Under the pieces are notes generated by a model. That model was not told where the DNA came from. It searched no databases and saw only the letters and a program-made list of their open reading frames with translations. A DNA stretch of 62,750 nt, filler included, from Asterionella formosa (taxonomy: Eukaryota): the NCBI GenBank assembly GCA_002256025.1. It is 15 parts of 15 records of this genome, joined end to end, with 100 filler letters (N's around TTAATTAATTAA, not from the genome) between each part and the next. Parts side by side here need not be neighbours in the genome. Positions count along the whole stretch, not along the records: positions 12,594 to 16,688 come from NKIB01013715.1; 14 more parts are not named here. The stretch is one strand, 5' to 3'. Numbering within the stretch: position 1 is the first letter of the stretch; each line of letters opens with the position of its first letter. This document shows positions 1-62,750 of the stretch, piece after piece. A program made the position numbers and the translations under genes.

Positions 1-716
1 TGCCAAATGCAGAAACGAGCGAGCGATATGAAAATGAAATGCGTTCTAATCAGAATCATTCTATAACTATAGCTATGTGGACAGTAGTCTGTTACGCACA
101 TTTTCGTATCTCCTTCTATGCTGAATCTCAATAGTAGATGTAGTAACATGTGAGAATTGAAAATGTCAACGAGAACAAGTACCGGTAGAATGTGTTTGTT
201 TACGGGTTGATTGGCGAAATTGTCATACTGAAGTGGACCATAAGGATATATTTTTTGTACGCTGTGTGCGGAAACATTACGAGTTCGAATGGTTTCTTCT
301 CTCCTGTAAACTCTTAATTTAATGATTATGAACAAAGGTTCACTGCACATGACGATTACTCGAAGATATAAAGATCACTTGACCAAAAAATTGAAGACGT
401 TATCGCAAACATTCATTCCACTTGTCATCGCTAGTATTTCGTTGTTGTTGCAAAAATCGGAGTGATGAGGGGCGGATGGAAATGACGAGCCAAATTACAT
501 TGCTTGAACTGGTACATTATCCTACCAAGAAATTCGAATACAGGAATCTAATAGAAACAATACATATAATAATTAAATATATGTAGTCAAAAGGGTTACT
601 ATTTAAATTACAAAGGCATTTATCAAAATTATTAGATGATCTAACGAAAAATTATGATCAGATGATCACAATCTTATGATGCATCATGGAAATATGATAG
701 TTTTTATTTGCAGACG
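1..716. mobile_element. End of a dispersed TIR-type DNA element, with TIR-like 23-mer at 694-716
   Basis: 1-640 is the reverse complement of ~6536-7171, and the 3' part matches ~39622 onward. It ends in ATGATAGTTTTTATTTGCAGACG, which also occurs at 42398-42420 and, reverse-complemented, at 23061 and 39622. Confidence 0.75.
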
Positions 717-920
717 CAGTGAGACTTGTCAAGAGTCCAATCTCTGTGGGAAGTGTGCCAGTAAAAGTAGTGACAGACAAATCTAGATAAATGAGACTTG
801 TCAAGAGTCCAATCTCTGTGAGAAGTGTCCCAGAGAACCGATTAGGACCCAATGATAGGAAGGTCAAGCTTTACAAAAGTCCCAGCTCAGATGGAATTGT
901 TCCTGTCATATCATTACCAT
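717..920 (-). pseudogene. Plant-type (24-aa) LRR gene fragment
   Basis: Reads MTGTIPSELGLL*SLTFLSL..FSGTLLTEIGLLTSL..FTGTLPTEIGLLTSLT with an in-frame TAA. It is cut off where the DNA element begins at 716. Confidence 0.8.
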
Positions 921-1463
921 TTCGATTTTGTTGATATCCATATCCATGTCCAAGATTCAAATGTCCTTTATTATTATTTTTGTTTGGAAACCAACATGCA
1001 AAGCCATGAATGAGTTGTATTCAGTATATACCATTGGCCCTTCTAATTCTTTGATTTACTTACGTAGTTTTGGCAACTGAAGCCACTTTGAACTGATTTT
1101 TCCAGATAATGAAATATTGTCACCAAAGTCTAATGTCGCTGATTCAAAAGAAAAAACAAAAAATTCAAAATTTAAGTGGAACCATTTCACACCCATTCGT
1201 CATAAAAACCATAAGCTGCACTTACAAAGATTGTTCATATTTTCAGAGATGGATGGTAGCTTTGCTATTATATTAGATGAGCAATTGAAGTACTCTAAGA
1301 AATAGCCATGAAAAAAAGAGTATTTGGTTTAGAAAAATCTTCAAAACTGTTTTCCGATATCCTTGTCACTCACCTAGATTTGAAAGCTTATTGAAGCTTG
1401 AAGGTAGTTCCAAAATCGTATTGTTGCTTAAGTCTATGTGCCCTGTTTAATGAAATAACCGAG

Positions 1464-2795
1464 ATGTATTGCACTTTAAGAAGTCTGCTACAAGATTCGC
1501 AACATGCATCGGCGATTTTGGCTCCACTGACTACAAATGTCAATGACCTTGGTCAAGAACAAACAATCCCAAATCCTGTCGGAACTCAGCTTTTACTACT
1601 ACTCGAAGCCAAATTACCCAAATCAAAAAAGTGCTTGACAATTATGATCCATGCCATTCGTCGTGTAGGTAGGAGGAATTCACTAGTCCCTACCATGGGT
1701 ACTGTGGAAAAATCACTCGCCTTGTCCCTTGAACAAAACGACAAGGACGACCACATACAAGATTCTCTTTCACTGTTGCACGCATTGTTACAGACATTTA
1801 CCCAGGTAGCTGCCACATCACTACGATCCTTGTTCCTACTTGGACATTCGTCTCATTCCATACTCATGGATTTGATCCATGGGAATCGTCATTTTATGAT
1901 GGCCATACATTGCTGTACTGACATGATTCGTAATATGCCATTACTCAAATGGATGGACCCCATGACATTAGGATCCATGCACTATTTTGGTCAGCGTCTT
2001 TCTCAAAGTTTCATACACCTCCTTCTTCTGCTCAAGCCAATGGATCCATTGCCTTTGACACTGTGTACTGTGATACTTACCAACATTCCCTTTGTTTGTG
2101 ATACTTTGGATCCCTTGACAATGGAAGCGATGGAGTTGTTGGACAGAATGATGACAACAATCATTATCATCGATTGTACTGTTAGTACAGAGATACTGTC
2201 GACGTGGACATTGACAAAAGGTTCCATTACGTCCTGTATTGTACAATGCATGGGAGGGAAACTATTACCAAATGGAACTTGGACACGAATGATTGTTCAC
2301 ATGAAATTGTATTTGAACAGCCTACTGTCTGTCAGTGTTCAAAAGTCATTATGGAATGCCCTGCTAGTGGATGGATCAACACAATGTGATGATCAATCAC
2401 CACAACGGAAGAATGCAATAGATATTATGACTGCTCGTTGGACGGCAGATCCTGATTATGTGTATGCAAATCTTGAAGCATGGGAATTGTTTAAGAAAGT
2501 GATACAACAGAATATTATGAATGAGAATCAAAGAATATGTTTGGATGGATTCATGTTGTTGGACACATTTTTTGCTGCCAGAAAGGAAAAATATCAACTA
2601 TCAGGTGCCGATGCCTCCCGCAGTTACTTTGCATATGACCTGCTCCTTCGATATGTTGTTCACAAACAGGTGCCTCCTGCCATAGTATCATGGCTATACT
2701 GGAATGGCAAGGATTTCAGAAAAAGTGTGACGTTTTTGACTACCGTTATGCATACTGGTACCGTTAGTTTGAGTCGTTCCTTGTTCGTCTTTTGA
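1464..2795 (+). CDS. Hypothetical Leu-rich helical protein (possibly HEAT/ARM-like); 3' end uncertain or degenerate
   Basis: 465-codon ORF, first ATG at 1464. Amphipathic, Leu-rich sequence. A possible donor near 2758 gives no long continuation. Confidence 0.5.
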   Translation: MYCTLRSLLQDSQHASAILAPLTTNVNDLGQEQTIPNPVGTQLLLLLEAKLPKSKKCLTIMIHAIRRVGRRNSLVPTMGTVEKSLALSLEQNDKDDHIQDSLSLLHALLQTFTQVAATSLRSLFLLGHSSHSILMDLIHGNRHFMMAIHCCTDMIRNMPLLKWMDPMTLGSMHYFGQRLSQSFIHLLLLLKPMDPLPLTLCTVILTNIPFVCDTLDPLTMEAMELLDRMMTTIIIIDCTVSTEILSTWTLTKGSITSCIVQCMGGKLLPNGTWTRMIVHMKLYLNSLLSVSVQKSLWNALLVDGSTQCDDQSPQRKNAIDIMTARWTADPDYVYANLEAWELFKKVIQQNIMNENQRICLDGFMLLDTFFAARKEKYQLSGADASRSYFAYDLLLRYVVHKQVPPAIVSWLYWNGKDFRKSVTFLTTVMHTGTVSLSRSLFVF

Positions 2796-3394
2796 TCAAG
2801 CATTCGCCTAATTTCTATGTGGCTAAAAAATTCTTCTCAGCATCTTACTGGCGGTTTTTAATGGTTCTTGCGCACAGTCAGTACCTGCAAGTACTGGTCG
2901 AATGGCGCTTATGATCAGAACGTGTACTTTGCCTCGAAGCAAACGAACGAAAAGCATGTTTTGGCCATTATAATACACCTTATGCCAGTATATGTAGGTA
3001 CCTGGTGGTACCCTGGTACCAACCACTTTTGACGTGAAAAATCAACACAATTCTGACAAGGAGAGAAAGACTCCATCAGTTCCACCCTCATCAGAACCAG
3101 CATAACGTATTACCGGTACGCTGGTAACTGGATACATTTCCTTGTCATTCTCGCCGAATTGAGGAACGAACAACAAGTGCTAAATCCTCCTTTCCGCCTT
3201 TTCCGCCATCTTCCATATTTTCATAAAGTCTTGATTTTGTTCCATCATAGACTTGGCTCCGAAACAAACATCCTTTGATTCGAATATCAGCATCCGTACG
3301 AAAACAAACAGATTTGTTTGATAACAATATCATCGCGTTGTCCTTACGAAATACTCCGACAGAGTGTCGCAGCCAACAGCAACACTCTAACAAC

Positions 3395-4098
3395 ATGATG
3401 GATCATCGGGCTTTGTCGCCTGCCGAGACGAATGAAGAAGACATGGACGATGGATCTCCTCCATCTTCTCCTGCCGAAGACTTTGAACAGCGAGTCAAAC
3501 CGAAAAAGATTCGAGCCAACAAGTCTTTGATTGTAAAGGAAGGTAAGAAGAAGAAACGGAAGGTAAGTGACATTCCGGATTCCGTCTAATGGTTGCGCTT
3601 GGACTATTGTTTCATTTTTATGTTTATGATGATGGATTTTAATTATTGATATTCGAAAACGTGTTCACATTTTTCAGGAAAAGCCATCCACAATGACTAC
3701 TACAGCTTCGACCACTACTACCATAGCCACCACGACCACCACCACACCGACCACTAGCTTAGATGACAGCAAAAACAACCCAAACAAGAAACCTCGCAAG
3801 ATCAAGAAGGGAGGAGATCAAGCGCAGACCATGGTCCATGATCAAATGCGTCGTGCGTTGGAAGAAGATCAATATTCTGCAGTCGGGTCTGTCGTTGATA
3901 CAGATTCGGACGAGGATCTGCCCGTCTATCACTCTCGATCGGGAGAGTCCTTGACTTTGGATCGAACGACGATTGTGGCTGCCATGAGGAAACGTTTGTG
4001 GATGGAACGGCAATCCAGGACTGAACAAGAGGAAGACGAGTATGACAAGGAGCATACGAGTACAGGGACAACTAGGAAGAGCAGCATTTCCAAGCCAT
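3395..4098 (+). CDS. Partial two-exon gene for a low-complexity, probably nuclear protein (exons 3395-3562, 3678->4098)
   Basis: A GTAAGT...TTTTCAG intron at 3563-3677 joins KKKKRK in frame to EKPSTMTTT. Basic NLS-like clusters, a Thr tract and acidic tracts. Truncated by the scaffold end. Confidence 0.75.
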
Positions 4099-4198
4099 NN
4101 NNNNNNNNNNNNNNNNNNNNNNNNNNNNNNNNNNNNNNNNNNTTAATTAATTAANNNNNNNNNNNNNNNNNNNNNNNNNNNNNNNNNNNNNNNNNNNN
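4099..4198. other. Artificial scaffold-joining linker, first of 14 (others: 8297-8396, 12494-12593, 16689-16788, 20883-20982, 25075-25174, 29267-29366, 33457-33556, 37646-37745, 41834-41933, 46019-46118, 50204-50303, 54388-54487, 58570-58669)
   Basis: Each is 44 N + TTAATTAATTAA (stops in all six frames) + 44 N. The sequences between them run from 4098 down to 4081 bp without ever increasing. Confidence 0.98.
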
Positions 4199-6535
4199 CT
4201 CATGCCTAGATTAATTTCATTGGCAGCCACTTTTTCTATCACTGCCTCAGACATCATCAAATTCAATAGATGTCGTCTGTATCTGCAGGTGCTCACTCTG
4301 TCCGACATTGTCGACAGTACAGGCAACACCATTGATAAGGACTTTTGGAACAGATACAAAAACAATAGAGTCTTCAATCTCTCCTGGCCCAAACAAACCC
4401 GCCCTGGCCCCACCAGCTGGACAATTTGGAGACGCCTACTTTCACACCTCTTCACCATCAAATCTCGCTCCCCTCACCTTCGCCCTCAAAGCTGTCTCCT
4501 CAAATGGCTTCCCACTGGACCCTCTCACCAACACTGGCCGACATATTTGCATCCATCATCTTCTACCTTCTATTGTCGCCTCCCCTCTGATCCTTCCCTC
4601 TTCTCCCCTTATCGTCGGAACAATCGGCTCCGCTTCACACCCACTCCAAATAACCTTACCTCCACTCTTCCCTCTTCCGCCATTCCAATTTCGGTCTCTT
4701 CCTGGCTCCCCTTCCCGCAAACTCTATCCCACCATATTCGAATTCTCCCCTCCCTTCTCCCTGAATCACATCTCCCACCAACCTTCTCCACCTACCTTTC
4801 ATCTCTCTCTTCTTATGACAATTATTATATCGGCCAGGTTACCTTCCCGCCCGATATTCTACCACTCCTCCAAGATATCAAAACCAATAATTTTGAAGTT
4901 GCCACTGATGGATCAGTCCGCTCTCCCCATGGCTCTTTCTCATGGCTTATTCATGGCCGCTCCAGTGGCACCCAAATCTCTGGCTACAACACTACCACCT
5001 TCACCGCCACCCCTCTTTCTTCCTTCCGGACAGAGTGCTGCGGCTATCTTGGTGCAGTTCTTGCTCTTCGTGCTCTTCTTACATACCATGATCTTCTAGA
5101 TCCCCTCACTCCTTTCACTGCTAGAGCTCACATCGACAACCAGGCCCTAGTCAAGCGTCTGTCTCACCACCATCAACACTCAATTCGTCACAGTCTCCAC
5201 CCAGACTGGGACCTTATCCACTCAGCCACGAAGGTTCTGGCATCTATCCCGGTCGATCTCCAGGCGGTTCACATCAAAAGCCATCAAGATGACAGCAAAC
5301 CCTATGAAGCCTTAACTCTGCCTGCAAAACTCAATATCCAAGTTGATAGACTCACTCATTTAGCCTATCTCCGCTGCCCCCAGCGCTCTATTACTCCGCT
5401 TTCCCCTCAAGTCCCCGCTACCCTCCTTCTTCAGGGATCTCAAGTTACATCTCAGATGATCCCTACAACTCTGACAGCGTACTATAAGCCCAAACAATTC
5501 AAGTACTTCCAAACACGACACGGATGGACGCAGTCAATCTCTGACTCTATTGACTGGAAGTCTTCCACCAGTGCATACAAACACTTGTCATACGGACGCA
5601 GACTAGCAATGTTCAAGTTAATAAATGGACAATGGCCTACCAACAAAATCTTACATCGCCGTGGCAAAGCCCCGGCTTCCTTATGCCCACGCTGCTCCAA
5701 TGCCGTTGAGGACCACGATCACGTCCTAACCTGCTCAGCTTCTTGCCACTTTCGGGATACAAAGTGGACCGCTCTCTCTGACCATCTGAAATCCAAACTT
5801 TGCACTCCTCCCCATATTCTCCTTGCCCTAACCCATGGTCTCCAATCGTGGGAAAATGGTGACATTCCCCCACTTTGGCCTCTTCCAGATCCCTCCCCAG
5901 CCGACCCTCTTCTTTGGACGACCTATCAGGCATATGTCCAACAAACAGCTATAGGATGGAACCACCTCCTAAGGGGACATCTATCAGTTTCTTGGGCCCA
6001 TACCATGACAACCTATCACTCCATCAGAAATCCAGACCAACGCTATGAATCCTCTCTTTGGACAAGTCAACTAATCAACTCCTTATGCGCATATGCCATG
6101 GAACAGTGGAATAATCGCAATGATTTTGTCTATGGCGCCACTCTCCTTGCCACTAATGAACGCCGAATCACATTGCTTCGAACACAGACAACTACAGCTT
6201 ACTCAAACCAGATCTCCGTCCCAGCTGATGAACGAGGACATATATTTGGCCTTCCTCTCTCTCAACGCTTACTTCATTCCCCATCGGCACTGACGGCCTG
6301 GCTGGCAATCTATCGTGCGGGTCAACTACGCCTCACATCCCAAAAACGTCAAGACAAACGCCGCCAGAACACAATCCGAAAATTTCTTATCCATCGCGCG
6401 ACCCCTCGCCGTCCCTCTTCACCTGTCTAAGTCCATCTAATCGAACCGGGCGCTTCGCGCCCCGGTGCGACCCAACGAACTCCACACTTTAGTCGAGGCT
6501 CGATAACGCGTACTAAAAAATTTAGTTACCATGTA
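4199..6535 (+). mobile_element. 3' part of a non-LTR retrotransposon with RNase H and a CCHC zinc motif (Ambal-like diatom LINE); ORF 4202-6430
   Basis: RNase H motifs ATDGSV, SSFRTE, IDNQ, DWD, HIKSHQD and LNIQVD; zinc motif CPRC..EDHDHVLTC; uninterrupted 742-aa ORF; strong C/T bias on the sense strand. Confidence 0.88.
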
Positions 6536-7500
6536 TCATCTAATAATTTTGATAAATGCCTTTGTAATTTAAATAGTAACCCTTTTGACTACATATATTT
6601 AATTATTATATGCAGTGTTTCTATTTGATTCCTGTATTCGAATTTCTTGGTAGGATAATGTACCAGTTCAAGTAATGTAATTTTGCTCGTCATTTCCATC
6701 CGTCATCACTCCGATTTTTGCAACAACAACGAAATACTAGCGATGACAAGTGGAATGAATGTTTGCGATAACGTCTTCAATTGTTGGTCAAGTGATCATT
6801 ATATTATATCTTCGAGTAATTGTCATGTGCAGTGAACCTTTGTTCATAATCATTCAATTAAGAGTTTACAGGAGAGAAGAAACCATTCGAACTCGTAATG
6901 TTTCCGCACACAGCGCACAAAGTATATCCGTTTCGTCCACTTCAGCATGACAATCTCGCCAATCAACCCATAAACAAACACATTCTACTTGTTCTCGTTG
7001 ACATTTTCAATTCTCACATGAAACTAAATCTATTATTTCGATTCAAAAATAGAAGGAGATACGAAAATGTGCCTAACAGACTACTGTCCACATAGCTAGC
7101 TATAGTTATAGAATGATCCTGATTAGAATGAATTTCATTTTCATATAGCTCGCTCGTTTCTGCATTTGGCATACTGTACTTGAATTTACTATTGAACTTG
7201 TCCACATCTTTGATACCATCAAGAGAGCGAAAGCAAGTGGCTCTTTTCATTGTTGTTTGCTCGTAGGAAGAATTTGATTTCTGTATCGTCATTTGCTTGT
7301 TGGAATTGTCCGTTGCTTCAAACTTGCTTGGCCTGCTGTGCATGCACAAACTGTCGACTTGTTTTCAATGGTATGTTGTTCTTGTATTCACTGTTGAACT
7401 TGTCCGAATCTTTATTACCATCAATAGAGCGACAAGTGGGTTTCTTCATTGTTGTTTGCTCCTGGAAATGTCGGTGTCCGTGTCATCGTCATCTCATCAT
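6536..7500. mobile_element. Second copy of the DNA element at 1-716, cut by the LINE
   Basis: 6536-7171 is the reverse complement of 1-640. A decayed minus-strand ORF continues (7014-7349). Right boundary approximate. Confidence 0.7.
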
Positions 7501-8396
7501 GATTGATAAGAAGATACTGTGATATCATGATAGGGTTACATCGATGGTTTCATCGATACATACATCACCAAAGTATGATACGTAATATTGAATAAAGTAC
7601 ATCACATAGCTATGATGCAGCGATCATAGAACTGTGATGATTTTTTAAAATGATTATCATATAATTTTGATCAAAATATGATTATGTAAAAATAGTACAA
7701 TGACAATAAAGTATGATAAAATATGTACGCAAGTGTTACCAAGACATCATAGAATATAAATCAAGCAATCATAAATTATGTTAATAAATAGATATGTTTG
7801 TCGTTTAATGTATACAGTGAAAGTCAACACTTAATATGATTGTATTATACAGTGGATAGGATCTAAGTATACAGATGCGTTGATATGTACATTACTGCTA
7901 TAATATGATTTGTGATATGGATTGATGCATATCACATACTGGTATCCTCAACAACCAGCCATCACGTTCATTGTCGTGTCGTATTTCATTGGTTTAGCTA
8001 TATATATGCAGGCATGTGTATTGTGTAAACACTACGCTGGCGGAACATGCATATTACACTGCTGTGCTCTGTTCAACAATTACTACACCCGGTTACTACT
8101 ATCACACCAGTTCCACCTTCACAAGCGCCGCAATAAGCTCCGCGTTTCCTTTCCACTGTTTTACATCATAGTCTTCTGGCCCTTTGACAACTTTCCAAAT
8201 GGCATTTCATGGATTTCATGGAAAGGATCAGTCAAACAAGAAACGAGACTTACTTCCATTGTTTACAATACACGACTTTATGTTTTCGGAAAAGAANNNN
8301 NNNNNNNNNNNNNNNNNNNNNNNNNNNNNNNNNNNNNNNNTTAATTAATTAANNNNNNNNNNNNNNNNNNNNNNNNNNNNNNNNNNNNNNNNNNNN

Positions 8397-8704
8397 TGTC
8401 TCTGCTTCTAGCCTTCCTGCTAGATAGACTAATTGACCTTCCTGTCAATTAACACACTGTTTCCTCGGTTGATAATCTAAATCTCAAATTAAATTATAAG
8501 CTAAACTAAATGTTTCCTTTCCATGCATCTTTGCTTCCTGCAAAGTCATTCTAAGACTCTCTTCGAGTTTCCACTTAACATTTCCATAGAAATCTTCAAT
8601 CTCTGATCTCGTTAGACAGCTGATTGACGTGGCAATGCAATATTCGACTCGTTCGATTACAATCGAGTCCACAATCCTTGTGACTCGGGCTAATATTCTT
8701 GACA
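8397..8704 (-). mobile_element. Copia LTR (solo or 5' LTR), same family as 21786-22193
   Basis: Near-identical to ~21887-22193. Starts TGTCAAGAATATT on the minus strand, with no polypurine tract before it. Confidence 0.85.
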
Positions 8705-8958
8705 TACCGGTACCAGTATTGCATATTTCTTACCACTTACATGTGGTACGTAGGGGACAAACAGGACGCATACCACCAAGCAACAACAAAACTATTTTTT
8801 AGGGTTCTTCTCATTAGGTAGGGTTAGAATGTACAAATCCCACTCTCGCCCCGGTCAAATTCATTCACTGCCGGTACACCCCATCGCTATAATTCCATTC
8901 CCCCCCCCCCTCTTTCGTTCGCTCCCCGACAAGAGTCGCCAACAAAACCCCTCTCTCC

Positions 8959-9294
8959 ATGGCTCAACACGCCCTTTCACCAGAAGTCATGGCGAAGTAC
9001 CGCGAGCTGATCCAAGAAGCCCAACAACTGCTTGCCAAAGTGACGGAATTGGAAATTGAACGCAACGAACATAAATTGGTGGAAGATACCTTGAAGCCAC
9101 TTGATGGAAACCGGCGTGCCTTTCGTTTAGTGGGAGGAGTATTGGTGGAGAGAACGGTAGCCGAAGTTCTCCCGTCTGTGAGGTCCAATCGGGAAAATCT
9201 TGACAAGGTTATCATCTCTTTAAATGCGAAGCTAGAGTCCACAAACAAGCAAGTTGGTGAGATGAAGGCAAAGTATGGAATTATAGAGCAGTAG
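8959..9294 (+). CDS. PFDN2: Prefoldin subunit 2
   Basis: KVTELEIERNEHKLVEDTLKPLDGNRRAFRLVGGVLVERTVAEVLP is the PFDN2/Gim4 signature; 111 aa. Confidence 0.95.
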   Translation: MAQHALSPEVMAKYRELIQEAQQLLAKVTELEIERNEHKLVEDTLKPLDGNRRAFRLVGGVLVERTVAEVLPSVRSNRENLDKVIISLNAKLESTNKQVGEMKAKYGIIEQ

Positions 9295-9396
9295 CAGTAT
9301 CTATCTTTAAGCTAAACAAACTAATAAATGAGATTGTTGCACTAAACTACATTATTGGCATATGAGAACTGAGTTTCATGACTTAAAGTACACTCT

Positions 9397-10776
9397 TTAC
9401 AGGAACCAAACGCTTTTGCTACCAGTTTCGGGACGGCGCAGGAAGAGGCCTTCGCCAATTTCCTCGAAGTTTTCAATATCAAACTGAAGATCCGACACGA
9501 AGCTTGATGATGGCTTTTCTTTCCCACTTATCGCCCACAGCCTGTCCAAATCTTCGTTGTCCAGTTCGAACGAAAAGACTTCCCGCAACTTGGACGGCCG
9601 GTCAAATGGGCGATCCTTGTCGTCATACAACGTACAACTCGGAACAACTGACGTGACAAGCTCTTGCTGCAATGACCATCGAAGCGCTACTGAGGCCACG
9701 GATACTCGGTGCTTTAAAGAAATGTAACCCAAGACACTCATGACGTGGTCTTGATAAGTGTTCCAGATACTTGTTTCCGCACTCTTGTGTTGCGTTGCCC
9801 AGTCCTTAGAGCAACCTTGAAAGGCGTTTCGTTCTTGAGGCGACAATTCCCAAGCACTCGGCTGACCCAGTTGACCCAAATGTCGGTTGGTCAGGAGACC
9901 GCCTGCGAGAACTCCCTCAGCAATTATTGGTGTATCGGTGTCCTTGCATGCCAAGAGTAGTTCCGATGTATAAAACGAGACAGGGTCGAGGAGATTCATC
10001 TTGATTTGGTTGCTATCCAAGCGAAAGCCGCAGCTATGAGCCTTTCTGAGAAGAGATGCAGGTATGTGTCTCCCTGAAATGGATCGAATCAAGCCCTCTC
10101 GTTGCAGACCTTCGAGTGAATCCAAAACATCCAAATGGTAGGGCGATTTAGGATTGTACTTGAGTTGGATAGTATCAATTGCGTCGCTCCCTGTCCTAGC
10201 CAAGATGGCCATGACTTCTTCTCGAACATTTCCAAGACCTTTTTCTGGGCATTTGATAGGCACTACCAAATGACAAGAGCGGAAAACAGAAAGTGGCGTT
10301 TCTCGCCGTAGTTTGCCATATACTTGTTCTTGTCCCCACTCCGCATTGCCCTTGAGTTGAAAGGTAGTCAAACCCGAATCAATGAGCCGGTGCATCCGTT
10401 GAACAATCAATCCTGGTAAAACAGAATCCGACGAGTTGTCCAGCAGTAAATCAACGGCCACACTAACCATGCATGTTGGAACGGGTTCGTATAGAGCATC
10501 CCCAAGAGACCGATAACAAGGCGGTGGCAGTCTCCCGTCCGTGTCCATCCCATTGGAATAATGTGGAATTCGCCGTTCGTCCACATTTTCAGTTGATATT
10601 TTATTGAACCAAAAGTTGGATTCTGATTCGATTTTCGTTTCCTCTGGCTGCGATGTCGTGCTAGAAAGCTCGGTGGCGCTGGCGGATGTGGTCGCTGTCC
10701 TCCTGTGACACCCAAAGCCCCCTGCGGAACTTATTGCGAGGAAGAGAGCACAGAGTTCCAATTGATGCTTTCTCAT
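9397..10776 (-). CDS. Aldo/keto reductase family protein with probable plastid-targeting presequence
   Basis: Motifs IDTIQL, LQREGLIRSI, NQIKMNLLD, GVLAGGLL, SVASVALRWSLQ and FSFELDNED. N-terminal signal peptide ...AISSAGG-F followed by a Ser/Thr-rich transit peptide. Convergent with prefoldin. Confidence 0.88.
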   Translation of the reverse strand: MRKHQLELCALFLAISSAGGFGCHRRTATTSASATELSSTTSQPEETKIESESNFWFNKISTENVDERRIPHYSNGMDTDGRLPPPCYRSLGDALYEPVPTCMVSVAVDLLLDNSSDSVLPGLIVQRMHRLIDSGLTTFQLKGNAEWGQEQVYGKLRRETPLSVFRSCHLVVPIKCPEKGLGNVREEVMAILARTGSDAIDTIQLKYNPKSPYHLDVLDSLEGLQREGLIRSISGRHIPASLLRKAHSCGFRLDSNQIKMNLLDPVSFYTSELLLACKDTDTPIIAEGVLAGGLLTNRHLGQLGQPSAWELSPQERNAFQGCSKDWATQHKSAETSIWNTYQDHVMSVLGYISLKHRVSVASVALRWSLQQELVTSVVPSCTLYDDKDRPFDRPSKLREVFSFELDNEDLDRLWAISGKEKPSSSFVSDLQFDIENFEEIGEGLFLRRPETGSKSVWFL

Positions 10777-11299
10777 GATCAAAGTTAGAGGAGAAAATGA
10801 TCTTCTCGTAGATGTAAGGATGAGTTCGTTACGCCAGTCAGCACATGCTCACAAGTTGACATGGTTGAGACTTGGTGATAACAAATTACAAAAACCGATA
10901 GGATAGGTTCCGGCTACCGGTACCGATTATTGATCTACTGCCCCGTCATTCTCCTCCTTCCCTTCATCCAACTACGGGTAAATGAAATTACTAGTATAAT
11001 TAGATTATTATGCATATACCGTAAAAATTATGAATAGTATGCAGGTATGCGAATAAAAATAGACAGTGCTGAATATTTTATACGCATAATGCCACCACAA
11101 AATATACCGGTACCGGTAGTCGGATTCATATCCTTAAAGCTGATAAAAATAAAATTTTCTGATGAAGTTTCTGATAATGTTATGATATAAAAAGTTTTAT
11201 CACACTTGTCTGTTGGTTCCCTTGGGGCGCCTTTTTTATCGTGAATTTGTTGATAATCCATGAATGCGTCAGTATGGGTTGCTTTTGTGGTAATTTCCT

Positions 11300-11990
11300 A
11301 CATTTTTATTGAATGTTGGGTTGGTGCTCCCAATAGTCCAATGTTATTCTTTGATATACAGTAGCAGCATAAAACTGCATAAGATACATGTCAAATGTCA
11401 AAAGGATTCATCATGTTAAGTATGATTGTCAATGCATGGACAACTTCAGCCAAGACTCCTTGCATTTCTGGGGTACTAGTAGTACCATTCTTCTGTCAAC
11501 TTCGAAACAACAGCATTTGTATGAGGTTGTATCACGTCCAAATGTCGAATGTCTTTTGCAATTGAATAAACAGTAGATTTTGGCAAATTAAGTGCTGATG
11601 CTAGCTTACAATACATAGTGCGCTTCTGGAAACGAATTTCCTTTATAGCTGCAATCACGTTGTCACGATTATATTTTTGATGATGACCGGACCCGAATTT
11701 GCGGGAAAGCGAGGCAAAATTGTCACTATTGGCTAAATAGTAGGAGGCAAGCATGCGATTCCATATACATTACACAGTACTCTTATTGACATCTAACCTA
11801 TGTGACATGAAATTAATGGTTCCTGGCAACAAAACGGGCTGACCTTCCATTTTTTATCTCTTCTGTTGGGTCCTCTTTGGAGGTTCCGTAAAGCATAATC
11901 AAAAATCGTTTGACGCTCTTCTACTGTCAAATCCCTTCTCTTACACTTGTTAAGATTGAGTTGTGGCAAAAAAATGGGGGTCAGGCATCT
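11300..11990 (-). mobile_element. Degenerate, internally deleted mariner-like (plant/oomycete DD39D-type) transposase
   Basis: Frameshifted fragments RRDLTVEERQTIF, LDVNKSTV..IWNR and KLASALNLPKSTV..IQPHTNAVVSKLTEE match the N-terminal HTH region. No catalytic core seen. Confidence 0.7.
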
Positions 11991-12593
11991 TCATTTTGCT
12001 CGAGATAGGCAAAAGTGAAAATCGAAAAGCCGAACAACGTTTTTTTGAAATGTAGTTGCCAATTTAAAATTAACTTAATTTATATTATACTTAGATCTAT
12101 AGCTTTTTTTCATGGCGCACATTAGGGCAGCTGAGAGGGAGAAAATTGTACCGGTAGGAGTCGAACTTGCCCCGTAGAAATTTTAACAATCGCCGCAATT
12201 ATTTTCAAGCAGAGTACAGTACCAGGAAAGAACTACCTATGTAGATGGAGCACAGTATAGAATACTGGTTTAATACTTACATGCCGGGTACCTGGGTACC
12301 GTTATTTGTTGAGGCAGATTGCTATTTTGGTAAAATGCAGCCGTCATCATAATCACCGCATATTGATGTGTCAAGTTTTGATTGGCGGGAGCAGTTCGTT
12401 CTGAAAACGAGGTGGCTAATCCTAGTACGTATCGTCCAGACGTTTTACACACTCAGCATCGTCAATGCCGAGCAGGTATAATGACGTCGTATANNNNNNN
12501 NNNNNNNNNNNNNNNNNNNNNNNNNNNNNNNNNNNNNTTAATTAATTAANNNNNNNNNNNNNNNNNNNNNNNNNNNNNNNNNNNNNNNNNNNN

Positions 12594-15002
12594 TATCTTT
12601 GACTCTGCTCCATGCAATATAGAGACTCACACAAGAAACAACAACAACAAAGGCACAGCAAATCAGCCAAAGAAATGGCTCACTTGGTGGTATTCGGTTC
12701 AGCTCAAAAATTAAAAGAAGACTGGTGGCTGTGACGATCGTAGCGTGGCCCGACGGATAAGACATTTGTGCATCCTGTAATTCTCGAGGATCAGTTTCTT
12801 CACATTTCTTGGTATCTAAATTATAACGCGACCTTTCATATGCGTGAGGCCTGGGTCGACCAAAGTATAACTTGAGTACATTTATGACAATCACAATCAC
12901 ACCCAGTACATGAAAATAAATACGAATGCCCACATGCTCATCGCCATTGGGTCCGTAGTTTGTTCCATGCCAGAGTAAGAATGCTGCAACAATCAAGACA
13001 AAAAAAAGCAACTTCCAGTTTGGAACTCTCTCTTTTTTGATGTGTTTGTGGTCAAAACTCTCAAATAATTTCTCCTCTCCCTCTGATATATCAATTGGAA
13101 TTTCCTTGCATCCGATGCATAGTCGACAAAGCAAATTCATCATCTCTGAAAAAACCAACATCAAAACAAAGAATAAAAAGCTTGCAACAGCATCAATGGC
13201 AGAATCCGAGCACAACCAAAAAGGGATGAAAGGCTTGTTGACGATAGTCTGTAATATATATTCTGAAGAGAAAAAACGACAACAACATTCGGCTGTTACC
13301 GTGGTTGCCGCAAAGGCACAAATGGCACAAACTGTCCCTATCAATCCAATGATTTTTGCATTTGTATCCATCTTGACAAAAGGGGGACTAGTGACATAAT
13401 CTCCTTCCAGATCATCGTCCTCGGATTCTTTGCTTTTATTAACGCGGGCCCGAATTTTGCAACTGACTGAGTTTGACCCAACTGCAATGACAATCATTTT
13501 GCCACTTCCTTGAATTGTCGATTTTCCACTCAAAACTACATCTCCAGGATGTTTAGCAATGAGCTTACTCTCCCCCGTCAAGGTACTTTCATCCACTTTC
13601 AAACCTGCCATGAACAAAAAGCTTGCAACAGCATCAATGGCAGAATCCGAGCACAACCAAAAAGGGATGAAAGGCTTGTTGACGATAGTCTGTACTATAT
13701 ATACCGAGATGACGAAGCGACGACAACATTCAGCTGTTATCGTGGTTGCCGCAAAGGCACAAATGGCACAAACCGTCCCGATCAATCCAATGATTTTTGC
13801 AATTGTATCCATCTTGACAAAAGGGGGACTATTGACATAATCTCCTTCCAGATTATCGTCCTCGGATTCTTTGCTTTTATTAACGTGGGCCCGAATTTTG
13901 CAACTGTGTTGGCAATAGGACACTTCGGAAGTTTGAATGCCCGTCTTGGGTGATGACTTGAGAACACGAGAGGCCAAGGCCGTAGCCGGAAGTTCCGCCG
14001 TCTTGTCGTTGGATTCGTCCTCCCGCAGCTGGACGCATAGCTGCAAGACATTCTGAATCATGGTTTGTTCTTTGGTTGGCGCTTCTTCGTCGACTGCAAG
14101 AGCGTGCGTCCCAGTCTGAGCTCCTTCCATGAGGTCACATAGGGCAGTGGGAGTCCGCTCATTGGCCCAGACGGACAGGGGCTGGGGACCTTTCAGAGAA
14201 AAGGCTAGCTTCCCCGTGCAAGTCCCCCAGTCGCCCAGACTGCTGCTGATACTTGCATCGACTTGCGCGGCAAAGCACCCTTGGCGGGGTGTCACATGCG
14301 AGTTGTTCCGATCGAATGCAAAGTCCACGGGAGGTTGCTCGAACGTTGGGCCGTTTGCAGAGGCGATGGTCATTGTGTAAGAGCGCTCGACGTGTTGGCG
14401 ATAGGACACTTCGGAGGTTTGAATGCCCGTCTCGGGTGATGACTTGAGAACAAGAGAGGCCAAGGCCTTAGCCGGAACTTCCGCAGTCTTGTCGTTGGAT
14501 TCGTCCTCCCGCAGCTGGACGCACAGTTGGACGCACAGCTGGACGCATAGCTGCAAGACATTCTGAATCATGGTTTGTTCTTTGGTGGGCGCTTCTTCGT
14601 CGACTGCAAGAACGTGCGTCCCAGTCAGAACTTTTGTGTTTCCACGCGCTCCGCCCCTTTCTTTCTTGACTTGGTCGTACACCTGCACCTGGACAGTGAC
14701 AATCAAGGGTTTGCCAAGCTGAATATCGATGACGAATACAGACTTCCAATTGGGGCTGAGAGTACTTGCGATACTGAAACAAAGACGGCAAAGGCAGAGA
14801 GTGAACCGAGTTACACGGAGATGCAGAGGGTCAACGAAGGTTTCAATTCATATACTCACGTTTCAGTCGTTCCGATGACATCGGGCTTCGTTCCTGCCTG
14901 TGTAGTTGATACATCACGAGTCACTACAGCATAGGGATCTGAAGTGCCGCAACTGGTTGGATTCTTAAGATTGAAAGCGTGAACTGACAGCTCGATTTTC
15001 AT
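12594..15002 (-). CDS. Mosaic gene: C2 domain + duplicated segments + P-type Ca2+-ATPase fragments + PAP2 phosphatase (exons 15002-14860, 14773-<12594)
   Basis: A GTGAGT..TTTCAG intron at 14774-14859 joins C2 motifs (LKN..SDPYAVV..IGTTET/IASTLSPNW) in frame to the 722-aa ORF. Actuator motif VDESTLTGES..GSGKMIVIAVG. PAP2 motifs KLYFGRPRP, PSGH and SRV. 3' end lost at the scaffold edge. Confidence 0.8.
13172..13906. repeat. Direct duplication B (~13172-13465 and ~13613-13906)
   Basis: Near-identical ~290-bp copies encoding SCKIRA..SPPFVKMD..IGLIGTVCAICAF..VASFLF. Confidence 0.9.
13907..14626. repeat. Direct duplication A (~13907-14116 and ~14392-14626)
   Basis: Near-identical copies encoding GTHxLAVDEEAPTKEQ..GIQTSEVSY. 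One copy has a 12-nt unit (LCVQ) three times. Confidence 0.9.
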
Positions 15003-17268
15003 GTTTTTGATTCTTCCCTGTTTCGTTCTGGACTTTTTATGCGTCTGCTTGGAAATCATGTGCGTAAAGTGATTGCATGATGTCGCAGATTCACAACATA
15101 ACAAGTCCACCAGGTACCGGTAGGTCGCAGTTTTCCCGTGGGTGATGCTTTCTGCAACCAGTGCCAGTGCGGCAGTACCAGGTACTTGGAGTACCGGTAC
15201 CAGGTACCTGGTACTCGGGTTCAACAAAGCGTTCGGTGAATACCGGAATGTCGAGATCTACAGGACATCCCGTTAAGAACTGGAAGGAAAATGTATCATT
15301 AAGCAAAGTGGTACATAAAATATATTCATATATGGATGGTAAACCACTGCAGTACCAAAAGGGCTAGGTGAGAGGGCGGACGGATGAGAACAGTACATAT
15401 GGAACAGGCAATGAATGATCCATTGCAGCTACATACATAAAGAGCAGCACAAGTCCAAATACAGTTACGTAGAGTTTACTCACTCTCAGTAGTTATGCCT
15501 TCTGCAATGTACGGCGCGACCAGGCATCCAGATGCGTCGACGTGTAAAAATAAACGAACGACATGGCTGCATAATGCATCCATGCTAATACCGGGACCTG
15601 GTACCAGCACGAGGTATCTGGTACCAGGTAATCATCAGTCAAACTCATGTCGTAGGGTTAAGGGAACAAGGAAAGATTCTGTAACACAAGCCGTGTCACA
15701 TCCGAATCTTTCCTTCTTTGGTAAGTGTACTGGTACCGGTACGTGTTCTACCGGCAGCCGCTGTTTTCATATGCATGTGTAAAGCTTGCATATTGCTACT
15801 GGTCGCTGCAAGTTACGGTAAATGAGTAACCCTAACTACTCCTACCTCCAAGTTGCAATCATTTTGCTGAAACTGAAATGCAGGAATGGCGGGAACTCAA
15901 AATAGACTCCTACAGTAAGACTACTTTGACATTTACAAATTCCTAATGGTTTCGCTGGCCCATTAATTTCAATTTTATCAAAATCAAATTTCAAAGAATG
16001 ATTTTGTGAAAAAACCAGTTTCCCAAACCTTTCTACCATTGGGGGAATGAGTTTCACCCTAAAATAGTTCCTGCCAAAGCGAATTCCAGCATAATAATAT
16101 TCAAAGCAATCATACTACAAATAAAAGAAGGTAACCAATATCTACAATGTCCAAATCGTCATTTCGGCAAATTCACTGCAACTTGCAGGTACCAGGTACA
16201 CCATAACCCTGGTAGACTTTACATATGGTGCAAAGTACTGCAATGATAGACGTCCTTACATTTATAGATATTGGATATTTACCTACTAGCTAGTACCTGA
16301 ACATTTACTACTGATACACTAGAGGGAAACATTTGCAGAGTGAGTTGATGAGAAAAACAAAAGTTGCGAAGCCATGATTTCGGTCTGCTGTGCTCGTCCT
16401 TGCCATGTTCCCCAATTGCCAACCCAGCCCTCATCAAATTGATTGTCTGTGATCAGTGAACAACAACTGCAGAGTGAGTTCATGAACAAACAATCATTAC
16501 AAAGGCATCATTTTCGTAACAAGAGCCATGAGAAACATGTTGGCATACTCCTAATTTACATATGTGTTTTGCCGTTGTTGAGCAAAATTATGTCTACAAT
16601 CAGCAACATAGAAAAAGTATAAACATTTAAATATCATTTTTGTTCTTTTTAAATGGAACTCTATCAATCTGGCCCCGATTCCTATTTANNNNNNNNNNNN
16701 NNNNNNNNNNNNNNNNNNNNNNNNNNNNNNNNTTAATTAATTAANNNNNNNNNNNNNNNNNNNNNNNNNNNNNNNNNNNNNNNNNNNNAGTGTATACCTA
16801 AAAGGATTTTTTCACCATCAGATATCTGAAGGCTTTTGCAGTCACACTATTAGACTTACTCCTACAACAACTGCCAGTGAATTGGCGACTTTTCGTTTGT
16901 CATGTGATTGTGAAATCAAAAAGTGAAGAATGCATCTAAATAGTACAGATAGGAGCTTGATGACTTAATTGAATTGTACAGAAGTATAAGTATTACTGCG
17001 CATTATTAAGTTTTTGAAGGTAGTGAATACATAATGGTGCATGCGTTTTTCCTGTTTTGGCATCCACAGCAAATTCATGATAGGAAAACGTATGAAATAG
17101 CAAAGTTTTGCGCCACAGGAAAGGATTTAAATTTAATCCTGACCCACTTAATGCAGAATGTGAAGTTGGTAAAAATTTGTACAAGTGTACCCAGCAATTG
17201 GATTGGCCATTCCTTTTTCCCTGACCTCTTCGTATCTCTCGTGTGATAGCAAACACGTCAACAAGAGC

Positions 17269-19651
17269 CTATTCAAGACGTCTCACGCTTCTTCTCATTG
17301 AGACAGATGAGTTTGCTCCAGCATGATCCTTTCCATACTCGAGACTCTCGTCTGACGAGGAATCAGACTTATCATAAAATGACGTTACAGAAACAGCAGC
17401 AGACCTAGCTGTGTCCGGAGCAACCGTGATCGCAGCTGGAATAGAACCACCCAAGTGTGGCATCTGCAATGAATCTAGTAACGCATCGGCTTCGTTTGCG
17501 GCTGCTTGGGCCGCTGCGGCAATACCATCACAAATGAAGTCAGAATCCATCTGATCATTGTATGACCTCGCAACAATAAGGTCCTGGAGCTGGTCCACGA
17601 CAGTGCCTGTGTCAAATTGAATCTCTGCTGACATAAGCTTGTTGGATGCAGGGCTAAAGTTTGCCCGCATGTTTCCCTTCAAGGATAACTCGTATGGTGC
17701 ACCCTGAAAGAATATGAAAAATGGGTTGTCAGAAAAAAGAGACTCCTGAGCACAATGCACAAAATCAGCAACAAAACGTACATTGACGACAGCACCAATG
17801 GAGGTGGCAGACCAAACAAGGAAACCAGCACAATCATCCATAAAGAAGTTTTTGCGATCGCAGTGATACATCAGGGTCACAGGAGTCATGGAAGTACCAG
17901 TATTGTTGTCATTGCCAAGAGTTTGAAGGAAGGTGGACATGCTTCTTGCATCTTCCATAACTTCCGCTGTACCTCTAAGCATCTGCTCAACTGCATTCGA
18001 GGTTGCTCTTGCACTGTTGCTCTTCGATTCAGACATTTCCCTAAATGTAGTGAAAGGTAAGGACAACGAAAAACCTTCTTCCAAAATTGCAATCCATCGA
18101 GCCACATTTAGCTCATTTCGGCCACGCAACTTAAGGAATTCCTCCATGACTCGGAAGCGAACCTCCCGTTGCTCCAGTTCACGTTGCGCAGAGATTTTCT
18201 TCTCGGCTTCTGCAGAATCGCGCTGAGAAACCAGTTCGGTCAAAGTACGTTTGAGTTCTTCCACATACGCCTTCTTTCTCAGGCGAGTATTTCTTGCGTG
18301 CTCCCTATTACGATCGCGGTTCTGTCTGGCACGTTCGTCAGGATTGAGATTTTGGCGCCTTGCTCGATTTGCTTTAGCATCAGCAGAAAGATCAAGATCC
18401 GCATCTGAACCAGAGCACGCAGTGACCCAATTCGTGCTAGTCAAGGCCTTGATGTGAGCAGTGCTCAAGTCAACTCCCTTTTTGGACAAATCCAAGCGGA
18501 GAAGCCCTTCGCAGTTGGGGTTAACTCCTGCATTGAGGATTAAGCTGGATACAGCAGCCTGAGCAATGGATGTAAAATCTGCCTCTGTTGCCACAGACGA
18601 CGACGAAACACGATAAGGTGCTTCATTGACGGTGGCAGCTGCTGCGACAGCGGCTACTACTGTATCGGAATGAACGGAGTCACCCTTGTTGGCAGAGGTA
18701 ATCACACAGGTGGCGAGCTCAGGGGTACATAAATGAATTCCAGAACCCAAAGTCCGAGGACTTGGCTTTTGAGGCACAAATGGAGCAGTGGCAACAGTAG
18801 ACGAAAGTGGATTGGGCGTGTTTGCCTTACTGTTGCGATTAGACGAAATTGCTTGCTGTTCCTTTCTCACTTTTACAGAAGTCTGTCCAGACAATGGAAG
18901 AGGTCCTACCTTGACGGCACCACAGATGGCATTTGACGGCTTACAAGTGACAGCAGTTGCATTCGGTCCAGGCGAGCTTGGCTTGCCAGTATTTGCCCGC
19001 TTCATTGCGGCAGGTCCAGGCTTGATGCATTCTCCAACACTTCTTTTGCGTCCCACTTCCTGTTTTGGAGCTTGAGAGGCCTTGGGTGCTGAGGTCACCG
19101 CAACACTTGATTCCACCACTGCGGGAATTGAAGTAAGAAGTGATGAAAAATCGTTGAAAGAAGTAGAAGGTCGGAAAGCACCTAGTCCATCGTCCATCAC
19201 TGCAGCAATCATCGCAGTCTGGTCGCAAGCATCAGGGTTGGTCTTGTTGAACATGTGTTCCGAAGCACCGACAGAAAGGAGAAGGGTATGAATCTCTGAA
19301 AAAGACAAAGGGAGGTCATTGAGTTGAGAAAAGAACGAATTGCAAAATGTTACCGATGGGTGAACAGGTGCCAGAATTTTACCAAAATGTGGCAAAGAAC
19401 ATCTAAAGAAGCATTAGTTCAACGAACCGATCCAGTAGAAGCGGAACTTGAGCTTCCAAATGTAAACGATGGGAAGAATGAACAAACTTACCACCAGAGT
19501 CGTCCCCGTTGCCAACAACAACAGCATCAGAATTGTACATATCCATGAGTTCATCTCCAAAGAGGTCTCCCCCAAAGAGGTCGGGGGCATTACCGGTATG
19601 AAGCATAGAAAGACCACTGGACTCCATATGAGACCAGTCAGTTGCAGACAT
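17269..19651 (-). CDS. bZIP transcription factor (predicted exons 19651-19492, 19295-17782, 17703-17269)
   Basis: Basic region and zipper RDRNREHARNTRLRKKAYVEELKRTL. Phase-1 intron GTAAGT(19491)..TTTCAG(19296) restores the frame. Second intron GTACGT..TTTCAG at 17781-17704. Confidence 0.9.
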
Positions 19652-21558
19652 AGTAAAGCTTTGAGATGTTGAAGAATTTGAAAGGAAAAAGAATTGCGAT
19701 AGATACGAATATCAATCGGTTATGATTGTTGCTTTGGTGAGCTTCACAATAAAATGGAATGACGTTAAAGTAGAGTAAACCTGAGAGAGCGAAAGTCGTT
19801 TGGTGTGGTACAGCGAGCGCAGGTTGCACAAAAAAGTGATTCAGTGAATGATAGAGATTAGTGGAGTCTAAAGTCGGGAAAGAGAGAATGGGTACGTTGA
19901 GAGAATGTCGAATCTTAACAATAGTGATGTAGCTGATGAGCTAGTCGGAAAGGGAGAAGCCGATCTTTAGGGGGCGTTTTGACGCGCTTAATTTCAGCCA
20001 ATGTCCGGGGAAAAGTGGTTTTCAAATCTTTGGAAACGAAAAACTCTTGCGCAGGCGAAAAGGCAGGCAAGAACAAAATCCGATCACCCATCAAGACAAC
20101 AAAAGATATTGGAGAACATGAACGACGCAAGTGAACAAAGATTGCACAGCATCCAAGTCAACAAGCCCTCTGGGGACGGCTGCTCGGGGAACGGTTACCA
20201 TTTTTGACAGTGTTGATTGCATTGTTCCCTGAACCGATTTCATTTGGTTTGATTGCATTGTTCCATTTACCAAACTGCGTAGCTCTCTACGTGAAAAAGA
20301 ATTCCCTGGTACTCGATGCGAAATCACTTACATGTGATGGGTTTGAAAGCTGGGAAGGTTTCAAAACAATCGATTGATAAAGGTATGTGTCGTGTGTAAT
20401 TAGAGCGGTGTGTGAGTGTGATTGATGAGAGAGTGAGACTGAAGCGGCTCTGTCATGCGGAGAACGGCAGATTCGCCGGTCCTTTCCTTGAGTTTTAGCA
20501 ACTATGATCCTTTCTTGAAAACCGGTTGTACTATCTTCATGCATTGTTCTCTACTGTACTTTTTGCGATTGAAAAACGAGCGTTGTACCAACATTCAGCC
20601 CAAAACCTGATGAACACGTACTCGTTTCAGTGGATGGATTCATACAGCCCGGCGAACATTCTTTCTGATGTCATTATTCTTACATTTTACATCTATATGG
20701 GACCAGGTTGCTTACCTGTAGTTTTAATGGCTCAAAACCTTTATTTCAGAAACCATCCTTGTTCTGACATCAATCTATGTAAACCGAACTGGAGGTCTAT
20801 TTTCGGTGTCAATGTTGTTATACATGTTGCTTCCCTGGCTTGAAATGCATACTTACGAGTTTTAATAACCTCTAAATATCATNNNNNNNNNNNNNNNNNN
20901 NNNNNNNNNNNNNNNNNNNNNNNNNNTTAATTAATTAANNNNNNNNNNNNNNNNNNNNNNNNNNNNNNNNNNNNNNNNNNNNTGGACAAATAAGATTGAT
21001 TTATGATGGTGCAGTGGTTGAATTTCCCAAGAGGTTACAACAATATACGACTAATCTGAGTTGAAAATTCAACCAAAAGAAGAGGAAAAATTCAACCGCC
21101 AATGCAACCAGGTTGAAATTCTTGGAGGTCAGTACCTAATTTTACCAGGGAAAAATGTTGTCAATACTGTCAAGGTACCATCATGTCCCGAGTAGGACAA
21201 TACCAGGGGTCTACAGAAAAATACAACTTGGGTTGAATTTTACCAATAACAGTACGGTATGAGATTAGAATTTCTGATTGTTAGACTATTTCAACAGGTA
21301 TACCGGTGTGTCGATAGTCTACTGGTATGCAACTTAAAAACTCATGTTTACACATTTTTACCTTGTTACCAGGTACCAGATACCCTACCCTGGCTGTAGC
21401 TAGCTCAGTAGCAGCAAATAAACATTTACGAAATATAGAGTACTGGTACCAGGAGGTACCGGCACCAGTACCGGTAGGCCTGATTAATGTTCAACAGAAC
21501 AACATGAAGGAAATGGACTAATGGCACGTTCATATATCGTGTAAATTGCCTCACCTCC

Positions 21559-21676
21559 AGGAACGACCATACCATGATGACAATACCGCTTCCCGTCTGC
21601 TCAGCGAAGTCAAGTATCATCGGGCCCGGTTAGTACTACGGTGGGGGACCACGTTGGAATCCCGGGTGTTGTTCTT
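21559..21676 (+). rRNA. 5S: 5S rRNA
   Basis: 118 nt, AGGAACGACCATACC...GAAGTCAAG..CGGGCCCGGTTAGTACT..GGGGACC..GGAATCCCGGGTGTTGTTCTT, followed by an oligo-T Pol III terminator. The 5' and 3' ends pair. Confidence 0.95.
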
Positions 21677-21785
21677 TTTGTACCGGATGTGTACCGGATG
21701 CGATTACATCTCCAGCACCTGGAACCAGGTACCCTATCTTTTGTTTGCCCTTGCAGAGGTCGGCGAAAAAACCAGGGAGCAGGGA

Positions 21786-22930
21786 TGTTGAAATGGTTCG
21801 TACTCCTTCCCGCGGGCCGGGTCTCTCTTCACGTAGACTCTTACGTGCTCGTGGTACTACCTAGTAGTACCACTTACTTTCTCTCTTGTCGCTGCTTCTA
21901 GCCTTCCTGCTAGATAGACTAATTGACCTTCCTATCAATTAACACACTGTTTCCTCGGTTGATAATCTAAACTCAAATTAAATTATAAGCTAAACTAAAT
22001 GTTTCCTTTCCATGCATCTTTGCTTCCCACAAAGTCGTTCTAAGACTCTCTTCGAGTTGTCACTTAACATTTCCATAGAAATGTTCAATCTTTGATTTTG
22101 TTAGACAGCTGATTGACGTGGCAATGCAATATTCGACTCGTTTGATTACAATCGAGTCCACAATCCTTGTGACTCAGGCTAATATTCTTGACATCCTCCC
22201 CATTGCCACGCTCAAGAGGCTGCAACATCGTTCCACTCTGAACTGGTTGGGACAATCTCATGTGAATCTGTTCCTTCACGTTCTTAGTCATAATGTCTGC
22301 AATATCATCTTCCTTGATAACCTTTTTCATATATTCCACTGCACTTGGAGTCCCACATGTAATACCGTCATCCACGTAATTTTCAAGTAGACCATCAATT
22401 TGTCCATCCTTGTTCTGGTGCATAAATAACATAGGGTCGATCTTGCTCTTCGTCATACCTAGTTTATCAGTGACACATTTCGCAAACGTCCTGGACCAGC
22501 ATTGTGGAGCTTGTACTATCCTGTACATATGCTTCACAAGCTTGCAAACATGTGTATCAGAATCGACTCCAATCAAGCCTTGAGGGGGCTCAATATAAAT
22601 GTCCTCATCGACGTCAGCATTTAGGAATGCTGCTTCCACATCAATAGCCTCCGTTCGCCAACTGTTGTACATCGTCACTACTAGTACTGTTTTGATTGTC
22701 GCATCGCTTGCAACTGGAGCAAATGTCTCAGTAAAATCGACACCTGGCCTTGTAAATGGTCTTCCCGGTTAACACATCTTTTTTAATTCGAAACACCCAC
22801 CACGTTTTTAGTGTGGTTCACTTCTTAACAGTTTCACGCTTGACAACTTTCCACACTCCTCTGCTTCGACTGGACGTTTTCATATTCTTTGTTGATCGCC
22901 TTGATCCACTCTTTCTTGTCTGGTCTTGCC
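21786..22930 (-). mobile_element. Internally deleted Ty1/Copia element: RT remnant, PPT (22194-22207) and 3' LTR (21786-22193)
   Basis: ETFAPVA, IDVEAAFLN, VQAPQCW and YVDD are joined directly to the RNase H tail ADIMTK. PPT GGCAATGGGGAGGA is followed by TGTCAAG...TTTCAACA. Confidence 0.9.
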
Positions 22931-23060
22931 ATGTAACAGGACCAGGTACCTGGTGGTATCTGGGAACGAGGTACCCCCTTGGTACCTGGAACGAGGTATA
23001 ATATTAGAATTTCTTTTTGTTAGACTATTTCAACAGGTATACCAGTATGTCGATAGTCTA

Positions 23061-24400
23061 CTGTCTGCAAATAAAAAATATCGTACTTATAAGCAAGATC
23101 AGGGGTATCATACGATAACTGGCACAGAATTTTTCTGTGCATGATACATATTTCGTTATATGTATGATAAATGCATACTATGAAAGTGAACAGGCCAAGC
23201 TTACTCATAATAATCAAACCACCATATAATTATCAAAACATTATCCTATGATGTATATTCTTTTATCGTATACCTATCTTGCCTTATATGATGGTAACTC
23301 TAATCGAAATAGCTAGCTGTTAAAAATGTGGGTTGAAATGGATTGTAATTTTACTGTTATATCACGAAATCATTTTTATGTTTCTACATTTTGTGCAGTT
23401 GCTGAAACAGCCAATGTTCCCCTTTTCTATTGTCTCAATGCTCTTTATGCATGCCTCCCGCCTCTCTTCAATGCTCTTGAGGATGCATGCCTCCCCCAAC
23501 TCCCTTCAATGTTCATAACGATGCATGCCTCCTGCTTCCCTTCAATGCTCTTGAGGATGCATTGCACCCTGCCTTCAAATCTCTTGATGCATGCCTCCCG
23601 CCTCCCTTCCAGCACTCAGTTTCTGAAACTCATCTGAATTCATGCTGCAAATCCCATTTCCTTTTGATCCAATTCTGTTTTATCTATTTTGATTTCCTAA
23701 TCATAACCGCAATGAGAAGGAATTACTCGCTCGTCGTTAGCCATGTTTTGTTTGTATCTCAACACTGCAGTCCCATCTTCTTAGCATGCTCCACTTACTA
23801 GAAATCGATGAACTTTTCGCATAATTTGTCAGTAGAAAAACTTGTCAGTCAATGATCACATAAGTACAAATCAATGAACCGTTCCATCAATGTCATTTAT
23901 AACTTATAACAAAAGTCTTTGATTTAAATTATCCTGAAAGATTGAAAAACAAACATGTGTCAGTGATGTTCTAACAGTGGCTCACTGATCCAACAAGAGC
24001 ATTTACAAGTTTTTGGTCGATATTGGTGGTATCCCGATGAATGCGAAATGTGCTTTTGAATCATCTGTGAATAGATTTTCCATTAGATCTAACGTTTTAC
24101 TAAGCATACGTTAAAAGCTGATTGATTATTCAAATATTTTGACATGTTCATGATAATTTTGATATATCAACGGCCATGTCTGTATGATCAATCAAATTTG
24201 TACGTTAGGTACTAGCATATGCACGTTAGGTTATGCATATATAAGAACTTGTATATATTAGTTGCTTACCAAATCTAATCGGTTACCCCAAATTGTTGAT
24301 ATATTGATCAAATGTTTTGTTATGTTGATAATAATTTTGATATATCAATGACCGTGTTGCTGGTGTGGTCAATCAAATTTGTTTGTCATATTATTTTCTT
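23061..24400. mobile_element. Remnant of the TIR-family DNA element
   Basis: Begins (CT)GTCTGCAAATAAAAAATATCG..GATCAGGGGTATC, matching the reverse complement of 42350-42420. 24062-24392 matches the reverse complement of 31282-31604. Confidence 0.6.
23435..23612. repeat. Degenerate minisatellite of roughly 35-bp units
   Basis: About five units of (GA)TGCATGCCTCC..CTTCAATGCTCTTGAG. The minus strand reads EACILKSIEERR-like coiled-coil repeats. Confidence 0.8.
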
Positions 24401-24823
24401 ACACACATCAGGTTACGCATAGGTAGAAGTCATATATATATATATTAGTGATCAAAACTAATATGCTAACCAAATGCTTTATTGATACATTGTTTGATTG
24501 ATCAATAGCTGTTGCTCTTTGATCAATCATTGTTTTAGCAAAGGTTATGACTTTACACAGATCTCCTTGCATGTACGTAAACCTTGTACCCAATGATGCT
24601 ATCTGAATGAATTCTGTGCAACAATGGTGCGTTCCTTGTTGCCATTCCGAATTGAATGTTCTACTGGTACATGCTTTGATCCAATTATTGTACCAGTAGT
24701 ATTCGACCTTATCTCTCCATTTATGTTCAACAAATACTCCTACTTCTAGTTAGATGGAAAAAATAGGGTACCAGGTTCCAGGTACTGGAGGTGCAATCGC
24801 ATCCGGTACACATCCGGTACAAA

Positions 24824-24941
24824 AAGAACAACACCCGGGATTCCAACGTGGTCCCCCACCGTAGTACTAATCGGGCCCGATGATGCTTGACTTCGCTGAG
24901 CAGACGGGAAGCGGTATTGTCATCATGGTATGGTCGTTCCT
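24824..24941 (-). rRNA. 5S: 5S rRNA, second copy, convergent with the first
   Basis: Reverse complement of 21559-21676 with 2 substitutions. Flanks are also duplicated (21426-21740 vs 24760-25074). Confidence 0.95.
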
Positions 24942-25174
24942 GGAGGTGAGGCAATTTACACGATATTTGAACGTGCCATTAGTCCATTTCCTTCATGTTG
25001 TTCTGTTGAACATTAATCAGGCCTACCGGTACTGGTACCGGTACCTCCTGGTACCAGTACTCTACATTTCGTAANNNNNNNNNNNNNNNNNNNNNNNNNN
25101 NNNNNNNNNNNNNNNNNNTTAATTAATTAANNNNNNNNNNNNNNNNNNNNNNNNNNNNNNNNNNNNNNNNNNNN

Positions 25175-28100
25175 GTCTTGACTACACTTATTCTCTATAA
25201 TCATTCAATTGGTGATGACAGAGCCAAGGCCATTACAGAGGCTCTCAAGGTCAATACTGTCTTGACCTTGACTAGACTTGATCTCGATCATAATTCAATT
25301 GGTGTTGACGGAGCCAAGGCCATTGCAGATGCTCTCAAGGCCAATACTGTCTTGACTACACTCAATCTTGGAGATAACTCAATTGGTAATGACAGAGCCA
25401 AGGCCATTGCAGAGGCTCTCAAGGTCAATACTGTCTTGACTAAACTTGGTCTCCGGTATAATTCAATTGATGATAGCTTACTTAAAAAAATTCAAAGAAC
25501 AGTTGAGATAAGAAGCAAGAACTTTCTCAAACCGGAGAACATTGATGATATTGTTTTTAATGTTTCAGGGGTCTAGCAGCAGCCCTGATCTGGGGGGAAA
25601 CACCCCATATCAGGGTGGATGATATTGAACCCCCTGTTGAAAGCTTGTCCTGAAGCTGCAAAGGTGCAAGATCGCCATGGAAACACTCTGTTGCACCTTG
25701 GAATCGAAGGAGGGGCCAGTGTGGTGGTTATCAAGGTCCTTTTGGATGCCTGTCCTGATGTCATGATGATGAAAGACAACAAGGGCTACACTCCACTGCA
25801 CCTTGGCATGAAAGTCCGGGCTCCAGTGGAAATTATAAATGCCCTTTTGGAAGCCTGTCCTGAAGCCGTGACTATAGAAGCCAACGATGGTGAGACTCCT
25901 CTTGACTGTGGTCTAGGAGGGGAATAGCCAGTATCACTTGTATCCATCCAAACTTTTGTGGACAAATGTCCTTATGCCATTAAGTCCATGAAAATGCCCT
26001 TTATTCCACTTCATTTGGCAATTTTTCGAGGTGAAAAAGCTCCAGAGATCAAGCAAATCATAAAGGACAACCCGAATTCAGTTGCAAACTATGGCACTCC
26101 AAACCTCAGTCACCTCTTCTCCTCGCGATGCAAGAAGGAGATTATCCTGATTTTGAGGTCGTCTGTATTTTGATTAAGAAAAACCCAAATGCGACTAACA
26201 CTCATGATAAAGAAACGAGCTATAATCCATTTGAATATTGTGTTTCCAGGCTCCTTCAATCGATAAAGAAATATGCAACCCTTGATGTTGGTGATGACCA
26301 GCGGTCTTCCAAACAGTACGAGTTACAAAAGAAACTGTCAAATCCTATTGAAATTTGGTATAAGGTTTTGCGGCTATTGAGCAATTGTGCATGCTAAACG
26401 CACCCCAAGCTGAGAAAGTTCCAGAGAGGCGGAGAATTTTCTTTGTTCCAGAGCCGCTGGGCTTTTCTTTTGGGTGCTCGCCACCAATGAATTTGATCGA
26501 AGCAGGACTCTCCCATGCCTCGATTTGAATCAAGAACCAATAACTAACTGGACCGTTTTGGAAATCTTGGTGGATCTTGGAACAAAAGATGCGACCATAA
26601 TATTCTTCCAGATAGTGGAACAGCTGAGAGGGTCCGAAGAACAGGATCAGCTGGAAATCTCCATTAATTATTATAGCGCAACAAAAGTAGCATCATTTCT
26701 GTCCATTGCTCAAGTTAAAAAAGAGACATGGCAAAAGGTTGCCAATAGGGCAAAGTTGTCCAAGCTTCCCAAGCTCAAAGAGTGGGGTGATAAATACGGA
26801 AGGTTTCTTGGAAAATATCAATTTGAGGAGGAGAAGCATTTCTCAGGTACCTGTATGGTTATGTTTGGCACTGAATTGGTCGTTGTACCTGGAGCCACGC
26901 AATTGACCGGCGTAGCATTCAAGCTCTTTACAGAAAGGCCTGCATTCCTGCGCGAATTGGCAAAGCGGAACAAAATCATGAGCATTCATGGTGCAGAATT
27001 TTTTTTAATTGCCGTGAGGGCTGCATATACGGACTGCATGGAAAGGTTGGATGAATATGGTCCTCTGGGTATTGAGATTCAACTGAACCAGACAGTCAAA
27101 TGAAAAAAATTAAACCTGAATTCATCCATCTCTAGTAATGGATTGTTGTGGGAACAGGAATGACCTCTTTGATATTATATCGCATCAAAACATTGCAGGC
27201 AATAATGACATTTTCATGGTGCGTTTCATTGCAATCCAAATTGCTAAGTGCCTTCAGTTACTAAATGAAGAGTGTAAGGTTATGTACGGAGATGTGAAGG
27301 CTCGAAATTTTGTGTCTGGTAGCGAGGGTTTTGGATATGCTGCAATTGATCTTGATAATGCGGCATTAATTGACAAAGAAAATGCTGGTCAGAAGCGAAC
27401 AAGCTCTGGCATGAGTACCAGATGCAAAAGAAGGAGCAGGGTGCTGTAGTCGTTAAAGCCAGTCCCTAATATGACATGTGGTGCTTTGGAGCCCTTCTAT
27501 ATAATCTCTGCACTGGTCGTCAACTTTTTGAAGTGGATTCGCGTGAAGAAGTATTGCTGGACGAGCTTAAGAAAATAAAAGATTGGATTGACCAAGTTTG
27601 TGAAGAAAAGGTCGAAACATTTTTGCCAAAAATCAAAGACTGGACTTTTTTGAAAACTCTGCATAAAGGATTGCTGAAGAGGGATCCAAACGAGCGCTAT
27701 CATTGGTGGGGGGATATTATTAGTAAGCTTGAGAGAGATCCAGGAAAAGGCTATCACTGTTGAATTGATAATTTTAGTGAAGGTGAAGGTGATATTAATA
27801 AAAAAAATTTCACCTCAATGCAAGTGATTGCAACTGAAGTGAAACAAATAAATCGTGGAGTGCAAGGTCTGTCAACTGAAGTGAAACAAATAAATCATGG
27901 AGTTCAGGGTTTGCAAGGTTTGCCAACTGAAGTGAAACAAATAAATCTTGGAGTGCAAGATTTAAAAAGTGAAGTGACACAACTAAATCAACAAGGCCAG
28001 GCCATGTTCTCTTATTTGAAAGCTAAAATACCACAAATAATGAAGACTCTTCGTACTATCGATGCTGAATTAAAGGAGAGCTGTCCCAGAATTGTTTATA

Positions 28101-28290
28101 TTAAACAACTCAGTAAACAAGCAGGGGCCTCAAGCAACCTCACGACTTGTCTAAGCAACCTGGTAAAATTGGAAGTGGAGATATACTTTGTTTGTCAGCA
28201 TTCATTTACAGTTGTTAAAGAAACCAGAATTACTATCAAGGTAACCAGGCAGTGGGTGAAATATATTGTACCTGTCATAGCTGTGGTAGG
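25175..28290 (+). pseudogene. Disrupted LRR-ankyrin-protein kinase-coiled-coil gene
   Basis: 28-aa RI-like LRRs (25175-25480). Ankyrin repeats GNTLLHL, GYTPLHL, GETPLD. Kinase motifs VAFK, YGDVKARN, IDLD, DMWCFGALLY and DPNER. TEVKQIN repeats. In-frame stops (25574, 25925, 27101) and frameshifts. Confidence 0.85.
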
Positions 28291-30842
28291 TCTATCACAC
28301 GCTCTACTGTGTCACTTCTCTCGTCTCTTCCAATTAAAAAAGAATATTGCATGCATGCATGACAGCTGGTTGATCGTGAGACAGAAACATGGTACCGGTA
28401 AGCAAGTTTTCTCACTTTCACTTTGTCTTGGAGGCTTTTGTACCAACATTTTGTCAGTAGGGGTGGAAAGGGAAAAATTCTCAATCATTTCCGGAATTTT
28501 GCTTAGCTGAATACCGGGTAAGCTAAAATGACCCTCGGGGTCATTAATCTATGTTAAAAACTGGTATCAAACATACATTGGACTTAACTTCAACCTTCTC
28601 CTACATGACGATTATAACGAACCATGTGGAGTGGTACCACCGGTATTTTTCCAATAAATGTACCTGTTGTACTGATACCGGTTTACTATAACGAAGGGCA
28701 TATGTACAAACATATTTCATGATGGACAAAAGTTCCGGCATCATCATGGTCATGATTTCATGTAGAACTCAATGACATCAGGTGGTAGAGAATTTATTTC
28801 GTGTAGACTAGCACTTTGATGGACAAGTATCAAGAATTACAAACACGAGCGACATGATACGACACACACGCAAATGAATGTTATTTTTACATATGCGAAC
28901 AGGTTTAGGGTCGTTCTTATCATTTTCGATTTGGTATCATTTTTTTTGAAAAAGTATCATGTAACGGCTACTCGATTTAAACCGAAAAAATCCATTCTCC
29001 ACAAAAATAAAAATGAAATTGTATCACCCAAAAAGTATCACGAAAATTCAACGGTTACGGGCTGGCTACAATCATGTGCATATCCCTCCAGGCTTCCCTC
29101 CAGACTATTTCGATAATTTTCCATTACTAAAACCATGTAGGAAAACTACGCGTATTATGTAGCAGTATGGAATATATAGCTGACATACCTGCTTAATTCT
29201 TGATTTGCCATGAGTCAACACAGACATGCAAGATCCTCTATACACTTCTTCTTACACTTCCGCTTGNNNNNNNNNNNNNNNNNNNNNNNNNNNNNNNNNN
29301 NNNNNNNNNNTTAATTAATTAANNNNNNNNNNNNNNNNNNNNNNNNNNNNNNNNNNNNNNNNNNNNTGTTGCGAAGGGACTCTATCCAAAGAGTGGTGAT
29401 GAGCAACAGGGCACGAGAAGTCAACAACATTATCAACAGAAGAAAGAAAGATAGCCTTTGTCCTGATAGCTATGAGCGAAACTATAACAAGAAAAGAGGA
29501 CAATGCTATAATACCTCTCACAAAGCCGCACGTGCTTTACGACTTGATTCTGGAAATAGGAACCGTGTGTCGCGCATCGATCTAGTATCACAACGGAATT
29601 TTGCTCGTGGGCGATTTATTTCCGGTCGTGGTGCTTGATGTTGAAGAGAACCTTGTCGTTAACAAAGCTGAACTACTATATAAAGGTGAACTACTCGATA
29701 TTATGACTACCGGTATTCTAATCCTGTCTTCGGCGTAGTGTTGTTAATTAAGCAAGGTACCTGGTACCAGGTACCAGTACCAGTACCCTGGTACATGAGT
29801 GTACCTAACGTAATGTCGTGGCTAACGGTATGAGTGTACCGTCTGTACGGTGCTCAAGCGGTACATTGTACTCGGGTATGAACACTTGATGCCGCTCTGT
29901 CGCCAGTGTCAGATGGAGAAATGTTCTTCCCGTTCTCATGGAATAAAATTGATGTGTCATTTAGATATTATTATGTATATGTATGATGTATAATACCGGT
30001 AGGTATTATAAAATTGTTTTTATACAGGAACAGACACATACGTATTGTTTATCGTCTGCTAGCATTTCGATTTCGCATGTGCACATTTTGGATAAATACC
30101 GGTTCATGTGCTGCCATAAACACATACAAATTTGACGCAACACATATTGATTATTGCTTCACCACGATTAAAACATTGTCAATACTCAAGACCAGTGTCA
30201 GATCAAGAACTCCTTTCTTTGTGAGGTACTTTTCGCCCTCATTAAAGTCGTATGCTATGATAGAATCCAGTCCTCGTGGCTCAATGGTGGCGACTAAGGT
30301 GGAATGCTTTGTTAATGTCGACGGCTCCTCTGATCATGAACGCGTTTATCGAATTTGCCTTCAATGCGACTTGCCCAATATCTCCAATTGACCGGGGCTA
30401 ATGATTATGGCATGCTACATACGACAACCTCTCTTTGACAAAATCTTGATGGTGTTGCTTGTTCCATACAATTCAATTGTGGATTGCTCATTTGAACAAT
30501 TCTACATTCATTCGGTGTTTTGAAATTTACCTACTTTGTGCCTTCATTCCAGGGAGGCCAATGAACTTCTCCAGGTCAAAATTCTCAGATGTCACCAATG
30601 CTGTGATACTTTTATGTCGTCCCGTAGCTGTTGGCTCCATGATTTTTCCTTGTCACACTTCCTGATCGTCGACGTGGCAATTTAGCGTTCGACACTCCAG
30701 GCTCCACAGATCTTGCCCGTGGCTTAGCCTTGCTGGCTGATTTCAGGGACCTATTGAGAAAAAATGTGCCAAATCCTTTTTTAGCCGGCGTTGCCTCACA
30801 AACTCCTGAATTTTTAGGTTCCGATACAGGAAGAGTGGCAAT

Positions 30843-31259
30843 TCATTTCAAGATCGCACAATTAGTAACCGGAGGTACGTTCTCTATCATCGCTATAGGA
30901 ACATCACTTGCGTGTGTATGCTGACGTCCAACAGTTGCCACTTCTTCATATCCTTGTACTGCCAATGCCCGTTTTGCCATGAACAAGGCACCTTCCAAGT
31001 TCGTAACCCAATGTTCCAACTTTTGCACACTGTCACAGTGCTCAAGGATTTCACGGGCCCGGACTGGAAAATTAATCAATGTGATTTCCTTTGCCTGTTG
31101 ACTGTTGTATTCGTGTTGTGGAATGGCTGTAAGAAGATCAGCATTTGATTTTCTTCGTTGGTGGTTTCCTTCTCGGCGATCTTTTCTGTTCCCTGCCAAC
31201 TTGGAGGGAACATTGTCATTGTCTGATGACACAGGCGGACTATCCCTCGATTTTTTCAT
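30843..31259 (-). pseudogene. Hypothetical ORF, probably decayed element cargo
   Basis: 138-aa ATG-initiated ORF beside a repeat segment shared with 24062-24392. Downstream frames are broken. No family recognised. Confidence 0.3.
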
Positions 31260-31604
31260 CGCTGACGCCCCTCTCTAGTGAAATCTGACAAACAAATTTA
31301 ATTGACAACACCAACACAAACTTTGATTTATCAAAATTATCATCAACATGACACAACATCTGATCAATATATCAATAATTTGGATTAACCGATAAGATTT
31401 GGTAACAAATATATACAAGATCTCATAAACGCATAACCAAACATGTTTATGCTAGTAACCTAACGTAGAAAATTTGATTGATCATAAAGATATGGCCGTT
31501 GATTTATCGAAATTATCATCAACATATTTGATTGATAAATCAGTTTTTAACGTATGCTGAGTAAAATGTTAGCTAGATCTAATGGAAAATCTATTGACAG
31601 GCGA

Positions 31605-32196
31605 AAGACTTATTGAAAGAAAGAAGAAGGTTGCTGGGTGGGTAAGCAAGTCAAAAGGGTGTGTTACAAGTGTTATGGGAGAGAGGATTCATTGATGAAA
31701 CGAGCATTGAAAAATACAAACTTACTGGAAAGAACGACGATTTTGGAATCCTTGACAATTCTACAAGCTTAAGACACATGATGATCATGTGCTCCAACTT
31801 CCTTCGTGAGCAAGGAATGATGGAATTAATTGGACAAAAGGTTGGAGTGGAAGTTATTCTAGCTCCAAAATGCCATGAAGAACTTGCAGGTGAAAGACTA
31901 GAGTACATGTGGGCATGCTCCAAGAACCGCTATCGAAATCTATCCCTGCCAGTTAGAAAATGTTTGTCGGTCGATGTGATTACATTGATGCTGCCAAAAA
32001 AAAGTTTGAAATACTAGCAAGACAATATTTGATTGCTTACCATGCAATTGATAGTGGTCAAGTCAACACAATACACTCACAAAGCGACAGACATGGGCCT
32101 GTTGCAGTTGAAGAGTTGATTGGCAAGTTCAGAACTCATCGTTGCAACATGGACTTTAATTTTAAGCTTGTAATTAGCATTGACAACGATGATTAA
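31605..32196 (+). mobile_element. C-terminal remnant of an IS630/Tc1/mariner-like transposase
   Basis: KGVLQVLWERG, PKCHEELAGERLEYMWACSKNRYR, ARQYLIAY and FRTHRCNMDF; frameshifted. Confidence 0.75.
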
Positions 32197-33556
32197 TTAT
32201 CAATATTTAATGTTGAACCGGACGAAAAGACATGAATGATTATTGCTACATATGTACATACAATTCGTTGCTGATACTCTGACATCATCAAGGCTTTCTC
32301 CTAGTAATACCGGCCGGTATACTAGCTACCAGCAAGTTGCGGTAAGAATTTTGCTATGATACAGTATCTAGTTCCACATATGCCTTCGTACCAGCAATAC
32401 TGATTCCAACTCCAAATTAATGCATTTGTCTCTTCTTGATATCCATGTAATAAACCAACCCGACCGGCTTGTTGTTCCTATATGTGTATATACTATTTAG
32501 CTTTTATCTGATTTAGCCTAAATATTGAGACCAATCTGTTTTGCTTATTCTGCCATTTGCTTCTCGTTTGTTTTGCTTGATGTGCGTAGAACCGTTCTTC
32601 TTCAAACTTCTTCTCTTTTACGAAGCAATGTGCACTTGTCAAGTACCTCACAAGATATTTTCAAACAGGCAAGACGAAGATCTTAATCTGATAACGAATG
32701 ATATGGCTTTGATACTGAAGGGGAATTATGCCAGCCAAATCGGTTTGTTTGTTTGTAAAACGAAAGCAAAAGCTTTGGTCGATTATTATGACAGAATGAG
32801 AGAACACTCCATTAAAGGTCAAGATCGCTTACTATCCGAAATCAAAAAGGTAAAGAATCCTTTTATCATAATTTGCCTAGTACTGCGACCATTGGTCCAT
32901 ATTTCGAATCTGTTTTTCGAGATGCTTGAGGTACTGAGAATCAGAGTGAAGATGGACCAGCCAGATGGCGGCACACTTTGTTGCTTTTGGTCTTAATCAT
33001 GAGTCTTCCATTCTCATTGACTAGTATTGAAGAGAATGTTTATATCCTTCCAAACTACTTAGAGCGCACATACACTACAATTCAGAGAGTAGCTGCATCA
33101 CTTCAAAAGAATCAATCAGGAAATAATAGCTTCATGTAAATCAGGAATAGAAGTAGGTTCGAAATGAAAGTCATACCTTTTGCCTAATTGTTTCAAGAAA
33201 GCTCCTTACTGGCAATATTGGTTTCTACACATAGAATGTTGTACCAAATAGTATTGCCATGTATGTTTACCCTATACTTGTATAACATTTATATCTTGTA
33301 TTACACATGCACCTCACACATGGGTACTAGTGGTATGTATTATGTCTAAAATATATTTATGTTCCATTATTCATTCATAGAGCAATGGTGTACAGCAATG
33401 ACAGAAGTCCAAAAATGAGTCCAATGATGTTGATGAACTTCTCCGCTATTGGGGAGNNNNNNNNNNNNNNNNNNNNNNNNNNNNNNNNNNNNNNNNNNNN
33501 TTAATTAATTAANNNNNNNNNNNNNNNNNNNNNNNNNNNNNNNNNNNNNNNNNNNN

Positions 33557-34480
33557 AGAGGGAGAGACGATCGCTTACAATGGATCGACAGCGATCGATT
33601 GATAGAGAAAGTGAGTTTTAGAGTGAAAGAATTAGGGATACTATTGCTAGCTACTGGGAAAGACCTACTTGCGTATGTTCTAGTACAGGGTAACCGGTAC
33701 CCTGTACTAACAATTCTTCCCTTTCGACTCCTACTGACAAAATGTTGGTACGATAATAATACTTCCTGACTCAAAACGTCCTTTATTTTTGCACATGGAA
33801 ATTTGATGGATATTAGTCCATTCCCAGCGGGATTTTTGTGGAAGTTATTGCTGTTAGCGTTGCTAAAAGATCACTACGTCTGATCCACATATCGCGATAA
33901 AAATTTGTCATACCAATAAAGCGTCGTAGCTATCTACGTGTGGCTGGAATGGCGATATTTTGAATTGCCTCGATTTTATTGGTCATTGGTTGAACACCCT
34001 GACGAGTTATCCAAAAACCAAGATACTCAATTTCGATAGCACAGAATGTCGACTTGTCTGCATTTATCCGAAGGCCCGCTTCGGATATTCTTTGCAGTAC
34101 AATTCGTACATTCTGTTGGTGATCGTGAAACGATCCCGAGGTAATACCCAGAAGGTCGTCTAAGTACGTACGTACGGGCCTGTCATTAAGTTTGACATTT
34201 TTTCTTGAAAAATGTCCGGGGCACAGTTGATTCCCAATGGTAATCGCTTATATCTATACTTGCCCCAAGCGAAAACTATAGTACATAAGTTTTGTGCCTC
34301 TTTATCTAAACGAATTGTATAGAATCCCATGTTAAGGTCTAATGCCGGGAAACGGTTTTCGTTTGATATTTTTGCATTAAGCCGGCGAAAGTCCAAAACT
34401 ACTACGCGGACAGTACCTGCTTTTTTTTGCTATAATGAATGTAGGCGCGGCATGTGCCGAGTCCGGAGCATGATTTAAAA
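33557..34480 (-). mobile_element. Deleted Ty3/Gypsy element: RT remnant (~33810-34470), PPT (~33714-33726) and partial LTR (33557-33712)
   Basis: AAPTFII, DFRRLN, LDLNMGFY, YKRLPLGI..APDIFQ, YLDDL, YLGF and LRRFIGMTNFYR, with a frameshift and a stop. GAAAGGGAAGAA precedes TGTTAG. Confidence 0.88.
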
Positions 34481-35221
34481 AAAAGCCTGATTAAAAAAAA
34501 GCATGATGACGTCGGCAAATGCTAATTTCCACCTAATGTACTCCTTGGCGAAGGTTTTCACCTTCTGCTCGAACGTGCCTGTGACGAGTGAAAGCTATTT
34601 ATTAGACAAGACTAAGCTATGTTTGCATGGCTGGTCACCGTGATGTCGGTCTCGCTGCTGCTCAAGTGCTTGCATGGGGGAAAGAGTCCGTCTTCGGTGC
34701 TTGATGGATTCTGGAAAGAACCTTTGTTGGGATCATTGAATCTAACTTATCACAAGAAAGGAACCTCGATTATCGAATGGCCTGATGTGAGAAGCGGCCT
34801 AACAAATCATCGTCAATGACCACATTGAAACCACACAAATACGACTATGTAGTCTGCACTCCGGTATTTGCCTCAAGCTGTGCCGTGTTGTACCTCTTCA
34901 TCAACACGGGCATTGGTTGTTCCCTACCGGTAAGAGAAAATTACGTGTGAGGTAAGAGGGTACAAGATACCCAAAACACCCTATGGTACCCCCAGGTACC
35001 ATTTGTACTGGTACCTGGAGCAATATGTACAAGGTATGTACTCCTTGCCATCATGAACAACAGCCGAGCGCTGGCTGGGAGTTCCGGGAAAGTCCGAATA
35101 CTATTGCGAACATTTGTCCACACATGCATACCGTATGTAACATAAACCATACAAAACTGTAGACTACCATGGTGCTAGCCTCTATGCTCATCAGTTTGCA
35201 GAAGAAGCAAAGGAGGAAGAG

Positions 35222-35563
35222 ATGGAAGCCATTGAATCGGAGGATTTGGCAGGAGCAATGCTCCCTCAAGATGCCAAGAAAAAGTATGTCGTTGGATCCA
35301 GCAAAGAAACTTCGTTTGCAGAGGAGGTGAAAGTGGAAGACCAACAGAAGAAAGCCGCAGTTGTCGTGCCTCCTCAAGATGAAAACGATTCATCTAATAT
35401 TGTTATTCCAGCAGTCTTATCATCAACAGCAGCAGCTCTGCCTCGAGATGTTGTGGCAGCACCATCACAACAACACGTTCCTGGCGCTTTTGCAGTCAGA
35501 GGACCAGGAGACATTCCACAGGATGACTCCTTCTTGCATGTCGACACTGCAATTATATCTTAA
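35222..35563 (+). pseudogene. N-terminal fragment of a PGAF-motif protein
   Basis: A disordered stretch with VPGAFAVRGPG, a motif I recall from N-termini of diatom single-pass receptor-like proteins. It stops before any transmembrane segment. Confidence 0.45.
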
Positions 35564-35604
35564 TCATTTTTTATCATGACTTCATCAAGAAAACTGATAA
35601 CATA

Positions 35605-36408
35605 TCACTTATTGTTCTTCCTCCGACATGTTGAGCGTTTTGGCTGTTTTTCCATCTTCATGCTGTCAAGTTCTTCCTGCAGCTTTGCTATCACATCACT
35701 TAAAGCTGTAATTTGTTCTAAAGCTTTCCTTTCTCTTTCCATTACCTCCTTAATGTCCTGAGTATTCCTCCAAACCTCATCCTTGTAAGCTTCACGATGA
35801 TCTGCATATATTAGACGACCATCGCTTTGAGGAGGGGCCATAATCTTGGCAAAATCTTTTTTAAACGCAACCTTGGCACCAGCAACACCAATTGAATTAT
35901 TAGAGAGATCAAGTATAGTCAAGACAGTATTGACATTGAGAGCCTTTGCAATGGCCTTGGCTCCGTCAACACCAATTGAATTAAAAGAGAGATCAAGTAT
36001 AGTCAAGACAGTATTGTCCTTCAGAGCCTCTGCAATGGCCTTGGCTCCGTCATCATCAATTGAATTCCATTCGAGATCAAGTGTAGTCAAGACAGTATTG
36101 ACCTTGAGAGCCTCTGCAATGGCCTTGGCTCCATCAACACCAATTGAAATATTACGGAGACCAAGTGTATTCAAGACAGTATTGACCTTGAGAGCTTCTG
36201 CAATGACCTTGGCTGCATCAACACCAATTGAATTATTACGGAGTTCAAGTGTAGTCAAGACAGTATTGACCTTGAGAGCTTCTGCAATGACCTTGGCTCC
36301 GTCATCATCAATTGAATTTTTAGAGAGAGAATTAAAAGAGAGATCAAGTTCAGTCAAACTTGGATCATTCGCTTTCAACCGTTTGACATCTTCTTCCCAT
36401 CTAGGCAT
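35605..36408 (-). CDS. RI-like (NLRC3-like) leucine-rich repeat protein with C-terminal coiled coil
   Basis: Cap RLKANDPSLTELDL, six 28-aa/84-nt repeats and an EALEQITALSDVIAKLQEEL-type coil. Open ORF from the ATG at 36408. Confidence 0.88.
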   Translation of the reverse strand: MPRWEEDVKRLKANDPSLTELDLSFNSLSKNSIDDDGAKVIAEALKVNTVLTTLELRNNSIGVDAAKVIAEALKVNTVLNTLGLRNISIGVDGAKAIAEALKVNTVLTTLDLEWNSIDDDGAKAIAEALKDNTVLTILDLSFNSIGVDGAKAIAKALNVNTVLTILDLSNNSIGVAGAKVAFKKDFAKIMAPPQSDGRLIYADHREAYKDEVWRNTQDIKEVMERERKALEQITALSDVIAKLQEELDSMKMEKQPKRSTCRRKNNK

Positions 36409-36559
36409 TGTCAATGTCGTCGTCTTGAATGTAATGGAAGTTTTCTATTGTGATTGACGAGCGACTTCTTTTCTGGTTCGAGTGAAAAGTATTTTTTGTG
36501 TTAAAACTCCTTTTCTTGTGCTGCCAAAATAGTTTCTCTTTTTGCTGCAATTTATTCTA

Positions 36560-37075
36560 CAGTCCAGACAGTATTGACCTTGTGGATACAGTTCTTGTTT
36601 AGATTAACAAGTCCTTCAATTTTTGTTAATAAATTAATAAATTATCATCATGAATTGGATGTCACTTGAGAAAAAGTGTCGTCAAGACTTTACTGTTGTT
36701 GAGTGCCTCAGCTATGATGGCCTTGGTACCCTCATTACCAATTGAATTACCATTGAGATATAGTAGCATACTGAGATCAAGTGCAGTCAAGATGGTATTG
36801 ACCGTGAGGAGGGCCTCTGCAATGGCCTTGGCATGATCAACAACAATAGATTTACCTCCAAGATAAAAAAAGTGTGGTCAAGACAGCATTGACCAAGATG
36901 GCCAGCAATGCAATTTCCTTGGCGCCATCATCACCAATTGAATTATAACTGAGACTAAGAAGTTCAGTCAAACTTGGATCATTTTCTTTCAACCATTTGA
37001 CACATCTTTCCAATTCTGTTACTGTTTTCCCTCCAGATGATAGTCAAATCATTGTCAATCTCATCTTGAATGAAA
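36560..37075 (-). pseudogene. Degenerate tandem paralogue of the LRR gene
   Basis: Same cap (LKENDPSLTEL) and 3-4 decayed 84-nt units with indels. Confidence 0.8.
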
Positions 37076-38603
37076 TTGAAGTTGTTTATAATTTTTTTAG
37101 CAACTTGCTCCCCATCCCTGTACAAAAGTGTCCAGTGTTTCTGACTTGGTATATAATAACCAGGTTATAAATACTGCCTCACTAAAATAATGCATAACTG
37201 TGGTTATTTGTCATCAAGTCTGACTTGGTGGCATCAGACTTTGGACTCAAGTCCAGACTTAGAATAAATAACTAGAGGTTATTATTATATCCAAACCATG
37301 CGTCAGACTTCATTTTGTGTGGCAAGTCTGGACGTGTTAAAATACCAACCCTCACCTCTCTTTTATATCATGTACAGTTACGACACATTATTATCGGTAT
37401 GTTATGTACATATGTGGAGTATACCTGGTACATGGGTACCAGGTAGTACCGGCATATTTTGTTGTTGGACAGAAAATAATACCCGTAGTGACAGCTAGTG
37501 CACTAGCAATCAAGTAGTACCGTTTACACAGGCAGTGATCATGAATGTTTGTAATTTCGCTGTTATCATCATCTTGTTACAACCAAAACCAAACTCTCGT
37601 TCTTCTTTGCCTGTCTCATCCCTTCTTCATTTGAATTGAATTCGTNNNNNNNNNNNNNNNNNNNNNNNNNNNNNNNNNNNNNNNNNNNNTTAATTAATTA
37701 ANNNNNNNNNNNNNNNNNNNNNNNNNNNNNNNNNNNNNNNNNNNNTATGCAATGAGATACAAACATATGAAAGAATCAACAGAAACAACAAGAAACTCAA
37801 GGAGCTTGACGAAAATGAATGGAATGCAACAATATGCATCATTCAATTGAAGAGCGCATTTGTCGATGTACTGGCATCGGAATTTGGTCTGCACTGGCAC
37901 TTTGAGCTACACAATAACTACAGCTTATGAAATGAGCTACAAACACATGCATGATAAGTGTATGAGGCTGGGTGGTGTGAGTGGGTTGATTATCCTATGA
38001 GTTGCGCCTCCAGCGCTGCACGAAGGTCTCCCTACAAGCAAATTGAACCAAGCCACGTCCACTTGTACCGGCATACAAGAAGGCATGGAGCATGCACCGA
38101 GAAGGGGACTGTTCAGGAAATTCACAAACTAACTATCATTGTGCCAATCTATTCTCCATTTTGATAATTTCCATCGTTTTTTCTTTCCGTACTGTCCCTT
38201 TGGTTGGATCATTGCATCTTTTTATTTATAGCCGATGCCGACAACGGTTGCCCTTCTCTGTAGATCGGTCAGACACGCCGTAGCTTCACATACTCAACAT
38301 GTGTCAGACCAGCTGAAGGATGAAGTGGTTGCAAATTTGTGGTATCATCATAATATGTGCAGCTTGGCCTGTAGGTTTTCCATAATAATGGATCTAGAAA
38401 CTCTTGAATCCTTCATAACTGCTAATAAATTCAGTTTTAATTGATGCCGAAAAATTCGTCCTATGTTGCACTTAGCTAAAAATTACATGAAGCCTAGAAT
38501 ATTACTTAAAATTACCAAAGGAAGCGCAGCATGAAGATAGCTGACGCCAGAATCGCCCCTAAATAATATTTCTTTGACTCTCCCTATACTATATGTATAC
38601 AAC

Positions 38604-38962
38604 AAGGGAATGGCTTAGTGGTTAAGCACGTTGCCTTTGATCTGAGGTTGTGAGATTCGATTCCCGCAGTTTTTTTGAGAAGCAATTGTTGGATTCTACT
38701 CCCACAATCCTTACTGTCCAGTACGGTCTTGCCTGGTGTGCAAGAAATAGTGGGTTGCCCCCCTACAAGCAGCTTGTGCCGCCTTCCTAGGCGGTCAGAG
38801 TTTCCCCTAATGCTGCGGCTTAGACGATCACCTTTCGCGAAAGGTGGTTGGGTACTCATCTACGCTAACAAAACTAGGGAAGCACAGGTCTTGTCGGCAG
38901 GTAGTACAATGAAATACTTGCCTTGAAAGAGGGGAGTACGAATGGCTAGCTATAAAACATAC
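38604..38962 (+). mobile_element. tRNA-derived SINE-like element, family 1, copy A
   Basis: A-box TGGCTTAGTGG, B-box-like GATTCGATTCC, ~360 bp; homologous to three other copies in the window. Confidence 0.85.
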
Positions 38963-38985
38963 TAATTTTTTATATGTATACAACA

Positions 38986-39338
38986 AAGGTTAATGGCTTA
39001 GGGGTTTAGCACGTTGCCTTTGATCTGAGGTTATGAGGTTCAATTCCCGTAATTTTTAGAAGCAATTGTTGGGTTCGACTCCCACAATCCTTACCATCCT
39101 CCATGGTTTTGCCTGGTGTGCAAGAAAGAGTTGGTTGCCCCCTGCAAGCAGCTTGTGCCGCCTTCCTAGGCGGTCAGAGTTTCCCCTAATGCTGCGGCTA
39201 AGACAATCAACTTTCATGAAAGGTGGTTGGGGACTCACCTACACTAACAAAACTAGGGAAGAACAGGTCGTGATAGCAGGTAGCACAATAAAATACTTGC
39301 CTAGAAATAAAGGGGTACAAACGGGCTGTAAAACATCC
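38986..39338 (+). mobile_element. SINE-like family 1, copy B (tandem with A)
   Basis: Collinear with copy A. TATATGTATAC lies at 38590, 38971 and 39347, bracketing both copies. Confidence 0.85.
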
Positions 39339-39621
39339 TATCCTTTTATATGTATACCACAGAAACACTTTTAGCTAAGTATAAAGGCGAGCTTTAATAA
39401 GACTATAACAGTACTGTTGTGAAATATCATATAAAATGTAGCCAATGTTAAAATTGTCTCTGATCATCATCATGGCTTTGTTGATCAGCAACACTCCTGT
39501 CATAACGTTTACACAGCTTCATAGTCCTCAGCAAGTATTTGTATGATCTGCATACAATAACCTTAGTACTTGCTTCAACATTATCATGCAATCGGACTAA
39601 AATAATTTCAGTCTTAACATA

Positions 39622-40570
39622 CATCTGCAAATAAAAACCATCATATTTCCATATTGCATCATGGGATCATGATCATCTGATCATAATTTTTCGTTATATC
39701 ATCTAATAATTTTGATAAATGCCCTCGTAATTTAAATAATAACCCTTTTGACTATGCATATTTAATTATTATTTGTATTTTTTCTTTTAGGTTCCTTTAT
39801 AAAAATTTCTTGGTAGGATAATGTGCTAGTTAAAGTAATGTGGTTTGGCTCATCATCCTCGCCAGTCCTCACTCTGATTCTTGCAACAACAACAAAGCAG
39901 TCATGTCGAGAGGAACGAGAACGTGTGATAAAATCTTCATTTGTCGTTCAAGTCATCATATGTCTTCGATGAATCATCATCTGCATTGTACAGTATGTTC
40001 GTATGCAATCCGTTAAGAGCTTGAAAATAAATCCAATGAAAACGAAATGGCTCATCAGCCACACAAGACGAAAATTTCCGGTCTGTCACCAAAGCATCAA
40101 TCAGTGTTACAACCTCAATCATAGCTAAAAAGCATCCATTTTAGAACGGCACAATATACTTCTCCGTAAAATCGTCTCTCTAAGAACAAGAACGTAATAC
40201 ATCTAGAATTGAAAAGCAGCATAGCCGATATTCACAAAGAAGCATGAGACTATCTATTTATAGTAACACAGAGATTCTGGTTTCGTAATTTTCATGTCTC
40301 ATCAGATTTCCTTTGTCATCGTACTAGTTCCTTACCTTTGAATACAGGAGCGTATTCTTTGATGTATCTGGAATATTTCAATGGTTGGCAGCAGTTGGAG
40401 TTAGACACAAACCTCGACAAAAGCACTACTTTGTAGATGTTCAAGAAAAGCGAGAAACTTTGGCCTATCGAACACCAGCCAGTCTATACTGCAAAAATGC
40501 AAGAAGCACAAGTTTAATGCCCATTTATGGATTCAATCACATTTCAACTAATTACGATTTACATTAGCTA
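39622..40570. mobile_element. TIR-family element end followed by an ITm-like transposase fragment (+ strand, ~40360-40500)
   Basis: TA|CATCTGCAAATAAAAACCATCAT, then a diverged copy of the 1-716 sequence. KHYFVDVQEKRETLAYR resembles QYFVEGHTKPDTVSYR at ~59870. Confidence 0.65.
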
Positions 40571-42089
40571 TACTAGCTAGTATTGATTGAGAGAAAGCAA
40601 CCGTAGAATGGCTGCCAAACGGGCGGGGGCAAACACAGAGAATTCTACTAATTTTTCTCCCCAATTATCATCCCAGACCCTCCTTGAATGCCACTTGCTA
40701 CAGAAAGTGGAGAACAGCTGCCATGATCTGTTCATTGTTGCTTTATGGTGCCACTGACCAAAACCTCCAGAAATCTCAATGAGTTGCTTGTTTCTTGATT
40801 TGAATGCAAAAGGGATCAAAACCAGTGGAAAAATCAAAAGGGAACTAAAAATGCTCTGTAATCATCAGGACAACTATGAAAGAGAAATAAAGGTTTTTGG
40901 GAGGAGAAGTAAAGGGATAATTGCTTCTGGTCTTGCGGGAACAAGAATAGATTGACCCAAACAAACAATGTTGAAAAATATGTACCCACCGGAAAAGGAA
41001 GCATGCTTTCGGCATCATCAATCTAGCTATACACAAGCCTGCGCCACCTGACATCAATATAGCTACCTCGACATCATCAATGAAGAAGTCAATGGGTGTA
41101 GCATGTGAGGAAAATCGGGGTTGAGGTTTTCTTGACGCCAACGTGGGCCTAATTGGCTGAACTCCTTGCAGATGAAGGCATTGAGTAACTGGGCCTGTGA
41201 AGCCAAACGATAAAGAAAAATCTACGAAAAGGGTGGCGAGATAGTGTTTAGGAGGGGGGGGGAGCAAAAGTTATCATAGCTGAACGCATTCGAAACTTGT
41301 ATAGACAATAAATGGTGGCATACCATGGCTGCTCTTGCTGGCTGACAGCTGCCAAATCAAGTACAAACACAACGAGGGTGCACAAAAGACAGTCCAATTT
41401 TAATCGACTGGCTGATAATTAGTTGTGAGACTCACCATTCTGCAATGGGGTGGACTTTGATCATTGCTTCGTTTGGAGCACAATCAATTCGAATGCTGTC
41501 CAGTGAAACAGCCAATGAAAACAACTGTGGTGGCGAAAAAGCGCAGAACAGATCAAGAGATTTCATAGGAATGAAAATAACAACAGCAGGGCATATATGA
41601 TGCACTGCTCCTTATATAGACTATATTTGATCATTTCCATATTTCATACTATGCAGGTGCAGCATGGATGACTCCTCCCGCCCTTTCATTAGATATGCAA
41701 CCATGTTGCGATAATTCTACAGGACCTATAGGATTGGTAGTAGTCAGGTGGTCAGCATCATTTCCGCATTGTATATACCAGTAGGAGTCCTGTATGCATG
41801 CATGCATGCTGCGATAATTCTTACAAGACATAANNNNNNNNNNNNNNNNNNNNNNNNNNNNNNNNNNNNNNNNNNNNTTAATTAATTAANNNNNNNNNNN
41901 NNNNNNNNNNNNNNNNNNNNNNNNNNNNNNNNNAAAGCAGGGAAACAACGGCAAGGCAACCAGTACAACAACCTTCAGAATTGGATTGGGGGGAAGGTGG
42001 AAGTGAAAGCAGCTGAAGCACCAATCATTGCGATGAGAGCATTGTAGAACATTCTGTAGCCACTCAATATATAGAAACATAGAAACATT

Positions 42090-42420
42090 CTTAGCTAATT
42101 ATAGCTCTAAATTTCGATCCATTTCATCATCCTATTTTAGACAGTGATATCGATGAGAATTAAGATCATGTTGAGATAGATGTATGACAAAAGTATACAA
42201 ATCATAGGACCATGTTTAACTAATAATATGATGCAATGGTATTATAACTATGATAGTAACATCATTCTTCAAGCTCGGTAAAAGTTTACTGCATGATCAT
42301 AATTATATGATACATTGATCATATTTTTGATCCAAAAACTATCATATATCTAAAAATCTTGTGCCACTTAGCGTTCGATACCCTTGATCCTATATTCATG
42401 ATAGTTTTTATTGGCAGACG
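42090..42420. mobile_element. Other end type of the TIR-family element
   Basis: Ends ATGATAGTTTTTATTGGCAGACG. The subterminal sequence matches 23063-23150. Left boundary approximate. Confidence 0.6.
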
Positions 42421-43772
42421 TGGTCCATTTTGATCGCTTCTGTCGTTGTTTCTCATTCCGCACTTTCGATTTGGTTCTGTCGTATCTACTTTCAAAAAAT
42501 AATCCATTGTATGTTTGAATATCTACACTTGGGTGATTGTTGTTGATCATTGACCATGATGTCAATATTGCCGCCAAGCGCTGCTTTACTTTTATTACTA
42601 AATCGCTTTGCTACCTACTAATTACAAGATCTACATATCAATATTCAGCTAGAGGGAGTCGATAGTGCTGGATCAGCCTGGGGATCACGCTTGCTCGGAA
42701 TGGAATGGAATGATCAGGGTTGTTTGGTGGGAGGAATGACTTTAGGCGTACTAAGTACTCCTGCTGGCTACTTGTGTCAGGCTACTAAGGCTCTGTGCAT
42801 GGTTGCAGCAACCAGATCATCTATGCTACATAACAATGCAGATCTCAATACTTTGTTGTTGTGGCACCATTAATTTAAGTTTGTTGCATGTCAACCCTAA
42901 GGCAACAATGAAAATATTGCTTAGGGTTCTTGCCGAAATTCCCTGGAACTAAGAATTTATAGGAGCTATCATTTTTGAATGACATGATTCTGTTTGAAAT
43001 ATTCAAATCAGTGGAAATTTGCTTATATGTACATAGATTCCTTTTCGTATTCGCTAAATTTATATATAGACATTGTACATTTCTAGATGTTTATATACCA
43101 ACGATTATTTTTCTTATATATGATGTGGCTTGGCAAATATTTGAAAGTGCACTCAACAAGCGGTACACACACGATGTCCAATGATGATTATCTCCTACTG
43201 GTACCCGTTGTAGATATAGTACCGGCCTACCAGTACATCCAAGGAAATGTTACATGTGTATCCAATGTGGCTGGTGTGGGTTTGCAATTCCTTGCACAAT
43301 CAAACGGAGGTGAGTATTTCCCCATAGCCAATCAGTACATGTATAATACTGCATGCACATACAATGGAAATTTTGGTACTGGAAATTTTACAACTAAATA
43401 TTGCATCACAAGACTCTGATTCAGATGATTACTTTTCGGCGCTTAGTGGTTCTGATTCCGATATTTTGGAGACAGTAGAAAAGCCTGATTTTGTCGAATT
43501 TTTGGTTGACAATAGCTCAATGTTGGCTGGGTCTGAAGCCGATTTAGATACATAGGTATCCTTCAAATAGCATCAGTATATAACTTCTGGCAAGAAACTG
43601 CAGAAAGGAACTTCAGTTTTTCTATGGCATGTAAAGCCATTCCCACAATATTTCCAGTTTTTCTTCTGCAGTTTCTTGTCAGATCCTATATCCTGACAAT
43701 ATTTAGCATTGACCTATACTCCTACTTTGCGTAAATGACTGTATCTAAGCACATGGAAAGGGTTTATATTGG

Positions 43773-44276
43773 NNNNNNNNNNNNNNNNNNNNNNNNNNNN
43801 NNNNNNNNNNNNNNNNNNNNNNNNNNNNNNNNNNNNNNNNNNNNNNNNNNNNNNNNNNNNNNNNNNNNNNNNNNNNNNNNNNNNNNNNNNNNNNNNNNNN
43901 NNNNNNNNNNNNNNNNNNNNNNNNNNNNNNNNNNNNNNNNNNNNNNNNNNNNNNNNNNNNNNNNNNNNNNNNNNNNNNNNNNNNNNNNNNNNNNNNNNNN
44001 NNNNNNNNNNNNNNNNNNNNNNNNNNNNNNNNNNNNNNNNNNNNNNNNNNNNNNNNNNNNNNNNNNNNNNNNNNNNNNNNNNNNNNNNNNNNNNNNNNNN
44101 NNNNNNNNNNNNNNNNNNNNNNNNNNNNNNNNNNNNNNNNNNNNNNNNNNNNNNNNNNNNNNNNNNNNNNNNNNNNNNNNNNNNNNNNNNNNNNNNNNNN
44201 NNNNNNNNNNNNNNNNNNNNNNNNNNNNNNNNNNNNNNNNNNNNNNNNNNNNNNNNNNNNNNNNNNNNNNNNNNNN
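43773..44276. other. True intra-scaffold assembly gap
   Basis: A run of N without the TTAATTAATTAA tag. Confidence 0.95.
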
Positions 44277-44698
44277 TGTACAGTATAAACGACTCGATCA
44301 TCGACTATGTGCGTCCCCATGCATCTGCTTATATTTATTAGTACGTATGATATGTGCAGCCATGTGGAAAAGGGCAATGTGATGCTGACGATAACAGCAA
44401 CTGCCACCACCGTTACTTTCTGCCTGATAGGGAGTAACTATGTAGGACAGGCAGCTGCCCACATCTGGCAACTCCGTGGGCTGCCTTATGTTCCGTAGTG
44501 ACGCTCTCCCTTTTTGTCGTGTAAGGAACACATACATGTATTTTTTCAACGCAGGAGAGCGATCACACAACGACGCAGAGTGATCACACGACGACGCGGA
44601 GTGATCTCACGCTCATAGATATATATGAGTTTCTCAGTTGTGCATCCAGCTTCTTCATAATAATCATTGTGGACATCTGTAAACTGCCTCGATCCAAC

Positions 44699-45643
44699 AT
44701 GAAACGAGATGCAAGTCTAGAGAGTCTGGAAGACCCAATTCGCCATGGTCCAAAACAAGCCCGAGAAACGAATTCTTCGCCAAGTACAGTTGTATCTGAC
44801 ACAGCTCCTGACCAATCCAGTCACCGTTACTTTGTATTAGATTGGTTGGAAGAGTTTACGAGAAAGGGTGTTTTGAAAGACACTTCAGTTTTGGAAGAAA
44901 ACAAGCTGTTGAGTTTAAAGAAGAAAGAGATTTCGAGTGTTGACAATGAATTAACGGATTGCAAGCGCAAGAATAGCGGAGCCCCAACGCTAAATCTGTC
45001 TCTGACTCCACCCCGTCACCCCTCTATCAATCCTGCGAGACCAATGCCATGTACCTTTAGAGCGAGGAGTGAAGCTATTGGCAATGGCTGGAACACAAGG
45101 GGTGTACAAAAGGCCAAAAACGAGAACTGGGTAGATGCCCTGGCCTGCTGGGAAAAGGCATTGGACATTCGTGTACAGGTGCTTGGCGACGAACATAAAG
45201 ATGTGGCCAATACTCTCAATAACATGGGCGTTGCCCTTGGTCGTATGGAACGTCATGATGAAGCCATGGAATACTTGGAACGTGTGCTTAAGATCCGTTC
45301 GAAGATCTATGGCAAGGGACATTTGGAAATAGCATCAACCCTCCACAACATTGCCAACGTCTTGCAGCAGATGGACGACTACAAGGGAGCTCTCAAGTGT
45401 TTCATAGCAGCCAAACATATCCAGACGAAGCTAATAGGAGACAAGAATATTCAGGTCGCTAGAACACTGAGTGCAATTGGCCACCTTCACTTTGAATGCG
45501 GGCAGGCATTTCCCGAGGCTTTGCAAGCCTACTCTGAAGCCAGAGAAGTTTTTATTCGAGCCGGAATCGATGGAGACAACGAAGAGCTCAAAAGTACAGA
45601 CCTTGATATTGCTGAAGTAAAAAGCCTCCTGTTAAAGGACTGA
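44699..45643 (+). CDS. TPR-repeat protein (kinesin light chain-like 42-aa TPRs)
   Basis: HKDVANTLNNMG, HLEIASTLHNIA and NIQVARTLSAIG at 42-aa spacing; disordered N-terminus; intact ORF. Confidence 0.9.
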   Translation: MKRDASLESLEDPIRHGPKQARETNSSPSTVVSDTAPDQSSHRYFVLDWLEEFTRKGVLKDTSVLEENKLLSLKKKEISSVDNELTDCKRKNSGAPTLNLSLTPPRHPSINPARPMPCTFRARSEAIGNGWNTRGVQKAKNENWVDALACWEKALDIRVQVLGDEHKDVANTLNNMGVALGRMERHDEAMEYLERVLKIRSKIYGKGHLEIASTLHNIANVLQQMDDYKGALKCFIAAKHIQTKLIGDKNIQVARTLSAIGHLHFECGQAFPEALQAYSEAREVFIRAGIDGDNEELKSTDLDIAEVKSLLLKD

Positions 45644-46770
45644 AGCTTCAATCCAAATTGTCGCGTGCAAATAGTTTTGAAAAAAGGGCAGCGCGCCTAA
45701 CAGGGCCCATTTCATTTATAGAGTCAATAGAATAGCATGAAGAGTACGACGAAGTACCATAGAACTAGATTGAGAAGCTAAATCGAATTACCGGTGTATT
45801 CTTTTCAGTAGTCCATTTTATTATTTCCTGTAAAACCTCGTTACAAAGCAACTGATGGTTTTTGAACATGGTTGGTTGATTCTGTTCCATGGAACAATTT
45901 TACTTTAACGGTGGTACTCAGTACCAGGTACCAGGTACAGTCCGGTTGGTTTGATCATACATACATAGTAGTACCTACATCTGGTGCCAGGTACTCGGAG
46001 TCTTACCCTGATACACTTNNNNNNNNNNNNNNNNNNNNNNNNNNNNNNNNNNNNNNNNNNNNTTAATTAATTAANNNNNNNNNNNNNNNNNNNNNNNNNN
46101 NNNNNNNNNNNNNNNNNNAACTATTAGCAATTAGCAAATAGCAATTATCAATTACAGTAATGAAGTTCAGTATTCACCACCAATGTCATGCATGCTTTGC
46201 CGGAGTTAGGATTAACAATCTTGAAGAACCCTAACCCTAGCCAGCTATACTTCCAGCATCCTCATTGTCCACCATCACTCATGATGATCTTAGCTGATGT
46301 CATTTTCTTTTTCCATTATCAATCATCAGCATGTATGGTTGGGGCTGACATCATCACCCAACAGGTTGTCTCAGGCCAGATCACAACATAGATACGAAGT
46401 GGAAAAATATGTTGCTCAGCTATTGTTATAATAAAAAAATGAAAATATGGAATAGTGGTTACCCCAAATTCGGAAAAGAATTTACGACAAATTGAAAGAA
46501 GCCGTATGGGCTATCAAGTGGCTGGTGATTGTCTTGTGTTTTGAAAGATTGCTCCCAAAAACTAGCATTTGCAATGACTATGATGTGTTGATATCTTTGG
46601 ATGCGATACCTGAAGTGCCGGCGTTCCAATGCTATCACTATTGCAACCCTTGGTGGATTCGAATTGTATTGGTGTGGAGAATGATGATTTGCTCATTGCA
46701 ATGGAAAATTCGCAAGTAGGGTTGGGACAAGTCTGGTCACCGCTGCTTTTGGGCTAGAAGATATGATTAT

Positions 46771-46921
46771 TCCCACTATTTCTTGCCACCAGGAAAGTTT
46801 GTGCGAGATGGTTAGGAGTATGGGATTCGAACCCAATAATTGCTTCTCAAAAAAATTTGCGGGAATCGAATCTCACAATCTCAGATCAAATGCAACGTGC
46901 TAAACCACTAAGCCATTCCCT
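46771..46921 (-). mobile_element. SINE-like family 1, 5' fragment
   Basis: Reverse complement reads AGGGAATGGCTTAGTGG...GATTCGATTCCCGCAAATTTTTTTGAGAAGC..GGGTTCGAATCCC..CAAGAAATAGTGGGA. Confidence 0.85.
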
Positions 46922-48447
46922 CAGGAGGAGTGATTATAATACAAACATCCTCATCACTATAATTTTGCTGAGTCTGATGCACACATTGAAGAGATAAGGA
47001 GAAAACAGCTACCAATAATGTTTTACTGTTACTGAGCTATATTTGTGAAATACTATATCTCTGTAAAGATTCGATTAAAACAATTTATAGACGGAAAAAA
47101 ATTAATTTGTATGTGCCTCTGTTAAGGTTCCTGGGAGTTGACAGAAACTCCGAAGTAAGAAAAGTCACACACGCATAAATGCAGAAATTTGGAAAAGAAT
47201 GCAGATAAACATCACATATTGGGGTGTTTTCCTCCTGTTCTTTAGCGGTTTTTGTGCGTTTGTCTCCGGGTTTTTGCATTCTTTTAAGGTATTTTCTTCC
47301 AAACTCTCTCAATTTGATACTAACAGGTATATGACATCTTGCCATGTATTGGAAGAACATTTCATATTGCCTCTGGATGTTTAATGATTCATAAGAACTC
47401 TCTTTGATGAGGAGTAGATAGCTGCTCATACTTTTCAAGAAGTATGCGAACTTCGAAAAAAACGCGAGCTTCTCAGAAGTATGCAAAATTTGCACAAAAA
47501 TGAGCCACTAGAATTTTCCATGATTTTTGGAAAATAAACAGCAAGGTTCATGCATGAGATACACATGAGGAATTTTTTCACATAGCAAGGAAGCACGGAG
47601 TTTCCAGGACCTCCCTGCATTTTATACTGTATACGTTGTAATAGAAGACCATACACAAGGCAACATTGACATTCCATCACACATAAGTATGATAAAAAAG
47701 AAATAGAACCCTGCACTCAATTGAGATCTGCATCATACTATACTGGTGAAGCTGATTTTCTAATTGGAACCATGCAAACAGCTCTCACCTGATAGTAGAA
47801 GACAGCTAGTAGCAGCCCCCCCACCCCCCCCAAATACAACCCTGATCATTCCAATCTGTGTGTGCTTGCCTGGTTGCTCTTCAATCAACTCCCTTTACAT
47901 GATCAGAAGTTATTGCTGAATATTGAAACATAGAGTACAATACAATATTGTGTTGAAAGATATCAAACTAAGTTAGTACAAGAAAAGCATTGCTTGGTGG
48001 CAATATTGACATCATGGTAAACGACTAAACAATTTAACATATAAGATCAACAACAATACATCTTCAAAGTGTAGGCATTGATACAGGCCATGATACATCG
48101 GCCCTTGTGGCTGTAGATAGATACAATTGAAATAAAAGAACAGAACAGAATGACAAAAAAAGACAGAAGCAATCAAAACAGACTATGGAAGCAATCACAT
48201 TGCAAATCAGGCAACAAATATACTAGTATACTGACCTCAGGTCAATACCGATAAGGCAGGTCGCCCCATTTCGCACGTGCGATGCACAGACGTTGAAATG
48301 GTTGAGAGCCAAGCATCATCTCCGCCTCAAGAAAAACGTGGTAGAAAGATCTGTTCACAATTATTGAAGGCTCATTTAATGAACGTGTTTGCATATTAGG
48401 ATGAAGCTCTTGCGGCCGGCCATGGTGATAATGCGTGCGTTATTATC

Positions 48448-49224
48448 ATGAGATCGCTACGTAGCTGCTTCCAGCGACTCCAACTTAACCCGTGGAGTTC
48501 CCGCCTCTATTCCTCTACGTTCTTGGTGGATGCTCGGAACGCTCCAGCCAACTTTGATCCCACCTCGGCTGTTGTGTACGAAGACTTTCTTGCGGCAGCG
48601 GAAGGAGAGGCACTGATTCGGGATATCTCCAGTCGCATGCATCGGTACGTGCAGAAATTACGGCGCCTCGTTCGGCTGACGCTTGCGCTATGTGGAACCG
48701 CTGACCAAGTGCTGTTGCGCTCCTTCCTCAGGCGCAGATATGAGCAGGGACATTGGGACGCTGTCATTACTGATTACAAGGAAGTGGAACTCGGTGACGA
48801 ATCGACGTTGTCAACGCTGTCGCAACAAACTTTGGAAAAATGCAGAGAAGAGTTGCGGAACCGGCATTTGAAACCATCGGCACAGTTTCTTCCTTGTCAT
48901 GCCATTGCTTTGCGCGGTCAACTCAAGGCCCACGTGGATTCCATTCGGTTTTCGGGGTCCATGGTAGCTGGGATTTCCTTGTTGTCCTCGAGTATCATGC
49001 GTCTTGTGCCAGCCAACAACAATGGCAACAAACATTGGATTGATTTGTGTCTCCCTCCACTTTCGTTGTACGTCTTGACAGGAATGAGTCGATATGACTA
49101 TACTCATGAACTGCTTGAAGGGACAGCAACCTTTCAACACGCGAATACCGCCTCCGTCATTCATGTACAACGAGATCAGCGGTTAAGCATAATCTTTAGG
49201 GATATGAAAGGAGAATTAGAATAA
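48448..49224 (+). CDS. ALKBH7: AlkB homolog 7-like 2OG-Fe(II) dioxygenase, probably mitochondrial (intron 48645-48731)
   Basis: RYEQGHWDAVI, HVD, VAGISLLS, SLYVL..RYDYTHE and RLSIIFR. Arg/Ser-rich presequence. GTACGT..CTCAG intron. Confidence 0.9.
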   Translation: MRSLRSCFQRLQLNPWSSRLYSSTFLVDARNAPANFDPTSAVVYEDFLAAAEGEALIRDISSRMHRYVQKLRRLVRLTLALCGTADQVLLRSFLRRRYEQGHWDAVITDYKEVELGDESTLSTLSQQTLEKCREELRNRHLKPSAQFLPCHAIALRGQLKAHVDSIRFSGSMVAGISLLSSSIMRLVPANNNGNKHWIDLCLPPLSLYVLTGMSRYDYTHELLEGTATFQHANTASVIHVQRDQRLSIIFRDMKGELE

Positions 49225-50018
49225 GGTACGCAACCTCGAAGTTGATTCTATTTTTTTCCTTGGCTTATGATTAGTGCATTTATTGGAATTACCGTCGGAT
49301 TTTCAACTGACGACAATTTTGCGGCTTTTGAATGAAGCTTTTATTATTATATTGCATATGCACATTTATCTTCAAATATATATTTGCGTTTCTCACACAA
49401 TTCCCTCTGTCGTTGCTCTGATAAACATTTAATTTAATAAAACATTTAGTATAGCCATTCCATTGAGATTTTTGAAATTTATTATGTCGAAAAAGTGCGT
49501 GAGAGTTACCTCTTGCTCGCTCTACTTTTCACCAATCAATTTTCTCCAATAAACCATAACACGCATGCAGGCACCTCATTGGAAACAGTCAACACGAAAT
49601 GAGCCAGGTATGTACCAGGGTGCCTTGGTCATAGTCCAATGAGTCTACGGTAGTTCAAAGAATCTTCGCGCCTTCCTCGCTTGGACAGCCACTATGCATG
49701 CATGTCATATACACCAGTACATACTCCTAATAGATGTACTTGGAGTACAAGGTACACGCTGTACCTGGTACCAGATTACTGGTAACACCAGTTACTCCAT
49801 GGAAGGAGTAATATTCTACAGTACCGGTATGTATCTTATGCCGGTATCATATCGCTCCATCACACTCGGGATAGACTCGTGAGTCGTGATTCCTTGCCTA
49901 CTCCGAAAATTCAATCGGCGCATTTGTGACAAGTGAAGATTCGACTTCGACAATTTTACTAAAATATAATATTTCATTGCTCACTATTAGACCTAGTAAG
50001 TGCAAGGTACCGCTTCCA

Positions 50019-50203
50019 ATGTCGATGCTGTCTCTTGCGATCCTGCTAGCTTGGGTTTCGTCAGTACTGTCCCTGCAATTGGAATCGGCATCAGCCGCTT
50101 GGACGACGCGGCGGTCCGCTCTGGTCAGAATCGTTTCGGCGCCTGCAGTACTGGTATTTCCGCGGTTGCCCCAGTCACAGCTGCACCTTCTGCAGGACCC
50201 CTC
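50019..50203 (+). CDS. 5' end of a protein with signal peptide and twin-arginine-like motif (possible thylakoid-lumen protein)
   Basis: MSMLSLAILLAWVSSVLSL then TTRRSAL and a hydrophobic stretch. Truncated by the scaffold end. Confidence 0.5.
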
Positions 50204-50589
50204 NNNNNNNNNNNNNNNNNNNNNNNNNNNNNNNNNNNNNNNNNNNNTTAATTAATTAANNNNNNNNNNNNNNNNNNNNNNNNNNNNNNNNNNNNNNNNN
50301 NNNTCATACCCTTAAATTATGTACGTAGCTAAATTCGTCATATTGGGCCACCCAAATAATTAATTTGGGTGATCATATTTGACTAGCGTTTTTTTTGTGG
50401 CGGCTGTACCAGTAATCGGCGTTGTAGATGTGATTGTGAATGAATCACATGAATAAATTGAATGCATCAAAATTCGTACTTCAATATATCAACTATGTTA
50501 TCCGAATCAAAACAGCACGTTAATTATTTTATCAGAGTATCATGCTGCATGCATTCCTGATCATCACAATATCTTATGATTATGTGATC

Positions 50590-50785
50590 ATCTTCACGTA
50601 ATTATTTGAAATCATTCACGTAATTCTTTGATTTAATTAATGTAACCTCTTAGTTTCGTTCGCATAATTCATCAATGTAGTTCACATGGATAACGTATCA
50701 ATTCTGTTCACGTAATGCTATAATTTAGTTCACATAAAGTGTTAATTCTGTTCACGTAGTTCCTTAATTTAGTTCACGTATTTTT
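50590..50785 (+). repeat. Array of TTCAC(G/A)TA motifs at mostly ~22-bp spacing
   Basis: About eight same-orientation copies in AT-rich sequence. Confidence 0.7.
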
Positions 50786-50815
50786 CCGAAGTTTATTCAA
50801 ATAATTATCTGAAAC

Positions 50816-51010
50816 AAGGGTCAGTGGTTGTCACACCTTCTGCGGTGGCAAATTCGATTTCTGCATTCTCCACATGTCGTTTTCATGTAGTCCCTAGGGT
50901 TCCTTGAAGGTCTGGTAAAACACGTTTTTACTTTGGAAAGGATTAAGCTAAATATCTCGATTACCAGACCTTCCTAGGGGTTGCGGCTGACGAAAAGACA
51001 GGTCTTACTG
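50816..51010 (+). mobile_element. SINE-like family 2 copy
   Basis: AAGGG..AGTGGTT..ATTCGATTTCTGCATTCTCC..CCCTAGGGTTCC matches the reverse complement of 61570-61702. Confidence 0.65.
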
Positions 51011-53374
51011 TACTGTATGGATGAATAAAACCGGTGCTAATAAAGTCCATTAATTTGGGCCCTAGTGCGATTGCTTATTGGATAGTTTTGACGAACTATA
51101 AAATTTAAATTACAATTTTAACATTTTCTGGAGGGTCATTAAACTTTTAGTTAGAAGGTCTTTCAACTATTTATCTGAAGTTGTTCAACTAATTTAAAAA
51201 ATCTATCAAATAATGTAGCTAACTAATTCTATTTATACTCATTTATTACATTGACTATTTGCATTTCTTTCAAATATACGGCGATGAAGGCAGTAGCATC
51301 AACTCGGTGCATCAGGATAGCCAAATCTTCCTTCTGTGTAACTTTGTCATTTCCTGTGCGATTCATACATCTCTTGGCATATGCTTTACACAACAACAGG
51401 AGACACTTGTAACATTTTGGTTTACTGATGATGGATCATGACAAATGAAGGATATGCATATGCAAAAATTAAATTTTAGAATTTTACATTGAAAATGAAC
51501 AGTTTTATAAACCAATAGAGGAAGCTTGGTGCATCGACATCATACACAATTGTACTGTTTGTAAATTAAGTTGTATGTCGTAATGCATTTTCTTTTAGCT
51601 AAGCGTATCTTAAAATTTGAAAGAAATTAGTTTTAATATCAAAAAGTTCCATCTTGAATTCACTGTATGATTGTGAAACATCACATGAAAAGCCAGTAAA
51701 AGTAAGCTTATTGACCAGAGGAGTGCATATTCTTTATGTGATGTTCTCAACCATAAATTGTTGATTGTCCATAACTATATTAAATTAGACACCACAAATA
51801 TCATGACACTATTTTCGCAAATGAAGGTGCATGTCATAAATGAATTATCCATGAGAGCAGGATCTTAGTTGAACTTTGAAATGAATGATTTTACGGGAAG
51901 AGCGGCGTAAAGTCATGTGAAGTACCACATAATTAACATTCCTACATAGATGAAATTTTGAAAAGTGGTGTATTTGCGGCTTAAATGTATGTGAAATGAG
52001 CTGTGGAAAATTCGTCTAAGTAAGCAATAATGAGGGGGATTAGTAATATACATTGGGTTGTGATTTTAGTCTAACAATCACCCAAAAAGACTTTATGGTG
52101 GAAAATCTTACTATTTTGACAGTCTTGTGGGTACAATTTGTTCCCGAATGTCGTAAAAGACAGCATGAATTTTTTGGCTTCGTCTCTTGAAACAACAGAG
52201 GTCCACATTCTTCAACATAAACGAGCAAAGAAGTAGCTTGCAAAGGATTCCCGTTTACATTAGCTCGTCCTTGAGTTGTTGTCTTTCATTTTGATCAAAA
52301 TAGCTGAAGCTTGCAACGACAAATCTTTGTTATGGCTGCTTTCCCTAGATATGATGTAGGCCTTGCCTCCATCATTTGTATTATTAGAGAAGGAATTCAG
52401 TCCTCAACATTGTCCATGAATGCCACTAGGCATGTTTGCTACGATGCAATGCTTTCCACCCCCCATGATGAAGAGGGTGGCCAAGTAACTAAAACTATGA
52501 GTAGCAAGATCATGGCACATGAGTTCACACTTGAAAGTTATATGAAAGAAAATATCCAGAATGGAAAAGACGGAAATGTGCTCCCTAAAGCAGGGTAAAA
52601 AAGAGCGTCAGCTTGATTCTAGTGGTGATGGTATAAGTGGTTTGAAGCCGGCAGTCTCGTTGAATATCTTCACGAAATCGAGCAGTGTCGGCTCCATAGG
52701 TCAATCTAGTTTGACTATCATGGTCACTAACAAAACTGGTCCTTGTGCTGATTCAAGTGGTACAATGAAAGATACCAAAAATGGCGCAACGAGTTTTCAG
52801 CAAAAGTTCATTGAGAGACTAGGAGTCGATTAAAACTTCAAATCACCTGGCATCTTCAACTCCAATCAAAACCTGAATCGAAGTCGTGATGATGATGGAA
52901 ATGAACCTGATCGGATCTTCACCTTGGCTCGAGTAAACAAAGCTGTAACAGACCCTATCTCACAAAGGCCTGTTCCCATCCAATGTCATGTTGATTCAAA
53001 AACGCCTCATATATATTCCGGCCAATAACATTGACAGAGCTGCCTGCAAGTTCTTGGATCATTTCATTATCTAAGGCAAGCTTGAGTTCTATATCATCTG
53101 GAAAAATTTCCGCTGCCCAAGCGAGAGAGACAATTTATTGCGGGGGTTGTCATAAGTAAGAGTAAATAACTTCATTGCACAATGTGTCTGAAAATGCAAA
53201 ATGAGTTAGTAAGGGGAATTCATGACTATTGACGCACTGCGAATTTTCTAGTCATGTAAAGATAGGCAATGTAATGATGTATGACTATTTGTATGTCGAT
53301 AGTTAAATTGGAAATGAGCTACTCATGATTCCAAAGTAAAATGAACCACAACAATTAGTACATACATGAAAATC

Positions 53375-53723
53375 AAGGGAATGGATTATTGGATAAGCAC
53401 ATTGACTTTGATCTAAGGTTGTGTGGTTTGATTCCCGCAATTTTTTGAGAAGCAATTGTTGAGTTCAACTACCACACTCCTTACAGTTCTGCATAGTCAT
53501 GCCTGATGTGCAAGAAATAATGGGACCCCTTACAAGCAGCTTCCTAGGCGGTCGGAGTTTCTCCTAACGCCGAAGCTAAGATGATCACATTTCGCAAAAG
53601 GTGGTTGGGGACTCACCTATGCTAACAAAACGAGGGGAGCACATGTCTTGTTGGCAGTTAGTCCAATGAAAGACATGTCTAGAAATAGGGGAATACGAAT
53701 GTGCTATAAAACATATTACACAA
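53375..53723 (+). mobile_element. Full-length SINE-like family 1 copy with 16-bp target-site duplication
   Basis: Collinear with copies A and B. Flanked by a perfect TACATACATGAAAATC at 53359-53374 and 53724-53739. Confidence 0.9.
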
Positions 53724-54487
53724 TACATACATGAAAATCCTTTAAAAAATTGAGGTATTTCCTTGTATCTTGAGCTGTTGCACCATTTCCAAGATTTTGT
53801 TCATTCAAGTTTCGCATCTATTTGTACATTCGATTGAAATAAATATCTAACATACATTTTCAAGCAAGCCACTGCAGATTTAATGATGTTAGTACTACTG
53901 AGCAAACAACATCCAAAACAATTTTAAGCAGCAATTTAAAGCTTTGTTGTCAATATTAATGCAAAAAATTTAATATTGAACGATTATACCTCGCATATGT
54001 TAGGCTAGAAACATGTACAATATAGCAATAGTTCATTTTCAATTTTTGTTGAGATATTTGTTCGAATAAGTTCGCCATGGTTGAGACAAGATGTTTATTC
54101 ATTGACCTACATTCATACATAAGGCAGTACAAATCAAATTCACTTACCTGTATGTATGTCAACCATTTATAATATTCTGGTGTATATATAGTAGACAGAA
54201 CAAGTCCTGCAGAGAATCTCTCTTAGAGTCTACTTAGCTGTACTATCCCCAATGCAACCAACACCAAAATGAAATACCTCAACGAGAAGGTTCTTGCTAG
54301 TGAAGGGTGCTGCAAGCCACCCAAAAATAGTGCTAGGGTCGTCTGAATGACACCTCAAAAAGTTGAGCACTTTATGTGGCTACTCCTNNNNNNNNNNNNN
54401 NNNNNNNNNNNNNNNNNNNNNNNNNNNNNNNTTAATTAATTAANNNNNNNNNNNNNNNNNNNNNNNNNNNNNNNNNNNNNNNNNNNN

Positions 54488-56358
54488 ATGTTCATAGTCC
54501 CACGTCAGTGTAAGGCCAATGTATCGAGAGCCAGTCCAATCAGTTGTGAGTCGGTATTTGGTACGTAAAGTGGTGAGGAGACGGTCCACGTCACTACGTT
54601 TGGTGTAACGTACACCGAAATCATCAACAACAAGCGTAAACATGAGATCACTGGTGGTATCCATCCATAGGCCAGGGGTGACTGGGCAGGGGAGGTAATG
54701 ATGTGGTAGCAAGAACTGAGCAAGTTGATCATTGGCAAGTTTACCAGCTTGAGGCAGCCCATACATGCCACAACGGATTTCGGCATAGATGTGCCCATCA
54801 ATGATTTTTGGAGCTAGGTTGTAGAGGGTTTGAATGTGTGGGGGAATCATCCATACAGGGATGCGCACGTATTCATACTCGGCAGGTGCAAGATGACTTT
54901 CCAGATAAATATCAGATAAATCCAGAGTCATGAAGCGGCCACCGGGGGTACTGATGGTGCTGTTGAACAAACATTTTGCAGTAGTGAGATCAGCAGTCTT
55001 GGTGCTGTCATTGCCAGTGTAAATGACACGATCACCCCCAGCAGTCCAACGAACGCATTGGGGAATGGTTTTTTCAGGGCGATCGGCACACACAATGCGG
55101 ATGTAAGTGGCGCGTTTGTGTGAGGGCATTTCATGCTTATGAATGAAAAAACAGCAATTAGTACCCGTTGGCATGTCAGAATGGGGTCCCAAACCCTGAA
55201 ATAACCGGCCAATTTCTAAGCCGTTGGCAGTGGCCCACAGGGGAGCAGTGCTGCAAGTCAATAATTCTCGATAGCCAGCAATTTTGCCATTGTCAGGGTT
55301 GATAGCGGTGCCATGGAAACAAAAATTAGTGGCCAGGGGAGTAGCACTGGTTTGAGGAGGGGCGGAGAGAGCACAGTTGGCAAGCAAAGATTGGGTGTGG
55401 GGTTGGCTGGCAGGTGGTGCATCACTTGGTGTGGTTTTATGTTGATGACGGCTCTTGGGCACAGTGGTAGTGTCATAAGTGTCCAAAGGGGAAGGTGGTA
55501 GGGGACTGGGCAGCACAACAGCATCGCGATAGGTGCAAGGGGGTGCTGGAATGAGCTCGCAGCCACTGGCAGGAGGGGACCTAGGGGTAGGGGTAGGGTT
55601 ACCGGCGAGGTGAGGGTTAGGGTTTGGGGTAGGGTTAACAACACTCGGGTCGGTAGGGGTAGGGTTAGGGTTAGGGTTAAGCACCCTCAGTGGTTGGGCA
55701 GTGCCAGCGAGGGCTGGAGAGACCAGGAAAGGTGTACAGGCATCAGGATCAGGGAGAAGGGGGATGGTGGATGCTGTGGGTGTACTGGGCACCCTCAGTG
55801 ATGGAATGGGGTGATGCAGGAGGGGAGCGATGGGTAGTTGGGTGAGCTCAGGCGGTGAGAGAATTTCAAGGAGCTGCTGGAGAGCAGCTTTGTGGGTTGC
55901 AGTGAGTGGGGCAACGGGAGACTGAGTGGTGGGATGTAACAAGGCATAGGCAATGTCCTGCAAACTGGTTGTGATGAGGTCAGTGGATGAATTACAGGGT
56001 AGGTGGACTTTGGTTGGAAACCACGAGACAGTATTGCAGATTCTGATAGAAAGTGTTAGGGCCGACATACCAACCATCGAGAGCATGCGGAGCCCATGTT
56101 GTGCGGTGTTGGGGCTTGGCATGAACAAGGACCCGACAGCCAGGTGGAGCAAGGGGGACACGGTTGTAATCATATGTTCCATTGACCTGTGCCCAAGCAG
56201 ACAGTTTGGGGTTGATGCATGAGCCACGGAGGAGATTAAGAGTAAGTTCAGCTTGAACTAATAGTTGGTCCCACAAGTGGAGAGGAAAGTCATCGTCAAC
56301 ACTGCATAGACCGGCAATGAAATGGTGTTGAAAGGTCCGAATTGCACGTTCAGCAGCA
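54488..56358 (-). mobile_element. Ty1/Copia (CoDi-like) pol fragment: integrase C-terminal half, Pro-rich linker, RT
   Basis: AERAIRTF..FPLHLWDQLL.QAELTLNLLR, GWYVGP, a frameshift, then RVIY..KTADL, MYGLPQAG, LVVDDFGV and YIGLTL. Confidence 0.92.
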
Positions 56359-56830
56359 TGGCCAGCCTTCCCAGGAAGAAGGACGTCCGAGCATGATGCG
56401 ATGGCTGAGCTACTCCAAAGGACACTTCTTGAGGATACAACATGTCATGAATCCAATGCTTGGCATGAGCAATCCCCTCCGGTGTCAAGGCATCTGCGTG
56501 CGACGGGTCAACATCTGATAGCACAAGGCCGATGCACCACCCTTCTGGCAGCTGCAGATCAAAGAGTCTTTCCCACGACGTTGTCGCTATCGGCTTGGTA
56601 GGAAAAGGATCCCACGATGCGACAATGGAATCTGGACTGGCCAGAGTCTCGAGGTACTTGAAGTTCTGCGGAGTGCAAACATGCAACGGTCTGATATGGA
56701 ACAGAAATGACGACAGTTTGCTCGTCCTTGGAAAGGCCAGCACGCCGCTCATGAGACTTGCGAGTGTAAAGAAACATGCCAATGAGGTGCACGATCGAGG
56801 GAAATGACGCTGTCTTCGACGTAAATTGCT
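56357..56830 (-). pseudogene. 5' fragment of a probable 4'-phosphopantetheinyl transferase, fused to Copia integrase
   Basis: Targeting-like N-terminus, then LYPQEVSFG..ARTSFFLGRLAM (EntD/Sfp N-terminal R..F..GR motif). Switches to integrase sequence at ~56357. Confidence 0.6.
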
Positions 56831-58103
56831 GATTCCCTCTTTCAGATTGAGCTTCCAAATGGAACTGAGAAACCAGCTCATTTCGCAACGCAGCTGGCAA
56901 GGCTGCTGGTAGTTGCCATGACAACCATTGTTGCTTCCATGGCTGCACACAATGTTGATAATGTGCCAGTAAGGTTGATGATAGCGTTGGCGGAGTCGTC
57001 ATGTTACAAATTATTATCATAAAACAAAAATATTAAAAGTAAGAATTATTATATTAATAATATCTATGGTAATAATAATGACAATAATACGACAATAATA
57101 CTACAATAGAAGTATCGAAGCATCGAATACTATATCATCAGAATATGTGATGGCGATTATATATTGTTTCCGCCATTCTGATTGGTGGAGACAATCTTCG
57201 TTTGCCCGAAGATTAATCTTCGGGAAACAAAGATTGTTCAAGAAAATACGAAGATTGGGTCAATATCAGGGATGACCCTCGAAATATTCGGGCAAACGAA
57301 GATTAATCTTCGTAATCGGGGTGGATTTGCGAGTTATTTAGCCCGTAAGGGACGAAAATACGAAGATTAAACGGGCCTAAATAAAGAAGCATTTACATCG
57401 ATTATTTTAACCCTAATCATATAATGTACATAGTATCTCGCTCATGTCGTACTCCCTCTGGGACGTGCGTTTACGAGGAATGTGCCTACATGGTTACAGG
57501 CACCATCGTAGGTATGTAGTGACTAGTGCCTACCGTAATACCGGTATACTACCGGTATGTATTTTCTCCTACATATTAGCTACGTCGTAACGGTAAGACT
57601 GGTTGCATTAAAAAAAAATTATAGTAGCCCACGTAGAACTGGTACAAAATATTATCCTTATCCTATAGGTTTAGGGAATATCACGCCAATTTGTTCGCTT
57701 CGATCACCTTACCATGTTGCTCAATATCGCCGCCGTTACTTGGGAAAAAGTGATTCCCCAAAGGCTTTTAGAGGCGTTCTTCTAGACATGAGTGAAACGC
57801 TTTTGGGGAATCACTTTTCACATGATATTCAAAAAGTTGTAGCAATATCAGTTTTGGCTGCTATCAGCGACCCTGCCATTCATGGTATTTGGTTGCCGGT
57901 CAATCAATTCAGGGAGTATCGTCATGAAAACACTCCCTTGGCGATAATATAAAACTTAATGCTAAAAGATTGATAAGCTATCTCAATAAGGTGTTTACAA
58001 ATCTCTTTTTGGAAGCAAATGAGGTTGTTTTGCAAACAGATAATACAAAATGAGAACAAGCAAGCAATGCATTCGAGCTAAACATTGCACAGCGATGGCT
58101 CAC

Positions 58104-58238
58104 TTGTTTGGCAAGAGCTTCAGCTGATGCGCGATGACCCCCGCCTGTATCAGCTGACAAGAAAAGAAGCTTGAGTGACTTCTTCGGCTGGTTGTTGAAC
58201 AAATCATTCGCAGTGTAGGAATAGAGCTGGGTAGACAT
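58104..58238 (-). pseudogene. MGD: Isolated exon of monogalactosyldiacylglycerol synthase
   Basis: LLFLSADTGGGHRASAEALAKQ is the MGDG synthase N-terminal signature. A GTGAG donor follows, but no continuing exon was found. Confidence 0.75.
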
Positions 58239-58249
58239 CGATGAAGTAT

Positions 58250-58517
58250 TGTTGGATGGTGGTGTTGGAAAAATGCGAGCTGACTGCCACAGAACAGGAG
58301 TGAAGGGTATAGTAGACACAAGCGAGAACAGTACTACAGTTAAAACCATACAGCCGCTACCAAGATTTACCTGGGCTGACGTGGTAAAAGGCACAACGCA
58401 AGGAAAAGCAATCAGAGGTCAGGAAAAAATGTTAAAATGCAATGTGAGTAATAAGAGTGTTTCGAGACCATTATCTCGAAACAATCCAGTTAGTAAAGTG
58501 AAAGTTTAAGTTTGACA
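58250..58517 (+). mobile_element. Probable solo Copia-type LTR
   Basis: TGTTGG...TTTGACA ends, 268 bp, abutting the MGD exon. No target-site duplication seen. Confidence 0.5.
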
Positions 58518-59024
58518 ACTTCCTTGTTGCTATCAATTTCATCAATTGTATTCGATTAACACAGTACTANNNNNNNNNNNNNNNNNNNNNNNNNNNNNNN
58601 NNNNNNNNNNNNNTTAATTAATTAANNNNNNNNNNNNNNNNNNNNNNNNNNNNNNNNNNNNNNNNNNNNATAGGTGCCTTTCGCCTATGTACCAGATATC
58701 ATACCGATAAATAATAGTAGATTCAATGCCACAACTTTTCTGGCGCGCAAACCCTACTTTGGCGAGAAGCGAACCCTACATAATACATACACCATACGAT
58801 GCATGTATGGCAGAATGATCCAAGCAAATGGCTTCCTGAAACATCAGGTTGCCTAGCTTTGAGTGTACCTCGTACCTGGTACTGCTACGTGGTGTACCAG
58901 TACTACATACCGGTATTCTTTGGGAGATCAATTAACCGTACCCCTAAATATCATGTATTTGTTTCACGCCTGATTTGCTATTAGTACAATGCCAATCACC
59001 ATGGTGCTCACATTATGTTGTGTT

Positions 59025-59212
59025 TCTCATGCCATCATCGCCCTCAGCCCCTTCCCAGCTGGGCTCTAGCTTCATAATTGTCCTGATGAGCAAAAAAGTC
59101 ACTACTACTAGTAGGAAGTCTCATGCCCTCATCGCCCTCAGCCCCTTCCCAGCTGGGTTCTAGCTTCATAATTGTCCTGATGAGCAAAAAAGTCACTACT
59201 AGTAGTAGGAAG
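59025..59212. repeat. 94-bp tandem duplication
   Basis: 59025-59118 and 59119-59212 are near-identical. Confidence 0.92.
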
Positions 59213-59599
59213 GGGCTGCCACAGCCACGCACATGAAGGCTAGAATGATAGCTAGCTACCTAGTTTTGACTTACTTCAAATTTTTGGTGGTCAGCCTGAC
59301 CAGGGCAAGGACAATTGGTGTACTAGTACTACTACAGCAGGCAATCATCTTTGTTTTAAGGCAGAGAATTCTTTATATTGCTGCATGAATGGGATTGAAA
59401 ACATTTGTGCAAGAGATTAAGGGAGCATTGTGCTGTCAACATTGGCTGCATTTGTCTTGTTCCTGCAGTTATCAATCAACAAAATGAAAGACATTCATTG
59501 CTTCTTGGAATGTAATCATATAGCAAAACTTAAAAGTTTTATCAAGATGGCACAAGGCTCTGGTCCCCAGTTCTGACAATACATTTGGCAATCCTTCTG

Positions 59600-61425
59600 G
59601 AAGGAAGGAAATGTTATCCCTGTTTTTCGTTACTAATCCTGATGCAATGATGGCATTGCAAATTTGAAAGATTTATCGGTTGAGAAAAGAAATGCATGAG
59701 TGTTTTAATGACTCAATTATTACTAGTCTACTTGTTCCATTTACTGAGGCAATCAAGGAAGAATCTAAAGTGCTTTGAACGACAAACTCTCAGCAAATCT
59801 GAAGTAGTTGGTGCTTAGATAATCGATAACAAAAGTGAGGTTCATATACAAAAAAGGCCAAAATCAATACTTTGTAGAGGGTCATACGAAGCCAGACACT
59901 GTGTCATATCGGCAAGCAGTCTATCCTGGAAAGTATCTGGCACACCATCAGTTGAATTCCCGCTAGTAATGGGTTCAAGTATCAGTAGTAGTAGTAATGC
60001 AGTCTAGATACTGGAAAAGTTGGGTAGCATCATCACTAGTAGTAGTACTAGTTCTCACTACAATAGTAGTGAGGGTACACCTATGATAGAGTGGTACAAT
60101 GTCGACTGAAGCACCAAGTTCGACCTTACCGTACCTTTTGGCAGCGACCCTACTACTAGTACGACTGCATCAGGTGTAGTACTAGTATTCATAGGACAAG
60201 GTTAGGCTGCATTCAAGCAATTCTTATTCCTATCAAGATGTGGAGGACCGAGCCTAATAGTGAACGAAATTTACTACCCCCCCCCCTAAATAAGGAAGCA
60301 CTGGTTGGGGTGATGCTAAAAAAATTCATTAGTCAAGAGCATGCTGGCTTGTTACTTAGGGAATTTGAGGAAAATAATCAAAGGTATCGTCAATACTACT
60401 AGGCGAGGATGAAATTGTGTTGATACGGATACAGTTATTGAGATCTATGGTTTTTCACTTAAAAGCCGCTGACTTAAAGTACCTTCCTAGTCTACTTCGA
60501 TCATAGGGAGACTAAACAAGGCATGGAATTAAAATCACTATGGCCCTTCAGTTTGAATTTGCTGTGAATGGGCTTAAAGTTATGCATCCAAACTATAACA
60601 ATTCATCTGGACTTTCAAAGCAACAACCTGATGACTTGAGTGCCTACCAAATGAATAGAAACTAAGTAGGAAGATCTCCATCCCTGCGCAATACATTGAT
60701 TGTTGCAGCAGATGGGGGGTGCCTTGGTCCCTTTCCATCCATGTTAGTAATTCCAGGCAAAACACAAAAGCTAACTAAACACAATCTGACTCAGGACCAT
60801 TCTGGATCACGCTACAGCAGGGGAGGAAAGCCTGGTGCCGTTATGATTAGCTAGTTGTTAGGTGTGCGCAAAGTATAATTGAGAGAAACCAAATGAATTA
60901 ATTGTTGACTTAGCTAAGTGCCCCAGGGGATCAATACCAAATTAAACCACAAATGAGAAACAAGCTCGAGGCACCTCATATTGCTTTGCCTTGACTTCAT
61001 CAATGGAAAAGGTATGATGGGCGGAACATAGTGTTAAAAAAACTTGGAGTCAATGTTATGTTTAGTACTTCAAAGTGCCAGGCTGAACTCGTAGGGGAAG
61101 GAATTTGGCATCTATAAATTCACATACAGGAGCCTGTTTTTAGAACAGAGATGATGAGGCAAAGATAATTTTATGAATAGTGCAAGACACTATTTGGGAG
61201 AGCAAGTTATTATGACAGGATGCAAACAAAAGCACGACAACATTTGATGACCTAATACGCCATTGATACTGGGAAATTAGACTATGAAACACAACAAGAC
61301 TGCACAAAGCAATCCAGACCCATAGCCGCCGCCATAGAGAAGCTGATACAAAGCTTCAAGAGTCACCATTGTGTCATGGACTTTGACTGTAGCTTCGTTC
61401 GACGCACAACTGAATGGCAATGAAA
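59600..61425 (+). mobile_element. Heavily decayed IS630/Tc1/mariner-like transposase, same family as 31605-32196
   Basis: Fragments YFVEGHTKPDTVSYR, GVML..FISQE, SKCQAELVGEGI, KARQHLM and FKSHHCVMDFD, interrupted by insertions. Confidence 0.7.
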
Positions 61426-61569
61426 TGAAAAGCTTTGAATAATAATATCATTGTAAAATTGAAATTAAATTTTATAGTATATTAAGAAAGCTATCCAATA
61501 ATTGCACTACTACTAGTGCCCACATTTTCAATGGAAACAATTAATGCCGGTTTTGTTAGTCCCTACGTT

Positions 61570-61702
61570 ACAACGGGACCTTTCTTTTCTTCAGCTGTAC
61601 CCCCGGAACCCTAGGGAATATATGAAAAAGACAGGCGGAGAATGCAGGAATCAAACTCGCCACCACGCGCAGTGGGTGTGCTAACCACTAAGCCATTCCC
61701 TT
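61570..61702 (-). mobile_element. SINE-like family 2 copy
   Basis: Same head as family 1 (AAGGGAATGGCTTAGTGGTTAGCAC..GTTTGATTCC) but a different body, shared with 50816-51010. Confidence 0.7.
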
Positions 61703-62750
61703 GCTTGTATATGAATATCATTAGTGGGGGAACGGTATAATTTGTAAGCTGCTCTGATTAAGATTATATATATACAATCAGTGTAGTAAGGTAGTCTATA
61801 AACTATATAGATATATACTAAGGCTACTTGGGTCACATTTAGTTTTCTGAGCTTGAAAATCCAGCCAGCCATCATAAGAAAAAAATATTTGATTTACCTG
61901 AGCCATCATGGCACCAAAGCATCATCATTTATATTATGCATTTGACCCATTGCTCACTGTGGTCGAAGCTACTTCGACTCACCAGGTACCAACTCGTTCA
62001 ACTTCCTTTCATGCAATTATTTCCCTGCATTGCAATGATTGTTTTTAGGCTTGTTGTTGTTCTGCACCAGCCAACTAATCTCCTTTAGGATCATAGTTCG
62101 ACAAAGTGGCTTCTTTCAAGGCTGGTTTGAGGAATTGTGATCTTTCCAACTTGAAACGTTACCTGGTTCTTTGTTGGTTTCTGGACACTTCCATAACCTT
62201 GCATGGTTTACTGTCACCTGCTAGTATCATCAGGTTCCAGGGAACCCTCCTGGCACCAGCAAGTTGCAGTCATTTGTTGGCTTAAACAAAGAATTTAACA
62301 TAGCATAAAGATAGCTAAAGTTTTAGTTTCAACATAATTACCAGGTACCCTCGAACTTCATCTTCGTTTTTCGGCTAGACTGACTTTCTAGTTCTCATGG
62401 TTGTTATCCCAGTCTCACCAGCCTGAATTTTCTCTATTTGGGTTTCAAGTGCGCTCTTCGTGCTCACACCCTGTTTCCGTGGTCTACACAGGTATCTGGT
62501 ATCAGGTACCTGGAGTACTAATAATGAGGTAAAACGACAAACTACCTGGTATGTAGGGGTCGACAGCATACATACCCTTAGTCAAGAAAAGACATACCAC
62601 GGGATACTGTTTGAATCGATTTCGATTGGCTGGATTTAGCAAGCATTGTAAGTGTTTGTCAAAAGTCATGACCATCAGGGCAATTGGATTTTCCATTTGG
62701 TGAGACTTTTTTACCCTTTGGATCAAACGACCTGAATTTATTCGCTACAG

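Follow-up and report, generated by a model that had tools for sequence, protein, structure and literature searches.

A transcribed and spliced mosaic of copine, calcium-pump and PAP2 phosphatase sequence in the diatom Asterionella formosa

What is a reading frame that begins as a copine, runs through shuffled pieces of a calcium pump and ends as a membrane phosphatase, and does it belong to a real gene? Such a frame lies on an unplaced contig of Asterionella formosa (NKIB01013715.1; 4,095 nt), on its minus strand. The window, that is, the whole stretch of 62,750 nt that was analysed, consists of 16 small unplaced contigs, leftover pieces of about 4.1 kb, joined by N44-TTAATTAATTAA-N44 linkers (14 linkers, against 0.03 expected). 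A blastn search with the contig gave no second copy of any of its parts among the 15 others in the window. Positions 14847 to 12595 translate without a stop into 751 residues, and joining exon 1 (15002 to 14860) to the rest gives a spliced frame of 774 codons, in agreement with the approximately 770 codons proposed in the sequence-only reading; the frame stops at 12594 because the contig ends there. The repeated segments A and B of that reading were recovered as well, A at 13906–14122 and 14392–14632 (93–96% identity, spacing 486/510) and B at 13171–13465 and 13612–13906 (94% identity, spacing 441), as were its motifs TGES (13567–13578), KLYFGRPRP, PSGH and SRVKD; DKTG occurs nowhere in the 774-codon frame. 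One copy of transmembrane segment TM3 precedes the TGES piece, and the A/spacer part is richer in G+C than the remainder of the gene (0.55–0.59 versus 0.33–0.44), both as described. All five joints, a 14-residue gap and a 2-residue insertion are in frame, and two former 5′ leaders are free of stops. The leader of the mosaic itself contains 11 upstream ATGs, one of them in frame at 15059, and the open frames upstream of the gene (15441–16246) have no Pfam match. The features are collected in Table 1.

Table 1. Features of the mosaic gene and its contig, in window coordinates and in the direction of transcription.
Feature	Position	Strand	Remarks
Unplaced contig carrying the gene	12594..16688	.	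4,095 nt
5′ leader seen in RNA contigs	15003..15461	-	X8 record 31 reaches 15461
GGTACC palindrome cluster in leader	15174..15215	.	breaks or variation in metagenome contigs; loose ends at 15191, 15196, 15214
Exon 1, copine start (first C2 domain)	14860..15002	-	similar to P0137 residues 1-46
Intron, GT..AG	14774-14859	-	86 nt; skipped in RNA-type runs X2, X4 and X8, kept in DNA run X3
Exon 2, copine part	14633..14773	-	C2 strands to about copine residue 106
J1 (copine/pump joint)	14633/14632	-	bridged by read contigs; common to P0036 and P0042
A1, pump residues 86-157	14392..14632	-	three 12-nt CAGCTGGACGCA units
J2 (14392-14389) and 15 nt of the pump's own 5′ UTR	14374..14391	-	read through in frame; same leader in L001
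U, pump codons 1-85	14119..14373	-	the 'unique spacer'
A2, pump residues 86-157, second copy	13906..14118	-	one 12-nt unit
J3 (pump 157/345)	13906/13905	-	bridges: X2 record 4, X3 record 11 (DNA)
B1, pump 345-400 (linker, TM3), 18-codon variable linker, first 24 PAP2 codons	13612..13905	-
T, pump residues 293-344, actuator piece with TGES	13465..13611	-	13612/13611 is J4
B2, pump residues 345-400, second copy	13297..13464	-	follows T as in the pump
Linker between pump TM3 and PAP2 start (J5)	13243..13296	-	common to P0002, P0032, P0033, P0034 and P0037
PAP2 lipid phosphate phosphatase, from its own N-terminus	12595..13242	-	3′ part lost at contig end
Motif 1 (KxxxxxxRP), KLYFGRPRP	12847-12873	-	invariant alignment columns
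Motif 2, PSGH	12745-12756	-	invariant alignment columns
Start of motif 3 (SRxxxxxHxxxD), SRVKD	12595-12609	-	rest past contig end
Linker N44 + TTAATTAATTAA + N44	12494..12593	.	bounds contig; cuts gene inside third PAP2 motif

Joints J1–J4 were sought in Logan contigs of four runs from four studies, three of RNA type (X2, X4 and X8) and one of DNA (X3); 32 read-contig pieces were listed and 209 more exist besides. Independent runs supplied bridging contigs for three of the four: J1 in all four runs, including X3 (record 13, zero mismatches), J2 by X2 record 5, X4 record 21 and X8 record 30, and J3 in X2 and the DNA run. J4 has no bridge among the 32 listed pieces, so that this part of the structure is known from the assembly only. 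Two loose ends lead back to parental sequence, that of X4 at 14389 continuing into the pump leader and that of X3 at 13612 into normal pump sequence. The intron-skipping joint is present in X2, X4 and X8 and not in the DNA run; X8 record 31 is a spliced RNA contig that also crosses J1, with 186 letters flanking the splice joint on its shorter side, and X4 record 21 and X8 record 30 carry J2 in RNA. RNA cover ends at about 15461, and X3 covers 30 of 30 bins; cover is absent from X2 over T and PAP2 and from X4 in bin 13553–13689. Expression was seen in lake metatranscriptomes and in a poly-A library. The mosaic gene is real, transcribed and spliced, which is how the RNA check proposed across the junctions and intron turned out for J1–J3 and the intron.

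The 5′ end descends from a copine, to judge by the 73% identity of exon 1 to residues 1–46 of P0137, a 596-residue copine with C2 and Copine domains; the predicted copine-like C2 start with its intron is borne out. The copine part of the mosaic's exon 2 is 53% identical to P0137 (67% for the same stretch in the relative P0036), with 14 residues missing and 2 extra. From the copine come the leader, exon 1 with intron 1, and a portion of exon 2; together they amount to a damaged first C2 domain. C2 scores are 12.4 bits for exon 1 and 17.7 bits for P0036, both below the 22-bit Pfam cut-off, and Pfam finds no Copine domain in the mosaic frame; the two C2 domains and Copine/vWA domain that characterize a copine are not present together.

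Segments A1, U+A2, B1, T and B2 all align to P0003, a 1,161-residue pump with all domains present. The description of the frame as a series of unrelated pieces needs correcting here: A, the spacer, B and the TGES piece all belong to one PMCA-type pump, and the supposedly unique spacer is the pump's own 5′ UTR followed by its codons 1–85, with the pump Met at the start of U aligning with residue 159 of the frame. B1 is a copy of the pump/PAP2 joint region. The sole pump domain found by Pfam is E1-E2_ATPase (residues 417–475, 42.9 bits against a cut-off of 28.1), and the TGES piece aligns to residues 227–291 of PMCA2 (9gsd_A). Pump residues 158–292 and everything beyond approximately 400 are absent from the mosaic, and the frame, having neither DKTGT nor P and N domains nor the TM1–TM10 order, is not a P-type (P2B, PMCA-type) Ca2+-ATPase.

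The C-terminal part belongs to the PAP2 family (PF01569), with a Pfam score of 46.7 bits against a cut-off of 27.2 over residues 643–744; for the relatives P0002 and P0032 the scores are 75.5 and 75.8 bits. A complete motif 3 is found in P0033, which is 97% identical. Alignment with stand-alone PAP2 proteins begins at the 'KPF' start, and the nearest of them is P0046 at 41% identity. The linker that precedes this start is probably a former PAP2 5′ leader, and 11 of the 19 differences between B1 and B2 fall in it. A 51-nt in-frame intron in the linker after TM3 was considered and excluded, as RNA contig X4 record 18 (12818–13332) is continuous there; no splice joint in this linker is listed among the read contigs. 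The AlphaFold2 model of the frame averages a pLDDT of 53; residues ∼600–751 alone reach 70–87, and the N-terminal 600 residues are mostly below 50. A Foldseek comparison with solved structures placed human LPP1 in its top three rows (E-values of 1.1e-3 to 4.6e-3, target TM-score 0.41–0.43), no row having an E-value of 0.001 or below. Neither a C2 domain nor a P-type ATPase appears among the best 50 rows, which says little because the model is poor outside the PAP2 part.

Three parents are thus evident at the level of sequence, namely a copine for the 5′ end, one PMCA-type Ca2+ pump and a PAP2 phosphatase gene, and the donor search returned P0137, P0003 and stand-alone PAP2 proteins (P0046) for these roles. 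The joints of copine to pump residue 86 and of pump TM3 to PAP2 recur, by alignment, in other public records: P0036 and P0042 carry the first, followed by contiguous pump sequence, and P0002, P0032, P0033, P0034 and P0037 carry the second. Since other records hold one or the other joint, an older fusion is indicated, and overlapping partial records suggest that it would have consisted of the copine N-terminus, pump residues 86–400 and PAP2. The mosaic relatives are all at least 81% identical and the next stand-alone PAP2 is only 41% identical, which confines the mosaic to one narrow lineage. A metagenome scan with P0001 gave a single locus, L001, which is a copy of the pump 5′ part and not a mosaic. 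P0036, P0038, P0042 and L001 are out of frame or have large deletions; the out-of-frame relatives are contigs of uncertain quality that were viewed as protein only. The proposal of a young chimera assembled from several genes is correct as regards a calcium and membrane-lipid mosaic, but the donors are three and the core fusion is older than the rearrangements of this copy.

Compared with the older fusion, the present copy has three further joints. An extra pump 5′ fragment (5′ UTR and codons 1–157) is placed behind the first A segment, pump codons 158–344 are lost (TM1, TM2 and half of the actuator), and a 441-nt unit is duplicated. By simple arithmetic, no formal test being applied, the probability that all three copy-specific joints fall in frame is about 1 in 27. 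The joints would have arisen in DNA, through joining of a non-homologous or microhomology-mediated kind; the suggested inspection for junction microhomology gave overlaps of 0–3 nt where parent sequence was at hand. The parts may come from diverged alleles or paralogues, because both types of B linker exist separately in other records.

The sequence-only reading took the open frame as a sign of selection or of a frame-preserving mechanism, and the substitution counts do not agree with this. For U+A2 against L001 we obtained dN/dS values of 0.94 (5 synonymous and 15 non-synonymous changes) and 1.15 (2 and 7), and for B1 against B2 an overall value of 0.36 (8 and 11); these figures rest on 9 to 31 differences, and L001 is itself a damaged copy. 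Among 31 listed variants (40 more exist besides), 22 are non-synonymous and 9 synonymous, and P0036, P0038 and P0042 are out of frame. Neither purifying nor positive selection is detected on the new frame, at small counts, and sequence change seems to be near neutral. The 15 listed variants of the PAP2 part comprise 4 synonymous and 11 non-synonymous ones, and the PAP2 part may be constrained, because none of its changes falls in an invariant motif column. The in-frame order exceeds what simple decay would predict, a mild oddity that counts against the near-neutral reading.

We consider it somewhat probable, on balance, that the gene is a rearranged, transcribed and spliced copy within a small lineage-restricted mosaic family, drifting near neutrality, with PAP2 as its only plausible module. 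The pump and C2 parts would not be able to work as such, and the PAP2 phosphatase is the sole module predicted to be possibly still active, so that any protein made would be a PAP2 enzyme behind a junk leader of ∼550 residues. The frame may have stayed open since PAP2 could be translated only by read-through from the copine ATG, or this copy may simply happen to be open-framed among several broken relatives.

The alternatives concern how the pieces were brought together, whether they work together and whether they are together at all. Mobile elements could have done the joining, either through capture by a DNA transposon (Pack-MULE or Helitron) or through template switching of reverse transcriptase between mRNAs. 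This would suit the several related, differently broken copies, the retroelement pieces on neighbouring contigs, and two segments that start inside leaders, shortly before an ATG (the pump piece 15 nt upstream, and the PAP2 linker), a pattern that template jumps at mRNA 5′ ends would leave. However, the copine part retains its intron, the T and B segments begin at internal pump codons, and the contig, which is cut inside the gene, yielded only the short GGTACC palindromes in an inverted-repeat search and carries no transposase or reverse transcriptase; the X3 depth is 12.5 over PAP2 against 8–10 in the unique upstream part, depth not being copy number. We regard such an origin as unlikely.

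It is rather improbable, in our view, that the locus is a functional new gene to which every part contributes, encoding a membrane-anchored calcium regulator whose frame is kept by selection. The lipid phosphatase would then be joined to a C2 piece of copine origin and to the N-terminal regulatory region of the pump in duplicate, in a frame with five in-frame joints and two leaders without stops that is expressed and spliced in lake metatranscriptomes and the poly-A library. The J2-bearing X8 record 30 differs from the window at 9 of 299 letters, and the arrangement has thus persisted while diverging. Moreover, the fusion would unite known partners: in plants and algae, the N-terminal segment of autoinhibited plasma-membrane Ca2+ pumps is bound and activated by copines (PMC12167975). 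Against this, the fusion replaces the first 85 residues of the pump, the equivalent of the start segment bound by copines in plants, and no N-terminal autoinhibitory domain was detected in P0003. The C2 piece lacks 14 residues and its last strands and falls below the Pfam cut-off, the N-terminal 600 residues are modelled mostly at low confidence, dN/dS is near 1 in the pump N-terminal part, most listed variants are non-synonymous, relatives are frameshifted and the leader is crowded with upstream ATGs. A 'Rosetta-stone' version, in which the in-frame joints reflect selection for a calcium-homeostasis protein that acts as a decoy or tether for the parental pump or as a Ca-dependent PAP2, we hold to be quite improbable; if true, a C2 piece and a doubled pump regulatory region would be membrane-anchored by a lipid phosphate phosphatase, in a protein that persists in natural lake populations. 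Finally, a mis-join of alleles or paralogues by the assembler, of the whole contig or of J4 alone, would fit a leftover contig whose two B copies match linker types found apart in other records, and whose J4 has no bridge among the listed pieces and a normal pump continuation in X3, but it is very improbable given that the equally odd J1, J2 and J3 are bridged by independent runs (J1 and J3 also by DNA), that the 1 nt shared at J4 offers an overlap assembler no homology to create the joint, and that the 79 nt next to J4 do not differ between B1 and B2, so that a break in De Bruijn contigs is to be expected there.

The gene was compared with known systems; the literature searches listed no paper that deals with a copine–pump–PAP2 fusion or with diatom genes of this sort captured by Pack-type elements. 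PMC12167975 describes the BON1 copine and an autoinhibited Ca2+ pump as separate proteins whose activating interaction needs the Ca2+ site of the copine VWA domain. The mosaic combines the same two protein families, joining copine sequence to the N-terminal region of a PMCA/ACA-type pump, an echo of the plant regulatory partnership, but here a damaged C2 piece is fused in place of the first 85 residues of the pump. The mosaic resembles PAP2/LPP enzymes (human LPP1, 9l0i) in its C-terminal 216 residues, which carry the first two motifs and the start of the third and form the sole confident part of the model; it differs in the ∼550-residue N-terminal mosaic ahead of them, which includes two pump TM3 segments. 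Pack-MULE, Helitron and CACTA elements capture gene fragments (PMC1947982 and PMC6446971). Like their products, the locus has host-gene fragments in a transcribed chimeric frame and several diverged copies, but the cut contig shows no terminal inverted repeats or transposase.

Chimeric genes are familiar from Drosophila, where jingwei is an example. Their formation by partial or tandem duplication and non-homologous joining is treated in PMC5460883 and PMC4069613, and the locus resembles such partial-duplication chimeras in having identifiable parents, transcription and joints J1–J3 confirmed outside the assembly. In both, the 5′ end or promoter side of one gene is fused in frame to others, tandem-duplication breakpoints are intragenic, and the product is expressed, young and lineage-restricted. 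The mosaic differs in its three parents, five joints and two read-through leaders, in the four shuffled pieces given by the pump, in its diatom host and in that evidence of selection was not found. It exemplifies a known route of gene scrambling, not a new kind of machine. As such it is a well-documented diatom example of partial duplications and non-homologous joins yielding a multi-parent frame whose transcription and splicing are seen in wild populations; with the older fusion and a further-rearranged derivative visible together, it should be useful for studies of gene birth and decay in diatoms. It also carries a warning for annotation, as a long open frame on a leftover contig may turn out to be a mosaic with only one plausible working domain.

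The mosaic gene, on the minus strand of a 4,095-nt contig (12594–16688), has three parents: a copine, one PMCA-type pump and a PAP2. Window positions 14847..12595 (-) translate into 751 residues without a stop, and the spliced frame, close to the roughly 770 codons of the sequence-only reading, comprises 774 codons and is still open at 12594, because the contig ends there. TGES, KLYFGRPRP, PSGH and SRVKD are present and a motif scan found no DKTG in the mosaic frame, as that reading had held; its A and B repeats were likewise recovered, as was its G+C-richer A region (0.55–0.59 in the A/spacer region versus 0.33–0.44 elsewhere). A PAP2 domain and an E1-E2_ATPase fragment score above the Pfam cut-off. 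The two spacings of repeat A differ because a 12-nt unit, CAGCTGGACGCA (LCVQ), is present three times in A1 (14512–14570) and once in A2 (14026–14060); L001, a metagenome locus with a copy of the pump 5′ part, contains four. The unit behaves like an in-frame minisatellite within the pump N-terminus.

Coordinates of the mosaic gene, its segments and joints, and other features of the window
Feature	Position	Strand	Description
Exon 1	15002..14860	-	copine-like start
Intron	14774-14859	-	86 nt, GT..AG, between exon 1 and remainder of frame
Repeat A	13906-14122 vs 14392-14632		93-96% identity, spacing 486 or 510
Repeat B	13171-13465 vs 13612-13906		94% identity, spacing 441
A	A1 14392-14632; A2 13906-14118		pump residues 86-157 (alignment to P0003)
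U ('unique spacer')	14119-14373		pump residues 1-85; immediately upstream, 15 nt of pump's own 5′UTR
B	B1 13612-13905; B2 13297-13464		pump residues 345-400 (actuator-TM3 linker and TM3); the B1 interval also takes in the variable linker and the first 24 PAP2 codons
T (TGES piece)	13465-13611		pump residues 293-344; aligns also to solved PMCA2 9gsd_A 227-291
J1	14633/14632		copine/pump
J2	14392-14389		end of A1 joined to pump 5′UTR
J3	13906/13905		pump 157 joined to pump 345
J4	13612/13611		end of first PAP2-start copy joined to T
J5	linker 13243-13296		pump TM3/PAP2
GGTACC clusters	2997, 12287, 15196, 15600, 21445, 22970, 25034, 29756, 34985 and others
Linkers	4099-4198, 8297-8396, 12494-12593 and so on		N44-TTAATTAATTAA-N44

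Twenty of the 24 public runs listed contain part of the gene stretch; the best contain 0.65 of the sampled words, so no run is an exact copy. Logan contigs were compared for four runs from four studies, X3 (DNA), X4 (lake metatranscriptome), X8 (poly-A RNA) and X2 (type uncertain), and bridging of joints was judged among 32 of 241 run pieces listed. All four runs bridge J1 (X3 record 13 matches 14582–14949 with zero mismatches); J2 is bridged in X2 (record 5, 14047–14446), X4 (record 21) and X8 (record 30), with no bridging X3 piece among those listed, and J3 in X2 (record 4) and the DNA run X3 (record 11). The intron-skipping joint 14773>14860 is present in X2, X4 and X8 and absent from X3; a single contig, from X8, has at least 31 letters on both sides of it (the shorter one has 186). 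RNA cover stops near 15461 and the DNA run covers 30 of 30 bins, a control for the silent stretch. With J1–J3 bridged and the intron removed in RNA, the mosaic is therefore a real natural sequence, transcribed and spliced. The junctions of the sequence-only reading thus stand at these three joints and at the splice, while J4 has no bridging piece among the 32 of 241 listed. The 79 nt adjoining J4 are identical between B1 and B2, and a break in short graph contigs at this place is accordingly to be expected; a loose end of X3 at 13612 continues into ordinary pump sequence, as in the parent-like form.

The copine parent, protein record P0137 (596 residues), contains two C2 stretches and a Copine domain. 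Exon 1 is 73% identical to its residues 1–46, and exon 2 of the window is 53% identical to it as far as about residue 105, the corresponding stretch of the relative P0036 being 67% identical. The C2 domain of the mosaic, with 14 residues missing and two extra, scores under the Pfam cut-off. The pump parent, P0003 (1161 residues), has the full set of pump domains and aligns to every mosaic segment outside the copine and PAP2 parts. A, the spacer, B and the TGES piece, once taken for unrelated pieces, thus all belong to one pump, and the spacer is not unique; the pump 5′UTR leader upstream of it is also present in L001. The first B copy (B1) precedes the actuator piece, as described, reversing pump order there; from their residue ranges, T and the B2 that follows it stand in normal order. 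The best named pump relatives in a protein search are from the pennate diatoms Seminavis and Cylindrotheca (54–64% identity). A PAP2 search (residues 516–751 against 1.84 billion representatives) gave 94 matches at E ≤ 0.001; among stand-alone proteins P0046 (281 residues, 41% identity) is the nearest. The start of P0046 aligns with 'KPF' after a variable linker; the B repeat therefore comprises pump residues 345–400, a linker of 18 codons and PAP2 codons 1–24, and is a copy of the pump/PAP2 joint itself. Of the 19 differences between B1 and B2, 11 lie within this linker, a clustering that fits a former 5′ leader.

Of the relatives found by protein search, 30 are similar in length and 14 are shorter. 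J1 is common to P0036 (383 residues) and P0042, which continue as unbroken pump through TM1, TM2 and the actuator, and P0002, P0032, P0033, P0034 and P0037 have T-B-linker-PAP2 with J5 as in the window (87–97% identity). From the overlap of these partial records we infer an older fusion, probably copine-N, pump 86–400 and PAP2, to which the window copy adds J2, J3 and J4. The B1 and B2 linker types, in tandem in the window, occur separately in the J5-bearing records. Both A copies stop at one identical base. The older fusion has no U; a simple internal duplication therefore cannot account for U-A2, whose source must be a pump 5′ copy. Where parent DNA exists (L001 and loose ends of run contigs) the overlap at the joints is 0–3 nt. 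P0037 leaves the PAP2 sequence (after ASFLF) at the residue of J4 and continues differently, and position 13612 may be a recurrent breakpoint. In P0040, P0041 and P0043, from two sources, a pump N-terminal fragment stops at one point (after RENES) and is followed by a common unrelated tail, which when back-translated would contain GGTACC-like words; the tail may represent an intron or an insertion, or else mark a further recurrent breakpoint.

The proposal that selection or a frame-preserving mechanism maintains the frame fares poorly. The dN/dS of U+A2 against L001 is 0.94 (5 synonymous, 15 non-synonymous) and 1.15 (2 and 7), and that of B1 against B2 is 0.36 overall (8 and 11) and 0.70 in the pump part. 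Among 31 run variants listed (40 others lie beyond), 9 are synonymous and 22 non-synonymous; those in PAP2 are 4 and 11 of 15. Relatives are frameshifted: P0038 and P0042 have a common out-of-frame tail past TM1, P0036 drops out of frame within B, and L001 has a frameshift and has lost ∼195 codons. L001 (1–1441) represents the same pump gene in a further damaged copy, with the common 5′ leader, the frameshift after TM1, TM1–TM4 lost and an intron retained after DKTG. The leader of the RNA contig contains 11 upstream ATGs. An AlphaFold2 model, for which an alignment of 43 rows was used, averages a pLDDT of 53.2, with only residues of about 600–751 (PAP2) at 70–87 and T at 37–44; its best fold match is human lipid phosphate phosphatase 1, a weak one (E 1.1e-3). 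Against decay, none of the five joints and neither of the two small indels in C2 disrupts the frame, and no stop interrupts the two former leaders; for the three copy-specific joints simple arithmetic gives a chance of about 1 in 27, in a copy chosen for its long frame.

The window itself comprises 16 pieces placed in descending order of length, from 4,098 to 4,081 nt, one of which has an inner 504-N gap, and its linkers number 14 (0.03 expected by chance). Stringing together leftover unplaced contigs typically gives such joined pieces; the window is not one chromosome stretch, and features touching linkers are cut by assembly, not by biology. The other pieces are a mixture of retroelement fragments and ordinary genes, and sequence comparison found no part of 12594–16688 on any of the other 15. 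Retroelement pieces on neighbouring contigs lie at 22085–22768 (-) and 4199–6430 (+) (RVT_2, E 1e-23; a weak zf-RVT match below cut-off). GGTACC occurs 47 times in the window (6.3 expected), mostly in clusters of 2–3 within 30 nt; many clusters form CCAGGTACCTGG-type palindromes, and they lie on many contigs with unlike flanks. In the metagenome run X3, breaks and variation in the contigs coincide exactly with the cluster in the mosaic leader (15191–15215). One X3 contig skips 634 nt at 15215–15850, and there are several short skips at 15787–16148; all of these structural variants lie upstream of the part that is transcribed. Summed X3 contig depth is 100–235 over 16019–16688 versus 8–30 over the remainder of the contig, a difference suggesting that a dispersed repeat lies upstream of the gene; open frames there have no Pfam match.

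Chimeric genes from partial duplication are well known, and the mosaic is an unusually intricate new diatom case; a literature search for a copine–pump–PAP2 fusion found no describing paper. The most likely reading, which we consider probable, is a young lineage-restricted mosaic built by DNA-level joins and drifting near neutrally. Non-homologous joins among diverged copies would have made it, expression would be driven from the copine-derived 5′ end, and the PAP2 phosphatase is predicted to be the sole module still possibly working. The frame may have stayed open as PAP2 would be translatable only by read-through from the copine ATG; alternatively, the copies as a set may be decaying, with the one in the window simply still intact. 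Assembly by a mobile element or reverse transcriptase is unlikely, and a selected new regulator slightly more so. An assembly artefact, chiefly at J4, is very improbable. The bolder regulator reading draws on a known partnership: PMC12167975 describes autoinhibited plasma-membrane Ca2+ pumps, 'from algae to flowering plants', whose N-terminal start segment is bound and activated by copines, so the fusion joins known partners. However, the mosaic retains only a damaged C2 of the copine, and its J1 fusion replaces pump residues 1–85, the very stretch that would be the counterpart of the segment bound by copines.

Follow-up and report, generated by a model that had tools for sequence, protein, structure and literature searches.

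The closest described counterparts of the LRR cassettes analysed here are the repeats of high internal conservation (HIC) of fungi, rather than the lamprey VLRs that the original prediction had named. VLRs are built of 24-aa extracellular LRRs and arise by somatic insertion of flanking cassettes into an incomplete germline gene, and DGRs combine adenine-specific variation, set against an invariant template repeat, with a dedicated reverse transcriptase. For the NWD/HNWD genes of Podospora (het-d, het-e and het-r), the available portions of the published accounts describe repeats that are 80–100% identical within and between genes and evolve in concert, that are gained, lost and exchanged, and that each carry four hypervariable positions on the binding surface; the fungal NLR repeats of this kind include ANK and TPR types as well (PMC4986451, PMC13449251). 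In the available text on Ectocarpus, the LRR-ROCO and LRR-kinase genes show positive selection on the concave LRR face, shuffling, and high rates of birth and death (Zambounis et al. 2012, PMC3341825).

The cassettes of the diatom Asterionella formosa resembled the fungal HIC repeats in the identity of their 84-nt units (84–85% in DNA for whole units and 88–93% for the framework, pairwise across the genome, with a protein framework identity of 0.84), and in the small number of hypervariable positions on their surface, which are under diversifying selection according to home-made, uncalibrated estimators. The framework, expected to be almost fixed, was near-fixed, not fixed. The differences from the HNWD genes lay in the repeat type, here LRRs, of which none was found in those fungal NLRs within the available portions of the accounts (PMC4986451, PMC13449251); in number, >110 cassettes compared to about ten genes; in the NACHT/NB-ARC domain, found in 0 of 51 diatom ORFs by a scan that covered the open frames up to introns or contig ends; and in the location of the cassette, which was N-terminal, internal or C-terminal relative to ARM, kinase, ankyrin or membrane parts. 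With Ectocarpus the cassettes share stramenopile LRR arrays with a diversified concave face and apparent shuffling, but there, according to the available text, the repeat is an exon, whereas here the units are contiguous, intronless and of the 28-aa RI class (PMC3341825). Roc-COR, which would mark an LRR-ROCO protein, had no match in the diatom ORFs scanned. None of the VLR features (24-aa repeats, extracellular location, incomplete germline gene) was seen in the cassettes. The likeness to lamprey and hagfish VLRs was confined to modular units and to diversity concentrated on the concave LRR face (in part from the available text of PMC3341825). On the features tested, the cassettes work like fungal HIC repeats and fall outside the NLR, ROCO and DGR systems.

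The cassette family and its member in the window

The window, a 62,750-nt stretch of A. formosa DNA, consists of ~4.1-kb scaffolds linked by runs of N, one of which, NKIB01013721.1, carries an LRR cassette gene on its minus strand (Table 1). A bZIP-like gene on another scaffold of the window gave an Atlas lead to the diatoms among stramenopiles. Ten cores occurred at the predicted positions and with the predicted variable residues, and their two places turned out to be separate small scaffolds. The six minus-strand cores of the window gene start at 36357, 36258, 36174, 36090, 36006 and 35922 and encode, in this order, SF, RN, RN, EW, SF and SN at positions x7x8 and D, E, G, D, D and D at x5, and the plus-strand cores of the second cassette, at 25178, 25268, 25352 and 25436, encode YN, DH, GD and RY at x7x8 and I, D, N and G at x5. 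TRF reported a period of 84 at 35871–36328 (5.5 copies, 87%) and also at 25175–25474. The seven gapless units of the window were 91% identical over the 72 framework bases and 56% identical over the 12 variable bases.

Table 1. Cassette-related features of the window, with positions counted along the whole stretch.
Feature	Position	Strand	Remarks
Second cassette, 3′ end at scaffold start	25175–25576	+	Four cores, C-cap, then stop
Interrupted ankyrin and kinase pieces	25589–27763	+	Behind second cassette
LRR cassette gene	36408–35605	−	Intronless 267-aa ORF: N-cap, six 28-aa RI/NLRC3-type LRRs, coiled-coil tail
Coiled-coil tail	35605–35870	−	Common to C-terminal end of longer module in further family members (L114, L064, L015, L082)
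Six-unit LRR array	35890–36357	−	Hypervariable codons x3, x5, x7, x8
15-nt in-frame remnant of second core	36316–36330	−	Behind core 1; core spacing 99, not 84
N-cap helix	36358–36408	−	Conserved across cassettes; 114 matches genome-wide
Family 5′ leader	36409–36539	−	Common to many cassettes
Copy of divergent frozen LRR subfamily and its upstream DNA	36542–37645	−	13 copies, 91–95% identical

The window gene product matched Pfam LRR_6 (E 1.7e-27), and its 28-aa repeat LxxLxLxxN and strand-helix fold were those of RI-like LRRs; NOD2, ribonuclease inhibitor, NLRP and axonemal RI-type LRR proteins were among the top matches in sequence and fold searches, and the Pfam search found neither NB-ARC/NACHT nor Roc/COR in this gene. 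An AlphaFold model of the protein (pLDDT 86.7) showed three-residue strands at x3–x5 in every repeat, with x3 and x5 on the strand and x7–x8 just past it. From established LRR structure, rather than from a computation of our own, we take all four positions to lie on the concave binding side. The gene has no family C-cap, and its final half LRR helix runs straight into the terminal coiled coil, indicating that C-cap, linker and middle domain were deleted. The 15-nt core remnant is probably the footprint of an out-of-register crossover within the variable core. Judged by its sequence, the window gene is an internally deleted, rearranged (recombinant) member of a large family, and as such it is of little weight by itself.

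To place this gene in its family, the genome was searched with a 26-nt framework word, which had 213 exact matches compared to 0 for a reversed control, excluding chance, and with the N-cap, which had 114 matches at ≤2 mismatches (100 of them listed), about 13 belonging to a divergent subfamily. Both counts bear out the predicted large family with many near-identical copies. The set analysed comprised 117 stretches (125 taken, 9 dropped as contained in larger ones, and the second window scaffold added) with 547 cores and 371 gapless 84-nt units in 99 loci, 339 of the units being distinct and 336 of these stop-free; in this fragmented assembly of 15,436 contigs, alleles, paralogues and redundant contigs are indistinguishable within such counts. 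The cassettes share an intronless layout of leader, N-cap, 2–13 RI-type 28-aa LRRs and C-cap, and differ in their partner domains. Of 118 arrays, 77 closed with a C-cap recognised by pattern matching and 20 ran to a contig end, and among the links of ≤180 nt, 371 of 402 were exactly 84 nt of open frame. Long non-LRR parts were present in 64 ORFs, 51 of which were scanned for domains at E ≤ 1e-4: armadillo repeats were detected in about 10, a kinase domain or its start in 5 and ankyrin in 2, and none of the 51 matched NB-ARC, NACHT, Roc-COR or TIR. The ORFs end at introns or contig ends, so that later domains may be missed. A hydrophobic segment lay before the cassette in six ORFs and near the C-terminus in two.

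Several members have unusual architectures. The cassettes of L032, L045, L065, L071, L073 and L074 are fused behind a hydrophobic segment and remnants of another, LTGTLPTE-like LRR type, with the family leader and start preceding; such a sandwich insertion might bring the cassette to the outside of the cell. Two or three complete tandem cassettes, 10–22 units in total, share one ORF in L019 (contig C14780), L033, L119 and L124. A recurring C-terminal helical domain of ~350 aa, without a match in the Pfam search, follows a Thr/Ser-rich linker in L015, L019, L034, L063, L064, L082 and L114.

The LRR copy upstream of the window gene had been considered a decayed paralogue. Instead, it belongs to a separate multi-copy subfamily that is ~70% identical to standard units and shows hardly any variation from copy to copy, its x7x8 residues SY, GG and NG being kept in 11, 10 and 11 of 11 copies aligned by eye. 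One extra T at about 36865 shifts the frame in the window copy alone among these 11, and three further copies, when translated, had an open frame across three units. A role of this paralogue as a reservoir of variable codons was not supported, on account of its distance from standard units and its near-invariance. The copy is cut at 36542 and joined there to a standard cassette leader, a junction bridged without differences by an X1 DNA contig and an X8 RNA contig from two separate studies; the apparent shared edge at 36539–36542 is a junction peculiar to this locus. Inspection of the leader alignments by eye revealed no transposon-like sharp ends, terminal repeats or target duplications for either the cassette or the frozen subfamily.

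Family units were present in the poly(A) RNA contigs of X10 and X8, a statement that holds at the level of the family. At 36556–36647 the depth was 0 in X10 and 2.7 in X8 RNA contigs, summed contig depths being neither a copy number nor an expression rank. The runs containing the window stretch were mostly from algal cultures and freshwater samples; X19–X24 contributed a small share or none and were left out. The 40,745 X1 records on 2.7 kb are assembled contigs, in which errors, paralogues and variants are inseparable. Among the listed contigs of these runs, none bridged the junction near 35870 with 31 letters on each side and none spanned the window array.

Variable codons and apparent exchange of units

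Amino-acid entropy over the 336 stop-free units reached 2.0, 2.8, 3.4 and 3.4 bits at x3, x5, x7 and x8, compared to 0.2–1.2 bits at 23 of the other 24 codons and 2.1 bits at the D/V codon after IG. The expected focus on the strand and the following loop was confirmed in this respect, and had to be widened to x3 (mostly T, K, E, S or R) and to the D/V codon. The third bases of the same codons were largely constant, with A in 320 units at x3, T in 326 at x5 and T in 285 at x8 (85–97%); x7 was less fixed, with T in 188 and another base in 148. Most of the proposed multi-base substitution could be broken down into single steps, just 8 variable-site codon alleles being without a commoner neighbour one step away. 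Small differences between close copies were mostly single bases, and the genuine multi-base differences between them were block replacements. The four variable codons formed 258 combinations in 336 units compared to 307 expected under independence, their normalised excess mutual information was 0.03–0.12, and the distance at variable sites was 5.1–5.7 of 12 bases for frameworks differing by 0 or by 11 alike. Linkage among the four codons, and between them and the framework, is weak.

The predicted excess of amino-acid change at the variable codons was recovered with home-made, uncalibrated estimators, pairwise dN and dS being 0.87 and 0.27 at the four codons and 0.07 and 0.18 in the framework. 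A PAC likelihood, likewise home-made and uncalibrated, which treats single sites without recombination and assumes no tree, gave omega values of 12 at x7, 8 at x8, 4 at x5 and 3 at x3, and also of 2–3 at framework codons 3, 14, 17 and 27; with a free synonymous rate the values were 4.7 for x7/x8, 3.3 for x3/x5, 2.1 for the four pooled and 1.0 for the framework. The ratio of non-synonymous to synonymous common alleles was 29:3 at variable codons compared to 25:17 in the framework (Fisher p = 0.003), and no such difference was present among rare alleles. Rare synonymous alleles were ~3-fold commoner at the variable codons (18.6 compared to 6.5 per site, mostly at x7), an excess that a locally higher mutation rate would also yield. 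Synonymous heterozygosity was at the framework level at x3, x5 and x8 (0.06, 0.007 and 0.04) and higher at x7 (0.23). Rare framework alleles numbered 5.6 missense, 6.5 synonymous and 0.44 stop per site, and missense and synonymous framework differences in close pairs stood at 39:15; the near equality of rare missense and synonymous alleles points to weak purifying selection on the framework, and many copies may drift. The strong depletion of stops, together with irregular links that were mostly in-frame (26 compared to 5 frameshifting), indicated that most copies are kept translatable.

Units did not cluster by gene, in line with the original prediction. Their mean identity was 84.0% within a locus and 84.8% between subfamilies, and the nearest unit (n = 351) lay in another subfamily for 289, in the own locus for 39 and in both equally for 23, a count that the larger foreign pool biases. 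Copies with 91–100% identical flanks carried differing arrays. Block replacement, unit loss or mosaics were seen in L005/L010/L012/L107, L016/L029 and L022/L024/L067, including block swaps between near-identical copies in L005/L010/L107, L016/L029 and L022/L067, and in L040/L050/L066 differing arrays went with a flank that was near-identical only upstream. Some copies had arrays that were the same or nearly so (L022/23/25/26, L044/L060, L067/L070 and L042/L054). Repeat-number variation and exchange between genes are described here as seen in the assembly, where chimeric joins could contribute. Taken together, the variation was not evenly spread along the units, dN/dS at the variable codons was not at or below 1, and units were not grouped strictly by gene or position; the framework, at its synonymous sites as well, is homogenised inside single genes and from gene to gene, and the four codons keep many common amino-acid alleles.

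Origin and possible role of the variation

The reading that we consider probable is that of a large cassette family whose framework evolves in concert, whose binding face is under diversifying selection and which has a role in recognition. Its evolutionary part can be put forward with good confidence: ordinary point mutation would supply new residues at the variable codons, diversifying (frequency-dependent) selection on the binding face would retain them, and unequal crossing-over and ectopic gene conversion among the >110 cassettes would recombine the variants in unit-sized or smaller pieces. The same recombination would alter unit number, link cassettes to new partners and homogenise the framework, and would leave many broken or rearranged copies, the window gene included. 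For the function, a part on which we regard the chances as even, the cassettes would be mostly cytosolic binding modules fused to various partners, might sense fast-changing non-self proteins of parasites, viruses or bacteria, and might signal through their ARM, ankyrin or IRAK/Pelle-like kinase partners. The axonemal RI-type LRR proteins among the top fold matches speak against this role.

The near-neutral rare missense changes of the framework, the many copies that are truncated, rearranged or frameshifted, the TE fragments close by, and the general tolerance of LRR surface positions would also be expected if a selfish or hitch-hiking gene-fragment repeat had proliferated without adaptive value, its surface codons varying from lack of constraint. 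Relaxed constraint, however, gives dN equal to dS, whereas dN at the variable codons was 3–5 times dS, variation was far greater at the first and second bases of these codons than at the third, stops and frameshifts were depleted, and the leader alignments contained neither terminal repeats nor shared sharp ends, and non-adaptive proliferation is in our judgement unlikely. The shuffling could, on the other hand, be mainly an artefact, with fewer true arrays and chimeric joins made through the ~55-nt constant stretch. Such an effect is documented for fungal HIC repeats, of which short-read assemblies can create chimeras according to the available text (10.1101/2025.01.13.632504), and the present assembly has 15,436 contigs and identical arrays on four of them. 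Assembly chimeras may inflate the apparent shuffling, and because they are possible and the window array is unspanned, the order of units is a less secure result than the findings at codon level. In contrast, misjoins cannot produce the variation of codons, the fixity of third bases or the weak linkage within 18 nt, all of which fit inside one read; 339 of 371 units were distinct, and the junction of frozen copy and leader was confirmed in two studies, which makes an origin of the shuffling mainly in misassembly very improbable.

Two further explanations assign the diversity to dedicated machinery. Template-directed or site-targeted hypermutation, by DGR-like adenine mutagenesis or a local mutator, would fit the predominance of NNT codons among x5 and x8 alleles, as from an AAT template, the raised rare synonymous alleles at x7 and the reverse-transcriptase fragment on the scaffold of the window gene. 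Against it, a non-A third base was found in just 4.8% at x3, 6.5% at codon 27 and 2.1% at codon 9, x3 alleles are NNA, NNG alleles are common and many x7 codons have a third base other than T, the synonymous heterozygosity of x3, x5 and x8 is not above that of the framework, the frozen subfamily keeps its variable residues, and the reverse-transcriptase piece is presumably a broken fragment of LTR-retrotransposon type. Targeted mutation of the DGR kind, one of the mechanisms originally proposed, was rejected, as the synonymous adenines inside or beside the core were changed in just 2–7%, with the exception of a common 24% polymorphism at codon 4, and many alleles are not NNT; of all the explanations weighed here, hypermutation has the remotest prospects. 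Programmed or mitotic diversification, in which directed micro-conversion or cassette assembly rewrites the cores in clonal lineages into an anticipatory, VLR-like repertoire, is unlikely too. It agrees with the near absence of linkage over 6–15 nt, with out-of-register remnants within cores, with block replacements between copies whose flanks are otherwise 96–100% identical, and with an idea put forward for Ectocarpus in the available text of PMC3341825. However, no separate library of non-coding units was seen in the 117 stretches examined, there is neither a recombination signal nor an intron between units, several copy pairs share identical or nearly identical arrays, and ordinary ectopic recombination accounts for the same traces. 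The widest form of this idea, a repertoire rewritten clonally by ectopic micro-conversion among the >110 cassettes, with the 28-aa module perhaps a sensor shared by protists, is no less speculative; if clonal rewriting were true, a bloom grown from one cell would vary in parasite recognition.

Selection and ordinary recombination acting on a cassette family remain our preferred reading. The cassettes would provide sequence-defined candidates for the molecular basis of genotype-specific resistance to parasites and viruses in freshwater phytoplankton, and would carry the HIC strategy of fungi over to LRR cassettes that are intronless and have no detected NLR ATPase. A similar arrangement was apparent outside diatoms. 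Many of the best 120 of 903 protein matches (146–468 aa) were proteins of Capsaspora, Eukaryota sp. GEM-RC1 and Chrysochromulina, and none of these 120 came from a named diatom, which is not evidence of absence. These expanded 'NOD3/NLRC3-like' LRR_6 families share the fold and the 28-aa period with the cassettes and differ in N-cap and partner domains, the comparison being one of proteins alone. The same four positions were the most variable in Capsaspora (126 units), GEM-RC1 (61) and Chrysochromulina (16), the equivalent of the D/V position tying with x3 in GEM-RC1; framework identity was 0.72, 0.65 and 0.84, respectively, compared to 0.08–0.20 at variable sites, and the Chrysochromulina unit consensus equals that of the diatom at 25 of 28 residues. 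This resemblance suggests that a 28-aa hypervariable module recurs in unrelated protists and, if true, the module would be a hypervariable sensor common to lineages as distant as filastereans, haptophytes and diatoms. Atlas protein clusters returned generic LRR_6 clusters alone. The literature searched, mostly open-access articles without their supplements, contained no description of such a family in diatoms and nothing on hypervariable Capsaspora LRRs; the cross-taxon HIC survey of PMC13449251, of which a part was available, may list such proteins.

Further elements of the window

The four units of the second cassette span 25178–25468, with a 6-nt duplication in one link, and the DNA downstream is 99% identical to L123. 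A stop separates this cassette from the ankyrin and kinase pieces behind it, and LRR and ankyrin parts form a single open frame in L003 and L067. Behind the kinase pieces, a 42-nt tandem repeat at 27819–27990 encodes a coiled coil.

Broken reverse-transcriptase fragments (RVT_1, E 5.8e-10) lie at 33930–34429 (−) on the scaffold of the window gene, where their motifs are those that we take for an LTR-retrotransposon type; related DNA directly adjoins the N-cap in L083 and L085. Convergent with the LRR gene is a 140-aa ORF at 35141–35563 (+) with a PGAFAV motif, which had no match in the Pfam search and is covered by RNA contigs, and L071, L073 and L074 have a similar PGAF motif ahead of their membrane segment. 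Elsewhere in the window, long ORFs at 4151–6430 (+), 22085–22768 (−) and 54440–56257 (−) resemble, by eye, pieces of non-LTR or copia-type retrotransposons, and a 769-aa mosaic ORF at 12538–14847 (−) contains duplicated internal blocks and, again judged by eye, P-type-ATPase-like and PAP2-like pieces.
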